In this document: in pieces, positions 1-32,000 of the stretch
Position numbering within the stretch: position 1 is the first letter of the stretch
Layout: every line of letters starts with the position of its first letter
From: Methanothermobacter marburgensis str. Marburg
Lineage (GTDB): Archaea > Methanobacteriota > Methanobacteria > Methanobacteriales > Methanothermobacteraceae
Assembly: GCF_000145295.1 (NCBI RefSeq)
Contig: NC_014408.1
Coordinates: forward strand, 630,001-662,000
Direction: 5' to 3'
DNA length: 32,000 bases
Translations under genes and position numbers: made by a program
The notes under the pieces: model-generated
The model's database searches: none
The model's input: the letters and a program-made list of their open reading frames with translations, nothing else
What the model was told of the DNA's origin: nothing

Positions 1-330
1 ACGGGTGTCCACATCCCCCTCAACGGTCAAGACACCTGTATCCAGGGCGCCGCCAGTCCCCCCAAAGTATGCAAGGTCCGCCCCCATGCTTGAGGCGAGC
101 CTGTGGCCGGCATCCCCCCTCACAACCACCTCACCTCCACCCTTGAGGTGTTCAACAACATCCCTGAAGGTGCAGGATGTACCTGGGATCCTGTCCTCAG
201 GGTCAAGCTTCTCACCCCTGTGCTGCCAGTGGAAGTTGTAGGTGAAATCCGCGATGCAGTCCACCGGCCCATCGGGTTCAAGTTCAATAACTTCCCTTTC
301 ATCCCTCCTCCTTCCAAAGAGTCCGAACAT
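1..330 (-). CDS. GXGXG-repeat protein (glutamate synthase alpha-subunit C-terminal domain / FwdC-like). 5' part only; the gene runs off the left edge.
   Basis: Own minus-strand translation from ATG 330-328: MFGLFGRRRDEREVIELEPDGPVDCIADFTYNFHWQHRGEKLDPEDRIPGTSCTFRDVVEHLKGGGEVVVRGDAGHRLASSMGADLAYFGGTGGALDTGVLTVEGDVDTR, open to position 1. SD GGAGGT (337-342, minus) lies 6 nt upstream. Absent from the ORF track because there is no stop in the window. Gly-rich repeats resemble GltB domain 3 / FwdC. Confidence 0.6.
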   Translation of the reverse strand, partial: MFGLFGRRRDEREVIELEPDGPVDCIADFTYNFHWQHRGEKLDPEDRIPGTSCTFRDVVEHLKGGGEVVVRGDAGHRLASSMGADLAYFGGTGGALDTGVLTVEGDVDTR

Positions 331-424
331 GAGAGCACCTCCACATATTTATTACTCCAACCACAGATTTATATACCCATACGATTAAGTTCCCTTCTGT
401 TATATCAATCAAGAGGATGGTAAC

Positions 425-1042
425 TTGCCCGGTAAAATGGAGATACTCAGAGCCCTATCTGAGCTGGGAGTGGATACAAGGTTTGTGAGTGTAACAGACA
501 GTGAGGTCCTCATAAACAACCTCCGTTTCTCAAGGTTCTCAAGGAGGAGGGAGGAGGAGTTCAGCTCAAGGTACCCTGAGATCAGGGTGGTAAGGTCGGG
601 GATATTCCAGAGGATATGCTCAAGGGCATCCAGGGTCCTCGCATCAATCCTGAGGCCCAGGGTGGGTGTTAGGATCCAGGCCGAAGGTGAGATGGCCAAT
701 GCGCTCCATGTGATCCTTGAGCCCTACACAAGAAAGTACGGCATAAGAATCGGTGAGGGGGAGGTCACTGCACTTCCAGCCACACTGGATCACTCCATTG
801 CAGCGGCACTTGAGGATATGGTGAGGGGTGAGCCTATAAGGTACCATCACAGGTCAACATCCAAGGTTATATACCCCCTCTCAACTGTACCTGCAGCGTG
901 GATTGAGTCCTGGCTTGGCACTGAAATCACCATCACCACCAACCCAATCGTGGCGGAGTTCATGGAGTTTTTCAATGAGAATGTACCCCAGTTCAGGGAT
1001 AAGATGCGGAAGTCCCTTGAGTTCATAGGGGAAAATGGTTGA
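425..1042 (+). CDS. Conserved hypothetical protein. The C-terminal half is weakly reminiscent of PP-loop/alpha-hydrolase proteins but has no SGGxDS motif.
   Basis: 205-aa ORF (TTG 425; alternative ATG 437, MEILRAL). AGAGGATGG lies upstream. Codon usage matches neighbours. Convergent with rfcL. No motif I can name with confidence. Confidence 0.6.
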   Translation: MPGKMEILRALSELGVDTRFVSVTDSEVLINNLRFSRFSRRREEEFSSRYPEIRVVRSGIFQRICSRASRVLASILRPRVGVRIQAEGEMANALHVILEPYTRKYGIRIGEGEVTALPATLDHSIAAALEDMVRGEPIRYHHRSTSKVIYPLSTVPAAWIESWLGTEITITTNPIVAEFMEFFNENVPQFRDKMRKSLEFIGENG

Positions 1043-1141
1043 TTAGTTATTATCTTGCAGCTGCGTGCCTGCCTGGAGAAAAGAGGTTTATTGGGGAATT
1101 GATTTTACAGGGAAAAAATAAGGGGTGAATGAATTCAATGA

Positions 1142-2554
1142 TCACCCTGAGAACTGGAAGAGCGAAGTCTGCTTCTCACGGGGCTTATCATCACCGGAAT
1201 CTGATCCGGGGGATTTATCATCACTGGATTTTCTGGTTTTACCTTCAGTTGACTTACTGCCCCTATCCGCGCTCCGGGACTTCTTCTTCTGGGTGTAAAG
1301 TGGTCCAGTCTTATCAGACTTTTTACGTGTCTTCTTAGCTTTGGGAGCCTTTATCTTCCTTTTCCTGAACAGTTTAACCTCTTCGTCTGTGAGTTCAAGG
1401 AATTCCCTCATCTCATAGGCCATTTCATCGTTCCCGAATATTATCTCCATGTAGGGGAACAGTGAAATTGCAACCTTGGGTGATATGTGCATCCTCTCAG
1501 CCATCTTACCTGCAACACTGTCACGGAGGTTCCTCTGCTTGCGTGTTCTCCCAAGTAACCTGAAGGAGGATGAACCTGTGTACCTGACGAATTTCCTGTA
1601 GGTCTTCTCCTTGGCGAGGGCGACACCGGGACCCATGAGATCAGAGGCGTAGCGCCAGTAGGTGTAGTTCCTGCTCCTCACAGCACGGCCAAAGAATATA
1701 TCTGCATGTGATAGCATGTCATAGGCCCTGCTGATCTCATGGGGCTTTTCATATTCCCTTGGAACATTCTCTGCAATGAATTCAAGTACAAGTGTCGGGT
1801 CATCATCCACCCTCATGGCCTCCCTGATCTTTGAGAAGTCTCGGCTCTTCAGAACGGCCCTAACGGCGTCGAAGAGATTGGATGTGGAGTCCTTCTCACC
1901 CATGCTGAGGAGTTCCTCACCAACCCGCTCCTCACCACTGGCCACCGCCTCAAGGTCATTGATCGCAGAACGCAGATCCCCATGGGACCTCTTTGCAAGT
2001 TCCTTGAGGACATCGTCAGGGCAGTCGATACCCTCTGCCCGGCATATCCGTTTCAGGGCCGCGGCTATGGATGATGTATGCACCTTCCTGATGTTTATGA
2101 CCTTACACTTTGGCTTGATGCTCTGAAGCCTCTTGCTGTAGGGGTCATTGGCGGTTAACACAATTGGATGTCTGCTCTCCCTGAGTATCCTGTTTATGGC
2201 CTGGACACCCCCACGGTCCTCGTTGCCGTGTATACCATCCACCTCATCGAGGATGATCAGTTTGAGGTCATGGTTGAAGAGGGAGCGGGTGGCTGACGCC
2301 TCACCGGCAGTCCTCATTATGGCATCCTGTGAGCGCTTGTCACTGGCATTGAGTTCAAGGGTGTCTGAGAACTCCCTACCTATTATGTGTGCCATGGTTG
2401 TCTTCCCGGTACCTGGCGGGCCCACAAGGAGGAGGGGGGGCTGGGGCTCGCCTGCCTTCCATCCACTGATCCACTTCTTTATCTCGGCTATTGCCTTCTG
2501 GTTCCCGGCCACCTCCTCAAAGGTCCTGGGCCGGTACTTCTCTGTCCATGACAT
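1142..2554 (-). CDS. rfcL: Replication factor C large subunit
   Basis: N-terminus [19 protein letters not shown]. Walker [14 protein letters not shown] Walker B. Lys/Ser-rich C-terminal tail ending in a PIP-like box QTSLFQF (1151-1171). Sits immediately downstream of rfcS. Confidence 0.95.
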
Positions 2555-2566
2555 TGATCTACCCTC

Positions 2567-3520
2567 TCACTGTTCCAGGAACCTTGCGAGGAGGGCTTCA
2601 AGCTGTATCCTTGGATTGGCGCCCTCCCTTATCCTGAAGTCGTACTCTCCAACAGCCTCTATGAGTTTTATGTACCTCTCGCCCTCGATGGATCCCTCCA
2701 TGGCGAGCCTTGAGAGTTCCTGGTAGATCTGGGTGACCATGTCCTCGCCGCTTATACCCTGGAGGACCATGATCTCCCTGAGCATGTCCCTGGCCTCCAT
2801 GAACTTCCCATCCAGGATGGTCATTATCATCTTCCTTACATCCTTTGGTCTGGCCCTTGAGACCACCTCGTAGATGCTGGATTCTGTTATCTTCTCACCC
2901 AGTGAGGCCGCTGACTGGAGGATGTTTATGGCCTTCCTGAGGTCACCCTCTGCAAAGTAGACCACCGTATCAAGGGCCTGGGGCTCGTATTCCAGGCCCT
3001 CCTGCTCTGCGATGTACTCCAGGCGGCTGATTATGTGGCGGCCCTTGAGCGGGAGGAACCTGAAGATGGCGCACCTTGACTGTATCGGGTCTATGATCTT
3101 TGAGGAGTAGTTACAGGAGAGTATGAATGAGGATGTCTTGGTGTACATCTCCATCTCCCTCCTGAGGGCATGCTGGGCGTCCTTTGTCATGTTGTCAACC
3201 TCGTCAAGGAATATTATCCTGAAGGGCGCCCCCACAGGTTTCAGGCGGCAGAAGTTCTTTATGCTGGTCCTCACGGTATCTATGCCCCTGGCGTCTGAGG
3301 CATTCAGCTCCAGGAAGTTCTGCCTCCAGTACTCCCCGAGGATCTCCCTTGCAAGGGCAAGGGCCGTTGTTGTTTTACCAACACCTGCCGGCCCGGTGAA
3401 CATGAGGTTTGGCATGCTCCTCTCTTCAACGTAGCGTTTGAGGCGTGGTATTATGTGTTCCTGGCCAACGATATCATCAAGTTTCTGTGGTCTGTACTTC
3501 TCTACCCAAGGTCCATTCAT
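2567..3520 (-). CDS. rfcS: Replication factor C small subunit (no intein)
   Basis: [25 protein letters not shown] motif ([10 protein letters not shown]). SD GGTGAT lies 3 nt upstream of the ATG. Confidence 0.97.
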
Positions 3521-3654
3521 AAGATCACCGGTAATGTTAAGAATTATCTTTTCAGTAGGATCAGGATGGGGTTAACATTTCTGGATGATGTGGTATATTC
3601 CTCTTTCTGAAGGGGTTAATGGTTACCCACCTGGCTGAAACATCAATGAAGGAG

Positions 3655-4548
3655 TTACACCCCCTGGAGGGCATCAAGAAGGGCCTTTTCCATAACATCC
3701 AGGGGAGGCTCCCTCCCGCTCCATATCCTGAAGGCCTCAGCACCCTGATAGAGGAGCATCCTGAGACCTGAAACCGGAACAGCGCCTGCTGCCCTGGCCT
3801 CCCTCAGGAGGCATGTCTCCGGGGGATTGTAGACAAGGTCGTATACAACGAGGCCCTCATGCATGAGTTCAGCTTTTACGAGGGGTTCATCATCCATGTG
3901 GGGGTACATCCCAACAGGTGTTGTGTCTATGAGGATATCGGCCCCCTCCACACAGGCAGGTATGAGTTCATAGCCACCATATTTTACCCTGATATCAAGG
4001 GCCCCCTTAATATCCTCTGCAAGGGCCCTGGCCCTTTCAGGGGTCCTGTTGAGTATGGTTACACTGGCCCCCCTAACTGCAAGCTGGAATGCGCAGGCCC
4101 TCGCAGCCCCACCGGCCCCGAGTATGATGACGGAGGACCCATCAACGGATGTCACCTCCTCAAGGGCCCTCAGGCAGCCAGAGGCATCTGTATTGTATCC
4201 CATTATGGTTTCATCCTCAAACTTCAGGGTGTTCACTGCCCCTATGAGGGAGGCTGTCTCATCAACCTCACCTATGTATTCAAGGACAGACTCCTTGTGG
4301 GGTATTGTGACGTTCACACCCCTCACGTTGAGGGCTCTGAGGCCCCGAACAGCTTCTTCAAGCCCTGATGGTTTCACAGGGAAGGGCACATAGGCCCAGT
4401 CCATTCCAAGGGCTTTGAACGCCGCGTTATGCATCTGTGGTGAGAGGCTGTGGGTGAGGGGGTAACCTATTATTCCCGTGAGCTGTGTATTGCCTGTTAT
4501 CAGTTTATCACAACCATCATCCAGTTCCTGACCTGTTTCAGGCTCCAT
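3655..4548 (-). CDS. aroE: Shikimate 5-dehydrogenase
   Basis: GIIGYPLTHSLSPQMHNAAF, NVTIPHKE and GAGGAARA motifs. The track ORF extends to 4608. That extension (MINKYCRGKG...) overlaps an A/T-rich TATA-like stretch (GATAAATAAATATT), so ATG 4548 (MEPETGQ...) is preferred. Start is uncertain. Confidence 0.88.
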   Translation of the reverse strand: MEPETGQELDDGCDKLITGNTQLTGIIGYPLTHSLSPQMHNAAFKALGMDWAYVPFPVKPSGLEEAVRGLRALNVRGVNVTIPHKESVLEYIGEVDETASLIGAVNTLKFEDETIMGYNTDASGCLRALEEVTSVDGSSVIILGAGGAARACAFQLAVRGASVTILNRTPERARALAEDIKGALDIRVKYGGYELIPACVEGADILIDTTPVGMYPHMDDEPLVKAELMHEGLVVYDLVYNPPETCLLREARAAGAVPVSGLRMLLYQGAEAFRIWSGREPPLDVMEKALLDALQGV

Positions 4549-4661
4549 TTCAGAATTATTCTTATCTCTCAGTTTAACACCTTTTCCTCTGCAATATTTA
4601 TTTATCATCAGCGATAAATATTGTTTCCATCAGTTACCCATCTTGAGAGGGAGGGTGTGAC

Positions 4662-5324
4662 ATGCTTGCCAAGCAGAGATTTGTCCTTGATACAACGGCC
4701 TTTACAGATAACCAGCTCCGGGAGATGCTGGGTGACGGTGACCTCAACAGGTCAGTGGATACCATGCTCGACATCATCGCAAGGAGCAGGATAAAGCTCA
4801 ACATAAGCTGTCACATGCCCCCCATAACCTACAAGGAATTCACTGACTACATAACACGGTATGAATGCCCCGAGGAGACCCTGGTGAAGGCCGAGACATG
4901 GATAGTCAAGAAGACACCCAACCGCTACGACACCCAGATACCCTCCCAGATATTCTATGAATACGTCCATGATATAAGGGAGAGGATGAACAAGGGGCTC
5001 CGGATTTCAGAGACCCTCCTCTGGGAGGCCGGGATACAGTCCATAATCATGGCATCCCGTGGTGTTAATAAGATTGAAATCGAGGGTGAAGTGCTCGGGA
5101 AGGCCATAAAGGACCTCAGGAAGAAGTACCGTTCAGCCCTCAGGAAGGGGACCCTTGACAGTGCCCCGGACCTCGACGTCCTCCTTCTTGCCAAGGAGCT
5201 CGGGGCAGGTGTTGTGGCTGCTGATGACGGTATAAGGGTCTGGGCAGAGCGGCTGGGACTTAGGTTCCTGAATGCCACATCCTTCCCCAAGATGCTCAAG
5301 GAATACCTTAAATATTATGAATGA
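4662..5324 (+). CDS. RNA-free ribonuclease P (HARP, Aquifex Aq_880-like PIN-type protein; formerly UPF0278)
   Basis: [19 protein letters not shown] and [52 protein letters not shown] align closely with the Aq_880 sequence as I remember it ([47 protein letters not shown]...SADEGLRTWADKIGIKLI). SD GAGGGAGGGTG lies upstream. Confidence 0.85.
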
Positions 5325-5373
5325 TGAATCTCATATCATCCCCTTTATCATTTTTACTGGAGGAATTACTGCC

Positions 5374-6657
5374 ATGGATATATCAAGACCGCGAGGAACC
5401 AGAGATTTTCTTTTCGCTGAGATGAGAAACAGGAAAGAGGTTGAAAACGTACTCAGAAGGACATTTGAGACCTACGGCTACCATGAAATCAAAACACCCA
5501 TATTTGAGGACCTCAAACTCTTCACAGTGAAATCCGGTGAGGAGGTGGTGAACCAGATCTACCACTTCACAGATAAGGGTGGCCGGGAACTTGCACTGAG
5601 GCCGGAACTCACAGCACCGGTCGCCAGGCTCTACATGAATGAGATGCAGCGTGAACCCAAACCGATAAAGATGTACTACTTCGGGAGCTGCTTCAGATAT
5701 GAGAGGCCCCAGGCGGGCCGCTTCAGGCAGTTCTGGCAGTTCGGCTGTGAACTCATAGGGGGAAGGTCTCCGCTGGCAGAGGCCGAGGTCATAACCCTCG
5801 CAGCCGAGTCCCTCAGGAGGCTTGGACTTGAGGGGTTCGAGGTCCACGTCGGGCACCTCGGAATCCTCAGGGGCATCCTTGGCAGGGAGAACATAGGGGA
5901 TGAACTCCAGGACAGGATAATGGGCATAATAGATAAGGGTGACGTTGATGAACTGGAATCCTGCCTTGACGGGGTCGAAATATCCCCCGAGAGCAGGGAT
6001 CTCCTCATGAACCTCATAGGCACACATGGTGGTCCTGAGGTACTTAATGATGTCAGGGGGCTCCTTGAGGGGTACCCGGAGTCCCTCAGTGCCCTTGACG
6101 AGTTTGCTGAACTTGTGGATACCCTTGAACACTTCGGTCTTGAGGACTACCATGTGAACCTTGGAATCGCAAGAGGACTCGACTACTACACCGGCGCAGT
6201 ATTTGAGATTTATGTCCCCAGACTCGGCGCCCAGCGACAGATCTGTGGTGGCGGCACATACAACCTTGTTGAAACCTTTGGGGGCGAAAGGGTTGAATCA
6301 ACGGGCTTCGCATTTGGCTTTGACCGCCTCATGAATGCCCTTGAAATGGACGAGGGAGACATGAGGATGGTTGACGTCTTTGTGATACCCATACATGAAT
6401 CAACACTCCCGGAGGCAATCAGGATCACACAGGAGATCAGAAGTGTGGGTATAGCGGCTGACATGGATCTGGCAGGGAGAAAACTCCGAAAGGCACTTTC
6501 CCATGCTGATCACATTGGGGCAAGGTTTGTGGTCCTCACAGGTGAAAGGGACCTCCATGAGGGTAAGGTCACATTGAGGGACATGGAGGACGCTTCACAG
6601 GAGGCTGTGGATAGGACTGAGATCGTGGATAGGTTGAAGAAAATCTGCTGTGAATAG
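5374..6657 (+). CDS. hisS: Histidyl-tRNA synthetase
   Basis: [18 protein letters not shown] and [16 protein letters not shown] class-II HisRS motifs. Start moved to ATG 5374 ([11 protein letters not shown]) behind GGAGGA (5359-5364). The track start 5272 overlaps the HARP gene. Confidence 0.95.
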
Positions 6658-6664
6658 GTTTGAA

Positions 6665-6768
6665 TGTCAGGTTTAGGTTGTGTATGTTGAAGAAGATAAA
6701 AGAGAAGAATAAATGAGTTGACAGGTTAGGTTGTGCTGGTTGAATAATAAATAAAAGAATAAATCAAG
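6665..6768. repeat. Imperfect two-copy tandem direct repeat (about 50 bp units) in the hisS-hisI spacer
   Basis: Unit A 6665-6717 is tgtcaggtttaggttgtgtatgttgaagaagataaaagagaagaataaatgag. Unit B 6719-6768 is tgacaggttaggttgtgctggttgaataataaataaaagaataaatcaag. Shared blocks: caggtt(t)aggttgtg, gttgaa, gaataaat. Confidence 0.7.
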
Positions 6769-6779
6769 GAGATGTTAAC

Positions 6780-7166
6780 ATTTTAAATTTCAGACATAAT
6801 ATCAATGGCGAGGACCTCATAATTGCAGTGGCACAGGACCACAGGACAGGAGAGGTCCTCATGGTGGCCTACATGAACCGTGAGGCCCTCGAGAGGACAC
6901 TGGAGACAGGGCTGGCCCACTACTGGAGCACCTCCCGTGGGAAACTCTGGCTCAAGGGTGAGAGTTCTGGACACCTACAGCGTGTTAAGGACGTCCTTGT
7001 GGACTGTGACGCCGACGCAGTTGTGCTGAAGGTGGAACAGGAGGGAGGCGCCTGCCATACAGGTTACCGCTCCTGCTTCTACCGCAGCATTGATGGGGAT
7101 GAACTCAGGGTCAGGGAGGACGCCGTAAGGGTCTTTGATCCTGATGAAATATATGGAGATGGTTAG
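6780..7166 (+). CDS. hisI: Phosphoribosyl-AMP cyclohydrolase
   Basis: [29 protein letters not shown] and [10 protein letters not shown]. The track starts at GTG 6828, but the conserved N-terminal strand [19 protein letters not shown] continues upstream in frame to a TGA at 6741. The only start-like codon behind the SD GGAG (6768-6771) is ATT 6780. Start uncertain; see finding. Confidence 0.88.
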
Positions 7167-8999
7167 ATGAAGATCGTTCCAGATACAAGTGTTATAGTTG
7201 ATGGGCGTATCACCGGCATAGTGCAGGAGGAGGAGTTCAGGGGCAGCGAGGTGATAGTGCCCGAGGCAGTTGTATCTGAACTTGAATACCAGGCCAACCG
7301 TGGAAGGGAAACCGGCTTCAATGGCCTTGAGGAGCTGAAGAACCTCCAGAAGTTCCACAAGGAGAACATAATATCGATGATCTTTGTAGGGCGCCGCCCC
7401 ACAGTGGATGAGATCTCACTCTCAAGGGGCGGTGAGATAGACGCCATGATAAGGGCAACCGCAAGGGAGTACGATGCGCTCCTCATAACCAGCGACAGGG
7501 TGCAGGCAGAGGTCGGGAAGGCCCAGGGACTTGACGTCTTCTACATTAAACCCGAGGTCCTGGAATATGAGGAACTTGAGATAAGCAAGTACTTTGATGA
7601 TTACACCATGTCGGTGCACCTCAAGGAGAACGTTGTGCCAATGGCCAAGAAGGGGCGGCCAGGGAAAATAAGGCTGGTTGAAATAGACAATAAACCACTC
7701 AAACATGCCGATATAAACAGGATGGCCCGTGAGATAGTTGAAAGGGCCAAGAGCGACTTCAAAAGCTTCATTGAGATAGAGATGGAGGGCGCCACTGTGG
7801 TCCAGTTCAGGGAGTACAGGATATCAATAGCAAGGCCGCCCTTCTCAGAGGCCTTCGAGATAACCGCCGTGAGGCCGGTTGCCAGGGTCTCCCTGAAGGA
7901 CTACAGGCTCTCAGAGAGGCTGATTGATAGGCTGAGGGACACTGCCAAGGGTGTCCTCATAGCAGGGGCGCCTGGGGCAGGTAAGAGTACCTTTGCCCAG
8001 GCCGTGGCAGAGTTCTACAGCAGGGAGATGAGGGCGGTTGTGAAGACCATGGAGTCCCCCAGGGACCTCCAGGTGGGTGACGAGATAACCCAGTACGCGC
8101 CCATCGAACGGGATATGCAGAAGACCGCCGACATACTGCTCCTTGTAAGGCCCGATTACACCATCTATGATGAGCTAAGGAAGACCCGCGACTTCAGGAT
8201 CTTCGCGGATATGAGGCTTGCAGGTGTGGGCATGGTTGGGGTTGTCCATGCCACAAGACCCATAGATGCCATACAGAGGATCCTGGGCAGGGTGGAGCTT
8301 GGTGTGATACCCTCGGTGGTTGACACAACTATATTCATTGAGGACGGCGAGGTGAAGGCTGTCTACGACGTATCCCTCACTGTTAAGGTCCCGACGGGTA
8401 TGCAGGAGGCCGACCTTGCAAGGCCTGTCATAGAGATAAGGGACCTTGAGTCAGGGGAGCTCATGCATGAGATCTACACCTACGGTGAGCAGACGATAGT
8501 CATGGATGTCTCAAAGGCATCCCCTGGTGGACGGAAACCCTCGGCCCACAGGATAGCCGAAAGGGAAATCGAGAGGGAGTTCCGCAAGAGGCTACCCGGT
8601 GCAAGGGTCAGGGTTGAACTTGAATCCGATGAAAGGGCAAAGGTCTGGATAGAGGAGAAGTACATCCCCCAGGTAATCGGCAAGAAGGGAAAGACCATCG
8701 AGGAGATCGAGAAGAACATCGGTATAAGTATCGGTGTTGAGCCACTTGAGGAGAGGGAACTTGAGGAGACCGTTGAGGTTCCGGTGGAACTTGCAGGAAA
8801 CTACGTGGTCCTCAACTTTGGCAGGGATGCCGTGGGCGTATCATTCGACATACTGGTTGAGGACGAGTACCTCTTCACAGCGACGGTGGGTAAGAAGGGC
8901 ACCATAAAGCTCAGAAGGGACATAGAACTTGCAGATATAATCATGGAGGCAGTGAAGCACAACATACCTGTGAGGGCAAGGGTGCGGCCTGAGGCCTAG
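7167..8999 (+). CDS. PIN-domain / PilT-like ATPase / KH-domain fusion protein (COG1855-type)
   Basis: N-terminus MKIVPDTSVIVDG (PIN first Asp strand). Walker A GAPGAGKST. C-terminal KH GXXG loop VIGKKGKTIEEIE. ATG abuts the hisI stop (TAGATG). Confidence 0.85.
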   Translation: MKIVPDTSVIVDGRITGIVQEEEFRGSEVIVPEAVVSELEYQANRGRETGFNGLEELKNLQKFHKENIISMIFVGRRPTVDEISLSRGGEIDAMIRATAREYDALLITSDRVQAEVGKAQGLDVFYIKPEVLEYEELEISKYFDDYTMSVHLKENVVPMAKKGRPGKIRLVEIDNKPLKHADINRMAREIVERAKSDFKSFIEIEMEGATVVQFREYRISIARPPFSEAFEITAVRPVARVSLKDYRLSERLIDRLRDTAKGVLIAGAPGAGKSTFAQAVAEFYSREMRAVVKTMESPRDLQVGDEITQYAPIERDMQKTADILLLVRPDYTIYDELRKTRDFRIFADMRLAGVGMVGVVHATRPIDAIQRILGRVELGVIPSVVDTTIFIEDGEVKAVYDVSLTVKVPTGMQEADLARPVIEIRDLESGELMHEIYTYGEQTIVMDVSKASPGGRKPSAHRIAEREIEREFRKRLPGARVRVELESDERAKVWIEEKYIPQVIGKKGKTIEEIEKNIGISIGVEPLEERELEETVEVPVELAGNYVVLNFGRDAVGVSFDILVEDEYLFTATVGKKGTIKLRRDIELADIIMEAVKHNIPVRARVRPEA

Positions 9000-9008
9000 G
9001 TGATCTGG

Positions 9009-9752
9009 ATGAGGATAGGTGTCTCAACACTTGCACTCTCCCCGCTTTCACTGGAGGAGATGCTCACCTGGATTGAGGATGCAGGGGCAGATTGCTGTGA
9101 GATAATCTACGAGTACCCCCTGGATGACTTGGAGGTGGCTGACTCCTTCAGCCTTGATTTCACGGTGCATGCACCCATCTCGGACATAAACATAGCATCC
9201 CTCAACAGGGGGATCAGGGAGGCGTCCATATCTGAGATTAAATCCGCGGTTGACCTTGCAGTTGAACTGGACTCCGAGGTGGTTGTCGTGCACCCGGGCA
9301 CTGTCCCCTTCCTTGGAAGACCCCACAGGGACCTCATAGTTCAGCATAACCTTGAATCGCTTTCAGTGATATCTGAATATGCAGAGGACAGGGGTACCGG
9401 GATCTACCCTGAGAACATGCCCCGCCTTGAGGGTCCCCTTCTAAGGGAACTTGAGGATCTATGGAGGGTTGCAGAGGAACTTGAAATCCAGGTGACACTG
9501 GACGCTGCCCACGCAGCAACCATGGGTTACAGTGAAGGGGAGATGGTGTCCCTGAGGGTGGGACACGTCCACCTCTCCGACAACAACGGCGAGGTTGACA
9601 GCCACGATGCCCTCGGCGACGGTGCACTGGATTTCAGAGCCATTATTGAAGGTTTAAGGGGGATCGGTTACAGGGGTATTCTCACGGTTGAGGTTAAAAC
9701 ACCCGGTGAGGTTGAGAGGAGTATTGAATTCCTTAGGAAGGTTATTGATTAG
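9009..9752 (+). CDS. Xylose-isomerase-like TIM-barrel protein (sugar phosphate isomerase/epimerase family)
   Basis: Family-typical pattern: VVVHPG, ENM, HLSDNNG..DSHDALGDG. Start set to ATG 9009, 4 nt after the perfect SD AGGTGAT (8998-9004). The track uses GTG 9000. Confidence 0.75.
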   Translation: MRIGVSTLALSPLSLEEMLTWIEDAGADCCEIIYEYPLDDLEVADSFSLDFTVHAPISDINIASLNRGIREASISEIKSAVDLAVELDSEVVVVHPGTVPFLGRPHRDLIVQHNLESLSVISEYAEDRGTGIYPENMPRLEGPLLRELEDLWRVAEELEIQVTLDAAHAATMGYSEGEMVSLRVGHVHLSDNNGEVDSHDALGDGALDFRAIIEGLRGIGYRGILTVEVKTPGEVERSIEFLRKVID

Positions 9753-9787
9753 TAATCATGTCTGAGAAAGTTAACCATGGTGATATT

Positions 9788-10462
9788 ATGAAGATCGCAG
9801 TTCTTGGTGGAACAGGTGACCAGGGCCTTGGACTTGCCCTGAGACTTGCATTAGCAGGAGAAGAAGTAATCATAGGTTCAAGGGACGCTGAAAAAGCTGT
9901 CAGTGCAGCTCAGAAGGTCCTTGAAATTGCTGAAAGGGATGACCTCAAGGTTAAGGGCGCCACAAATGCTGAGGCCGCCGAGGAGGCTGAGGTGGCAATC
10001 CTGACAGTTCCACTGCAGGCGCAGATGGCCACACTGGGCTCAGTTAAGGAGGCAATTAAGGGCAAGGTGCTCATAGATGCCACAGTCCCCATTGACAGCT
10101 GCCTTGGGGGCTCAGCGGTGCGTTACATTGACCTCTGGGATGGCTCAGCTGCCGAAAGGGCTGCAAGGTTCCTTGAGGATCAGGGCACAAGGGTAGCGGC
10201 GGCATTCAACAATATAAGCGCATCAGCCCTCCTTGACATAACAGGACCCGTGGACTGTGACTGCCTCATTGCCTCTGACCACAGGGATGCCCTCGATCTC
10301 GCATCTGAACTCGCAGAGAAGATAGATGGTGTGAGGGCCATTGACTGCGGTGGCCTTGAAAATGCGAGGGTCATTGAGAAGATAACACCTCTGCTTATAA
10401 ACCTCAACATCAAAAACAGGATTAGGAATGCGGGTATAAGGATTACGAACCTGCCAGAATGA
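9788..10462 (+). CDS. npdG: NADPH-dependent F420 reductase (F420H2:NADP+ oxidoreductase)
   Basis: MKIAVLGGTGDQGLGLALRLALAG..IGSR and C-terminal ITPLLINLN closely resemble Archaeoglobus Fno as I remember it. Start ATG 9788 lies behind GGTGAT (9779-9784). The track start 9758 has no SD. Confidence 0.85.
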   Translation: MKIAVLGGTGDQGLGLALRLALAGEEVIIGSRDAEKAVSAAQKVLEIAERDDLKVKGATNAEAAEEAEVAILTVPLQAQMATLGSVKEAIKGKVLIDATVPIDSCLGGSAVRYIDLWDGSAAERAARFLEDQGTRVAAAFNNISASALLDITGPVDCDCLIASDHRDALDLASELAEKIDGVRAIDCGGLENARVIEKITPLLINLNIKNRIRNAGIRITNLPE

Positions 10463-10478
10463 TAGAAATAATATAAAG

Positions 10479-11072
10479 TTGATTGAAATGGAGATACTCA
10501 AAAACACTGTCCATAAGATAACTGAACATGCCATAAACGCCATAGAAAAGGTTGAAGAGTCTGAACTTGAGCAGATGATAACCAGGATAATGGATGCCCG
10601 GGCCGTTTTCATTGTGGGCACAGGGAGGTCGGAGCTTGTTGGAAAGGCCTTTGCAATGAGGCTCATGCACCTTGGGTTCACGGTTTACGTTGTGGGAGAC
10701 GTTACAACACCTGCAATAAGTGATGAGGATTGCCTGATTGCCATTTCAGGGTCAGGTGAAACAAAGACAGTCACACTGGCAGCCACCACATCAAAGTCGG
10801 TCGGGGCAACGGTCATCGCGGTAACAGCGACTCCCCAGTCAACGCTGACAGAGCACAGCGACGTTGTAATATGCATACCAAGCAAAACAAAGGAGGCCTG
10901 GAAGTACTACACCTCCGGTGTTTTAAGGGGCGACTACGATGACCTCACACCAATGGGCACACTATTTGAGGACAGCACCCACCTCTTCCTGGATGGGCTC
11001 ATAGCAGAGTTCATGGCCATCCTTGGAAAGAAGGAGAGGGATCTTAAGGAGAGGCATGCCATTATTGAGTAG
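10479..11072 (+). CDS. hxlB: 6-phospho-3-hexuloisomerase (SIS domain, RuMP-pathway PHI)
   Basis: SIS signature VFIVGTGRSELVGKAFAMRLMHLGFTVYVVGDVTTPAI..DCLIAISGSGET. TTG 10479 or ATG 10488 as start. Confidence 0.8.
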   Translation: MIEMEILKNTVHKITEHAINAIEKVEESELEQMITRIMDARAVFIVGTGRSELVGKAFAMRLMHLGFTVYVVGDVTTPAISDEDCLIAISGSGETKTVTLAATTSKSVGATVIAVTATPQSTLTEHSDVVICIPSKTKEAWKYYTSGVLRGDYDDLTPMGTLFEDSTHLFLDGLIAEFMAILGKKERDLKERHAIIE

Positions 11073-11110
11073 GTTCTTCTCTGGAGTGGGATCTTAAGGA
11101 GGGGCATGAC
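11038..11110. repeat. 23-bp direct duplication spanning the PHI stop codon
   Basis: gggatcttaaggagaggcatgcc (11038-11060, inside the PHI 3' end) recurs as gggatcttaaggaggggcatgacc (11088-11111) in the spacer. Confidence 0.7.
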
Positions 11111-11197
11111 CTTGTCCTGATGGATTCCCTTCCAGGCATGCGTTAATCTCCATAACAGATTATCTGCGCATATTCCATAAATTAGAGGGGTTTATAG

Positions 11198-11704
11198 ATG
11201 GAGGGACAGCTGGGAGACGAGGTTGTAACCATAAAACCGGACTCGGATGCAAGGAGGCTGCACGGCAAGAGCCACTACGGTAAACTCTATGAGGACAGGC
11301 TGCAGATTTCACTGATTGAGGCAGCGCACCTCATGGAGAGGGGTAAACTCACACTTAAGAAGGACGACGATGAGGTCTCAATGGAGGAATTCATATCACT
11401 CCTGGCTGAGAGGGGCCTCTACAGCAAGTACCTGGTCTACAGGGACCTGAGGAACAGGGGTTACATCGTCAAGACAGGCTTCAAGTACGGTGCAGAGTTC
11501 AGACTGTATGAGAGGGGAGGGGCCCCGGGCAGGACACACTCAGCATACCTTGTGAGGGTTATATCAGAGAATGACACCATCCATGCCCTGGACTTTTCAA
11601 GCTACGTCAGGGTGGCCCATGGGGTAAACAAGAAGCTCCTCCTGGCCTTCCTGGACGATGAGGAGGATGTAACCTACTACCTTGTTGACTGGATAAGACC
11701 ATAA
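11198..11704 (+). CDS. endA: tRNA-splicing endonuclease
   Basis: YLVYRDLRNRGYIVKTGFKYGAEFRLYERG....HSAYLVRV catalytic-domain signature. SD AGAGGGG lies upstream. Confidence 0.9.
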   Translation: MEGQLGDEVVTIKPDSDARRLHGKSHYGKLYEDRLQISLIEAAHLMERGKLTLKKDDDEVSMEEFISLLAERGLYSKYLVYRDLRNRGYIVKTGFKYGAEFRLYERGGAPGRTHSAYLVRVISENDTIHALDFSSYVRVAHGVNKKLLLAFLDDEEDVTYYLVDWIRP

Positions 11705-11719
11705 GTGCAGGTGATATGA

Positions 11720-12814
11720 TTGATAGACCCGTGGGGATCAGCAAACCTTGAATACATGGATCTTATTGAAAAATTCGGTGTAAGGCCATTCAGTGAAGTC
11801 CTCGATGATGTACCTGAACCCAGCTGGCTCATGAGGAGGGGCATAGTCTTCGGTCACAGGGACTACGACAGGATACTTGAGGCCATAAGGAGTGGTAGCG
11901 ACTTTGCAGTGGTAACAGGGATGATGCCAAGCGGCAGAATGCACATAGGCCACAAGATGATCGTGGACCAGCTCAGGTGGTACGATAAACTGGGTGCCGA
12001 GATATTCATACCCATAGCCGACATGGAGGCCTACTCTGCAAGGGGCATCGACTTTGAGACCTCAAGGAGGATAGCCATTGAGGAGTACATTGCAGGCTAC
12101 ATTGCACTGGGACTTGACCTCACAAAGGACAACATACACGTCTACCTCCAGTCAGAGAACCTCATGGTGGAGGACCTTGCCTATGTCCTGGCAGGAAAGG
12201 TCAACTTCAATGAACTGAGGGCCATATATGGCTTCACAGGATCAACAAGCATGGCCCACATGTACGCACCCATAATACAGGTGGCAGATATACTCCACCC
12301 CCAGCTTGAGGAGCTGGGCGGCCCCAGGCCCACCGTTGTCCCTGTGGGCCCGGACCAGGACCCCCACATAAGGCTCACAAGGGACATAGCCGGGAGGTTC
12401 AGGGAGAAGTACGGATTCATTCTACCATCATCAACCTATCACAGGTTCATGGGGGGCCTCACCGGAGGTAAAATGTCAAGCAGCAGGCCAAAATCTGCCA
12501 TATTCCTGAGTGATACCCCAGAGGAGGCTGAGGAGAAGATAAGGAATGCCAAGACCGGTGGAAGGGAGACCCTTAAGGAGCAGAGGGAACTTGGAGGTGT
12601 TCCCGAGGACTGCATAATCTATGAGACCCTCCTCTACCACATGTCTGGCTCTGACCCTGAACTTGAGGAGATCTATGAATCCTGCAGAAACGGTACACTT
12701 ATGTGTGGGGAGTGCAAAAATAATACTGCAGAGTTCATAAGGAAGTTCTTTGAGGAACTTTCCAGGAAAAGAAAGAAGGCCCTTTCCACTGCGGGGAGGG
12801 TGCTTGAGGGGTAA
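11720..12814 (+). CDS. trpS: Tryptophanyl-tRNA synthetase (archaeal type)
   Basis: HIGH motif (GRMHIGH), KMSKS motif (KMSSS), and N-terminal DPWG...LIEKFG typical of archaeal/eukaryal TrpRS. TTG start lies 4 nt after AGGTGAT (11709-11715). The nearby ATG 11716 is in a frame that stops after 11 codons. Confidence 0.93.
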
Positions 12815-12815
12815 A

Positions 12816-13448
12816 ATGAAGAAGGAAAAGTATGAGGGGACACTGGCTTACCTTATGAGGAGCAATGAGACCTTCCTTCTGGCCTCAACCTTCCTGTTCC
12901 TCATATCCCTTTTTGCAGGATACGCTTTCTCAGGGGCCATCGAGCCGCTACTGAAGCCAATGATGGACGAATTCAGAAGGAGCATAGCGGAGGGTGATCT
13001 GAAACTCTCAACAGCATCGATATTCTTTCACAATCTCCAGGCCGCCCTGCTCATCTACGGGGGAGGACTGCTTCTGGGGGTTTTCACGGCACTGTTCCTT
13101 ATAATAAACGGTCTTTTTATAGGGTTCTTTGCTTCACAGGCCCCACTGGGGGACTTCATAATCCTGACGGCCCCCCATGGAATATTTGAGATCCCAGGGC
13201 TCATAATTGCCGGGGCGGCTGGTTTCAGACTTGCAAGTTTCACCTACCACTTCTTCAGTGATCTATTCACCGAGGCATGGTACGGGTCCTTCATGGAAAG
13301 GCTGGCTCATTTCTTTGAGAGGAACCAGGATGAGCTTCAGGAGTCACTAATGCTCCTTGGTATAGGGGTTCTATTCCTTGTGGTGGCGGCATTCGTTGAG
13401 GCGAACCTGACACTGGGAATCTACAACTACATAAAGACATCAATATAG
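12816..13448 (+). CDS. SpoIIM-like (DUF95) integral membrane protein
   Basis: Multi-TM protein with APHGIFEIPGLIIAGAAGFRL, typical of the SpoIIM/DUF95 family. Start moved to ATG 12816 (MKKEKYEG), just after the trpS stop. The track start 12750 overlaps trpS. Confidence 0.72.
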   Translation: MKKEKYEGTLAYLMRSNETFLLASTFLFLISLFAGYAFSGAIEPLLKPMMDEFRRSIAEGDLKLSTASIFFHNLQAALLIYGGGLLLGVFTALFLIINGLFIGFFASQAPLGDFIILTAPHGIFEIPGLIIAGAAGFRLASFTYHFFSDLFTEAWYGSFMERLAHFFERNQDELQESLMLLGIGVLFLVVAAFVEANLTLGIYNYIKTSI

Positions 13449-13498
13449 GTGGTGTCCAGGGAAAGGACACCCACAATTTATTCTGATTAATACATTCA

Positions 13499-14716
13499 AT
13501 GGATGGTGACTATGTGATAAGGTGCATATCATGCGGTAAGGAGTATGAACTAAACGAGATCATATACACCTGCAGTGAATGCGGGTCAGTGCTGGAGGTT
13601 GAATGTGAAGTCGAGGTTTCAAGGGACACATTCAGCTGCAGAAGGCAGAACATGTGGAAGTACAGGGAGTTCATGCCTGTGGACCCCTCAAAGATAGTGA
13701 GCCTCGATGAGGGTGGAACACCCTTTGTGAGGTGCGATAACATTGGCAGGAAACTCGGCATTGAACTATACGTGAAGGTGGAGGGCTCCAACCCCACAGG
13801 TAGCTTCAAGGACAGGGGTATGAGTGTCGGTATCACAAAGGCAGTTGAACTGGGCGTTGATACGGTGGGCTGTGCCTCAACCGGCAATACCTCCGCTTCC
13901 CTGGCAGCCTACGCAGCAAGGGCTGGTCTCGGTTGCGTGGTGCTCCTCCCTTCAGGTAAGGTTGCCCTTGGCAAACTTGCACAGGCAATGTTCCATGGTG
14001 CCCAGGTTTTATCTGTCAGGGGAAACTTCGATGAGGCCCTTGAGGCGGTAACGGAACTTGCCCTCATGGGGGAGCTCTACCTCCTCAACTCGGTTAACCC
14101 CTTCAGGCTTGAGGGGCAGAAGACCATAGGCTTTGAGATAGTGGATGACCTTGGCTGGGAGTCCCCGGACCGCATCATCCTCCCGGTTGGTAACGCAGGG
14201 AACATATCAGCCATATGGAAGGGTATCTCAGAGTTCCACAGGGCAGGGTTCATTGATGAGAGGCCAATGATGACGGGTATACAGGCAGAGGGTGCTGCAC
14301 CTGTGGTTGAGGCTTTCAGGAAGGGTAAGATGGAGATTGACCCTGTTAAGAACCCTGAGACGGTTGCAACCGCCATAAGGATCGGGGCGCCTGTGAGTTA
14401 CCTCAAGGCACTGAGGGCCATCTATGAGTCAGATGGATATGCCGAGACAGTGACCGATGAGGAGATACTATCTGCCCAGAAACTCCTTGCCAGGAGGGAG
14501 GGTATAGGTGTTGAACCGGCGTCTGCAGCATCCATAGCAGGCCTCCTGAAACTGGTGGATGAGGGTGTCATTGACAGGGGTGAACGGGTGGTCTGCGTTG
14601 TAACAGGTCACGTACTTAAGGATCCTGACACCGCCATAAGGGCTTCAACAGAACCAGTTGAGGTCGAACCCGATATAGACCAGCTAAGGTCCGTTATAAG
14701 GAGAAAGAGGACCTAA
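13499..14716 (+). CDS. thrC: Threonine synthase with N-terminal zinc ribbon
   Basis: PLP-lysine motif NPTGSFKDRG. N-terminal CxxC...CxxC (CISCGKEY..CSECG). In-frame GTG 13514 behind GGTGA is an alternative start. Confidence 0.93.
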   Translation: MDGDYVIRCISCGKEYELNEIIYTCSECGSVLEVECEVEVSRDTFSCRRQNMWKYREFMPVDPSKIVSLDEGGTPFVRCDNIGRKLGIELYVKVEGSNPTGSFKDRGMSVGITKAVELGVDTVGCASTGNTSASLAAYAARAGLGCVVLLPSGKVALGKLAQAMFHGAQVLSVRGNFDEALEAVTELALMGELYLLNSVNPFRLEGQKTIGFEIVDDLGWESPDRIILPVGNAGNISAIWKGISEFHRAGFIDERPMMTGIQAEGAAPVVEAFRKGKMEIDPVKNPETVATAIRIGAPVSYLKALRAIYESDGYAETVTDEEILSAQKLLARREGIGVEPASAASIAGLLKLVDEGVIDRGERVVCVVTGHVLKDPDTAIRASTEPVEVEPDIDQLRSVIRRKRT

Positions 14717-14724
14717 TAAACATT

Positions 14725-14775
14725 TAAATTTTTCATGAATATTTTTTCTGTTTTAAGTTTTTCTATTTTTCATTA
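14725..14775 (+). terminator. Cluster of oligo-T tracts downstream of thrC
   Basis: Four T5-T6 runs (aatttttcat, attttttctg, agtttttcta, atttttcatt) directly after the thrC stop. Oligo-T is the known archaeal termination signal. Confidence 0.5.
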
Positions 14776-14888
14776 GGACACTCTGAGGTTAATCTCTCAC
14801 CCTCCAGCCACTTGTGAATATACTGATTCTGTTTAGGTGCCACATGAACCAATCAATGAGCCAGAGAGACCTCCAGATTAGCGATATA

Positions 14889-14896
14889 TTTATATA
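14889..14896 (+). promoter_or_regulatory. TATA box of the histone gene
   Basis: TTTATATA is centred about 26 nt upstream of a predicted TSS near 14919. SD GAGGTGG and ATG 14942 follow. Confidence 0.6.
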
Positions 14897-14941
14897 GGAT
14901 AATATGGATAGATTATAGTACATAAAATGAGGTGGTTAATT

Positions 14942-15145
14942 ATGGAATTGCCAATAGCTCCAATTGGAAGAATAATAAAGAATGCCGGTGCAGAGAGGGT
15001 AAGTGATGATGCAAGGGAAGCCCTTGCAAAAGTCCTTGAAGCCAAAGGTGAAGAGATAGCCCTAAACGCAGTTAAACTTGCAAAACATGCTGGAAGAAAA
15101 ACTGTTAAGGCTTCTGACATTGAACTGGCAGCTAAGAGGATGTAA
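14942..15145 (+). CDS. Archaeal histone (HMf/HMt family)
   Basis: [33 protein letters not shown]...[20 protein letters not shown] is near-identical in pattern to HMfB/HMtA histones. ATG 14942 lies behind GAGGTGG. Confidence 0.95.
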
Positions 15146-15170
15146 TTCTCACATACATCCATCATTCATT

Positions 15171-15190
15171 CCCTTTTTGCCTGCGGCAAA
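15171..15190 (+). terminator. T-run plus short hairpin after the histone gene
   Basis: cccTTTTTGCCtgcGGCAAA: stem TTTGCC/GGCAAA (15176-15181 / 15185-15190), 3-nt loop, T5 run at 15174-15178. Confidence 0.4.
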
Positions 15191-15305
15191 ACTTTATATG
15201 TGATGAACCCACAATTTTATTTAATCCTTGTTTTCCTGGGTGTCTAACTGGATTATCCGGGATTAATCTAAGTACGATTTCTGATGAAAATCTGTATCCA
15301 GCAAG

Positions 15306-15314
15306 TTTTATATA
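15306..15314 (+). promoter_or_regulatory. TATA box candidate for the rpl7ae cluster (a second TATA-like element lies at 15193-15199)
   Basis: TTTTATATA at 15306-15314 predicts a TSS near 15336 and a roughly 100-nt leader. CTTTATATG at 15192-15200 is a second candidate. Confidence 0.45.
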
Positions 15315-15434
15315 CAGAGAACATATAAAGGGTACTACCCACCTCATGTTAATCCATAACTTGGATTAGTTGTCCAGATTGGTGTAATTACCGATGGATG
15401 GTAGAAAAACCAGATGAAAAAGGAGGTAAATAAC

Positions 15435-15806
15435 ATGGCAAAGGCAATCTATGTGAAATTTGATGTACCAAAGGAACTGGCTGACAAGGCCGCAGAGGCA
15501 CTTGAAATAGCCAGGGAAACAGGTAAGATATCAAAGGGTACAAACGAGGTTACCAAGGCAGTTGAAAGGGGAGTCGCACAGCTCGTACTTGTAGCTGAGG
15601 ATGTTGAACCAGCCGAAATCGTGGCTCACCTCCCACTCCTTGCAGAGGAAAAGGAAATACCATACATATACCTTCCAACCAAGGATGAACTGGGTGCAGC
15701 CGCAGGTCTCAACGTCGGCACAGCATCAGCAGCCATAGTTGAAGCCGGCGACGCCGAGGACCTCATAAACGAAATAATAGAAAAGGTTGAAGAACTTAAA
15801 AAATAG
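15435..15806 (+). CDS. rpl7ae: Ribosomal protein L7Ae (K-turn binding)
   Basis: [41 protein letters not shown] 15435 lies behind AAGGAGGT. Confidence 0.96.
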
Positions 15807-15807
15807 A

Positions 15808-15830
15808 TGAAAGGCAGAAAAAGCCTTTCA
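15808..15830 (+). promoter_or_regulatory. Perfect 8-bp hairpin between rpl7ae and rps28e
   Basis: TGAAAGGC-agaaaaa-GCCTTTCA starts 2 nt after the rpl7ae TAG stop. Confidence 0.4.
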
Positions 15831-15857
15831 CCTTCAATTTAATATAAAGGTGGTTTA

Positions 15858-16064
15858 ATGGAGGAAGCAACTCCAGCAGAGGTTATTGAGGTTCTCAAGA
15901 GAACCGGAATGACTGGAGAGGTAATGCAGGTCAAGTGCAGAATCCTTGATGGAAGAGATAAGGGAAGGATACTCACAAGGAACGTCATGGGTCCAATAAG
16001 GGAAGGCGATATCCTGATGCTTCTTGACACAATCAGAGAGGCAAAGGAAATCAGGACCCCCTGA
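15858..16064 (+). CDS. rps28e: Ribosomal protein S28e
   Basis: [64 protein letters not shown]. Confidence 0.95.
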
Positions 16065-16082
16065 TCAGGCAGGTGTTTGTAA

Positions 16083-16244
16083 ATGAGAGTCTGTTCATTC
16101 TGCCATGAAGAAATAGAGCCAGGTACAGGAAAGATGTACGTTAAGAAGGACGGCACAATCTATTTCTTCTGCAGCAGCAAATGCGAGAAAAACATGATCA
16201 AGCTGGGAAGGGTTCCAAGAAAAGTTAAATGGGTTAAAAAATGA
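16083..16244 (+). CDS. rpl24e: Ribosomal protein L24e (53 aa; not in the ORF track)
   Basis: Own translation: [53 protein letters not shown]. Zinc-ribbon C..C...C..C typical of L24e. SD AGGTG upstream. Stop overlaps the ndk start (ATGA). Confidence 0.9.
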
Positions 16245-16696
16245 TGGAAAAAAGCTTTGTAATGCTAAAACCTGACGCAGTAAAGAGGCGCCTCGCAGGA
16301 AGGATAATCTCCCGCTTCGAGGATAAGGGACTCAAGATAGTCGCTGCCAAGATGCTCCAGATCCCGGAAGACCTTGCAATGGAACACTACCAGGAACACA
16401 GGGAAAAACCATTCTTTGGGGACCTTGTGGACTACATAACATCAGCACCAGTCCTTGCAATGGTCATAGAGGGTAAGGACTGCATCTCCATCATAAGGAA
16501 GATGGTGGGCGCAACAAACCCTGCAGAGGCAGAACTTGGAACAATCAGGGGAGACTTCGCCCTTGAAACAGGTAGAAACATAATCCATGCCTCAGATTCT
16601 CCAGAATCAGCTGAGAGGGAGATTAAACTTTTCTTTAAGGAATCAGAAATTTGCAGCTACGAGATGCCTGACAGGGAAATGGTATACGAGGAATGA
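16241..16696 (+). CDS. ndk: Nucleoside diphosphate kinase
   Basis: [17 protein letters not shown] and NIIHASDS (active-site His) motifs. Confidence 0.95.
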
Positions 16697-18495
16697 ACGC
16701 GGAGATTTCAATGAAGATCAGATCACCCATAGTTTCAGTACTCGGACATGTGGATCACGGGAAAACCACCCTCCTTGACCATATAAGGGGCAGTGCAGTT
16801 GCCGCAAGGGAGGCGGGCGGTATAACCCAGCACATAGGGGCCACAGAGATACCCATGGATGTCATTGAAAACATATGCGGAGATTTCCTTAAAAAATTCT
16901 CAATCAGGGAGACGCTGCCAGGACTCTTCTTCATAGATACCCCTGGCCATGAAGCGTTCACAACCCTCCGTAAACGTGGAGGGGCCCTTGCAGACCTTGC
17001 AATACTCATCGTTGATATGAATGAGGGATTCAAGCCCCAGACACAGGAGGCCCTCAATATCCTGAAGATGTACAGGACACCATTCGTGGTGGCTGCAAAC
17101 AAGATAGACAAGATCCACGGCTGGAGGGCCCATGAGGGCCGACCCTTCATGGAGACCTTCAGCAAACAGGACATTCAGGTCCAGCAGAAACTGGACACAA
17201 AGGTCTATGAACTTGTGGGGAAACTCCACGAGGAGGGCTTCGAATCAGAGAGGTTCGACAGGGTAACCAACTTCGCCTCACAGGTCAGCATAATACCCAT
17301 AAGTGCGGTTACCGGAGAGGGAATACCTGAACTCCTCACCATGCTCATGGGACTTGCGCAGCAGTACCTCAGGGAACAGCTGAAGATTGAGGAGGATTCC
17401 CCTGCCAGGGGGACCATCCTTGAGGTTAAGGAGGAGACAGGTCTCGGGATGACCATTGACGCTGTTATCTATGACGGCATACTCCGTAAGAACGACACCA
17501 TCGCAATGATGACATCAACGGATGTCATATCCACCAGGATAAGGTCACTTCTCAAACCCAGACCCCTCGAGGAGATGAGGGAGTCCAGGAAGAGGTTCCA
17601 GAAGGTGGACGAGGTGGTGGCTGCTGCGGGTATAAAGATCGTGGCACCTGACATCGACGATGTAATGGCGGGCTCACCCCTCCGTGTGGTGACGGATCCA
17701 GAGAAGGTCAGAGAAGAGATACTCAGTGAAATAGAGGACATCAAGATAGACACCGACGAGGCGGGTGTGGTTGTAAAGGCCGATACCCTGGGGTCCCTTG
17801 AAGCAGTGGTGAAGATACTGAGGGACATGGATGTCCCCATCAAGGTGGCTGACATTGGGGACGTTTCAAGGAGGGACGTTGTGAATGCAGGAATATCCCT
17901 CCAGGAGGACAGGGTCTACGGGGCCATAATAGCCTTCAACGTGAAGGTGATCCCATCAGCGGCCCAGGAACTCAAGAACTCAGACATCAAACTCTTCCAG
18001 GGAAACGTCATCTACAGGCTCATGGAAGAATATGAGGAATGGGTCAGGGCCATTGAGGAAGAGAAGAAGAAAAAGTGGATGGATGCGATTATAAAACCTG
18101 CAAGCATAAGGCTCATCCCGAAACTTGTCTTCAGGCAGAGCAAACCGGCAATTGGGGGTGTTGAGGTCCTTGCAGGTGTCATAAAGCAGGATTACCCCCT
18201 CATGAACGAGGAAGGAGAAACGGTGGGTACCGTTGAAAGCATGCAGGATAAGGGTAAAAACCTCAAATCAGCATCACGCGGCCAGAAGGTTGCAATGGCA
18301 ATCAAGGACGCCGTTTACGGGAAGACAATCAATGAGGGCGACACGCTCTACGTTGACATACCCGAGAACCACTACAGGATACTTGTGGATGAACTTTCAG
18401 GGGATCTCACAGAGGAAGAACTTGATCTTCTGGAGAGGATAGCTGAGATCAAGCGGAAGAAGAATCCTGACTGGGGAATGAAGGCACCATTTTAA
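16693..18495 (+). CDS. infB: Translation initiation factor aIF5B (IF-2)
   Basis: [28 protein letters not shown] and NKID GTPase motifs. About 600 aa. ATGA overlap with ndk; ATG 16711 is an alternative start. Confidence 0.95.
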
Positions 18496-18516
18496 TTGAA
18501 GAAAGGAGGAGATATA

Positions 18517-18897
18517 TTGGCATTTAAGGTTGTGATTTCAGACAAGGAGAAGAGTGTCCAGATGGAGGTAGAACCATCAGAATCAAAGGCCCTCATTGGC
18601 CTCACAATAGGGGACGAATTCGATGGTTCACTAATAGGCCTCAAAGGATACAAACTGAAAATCACAGGTGGAAGCGATAAGAACGGTTTCCCTATGAAGA
18701 AGACAGTACCAGGTGCAAGGAGAGTTAGAAGCCTTGTATCAGGTGGCGTGGGATACAAACCTGCACGTAAGGGTGAAAGGAGAAGGAAAACATTCAGGGG
18801 AAACACGGTATCAGAGGACATAGTACAGATAAACACCGTGGTCATCGAAAAGGGTGAGAAGCCACTTGAAGAGCTCCTTGGCGCCGATGAGGAATAA
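18517..18897 (+). CDS. rps6e: Ribosomal protein S6e
   Basis: (M)AFKVVISD..., GGSDKNGFPM, RRRKTFRGN. TTG 18517 lies 5 nt after AAGGAGGAG. The track start TTG 18496 precedes the SD. Confidence 0.92.
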   Translation: MAFKVVISDKEKSVQMEVEPSESKALIGLTIGDEFDGSLIGLKGYKLKITGGSDKNGFPMKKTVPGARRVRSLVSGGVGYKPARKGERRRKTFRGNTVSEDIVQINTVVIEKGEKPLEELLGADEE

Positions 18898-18921
18898 TAA
18901 AAGATTTTATAGGTGTAATCC

Positions 18922-20148
18922 GTGAAAAATCAATCTGAAATAAACATTGGTCTTGTGGGGCACGTGGACCATGGTAAAACAACCCTTACAAAGGCCCTTT
19001 CAGGTGTCTGGACAGACACCCACAGTGAGGAAACCAAGAGGGGCATATCAATCCGTCTGGGCTACGCTGACATAACCTTCAGGAAGTGCCCCCAGTGTGA
19101 AGCCCCCATGTGCTACACAACTGCAGAGATCTGTGAGAGGTGCGGCACAGAGACAGAGCTTCTGAGAAAGGTATCCTTTGTGGATGCACCGGGACATGAA
19201 ACACTCATGGCAACCATGCTCTCTGGAGCCGCCCTCATGGACGGCGCCATACTGGTAATAGCCGCCAATGAGCCATGCCCCCAGCCCCAGACAAAGGAGC
19301 ACCTCATGGCCCTGGATGTGATAGGGGTTAAGGATGTTATCGTTGTCCAGAACAAGATAGACATAGTCTCCAGGGAAAGGGCCCTTGAGAGTTACAGGGA
19401 GATCAAGGAATTCGTGAAGGGTACATGTGCCGAGGATGCACCTATAATACCTGTATCTGCACAGCAGGGCGCCAACATTGACATTCTCATTGAGACAATT
19501 GAGGAGAAAATCAAAACACCCGAAAGGGATGTTGATAAGCCTGCCAGGATGTGCGTGGCCAGGTCCTTTGATATAAACAAGCCAGGGGTTGACCCTGAAC
19601 ACCTTGCAGGTGGGGTTATAGGTGGCTCACTTGTCCAGGGCAAATTCAGGGTCGGGGATGAGATAGAGATAAAACCCGGCATACAGGTTAAAAAGGACGG
19701 TAAACAGTCCTGGATGAGCCTCCACTCCACCATCACAGGCCTTGTGGCAGGGGGAGAGGAGATGGACGAGGTTGGTCCCGGGGGTCTTGTGGGTGTCGGA
19801 ACCCTCCTTGACCCCTCACTGACCAAGGCAGACTCACTTTCAGGTTCAGTGGCCGGTGAACCCGGCACCCTGCCACCTGTGAGGCACTCCTTCACAATGG
19901 AGACCCACCTCCTTGAGAGGGTCGTGGGTACCAAGGAGGAGACCAAGGTGGAGCCCATAAAGACAGGGGAGCCCCTGATGATAAACGTGGGTACCACAAC
20001 CACCGTGGGTGTTGTTAAATCAGCGAGGGCTGATGACGCTGATGTCGTCCTGAAACTACCCGCCTGCGCAGAGGAGGGTCAGAGGATAGCCCTATCAAGA
20101 AGGGTTGGAGCAAGATGGAGGCTGATAGGATATGGTATCATCAAATAG
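18922..20148 (+). CDS. eif2g: Translation initiation factor aIF2 gamma subunit
   Basis: [15 protein letters not shown], zinc ribbon CPQC...CERCG, DAPGHE, NKID. GTG start behind AGGTG. Confidence 0.95.
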
Positions 20149-20166
20149 GGTGGTTATAGACACCAA

Positions 20167-20173
20167 TTTTTTA
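20167..20173 (+). other. T TTT TTA heptamer (candidate -1 frameshift site, or homopolymer indel) followed by an in-frame TGA
   Basis: In the upstream frame the codons are aaT TTT TTA TGA. A -1 shift lands on ATG 20173, the frame of the PIN body. Confidence 0.35.
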
Positions 20174-20526
20174 TGATACCCCACCAGTTCAGGGTCGACA
20201 TAGTATCTGAGCTCCGGAGACTCTTCCCGACCCATGAGCTCCTTGTCCCATCCTTTGTGATAGGGGAACTTGAGGGTATAAGGAGGCATTCAGGTGGTGA
20301 TGCAAGGATAGCCGCCTCCATTGGCCTTGCCCTTGCACGAAGGCCACCATTCAGGGTGGTTGATGAGAAACTCCTTGAGGGCGAATCTGTTGACGATGCG
20401 CTTCTCAGGATCTCAGACGTGCTCTGCACCGCTGACCGGGAGCTCAGGGAAAGGGCGAGGTCACAGGGCATACCCGTCGTCTACCTGAGGCAGAAAAAAT
20501 ATCTTGCAGTTGATGGGCATATATAA
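20173..20526 (+). CDS. Fcf1/Utp24-type PIN-domain protein (COG1412-like). N-terminal catalytic strand is encoded out of frame upstream (20132/20150-20176).
   Basis: [18 protein letters not shown]...VIGELEG...VDDALL...[21 protein letters not shown] matches the Fcf1 pattern. Upstream, GTG GTT ATA GAC ACC AAT TTT TTA TGA gives VVIDTNFL* in the other frame. Confidence 0.8.
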
Positions 20527-20539
20527 TAGGAGGTTTTTT

Positions 20540-21070
20540 ATGAATCTGTGGAAGGATATTGAACCTGGACCATCAGTACCAGAGGTAGTATATGCAGTTG
20601 TTGAAATACCCAGGGGTTCAAGGAACAAGTATGAATACCACAAGGACCTCGAGGCATTCGCACTTGACAGGGTGCTCTACTCACCGGTATTCTACCCTGC
20701 AGAGTACGGTATAATACCCCGGACTCTCTACGATGACGGCGACCCCATGGACATCATGGTACTCATGGATGAACCAACGTTCCCTGGATGCATCATAGAG
20801 TCAAGGCCCATAGGCCTTCTCAGGATGATAGATGGTGGGGACCAGGACGACAAGATTCTGGCGGTGCCCGTGGAGGACCCCCACTACAGTGATGTTAATG
20901 ATATATCAGACATACCCCAACACATCCTGAAGGAGATAGCACACTTCTTCCAGGTTTACAAGAACCTTGAAGGTAAGGAGACAGAGATAATCGGATGGGA
21001 GGGCGCCGAAAAGGCACTTGAAGCCGTAAACCACTCCATAGAACTCTACAGAGAGAAATGTATGGAGTAA
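20540..21070 (+). CDS. ppa: Inorganic pyrophosphatase (family I)
   Basis: [28 protein letters not shown] and DDKILAV motifs. ATG 20540 lies behind TAGGAGGT. Confidence 0.95.
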
Positions 21071-21090
21071 TCTTTTAATGGGGGATCCCA

Positions 21091-21645
21091 TTGTATTATA
21101 TAACAAAAATTGTTGATACAGTCAGAATACCTCCAGACCGCTTTGAGGAGCCACTGGAGGAGGTTGCCATAGAGGTTCTCAACGAAACCTACGTTGGAAG
21201 GATGGACAGGAACCTCGGCCAGATGATAACTGTAAAGGAAATAGAGGACATAGGAATCGGAAAGGTCATAATGGGTGACGGCGCTGCCTACCATGAGGTG
21301 ACATTCACAGCCCTCTTCTTCAAACCAGAACTCCATGAGATCGTTGAGGGCGAGGTAATAGAGATTGCAGAGTTCGGAGCATTCGTGCGCATTGGACCGG
21401 TGGACGGTCTTGTGCACGTTTCACAGGTAACGGACGATTACATAACCTATGATGCCAAGAAGGGCTCCCTCACAGGTAAGGAGACAGGTAAACGCCTGGA
21501 TGAGGGCGACCTTGTAAGGGCAAGGATAGTCGCCCTGAGCCTCAAGGGCCGAAGAGAGGGCGTGAAGGTTGGGCTCACCATGAGGCAGCCCGGTCTTGGT
21601 AAATTCGAATGGATTGAAGAAGAGAAGAGGAAGAGTAAAAAATGA
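21091..21645 (+). CDS. rpoE: DNA-directed RNA polymerase subunit E' (Rpo7), with S1 domain
   Basis: (M)[14 protein letters not shown]; S1 fold [30 protein letters not shown] 21091; the nearby ATG 21078 frame stops after 12 codons. Confidence 0.92.
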
Positions 21646-21824
21646 CTGAGAAGGCATGCACAAGGTGTAAGAGAATCACCAGCGACGAACGCTGCCCGGT
21701 CTGCAATGTTCCAGCATCCACCAACTGGAGCGGACTGCTCATAATCATAGATCCAGAGAAATCAGACATAGCCAGGGAACTGGATATAAAACTTCCTGGT
21801 GAATACGCACTGAGGGTCAGATAG
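21642..21824 (+). CDS. spt4: Transcription elongation factor Spt4 (RpoE'')
   Basis: Zinc ribbon CTRCKR...CPVC, then [22 protein letters not shown] overlap with rpoE'. Confidence 0.9.
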
Positions 21825-22312
21825 TGTACATTCTACCGGAAAAACTCAGGGCAGAGCTCAAGAAACCCCTTGGGGAGCTCCACGAATCCTTCAGAGACAT
21901 TGATGTGGGGGATTCGTTTCTCATAACGGTTGGTGATGTTACAACACGCAATGCACTGGAGCATGGCCTCAAGCCGGACGTCAGCATAATAGATAACAGG
22001 ATCCAGAGAATGGATTCTGACCATGAATTCAATGACACAGCAACCATTATCAGATCCACAAACCCGCCAGGCACCATAACAGAGGACCTCTGGAACTCCA
22101 TCAAAAAGGCCATAGATGGGGCCAGAGCCGGTGAACGCTTCATGATAGTCGTTGATGGAGAGGAGGACCTGGCTGTTTTACCATCAATCTTAATGGCCCC
22201 GGCAGACACCGTCATCCTTTATGGACAGCCAAATGAGGGTGTTGTGCTGGTGAGGGCCATCGAAACACGGAAAAGAGCTGAAGAACTCATAAAAAACTTT
22301 GAGGAGGCATAG
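21824..22312 (+). CDS. GTP-dependent dephospho-CoA kinase (DUF359 family)
   Basis: LRAELKKPLGEL, ITVGDVTT and VDGEEDLAVLP are DUF359 hallmarks. The family was assigned DPCK function in Thermococcus (TK1697). GTG overlaps the spt4 TAG by 1 nt. Confidence 0.78.
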   Translation: MYILPEKLRAELKKPLGELHESFRDIDVGDSFLITVGDVTTRNALEHGLKPDVSIIDNRIQRMDSDHEFNDTATIIRSTNPPGTITEDLWNSIKKAIDGARAGERFMIVVDGEEDLAVLPSILMAPADTVILYGQPNEGVVLVRAIETRKRAEELIKNFEEA

Positions 22313-22313
22313 A

Positions 22314-22616
22314 ATGGAGATCAGAATAATCGAGGAAAAGGAAAACCCACTCTTAAACAGAAAGGAGATAAGGTTCGAATGCTTATATGAGGGTGAATCA
22401 ACACCAAAGGTCCTTGATGTTAAGAACAAACTCGTAGCAATGCTCGACGCCGATAAGGACCTCCTTGTGGTCGACAAGATCGACCAGGGATTCGGCGAGC
22501 CAAGGGCCTCAGGATACGCCAAGATATATGATTCAATGGATAAACTCACCGAGATAGAACCTGAACACGTCATAAAGAAGAACACAGAGGCACAAGAGGA
22601 AGAGGAGGAAGAATAG
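22314..22616 (+). CDS. rps24e: Ribosomal protein S24e
   Basis: MEIRIIEEKENPLLNRKEIRFE; acidic tail EEEEEE. ATG 22314 lies behind GAGGAGG. Confidence 0.93.
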   Translation: MEIRIIEEKENPLLNRKEIRFECLYEGESTPKVLDVKNKLVAMLDADKDLLVVDKIDQGFGEPRASGYAKIYDSMDKLTEIEPEHVIKKNTEAQEEEEEE

Positions 22617-22772
22617 ATGAAGAAGTTCGAACTCTACGAGGTAAAGGGGGATAAACTCGTAAGGAAGAACCCCTTCTGTGTGAGATGCTCAAACGGTGTC
22701 TTCATGGCTGACCATGGGGACAGATACGCCTGCGGTAAGTGCGGATACACCGAATGGAAAAACAGGGAATAG
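22617..22772 (+). CDS. rps27ae: Ribosomal protein S27ae (51 aa; not in the ORF track)
   Basis: Own translation: [53 protein letters not shown]...C..C zinc ribbon. ATG abuts the rps24e TAG. Confidence 0.9.
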
Positions 22773-22780
22773 GTGGAAAC

Positions 22781-24190
22781 TTGAACCTGAGGGCTGGCAG
22801 ATTAAAGAGGGGTATGGAGGATGAGGCAGCGGAGTTTACCTCATCCCTCACATTCGACCACCACATATTCGAGGCGGATGTTGACTGTAACATTGCACAC
22901 ACAACGATGCTGGCCCATGAGGGTATAATACCGGAGGAAGTGGCAGATAAGATCATAGAAGCCCTTGAAACCCTCAGGGAGGAGGGTGTCGAGGCCCTTG
23001 ACATGGACCCGTCGGTGGAGGATATCCACATGGCTGTTGAGAACTACGTGACAGCCAGGATAGGTGAGGAAGCCGGGTTCATGCACACAGGTAAATCCAG
23101 GAACGACCAGGTTGCAACTGACCTTCGCCTGGCCCTGAGGGAGAAGATAAAATTAATCAGCCACGAACTCCTTGATTTTATTGATAGGATAGCTGAAATG
23201 GCACTTGAGCACACAGGGACTGTCATGGTTGGCTACACCCACCTCCAGCATGCCCAGCCAACAACCCTTGCCCACCACCTCATGGCCTATGCCCACTCCC
23301 TGAAAAGGGACTATGAGAGGCTCCAGGACACCCTGAAGAGGATTGACATCAACCCGCTGGGTTCCGCGGCCATGACAACCACAACATTCCCGATAAACAG
23401 GGAACTCACAACGGAACTTCTGGGTTTCTCTGATTACATGAGGAACTCCATGGACGCGGTGAGTGCAAGGGACTTCATAGCAGAGGCAATATTTGACCTC
23501 TCAGTGCTGGCGGTGAACCTCAGCAGGATCTCAGAGGAGATGATACTCTGGAGCACCTACGAGTTTGGCATGATAGAGATCCCTGATGAATTCTCATCAA
23601 CATCATCGATAATGCCCCAGAAGAAGAACCCTGACGTTGCCGAGATAGCCAGGGCAAAGACCTCCACGGTTCAGGGGGCACTCTTCTCTGTACTTGGAAT
23701 CATGAAGGCCCTCCCCTACACCTACAACAGGGACCTCCAGGAGATCACACCCCACCTCTGGAGGGCCACCGACACTGCACTGTCAATGATCCGTGTCGTG
23801 AGGGGGATGCTCCTGGGCATCAGGGTTAACCGGGACAGGGCACTTGAACTTGCAGGGGCCAACTTTGCAACCGCAACAGACCTTGCAGATATCCTTGTCA
23901 GGGAGCGCGGCATACCCTTCAGGGTGGCCCACAGAATAGTTGGAAGGCTGGTCACAAGGGCCATTGCCGATGGACTCGGGCCCTCTGACATAGATTCAGA
24001 GTACCTTGATGAGGTGAGCCTCGAGGTCACCGGGAAGAGACTTGAACTTGACCAGGAACTTGTGAGGAGGGCCCTTGATCCACTTGAGAATGTCAGGATG
24101 AGGATGGTTCCAGGTGGACCGGCACCTGAGATGGTCAGGGCGGCCATTGATGATATCAGGGCCTTTGTGGAGTCTGAGAGGACAACCTAA
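22781..24190 (+). CDS. argH: Argininosuccinate lyase
   Basis: [18 protein letters not shown] and [11 protein letters not shown] signature. TTG 22781 lies 4 nt after GGTGG. The track start 22739 overlaps rps27ae. Confidence 0.93.
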
Positions 24191-24287
24191 GGGTTATTTT
24201 TTTCCAGTGGCCAGAAATTTTATATATTGAAGTCTTAGAGGGGTTTTTAAGGGTTATTTTTTCTCACTGAGCAGAAATTTTATATAT
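24189..24287 (+). repeat. Two-copy direct repeat (period 60 bp), each copy carrying an oligo-T tract and an AAATTTTATATAT TATA element
   Basis: aagggttatttttttccagtggccagaaattttatatat (24189-24227) versus aagggttattttttctcactgagcagaaattttatatat (24249-24287). Confidence 0.8.
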
Positions 24288-24310
24288 CATTTTTGACATA
24301 TAATTATTAC

Positions 24311-24451
24311 ATGAAATCTGAAACTGAAACAAGGGTTGTTGGACTTCTGGCGGTACTCATCGGTATACTGATGATAATATACCCTCAGCTTGTCGGGTAT
24401 CTGGTTGGTGTGTTCCTCATAGCCTACGGTCTTCTCAAGATATTCAGTTAG
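24311..24451 (+). CDS. Small (46 aa) two-helix membrane protein, DUF3096-like
   Basis: Own translation: MKSETETRVVGLLAVLIGILMIIYPQLVGYLVGVFLIAYGLLKIFS*. ATG lies about 25-30 nt after the second TATA copy (short or absent leader). Preferred over the antisense 76-aa track ORF 24287-24517. Confidence 0.5.
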   Translation: MKSETETRVVGLLAVLIGILMIIYPQLVGYLVGVFLIAYGLLKIFS

Positions 24452-25466
24452 TTCTCCGGGATCCGCAAATACTCCATACGAGTTCCAGGGCCTCTCCGGG
24501 TTCAAGAGCACCGGCACGGGTCTCTCTGAGGACCCTCTGGATTGAATAGCGCCTCATATGTGGATATCTACGATGGACCTCCCCCAGAAGGGGACAGCCG
24601 AACCCTGAAGTGGCCCTGAGACCATAGGTGGATACAGCAGACTTCAGCTCCTGCTTTGAGGCTGCAAAGAGTGCCGGCAGATTGACCCGGAGGATATCAT
24701 CGCGCATCTGGAGGGAACCGTATCCTGTTGAGAGGAGATCGCCGAATATCACAGTATCAATTCCCTCATTCTTTATTTTCTCCATGATGACTTCCTCAAT
24801 CATGGATGAGCACCTGCCGCAGGGATGGAACCTCCCCTCGAGTGCATCCCTCTGAAATTCACTGAAGTCCATGCTGAGGTACTCGTGCCTCACCCCTAGG
24901 GATGCTGTGAGTTCATCCACCACCCTCCTGACGTGCCCAGGGAGTACGATGGTGCCGGGGTCAGCAGTGAATGCCACGGGGTTTAAACCAAGATTAACGG
25001 CCGCTATGAGTGAAAATGAACTGTCAGTACCCCCTGATAGTGCCACAGCAGTGTCGAGCTCTTTGATAGGGTGCTGGGGTGCACTGTCACTTTCTGTGAG
25101 AAAGTCAAGTCCCGCCGGGTATTCAAGGCGTTTCCTCAGGGGTTCCTCAAGCAGGGAGAGCACCCTGAAGGATCCCCTGAGTTCAGCCAGTCGCTCAAGT
25201 GCAAATTTAACCCGTTCCCTCCTCATGATGAGGTCAATCTCGGATTCAACGTGGATCCTCATGATACCAAGTCTCTCCCGTAGCCTGCCCACAACCCATC
25301 CACCCTTCCCTATTATGATGGACTTATCTGAACGGTCAGGTGCGACTATGAGGAGCTCGTCCCTTTCCCCATTGAATATGGCCTCGGCTATCCGCACCTC
25401 TGTATTCTCATGGCCTATCTCGGATCTCACTTCCCTTATGAGAACCGCAAGTTCATCTGCATCCAT
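24444..25466 (-). CDS. KH-domain / PP-loop ATPase fusion (adenine-nucleotide alpha-hydrolase, probable RNA/tRNA modification enzyme)
   Basis: N-terminal KH GXXG loop IIIGKGGWVVGRL. PP-loop SGGTDSS. Cys cluster HPCGRCS...GCP. ATG 25466 (MDADELAV) lies behind AGGAAGGA. The track GTG 25490 has no SD. Confidence 0.8.
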   Translation of the reverse strand: MDADELAVLIREVRSEIGHENTEVRIAEAIFNGERDELLIVAPDRSDKSIIIGKGGWVVGRLRERLGIMRIHVESEIDLIMRRERVKFALERLAELRGSFRVLSLLEEPLRKRLEYPAGLDFLTESDSAPQHPIKELDTAVALSGGTDSSFSLIAAVNLGLNPVAFTADPGTIVLPGHVRRVVDELTASLGVRHEYLSMDFSEFQRDALEGRFHPCGRCSSMIEEVIMEKIKNEGIDTVIFGDLLSTGYGSLQMRDDILRVNLPALFAASKQELKSAVSTYGLRATSGFGCPLLGEVHRRYPHMRRYSIQRVLRETRAGALEPGEALELVWSICGSRRTN

Positions 25467-25644
25467 AGAATCCTTCCTGGAATTATTCACCTGAATTGAA
25501 GTACCTTTTTTATGGTCTGATTAAATGATGGATGATCTGCATGAAGTAAAGTATATTATAGATACGGTCAATATTTAATATAAAGAGTGGATTTGGATTT
25601 CATTTCCAGGCAGTACCTGAACTTTAATAAAACCGTGTTGGGGG

Positions 25645-26265
25645 ATGCATAGGCAAATGCCAAACATTAAAAGCCTTCTTTTCGGTGATCAGGAAGAAGA
25701 ATGGGGTTATAAAAGGGAAAGTGAGAATATAATAGTGGGGTATGGCTACAAGAAGTTCAGTAAACCCCCTGTTATAGGTAAAAACCCCCTTCTGCGCTCA
25801 AACACCGTGATATACAATGATGTTACCATAGGTGATAACCTTAGAACCGGCCACAACGTTCTCATAAGGGAGAAGACGACCATAGGTGATGATGTACTCA
25901 TAGGTACAAACACGGTCATTGAGGGCCACTCAAAGATAGGGAGCAATGTCAGCATCCAGTCAAATGTGTATCTGCCCAAGAACAGTTACATAGAGGACAA
26001 TGTCTTCATAGGACCCTGTGCCTGCTTCACCAACGACCGCTACCCCATAAGGGTCAAGTACAAACTGAGGGGTCCCATTATAAGGCAGGGGGCATCCATA
26101 GGCGCAAACTCCACCTTCCTCTCCAGGATCGAGGTGGGTGAGGGTGCAATGGTGGCAGCAGGGGCGGTTGTAACAAGGAACGTGCCTCCATGGTCACTGG
26201 CAATAGGTGCACCTGCCCGTATAAAGGCGCTTCCTGCCAAGCTTAGGGTTCCCAACAATATTTAG
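25645..26265 (+). CDS. Left-handed beta-helix (hexapeptide repeat) acyl/acetyltransferase
   Basis: Consecutive hexapeptide units ([49 protein letters not shown]...). The C-terminus [13 protein letters not shown] is typical. ATG 25657 is an alternative start. Confidence 0.85.
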
Positions 26266-26325
26266 TTGATTTTTCTGTATTAGTTAGATTTTCCAGTCTG
26301 CAGTGACCTCTACTGATTGAATGAG

Positions 26326-26781
26326 CTATTCTCTTCTGTAGAGTCCCACTATCCTTGCCTCAGCCAGTACATGACCCTCCATTGCCTCGAGGACGTCCTC
26401 CTTGCCTGCACCGGGTTCAAGGTCCAGCATGGTGTCAAGGGCATAGAGCCTGAAGAAGTACCTGTGCACACCGGATGGGGGGCAGGGGCCCCTGTAGCCT
26501 ATGGTTCCAGAGTCGTTGTAGCCCTGGACTGACCCATCAGGTAGCCTCCCCATCCCTGGAACATTTTCATCGAGGCCCCCTGAGGTGGGGGGTATGTTGA
26601 ATATCACCCAGTGGGTCCACACCTTTGAGGGTGCATCGGGGTCGTCACATATGAGTGCAAGGGACCGGGTCTCTGGAGGGACGCCATCCCATTCTAGGGG
26701 TGGCGATATGTTTTCACCATCACACGTGTACCTTGAGGGTATTCTTCCGCCATCATTGAATGCACGGGTCTTGAGGTTCAT
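26326..26781 (-). CDS. PEBP-family protein (YbhB/YbcL, Raf-kinase-inhibitor-like)
   Basis: CDDPDAP, WTHWVIFNIP and GYRGPCPP.G.HRYFFRLYALD signature. Perfect SD AGGTGATACC precedes the ATG. Confidence 0.9.
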   Translation of the reverse strand: MNLKTRAFNDGGRIPSRYTCDGENISPPLEWDGVPPETRSLALICDDPDAPSKVWTHWVIFNIPPTSGGLDENVPGMGRLPDGSVQGYNDSGTIGYRGPCPPSGVHRYFFRLYALDTMLDLEPGAGKEDVLEAMEGHVLAEARIVGLYRRE

Positions 26782-26826
26782 GGTATCACCTAACAGATTA
26801 TATGTTTCCTGTCATTAATTATTATT

Positions 26827-27567
26827 ATGGACTACAAGGTGAACTCGGTATCTGATAACAGTGTCTTCGTTGAGACTGAGTCCTACAGGAGGCTCCTTGA
26901 AGCCCTTGAGGTTATCAGGGAGTCCCGCGGTAACATACTCCATGTTGTGGGCGCCCCCGGGACAGGTAAATCAGCCAACCTCTATAGGGGTATCCAGGAG
27001 GTGGGGCTTGATGTATATGAAGTGCCATGTAACCTTGAGTCAGCGGATGTGGACGCAGATTATGTGTTCAGGCACCTCTTAGATGAGATGAAGGCGGAGC
27101 TCGGTGCAGATAACAGGGGGGATCTTTACAGTAAACTTGCTGAATTTGATGCTGTGGTCTTTGCTGACAGGTTCCATGACAGCCACGATTTCTCAGAGTT
27201 CACGGGTTTCAGTCAGTGGACAGCCACGGCGGGATCTGAAACACTGAAGTTCTACCTGAAATGCATTCTGGAGTACATTAGAAACACGAGGAAATTCAGT
27301 AACATGAACATAATCTTCCAGACGGCCTGGAGGTTCTACTTCAGGGGTAAAAAGCTGGACATCTTCACCGACATACCCATCCTCTCGTCAGTGCTCTTCC
27401 ACTCCCTCAGGATCCCCTTCACGGCTGTGAGGATAGATTACACCGTAACTGAAACCTTAAATATAATAAAGGCCCATTCAGGTGCTGATGAGGAAGAGAT
27501 AAGGCGTTACATAGAATTATATGGATGCAGACCAAGAACCGTTCTGGAGAAGATGAGATCATGCTGA
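26827..27567 (+). CDS. Uncharacterised P-loop NTPase (AAA/ORC-like N-terminal layout)
   Basis: Walker A GAPGTGKS. Candidate Walker B AVVFADRFHD. No SD. TATA-like ATTATATG (26797-26804) is centred about 26 nt upstream of the ATG, suggesting a leaderless mRNA. Confidence 0.7.
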   Translation: MDYKVNSVSDNSVFVETESYRRLLEALEVIRESRGNILHVVGAPGTGKSANLYRGIQEVGLDVYEVPCNLESADVDADYVFRHLLDEMKAELGADNRGDLYSKLAEFDAVVFADRFHDSHDFSEFTGFSQWTATAGSETLKFYLKCILEYIRNTRKFSNMNIIFQTAWRFYFRGKKLDIFTDIPILSSVLFHSLRIPFTAVRIDYTVTETLNIIKAHSGADEEEIRRYIELYGCRPRTVLEKMRSC

Positions 27568-28343
27568 GTACACTCCTACGTTCAACGAGAATGAGCTGGT
27601 GTGCCAAGAACATCCACATGTACCTTCTGGCACTCACCTATGCCTCAGATGCAGACCCCATCAGATTCATTTCAGGACTCTTCACCGTGACGCTCCTCTG
27701 GGGGGCTCTCTATTCACTTAACGACTTCACTGACATTGAAACTGACAGGAACGACCGCATGAAGAGGGGAAGGCCCTTCATAGAGAACCATGTTGAACCC
27801 AGGGAGGTCCTGCTTTTTATAGGCGTCCTTCTCGTGGTGTCCACTGCAGCCGCATATATCATTCATCCGGTATTCTGCCTGATACTCCTTCTCATGGTCC
27901 TCAACCAGTTCATCTACACACTCCCACCCCTCAGACTGAAGGACACGCCGCTTGCACCACTTGCAAGTACCGCTACAAACACTGTTCTGAGGCTGGCATC
28001 CGCCGCTGTCCTCCTGGGGGGTATTCTCGTTGTCCCGGTCCCGGTCTATGTTTTAATGTACCTTGCAGGTATGGGCACATACCTGATGTACAAGGAGAGA
28101 AAGGCCCCGACGACCCTGGTTTCTGTTCTGTTCTGTGTCCTCCTTGCCTGGAGTTACACTGGAGGTTACATCAGTATGCTGCAGATCCTCCTTGTGATAG
28201 TTCCACCCTTCATAGCCACGGTACCGCTTTATCTATCCAACTTCACAGAGAGGGAGCGGATGGTGGAGGTGGCTGATCTGCTTTACCACAGGGTTCTTGT
28301 TGCATTCTACCTGGTATGCATAGTGGTGCTTCTGGTGGCTTAA
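27561..28343 (+). CDS. Divergent UbiA-superfamily prenyltransferase-like membrane protein
   Basis: First Asp-rich motif LNDFTDIETDRND, then KRGRPF...; YTLPPLRLKD; multiple TM helices. I see no second DxxxD motif. ATG 27561 overlaps the upstream stop (ATGCTGA). Confidence 0.7.
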   Translation: MLSTLLRSTRMSWCAKNIHMYLLALTYASDADPIRFISGLFTVTLLWGALYSLNDFTDIETDRNDRMKRGRPFIENHVEPREVLLFIGVLLVVSTAAAYIIHPVFCLILLLMVLNQFIYTLPPLRLKDTPLAPLASTATNTVLRLASAAVLLGGILVVPVPVYVLMYLAGMGTYLMYKERKAPTTLVSVLFCVLLAWSYTGGYISMLQILLVIVPPFIATVPLYLSNFTERERMVEVADLLYHRVLVAFYLVCIVVLLVA

Positions 28344-28353
28344 GATGCTCTTC

Positions 28354-28380
28354 AGATTTTCTTTTTTCAGTGGAAAATCT
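28354..28380. terminator. Hairpin flanked by T/A runs between convergent genes (candidate bidirectional terminator)
   Basis: AGATTTTC-ttttttcagtg-GAAAATCT (8-bp stem). T6 inside the loop on the + strand. The A6 run at 28385-28390 gives T6 on the - strand. Confidence 0.4.
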
Positions 28381-28471
28381 TCTAAAAAATCAGATTAGAT
28401 AGCTAATATTCTAGAAATAGATTAAAAAGATAGGTTTCAGTTGATGGTTATTCTGGCACTCAAATATAAAA

Positions 28472-29656
28472 TTAGAAGAGTTTGCCCAGTTTAATGAGGG
28501 CCTTTGGTGAGACCTTTATGAGCTTCTTAACAAGTTCTGTGGTGCTCACCTTCTCAAACTCGACATCCTGGAATGCCTCTGCGATTGAATCGAGTTCACT
28601 GTCACTGAGTGTAAGCATGTAGTCCTTGACCTTGAGGTACCTGTCTATCTCCTTTCCGATCTCCTCACGGCAGAGCCTCTCGTACTCACTGAGCCTCTTT
28701 TTGCTGACATCACCCTCACTGACCGCTGCAGCAGCAACCCTTCCTGCCAGCATACCACCGGTCATACCGCTTATTATACCGCCACCTGTGAGGGGGTTCA
28801 CCTGACCTGCAGCGTCCCCAACAACCATGAGGCTGTCTGCCACAAGTTCCTTTGGCATTCCACCAACCGGGTCTCCGCCGATGTTGAGTTCAACAGGCTG
28901 GGCGTTTCTTGTTGCCGGGCATGACTCAACGAATTCAACCAGGTGCTCATAGGCGCTCTTATCGGTCTCTGTTGATAGAACACCCAGGCCCACGTTGGCG
29001 ATATCATCACCCTTTGGGAAGATCCAGGCGTATCCACCTGGGGCCACGCTTCCAAAGTAGAATTCGATGCAGTTATTGTCCTCCATCTCCACTCCGACCA
29101 TCTCGAACTGGGCAGCTGACTCCATGTCCTTGGGCTTTGTGGCTGTGTTGAGGCCTGCCCACCTTGCAACCCTTGACTCGGGGCCGTCGGCTGCAATAAC
29201 TATCCTGGCCTTTATCTCAAACTCCCTTCCCATGCATTCTGCGCTGACAAGGTACCCATCATCGGTCTTCTCCATACCGGTTGCAAGGGTCTTCACCATT
29301 ATCTCTGACCCTGCCCTTGCGGCGTCCATTGCCATGTGCTTGTCAAAGACCTTCCTCTCAAGTATGTATCCCGCCTCAGGCAGTTCCACCTTATCTGAGG
29401 TCAGCCATACATCTGTGCCGTTGGGGGAGACCAGACGCACACCATCAAGTTTCTTTGTGATCCAGCGGGGGTTTGGCTCTATCCCCAGGGACTCGAGGCC
29501 CCCAACAGAGACCCCCTCTGCGCACCTCTTCGGGGCCCCTATCTCTGATTTCTTGTCAATGAGGAGTACACTTGCCCCACCCATGGCGGCGTGTTTTGCT
29601 GCTGTTGAACCGGCTGGTCCAGCGCCAATCACAAGGACATCAACTTCAGTTACCAT
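28472..29656 (-). CDS. Digeranylgeranylglycerophospholipid (geranylgeranyl) reductase, FAD-dependent
   Basis: DVLVIGAGPAGSTAA FAD fold, KRCAEGVS and GDAAGQVNPLTGGGI motifs. ATG 29656 lies 4 nt after AGGTGAT. The track GTG 29665 overlaps the ferredoxin stop. Confidence 0.92.
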   Translation of the reverse strand: MVTEVDVLVIGAGPAGSTAAKHAAMGGASVLLIDKKSEIGAPKRCAEGVSVGGLESLGIEPNPRWITKKLDGVRLVSPNGTDVWLTSDKVELPEAGYILERKVFDKHMAMDAARAGSEIMVKTLATGMEKTDDGYLVSAECMGREFEIKARIVIAADGPESRVARWAGLNTATKPKDMESAAQFEMVGVEMEDNNCIEFYFGSVAPGGYAWIFPKGDDIANVGLGVLSTETDKSAYEHLVEFVESCPATRNAQPVELNIGGDPVGGMPKELVADSLMVVGDAAGQVNPLTGGGIISGMTGGMLAGRVAAAAVSEGDVSKKRLSEYERLCREEIGKEIDRYLKVKDYMLTLSDSELDSIAEAFQDVEFEKVSTTELVKKLIKVSPKALIKLGKLF

Positions 29657-29661
29657 GTCAA

Positions 29662-29823
29662 TCACCTCTCAAGGGCCCTAACAGGGCACACCTGTATGCA
29701 TATGTTGCATTCCCTACACTGGTCCTCTGAAAATTTCAGGGAATTCTCCCTGACCTCTATGAGGTTCCGTGGGCACACACCTGCACATTCCCCACAGAAC
29801 ATACACCATTCCTTCACCTTCAT
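29662..29823 (-). CDS. 2x[4Fe-4S] ferredoxin coupled to geranylgeranyl reductase
   Basis: CMFCGECAGVCP and CRECNICIQVCP cluster motifs. ATG 29823 (MKVKEWC) preferred; the track start 29856 is possible. Confidence 0.85.
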   Translation of the reverse strand: MKVKEWCMFCGECAGVCPRNLIEVRENSLKFSEDQCRECNICIQVCPVRALER

Positions 29824-30051
29824 GGTTATCAACCTAAAATCAATTCTACAGATCATGAATCTTTAATCATGCGGGTGTTTATACTTTGGGGAGGAAGTAT
29901 ATATATATAGTTCCCAAAAACCCTGACCTGGCCGCCACATGGCCCACACCATAGTTTCTGATCTTTCAACGGCCCCCTATTTATATGTTGATGGGCTCCG
30001 GGATAAATTATAAATCATATCCCTGACAACAATTATTAAGGGAGGTTGAAT

Positions 30052-30550
30052 ATGAAGAAAATTTTATTTCTGTTTCTTGTGGCCGCAACGGTCCTTGTAT
30101 CTGGTTGTGTGAGTGAGGAGCCCCAGTATAAGAGCTTCTCTGACGGAAAAACTGAACTTCACATATCCCGCATCATGGGAGACCCTTGACCCTGCAGGGG
30201 CGCAGGGGGCCTTCAAGAAGGAGGTGGGAATCTCCAAGGATGTCATAGTTTACCTTGGTAACAGTACCTCAGAGCTTGCAGTTGCAGAGGTGAGTGCAGG
30301 CGCAGGTTACTACCTGAAGGATCCTGAAACCGTCAGGAAGGAGATGGCCAGCAATGAGGGTGTTGTATCATCCAGCATAATAAAGGTCGCCGGGCGTAAC
30401 GCAGCAATGGTGAAGGCCACCGATTCAACGACTCAGACGGTCTTCGTGTACCTGAAACTCAACAGGACAAGCGGCTATGCATTCATGTACAGCGGACCAA
30501 AGAATGACGCAACATTTGACTCCATACTTGAGACTGTGAAGTTAGAGTGA
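30052..30550 (+). pseudogene. Lipoprotein gene interrupted by a +1 frame break in an A5 run (30147-30151)
   Basis: ATG 30052 behind AAGGGAGGT encodes MKKILFLFLVAATVLVSGC (signal peptide plus lipobox), then stops at TGA 30187-30189. The body (track ORF 30113-30550, ...KLNFTYPASWETLDPAG...) is in the next frame. Removing one A gives the continuous reading ...KSFSDGKLNFTYPASWE... Confidence 0.7.
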
Positions 30551-30590
30551 TCCCTTGTGGGATCCCTCCTTTTTTATTCCTTCTCACTGG

Positions 30591-32000
30591 TTAATGTGAT
30601 CTCTCCTTTATGAGCTTCCTCACCTCGCCCATGAACTTTTCTTCACCGACACGTTTCATGGTTGATGCGAGCCTCTCCCTCTGCGGCTTACTTGCATACT
30701 TGGTGTAGACACTGATAACAGCGTCTATGTATTCCAGTATCTCATCAACAGTGTCAACACGGGTCTTTATACCCTCAACCAGTTCTCTACCAGCCTTACC
30801 GCCTATGTAAAGTATGTAACCCTCTTCTCTGGCCCTCCTTGCAGTGTGCGGGCACTCCCTTATGCATTTACCGCAGCCAACGCAGAGGTCATGGTTGGTG
30901 TAGGATGTCTCGCCACGCACGCTTATGGCCTCCACCTTGCAGACCTCGAAGCACCTGCCGCAGCCGTTACAGATTTCCTCAACCGTCTCAGGGAATTCAA
31001 CACCCGCGACACCCACATCGTGGATCTGGGGCCTCATGCACCTGTTTGGACAGCCACTCACCGCTATCTTGAACTTGTAGGGTGCTGGCATCTCCCTGAA
31101 CCTCTCCTCTATGGCACTGCAGATTGCTGTGGTGTCTATGATCCCGCTTCCACAGTTCTCCCTACCTGGACAGGCAAGTGTGGCCCTTACAAGGGGGCCC
31201 TCTGAGCCTGTGAGGAGCCCTGCGGAGTTGAGTTCATCAGCGGCGTCCTCAACGTCAAAGCCACTCACATCATGGAGCTCATAGGATCCCCTGTTGGTGA
31301 CCTTGATCCTTGCACCGTATTTTTCGGCAATCCTCACAAGTTCTTTCACCTCTTGGGGGCTGTACCAGCCTGATGGCCGGGCCCTGACCCTTATGAAGTA
31401 GGTGCCATCGGCCCTCCTGGATACCCCAGGGTAATCTGAGGTCCAGTAGAAGGAGATGTATTCACCATTCTTTCTCCTTCTCTCAAGTTCCCTCTGGAAT
31501 CTTTTGAGTTTCAGGTCCCTCATCTTCTCTATTTTTGCGGTGTCTGCACCCTCCATGAGTTCAACTGCACCGGCTATTTCAGCGCCCCTCCTGGTTCTCA
31601 CTATGATGGTTGAGTAGCCTTCGGGACTTCCAGCGGAGCCCACAGAGACGTCTGCAAGGTGAGCGTCAAAGTCCCTGCAGGATCTGCAGCCCTCTGAGAT
31701 TCTGATGTCCATGAGGTTCAGGGTTTCCCTCCTATCACCAAGGTCAACCTCAAGCTTACCCCTCCTGATGTTGAATTTTTCAACGTCCTCCATTCTGATA
31801 CCATTTTCCCTCAGCACCTTTCTGAGGTCGCCATATTCGAATTTCTCGGTGCAGAAGAGGCCTATGAGGTAACGTATCTCGGGGAGTTTCACGGGTTTGC
31901 CCTTTCTTCCAAGTTCCAGGTCATGCTTTGCAAGGTAGGGGAAGTACTGGAGTTTCCTGAGGCCGTTTATCTGGCAGGGAAGCCCAACAACTGCCACCCT
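30591..32000 (-). CDS. fsr: Coenzyme F420-dependent sulfite reductase (Fsr), 3' part; the N-terminus lies beyond the right edge
   Basis: FrhB-like segment (VGLPCQINGLRK...GLFCTEKF). Then a siroheme sulfite-reductase half with Cys clusters (CPGRENCGSG, SGCPNRC) and an inserted ferredoxin domain (CNGCGRCFEVC, CVGCGKCIRECP). The frame is open to position 32000. Confidence 0.88.
   Translation of the reverse strand, partial: RVAVVGLPCQINGLRKLQYFPYLAKHDLELGRKGKPVKLPEIRYLIGLFCTEKFEYGDLRKVLRENGIRMEDVEKFNIRRGKLEVDLGDRRETLNLMDIRISEGCRSCRDFDAHLADVSVGSAGSPEGYSTIIVRTRRGAEIAGAVELMEGADTAKIEKMRDLKLKRFQRELERRRKNGEYISFYWTSDYPGVSRRADGTYFIRVRARPSGWYSPQEVKELVRIAEKYGARIKVTNRGSYELHDVSGFDVEDAADELNSAGLLTGSEGPLVRATLACPGRENCGSGIIDTTAICSAIEERFREMPAPYKFKIAVSGCPNRCMRPQIHDVGVAGVEFPETVEEICNGCGRCFEVCKVEAISVRGETSYTNHDLCVGCGKCIRECPHTARRAREEGYILYIGGKAGRELVEGIKTRVDTVDEILEYIDAVISVYTKYASKPQRERLASTMKRVGEEKFMGEVRKLIKERSH

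Follow-up and report, generated by a model that had tools for sequence, protein, structure and literature searches.

To our knowledge, the alpha-L-fucosidase gene fucA1 of Sulfolobus (Saccharolobus) solfataricus is the only cellular gene in Archaea for which a −1 ribosomal frameshift has been shown experimentally, and it is restricted to a narrow lineage. Its two open reading frames share a slippery A AAA AAT in their overlap, and the full-length enzyme is only made after the shift (PMC1616953, PMC8037382). At the U UUU UUA site of HIV-1 gag-pol, both Leu and Phe are possible at the second codon (PMC5009743). The Mg-chelatase gene chlD of Methanococcus and Methanocaldococcus has a phylogenetically conserved archaeal frame break (PMC3711429, PMC9227772), and in the Mg-chelatase cassettes the efficiency of slippage scales with a run of 9-11 A (PMC3711429).

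Here, we analysed a window of 32,000 nucleotides of the Methanothermobacter marburgensis genome, in which a small PIN nuclease gene downstream of the aIF2-gamma gene is divided at a T-run, where the reading frame changes by one base. We found no publication on the frame break, and the literature searched mentions neither this gene nor a frameshift in Methanobacteriales.

Anatomy of the locus and the joined protein

The locus has the following features, all on the forward strand.

18922-20148, + strand: aIF2-gamma gene (ORF list), with the stop TAG at 20146-20148
20117-20121, + strand: GGAGG, a Shine-Dalgarno-like motif, 10 nt 5' of ATG 20132
20132-20176, + strand: short upstream frame of 14 codons and TGA, with the codons for beta-1 of the PIN fold and for the first catalytic Asp
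20165-20171, + strand: AAT TTT T, the core that is invariant across lineages (junction comparison)
20167-20173, + strand: candidate shift site T TTT TTA in the correct phase, with T6 at 20167-20172
20173-20526, + strand: main PIN_9 ORF, 117 aa as annotated, in the −1 frame (ORF list, PIN_9 profile)
20174-20176, + strand: 0-frame stop TGA, overlapping ATG 20173 (ATGA overlap)
20186-20240, + strand: weak local RNA hairpin 3' of the heptamer, without support for a role as stimulator

A first, sequence-only reading had described a PIN gene split exactly on U UUU UUA, followed by a stop, with ATG 20173 in the −1 frame, and this is what the sequence contains. The ribosome binding site and the start codon of the gene sit within the final aIF2-gamma codons (TGG AGG ... 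TAT GGT). From ATG 20132, the short frame (frame 2) is read as ATG GTA TCA TCA AAT AGG GTG GTT ATA GAC ACC AAT TTT TTA TGA, where GAC at 20159-61 encodes the first catalytic Asp. The short frame proved to have its conserved start at ATG 20132, given only in brackets in that reading. The reading had put GTG 20150 first in the VVIDTNFL strand; we rejected this codon as a start, since the majority of other species lack a start codon at this place, whereas the ATG in the Tyr-Gly codons of aIF2-gamma is universal in the frame-broken Methanobacteriales. We also rejected a readthrough at the stop codon of the aIF2-gamma gene that continues into the PIN frame, since several loci have further in-frame stops. 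No Shine-Dalgarno-like motif was found within 20 nt of ATG 20173. The heptamer by itself is not rare, as TTTTTTA was seen 10 times in the window with 2.0 expected, and its significance therefore rests on its position and on the comparative data, not on the motif.

The two ORFs in −1 relation jointly encode one homologous protein. With the 117-aa product alone, the match to the Pfam profile PIN_9 started at profile position 9 (77.5 bits), whereas the joined product of 131 aa matched positions 1-116 of 116 with 95.4 bits (PF18477, cut-off 26.3). The full match including the first catalytic Asp was obtained only with both frames joined, and the alignment to PDB 1o4w runs contiguously across the join (AVVDTNVLM). 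The earlier statement that the strand with the first catalytic Asp lies upstream in another frame was thus confirmed. The Alphafold2 model of the joined protein had a pLDDT of 92.5, and its best Foldseek matches were 1o4w (the AF0591 PIN protein), Utp24/Fcf1 chains from SSU processomes and 5yz4, with TM values of 0.71-0.76 and 22-30% identity to AF0591/Utp24. The Fcf1 model PF04900 reached 14.5 bits with the joined protein, under its threshold of 21.4, and none of the NCBIfam models searched matches the PIN gene product. On these models, the joined protein belongs to the PIN_9 family; the assignment to an Fcf1/Utp24 type, as first proposed, holds by fold and not by Pfam family.

The residues E46, D88 and D102 (joined numbering) are invariant in the main ORF. 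The Asp of beta-1 is encoded solely in the upstream frame and is invariant across all upstream peptides, so that joining the frames completes the four acidic residues of the PIN active site. The invariance of the three other catalytic residues suggests that the nuclease is active and requires the fourth as well. Annotation pipelines all call the product of 117-128 aa only and label it as a PilT, VapC or PIN protein.

Conservation of the frame break

A sequencing error or a strain-specific indel had been named as an alternative, and the location of the break in a homopolymer, as well as a second homopolymer-associated frame overlap at 30147-30151, would be in line with it. When the Ts were counted in independent assemblies, as had been proposed, the identical T6 was found in all six, the complete genome and five metagenome assemblies, which differ from one another at nearby SNPs. 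Among the metagenome contigs, 28 had the T6 form and 0 the T7 form. Together with 42 distinct frame-broken junctions over several genera and two phyla and the purifying selection on both frames, this refutes the idea of an error in sequencing or of an inactivating indel in one strain, and we regard an assembly error or a recent pseudogene as extremely improbable.

At the second site, an A5 run (30147-30151) where a frame break had been noticed, two ORFs do overlap in different frames, one for a signal peptide (30046-30189) and one at 30113-30550. A search for identical copies of the 45-aa signal-peptide ORF gave no match. The caution drawn from this site was partly justified, but it has no bearing on a T6 that is identical in six independent assemblies.

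The 42 junctions come from Methanothermobacter, Methanobacterium, Methanosphaera and a Heimdall/Hodarchaeota lineage of the Asgard archaea. Among the 80 matches listed in the genome scan, the break was present in 33 of 33 species-level loci outside Methanobrevibacter. It was also found in M. wolfeii, M. tenebrarum and M. congolense, in the Methanosphaera loci examined and in four divergent contigs of the Heimdall/Hodarchaeota lineage. The count of Ts in orthologues, likewise proposed beforehand, showed the break in all loci examined from Methanothermobacter, Methanobacterium and Methanosphaera, and T7 in Methanobrevibacter only. Methanobrevibacter is the sole in-frame genus found in Methanobacteriales (NFFM); its T7 is the sequence expected from the insertion of one T into T6, and both the GGAGG and the start signal are lost. 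In the in-frame relatives of the Heimdall group, a Phe takes the place of the ATG-encoded Met (DSNFLFIP). This distribution, from a survey of Methanothermobacter, Methanobacterium, Methanosphaera, Methanobrevibacter and Asgard loci, indicates that the frame break is ancient, and the break of the Heimdall/Hodarchaeota lineage probably arose independently of that in Methanobacteriales.

At the junction itself, AATTTTT was kept in 42 of 42 cases and was never AAC or TTC, whereas outgroups in frame carry AAC TTC CTA or AAC TTT CTG. The core was kept despite disfavoured codons in Methanothermobacter and Methanobacterium lineages of about 50% GC; in the genome studied here, TTT makes up 0.28 of the Phe codons, AAT 0.41 of the Asn codons and TTA 0.04 of the Leu codons. 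An ATG with an overlapping stop (ATGA, TAATG or TGATG) was also present in all 42 junctions, and the base after the ATG was A in the 35 of 35 junctions whose stop depends on it. Of these junctions, 34 had a T6 run and 8 a T5 run. The full slippery heptamer was present in 34/42, and the other 8 had just T TTT N, seven with U UUU UAA or U UUU UGA and one with U UUU UCA. When the variable junction base is T, A, G or C, the main frame reads TTT, TTA, TTG or TTC and keeps Phe/Leu, the family consensus for that column, while the same changes in the upstream frame give Leu, stop, stop or Ser.

The upstream peptide xxxD[TAS]NF shows the periodicity of a coding sequence. In 28 distinct Methanobacteriales sequences, the entropy of the upstream frame was 0.84, 0.23 and 1.34 at codon positions 1, 2 and 3, and the changes at the third position included GAC/GAT, CTT/CTG/TTA/CTA/CTC and TCC/TCA/TCG. 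This bears on the possibility that only the truncated 117-aa protein matters, for instance as an inactive RNA-binding PIN protein, and that the short frame is a leader coupling translation to the ATG that lacks a Shine-Dalgarno motif. The conserved coupling architecture and the uniform calling of a 117-125-aa product by annotation pipelines agree with such a leader. However, a leader has no need of the exact beta-1 motif under long purifying selection in two phyla, and the invariance of the other three catalytic residues argues for an active enzyme. We consider this reading improbable.

The start signals were compared in the codons at the end of the aIF2-gamma gene. Among distinct frame-broken ends, TGG AGG occurred in 22/23 and TAT in 23/23, whereas the in-frame Methanobrevibacter ends had TGG AGA in 28/28 and TAC in 20/28. 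A GGAGG and an ATG inside the aIF2-gamma codons are limited to the frame-broken group, with the ATG in the Tyr-Gly codons universal in its Methanobacteriales members, and the distance from the aIF2-gamma stop to the ATG of M15 is a multiple of 3 throughout the group. One pair of Heimdall contigs (L102/L103) has a short frame without a canonical start. From these comparisons, the frame break is very probably maintained and functional.

Decoding of the two frames

The comparative data strongly suggest a programmed recoding event, and the leading candidate for the mechanism is a −1 ribosomal frameshift, which we favour with a little less than even confidence. Translation would start at ATG 20132 by means of the GGAGG at 20117-21, both embedded in the final aIF2-gamma codons, and the ribosome would read 14 codons for the beta-1 strand with the first catalytic Asp. 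At U UUU UUA (20167-73), just before the 0-frame UGA, a part of the ribosomes would slip back by one base into the frame of ATG 20173 and make the complete PIN domain of 131 aa (14.8 kDa, ...VVIDTNF(L/F)MIPHQF...). Ribosomes that do not slip would stop at the UGA and probably reinitiate at the overlapping AUG, giving a 117-aa protein of 13.2 kDa without the Asp. The shift site would thus fix the ratio of active to inactive protein. At the T TTT N junctions, a slip in the P-site beside the stop would be possible. We infer ribosomal slippage, its efficiency and any regulatory use from these comparisons.

What counts for the frameshift is that joining restores the full PIN_9 profile and a confident Utp24/AF0591-like fold, that the upstream peptide evolves as coding sequence with an invariant AAT TTT T, that the variable base preserves Phe/Leu in the main frame and that the start signals are particular to the frame-broken group. 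Against it count the eight junctions without an X XXY YYZ heptamer, the L102/L103 short frame and the results of our stimulator searches. The hairpin at 20186-20240 has an MFE of −22.1 kcal/mol (z = −1.92), and 9 of 200 shuffled sequences were equally good; in the synonymous-codon control, the Methanothermobacter sequences had z values of +0.3 to −1.6. No conserved downstream structure was found by RNAalifold (consensus −0.68 kcal/mol), by per-sequence folding or by synonymous-codon randomisation. In many Methanobacterium sequences, a CAGTTC/GAACTG hairpin of the Gln-Phe and Glu-Leu codons surpassed the controls. Its mean z was −2.2 in the in-frame Methanobrevibacter and −2.8 in the frame-broken group, about equal in strength, and folding showed it to be missing from Methanothermobacter, Methanosphaera and the Heimdall group. 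This hairpin was rejected as a frameshift-specific element because it is present in an in-frame genus and missing in three frame-broken groups. Upstream, the GAGG or GGTG motifs 6-20 nt 5' of the T-run, inspected as Shine-Dalgarno-like stimulators, differ among lineages, and an Rfam search over 19900-20700 found no known RNA family. The adjacent stop is the sole recurrent candidate for a stimulator.

The strict ATG with its overlapping stop also counts against a pure frameshift, as it is a requirement of termination and reinitiation, whereas frameshifting alone has no such requirement. A stop that overlaps the start in 42/42 junctions and an ATG 20173 without a Shine-Dalgarno motif are what a termination-reinitiation pair should have. 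The gene could therefore be split: the short frame would end at the overlapping stop, ribosomes would reinitiate at the ATG, and the peptide and the 117-aa body would associate non-covalently, like the S-peptide with the S-protein in RNase S, so that a frameshift is unnecessary. Without its own Shine-Dalgarno motif, ATG 20173 would need coupling to the short frame for its use. The A after the ATG in 35/35 junctions, the ATG that is invariant wherever the frame is broken, whereas Phe stands there in relatives of the Heimdall group that are in frame, and the failure to find a downstream stimulator speak in favour of such a pair. In the Alphafold2 model, the break lies between beta-1 with its turn and helix 1, which would be structurally tolerable. 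However, beta-1 is the central strand of the PIN sheet, and the invariant AAT and TTT in 42/42 junctions, including GC-rich genomes, would be unexplained when in-frame outgroups use AAC and TTC. In addition, the C-terminus of the peptide would vary (NFL, NF, NFS) though the main frame stays Phe/Leu. We consider a split gene possible but rather unlikely.

A naturally split enzyme, where a micropeptide of 14-22 residues, made from a very small ORF of its own and bearing beta-1 and the catalytic Asp, completes the active site in the reinitiated 117-aa PIN body, appears slightly more doubtful still. We know of no natural enzyme that receives its catalytic strand as a separate peptide of about 14 aa. 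If true, two archaeal phyla would have retained an RNase-S-like arrangement that is encoded genetically, and the supply of peptide could possibly titrate the nuclease activity. In Methanobacteriales, the micropeptide ORF begins inside the aIF2-gamma gene.

The frame could also be repaired by transcriptional slippage, where the RNA polymerase inserts an extra U in the T-run, so that part of the mRNAs can be read in a single frame (NF[F/L]M). One extra U repairs T6A, T5AA, T5GA and T5CA alike to the Phe/Leu consensus, the conserved T-run fits, and the T7 of Methanobrevibacter is the exact genomic equivalent. Documented productive transcriptional slippage takes place on about 7-11 identical bases. 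With just 5-6 T, the run is below the 7 or more, and typically 9 or more, for productive slippage, and the conserved overlapping stop and ATG would be left unexplained. In addition, archaeal T5-T6 tracts tend to end transcription and not to extend it (PMC2253867). We regard transcriptional slippage as unlikely by a wide margin. Since oligo-T tracts of 5-6 act as archaeal transcription terminators (PMC2253867, PMC8716108), this role could contribute to the conservation of the T-run. The in-frame Methanobrevibacter retains a T-run, too.

Taken together, a programmed recoding event is strongly suggested, and the −1 slip on the heptamer, as the sequence-only reading had proposed, leads among the explanations. 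The slip is a candidate mechanism, because 8/42 junctions have only U UUU N and a stop, no conserved downstream stimulator was found and the split gene, which that reading had not considered, is an alternative.

Comparison with known systems

The HIV-1 gag-pol site has the identical heptamer in the same phase as the PIN gene. There, a downstream stem-loop is needed and the 0-frame continues, whereas in the archaeal PIN gene a stop follows directly and no conserved structure was found. As in the PIN gene, the frame break in chlD is phylogenetically conserved, and both were recognised through purifying selection on a homopolymeric shift site. The chlD gene, however, belongs to a different gene family and has a poly-A run of 9-11 with transcriptional slippage likely contributing, joining two large domains. 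The PIN junction has the same type of overlap as the ATGA or TAATG stop/start coupling of adjacent prokaryotic genes, with a downstream ATG that has no Shine-Dalgarno motif. Such coupling normally joins separate genes, whereas the two PIN ORFs are consecutive pieces of one small domain.

Utp24/Fcf1 of the eukaryotic SSU processome and AF0591 (1o4w) share the fold and the acidic tetrad with the joined protein. The eukaryotic and most archaeal Utp24/Fcf1-like genes are uninterrupted, unlike the PIN gene described here. Its conserved position beside genes for translation and ribosomal proteins agrees with a role related to the ribosome, and the frameshift reading would suggest that the level of a Utp24-like nuclease is set at decoding. 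The data also imply that the current annotations in these lineages all omit the catalytic N-terminus.

The fucA1 gene is, like the PIN gene, an archaeal cellular gene with two ORFs in −1 relation and a homopolymeric slippery heptamer. Both halves of fucA1 are long, whereas the upstream part of the PIN gene has 14-22 codons and its stop overlaps the ATG. The shift in fucA1 was shown by experiment, whereas we infer that of the PIN gene from its sequence. The fucA1 case is narrow, found in a single species or strain group, whereas the PIN break affects a near-universal archaeal gene adjoining translation-factor and ribosomal-protein genes. It is kept over most of a methanogen order and recurs at the same codons in another phylum, the Heimdall/Hodarchaeota-type Asgard archaea, and is thus a natural model for the maintenance of frame, for slippage beside a stop codon and for reinitiation in Archaea.

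Anatomy of the split PIN gene and its joined product

When the window was re-read, the frames, the T6 run, the heptamer, the stop and the ATG of the PIN_9 nuclease gene downstream of aIF2-gamma were found exactly as the sequence-only reading had described them. With the GGAGG added, the layout is as follows:

18922-20148, + strand: aIF2-gamma gene, stop TAG at 20146-48
20117-21, + strand: GGAGG, 10 nt before ATG 20132
ATG 20132 to TGA 20174-76, + strand: short frame, +1 phase relative to aIF2-gamma
20167-72, + strand: T6 run, read from the sequence
20167-73, + strand: heptamer T TTT TTA, in X XXY YYZ phase
20173-20526, + strand: annotated main ORF from ATG 20173, 117 aa, shifted by -1 against the short frame

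Because GGAGG precedes ATG 20132 and, in contrast to the neighbouring genes, no SD sequence was found within 20 nt upstream of ATG 20173, the start of the PIN gene is placed at 20132. The databases annotate the shortened product, without the upstream strand. Its match to Pfam PIN_9 begins only at profile position 9 (77.5 bits), whereas the joined 131-aa product covers positions 1-116 of 116 (95.4 bits). The alignment to the solved PIN protein AF0591 (1o4w) is contiguous across the join. The joined protein gave a high-confidence AlphaFold model (pLDDT 92.5), whose best structural matches were AF0591 and, from SSU processomes, the Utp24/Fcf1 endonuclease (TM 0.71-0.76).

The heptamer by itself is unremarkable, since a motif count found TTTTTTA 10 times in the window against 2.0 expected, an approximately five-fold excess. 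The copies include 20534-20540, 16890-16896, 21636-21642 and 22290-22296; several lie at gene boundaries, one of them separating the GGAGG of a pyrophosphatase gene from its ATG. The excess is consistent with oligo-T terminators or AT-rich intergenic signals of this genome.

Distribution of the frame break

A sequencing error had been considered as an alternative, with T counts in independent assemblies as a check. The exact 117-aa protein was found on 12 contigs. All six loci fetched, from the complete genome CP042937.1 and five metagenome assemblies, carry T6 and are distinguishable from one another by nearby SNPs. A scan of metagenome contigs for the junction returned the T6 form 28 times and the in-frame T7 form 0 times. 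These counts rule out a sequencing error.

A second homopolymer break had been pointed out at 30147-30151, where two ORFs indeed overlap in different frames at an A5 run:

30046-30189: lipoprotein-type signal-peptide ORF (MKKILFLFLVAATVLVSGC...), by ORF reading
30113-30550: 145-aa ORF in another frame, overlapping the former

One A less in GGAAAAACT would fuse both into SFSDGKLNFTYPASW...; a genuine frame break, phase variation and an error are all conceivable here. An exact look-up of the 45-aa signal-peptide ORF product gave no match.

The proposed check in orthologues elsewhere in Methanobacteriales gave a divided answer. Among the 80 loci listed by a scan that took one genome from each species, 33 lie outside Methanobrevibacter, in Methanothermobacter, Methanobacterium and unnamed Methanobacteriaceae. 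In 33/33 of these, the D(T/A)NF strand and the MxxxQF ORF can be read as one only after a -1 shift, whereas 47/47 Methanobrevibacter loci are in frame (AAT TTT TT(T/C) ATG G). The break is present in the named species M. wolfeii, M. tenebrarum and M. congolense, and Methanosphaera is broken too (MVSSNHKAVVDTNF followed by a stop, AAT TTT TGA TGA).

Some loci stood apart. L013 ('Methanomicrobiales archaeon') and L033 ('Fibrobacterota bacterium') have the aIF2-gamma/PIN locus, frame break included, in the form typical of Methanobacteriaceae; these MAG contigs have probably been mis-binned or mislabelled. The 117-aa proteins P0347 and P0348 have Methanobrevibacter-like sequence features yet start MIPFQF; either they represent a lineage near Methanobrevibacter with the break, or the gene caller picked an internal ATG. 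In one Methanobrevibacter MAG (L020, 2001-2025), the N-terminal extension contains a stop and Tyr replaces the catalytic Asp (KNK-stop-FVIYTNFFM), which may reflect decay of this copy or poor sequence quality.

In the GTDB taxonomy, Methanobacterium, Methanosphaera and Methanobrevibacter group together, with Methanothermobacter outside them. On this order, the in-frame state of Methanobrevibacter would most simply be a reversion by one inserted T (T6 to T7), an insertion that would explain its NFFM against NFLM of the outgroup. After the reversion, the GGAGG and ATG within aIF2-gamma would have decayed and a separate start been gained.

Outside Methanobacteriales, nearly all family members in a search of 1.8 billion representative proteins are full length. 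One further shortened cluster belongs to a lineage with members named Heimdallarchaeota or Hodarchaeota, where the gene calls of ten clusters (65-89% identity) all give 128 aa. On four divergent contigs the sequence is (TTG) ... ATH TTY GAY TCN AAT TTT TTA TGA TYC, translating as xxIIFDSNFL and a stop, then MIPxKF in the main frame. In this lineage an intergenic GGAGAGG and a TTG start belong to the short frame itself; in one contig pair a canonical start is absent. Considering these contigs with the Methanobacteriales loci, an identical break at identical codons is present in two phyla. On one such contig (L102, JABAOC010007574.1, 2300-2400), aIF2-gamma is called as two genes of 219 and 196 aa and changes frame by -1 around CCTAACCTAAAAGAGAC, beside an A4 run; either an assembly error or a second break could account for this, and aIF2-gamma appears intact there in the related contig L104.

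Constraint on the junction and its start signals

Among 42 distinct 60-nt frame-broken junctions, AATTTTT and ATG are invariant, although Methanothermobacter disfavours these codons (TTT 0.28 of Phe, AAT 0.41 of Asn, TTA 0.04 of Leu); two in-frame outgroups use AAC TTC CTA and AAC TTT CTG. The base after AATTTTT varies (T 34, G 4, A 3, C 1). Read in the main frame, the codon becomes TTT, TTG, TTA or TTC and so always encodes Phe or Leu, as in the family consensus for this column; the upstream frame reads Leu, stop, stop or Ser, respectively. This behaviour is consistent with a shift on AAT-TTT before the variable codon is reached. In 42/42 junctions a stop overlaps the ATG; where it is the TGA formed from ATG plus A, the base after ATG is A in 35/35, and this base is G in 31/31 distinct Methanobrevibacter junctions.

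In 28 distinct Methanobacteriales sequences, the entropy of the six codons before AAT is 0.84/0.23/1.34 at codon positions 1/2/3, the upstream Asp is invariant as GAC/GAT and many changes are synonymous. The Heimdall set has a like coding pattern (TCC/TCA/TCG, ATA/ATT/ATC, TTC/TTT). These patterns support translation of the upstream frame as well as the main one. Among the last codons of aIF2-gamma, those for Trp-Arg are TGG AGG, giving GGAGG, in 22/23 frame-broken Methanobacteriales and TGG AGA in 28/28 in-frame Methanobrevibacter. Its Tyr codon is TAT, forming ATG with the next G, in 23/23 of the former and TAC in 20/28 of the latter. The gap from the aIF2-gamma stop to the main ATG is always a multiple of 3 (24-51 nt) in the frame-broken group, whereas Methanobrevibacter has any phase.

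Decoding of the break and known recoding cases

We conclude that the frame break is very probably maintained and functional. The conservation does not settle how it is decoded. We tentatively favour ribosomal -1 slippage, which could well be the mode, because the U UUU U core is invariant, the stop is adjacent and the variable base encodes Phe or Leu. The canonical heptamer in 34/42 junctions counts in its favour, whereas the comparison of frame-broken junctions with in-frame relatives found no conserved downstream structure, which counts against a classical -1 signal. A hairpin of Gln-Phe and Glu-Leu codons is more stable than its synonymous-codon controls, with a mean z of -2.8 for the frame-broken group (n=33) and of -2.2 for the in-frame Methanobrevibacter (n=41); it is absent from Methanothermobacter, Methanosphaera and the Heimdall group. 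Read in reverse complement, the invariant Gln-Phe codons CAG TTC give exactly the invariant Glu-Leu codons GAA CTG eight codons on (window 20185-20215; columns 25-30 and 49-54 of alignment A2), with a few compensatory CAA/TTG changes.

The invariant ATG, the overlapping stop and the lack of an SD sequence are what termination-reinitiation requires. A split gene, in which a free beta-1 peptide complements the 117-aa body, is therefore a serious rival to slippage, if a rather unlikely one, and cells may well make the products of both. With transcriptional slippage the frame would be restored in every junction variant, but the run has just 5-6 T, and we consider this route improbable. Oligo-T tracts of 5-6 T are archaeal terminators (PMC2253867, PMC8716108), a role that may help to keep the T-run conserved.

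The literature searched, including the main recoding reviews, does not mention this PIN gene or Methanobacteriales. The archaeal cases in those reviews are fucA1, haloviral tail genes and Mg-chelatase. If decoding here is by -1 frameshifting, the case would be unusual: it is phylogenetically deep, recurs in Asgard archaea and lies in a core gene cluster.
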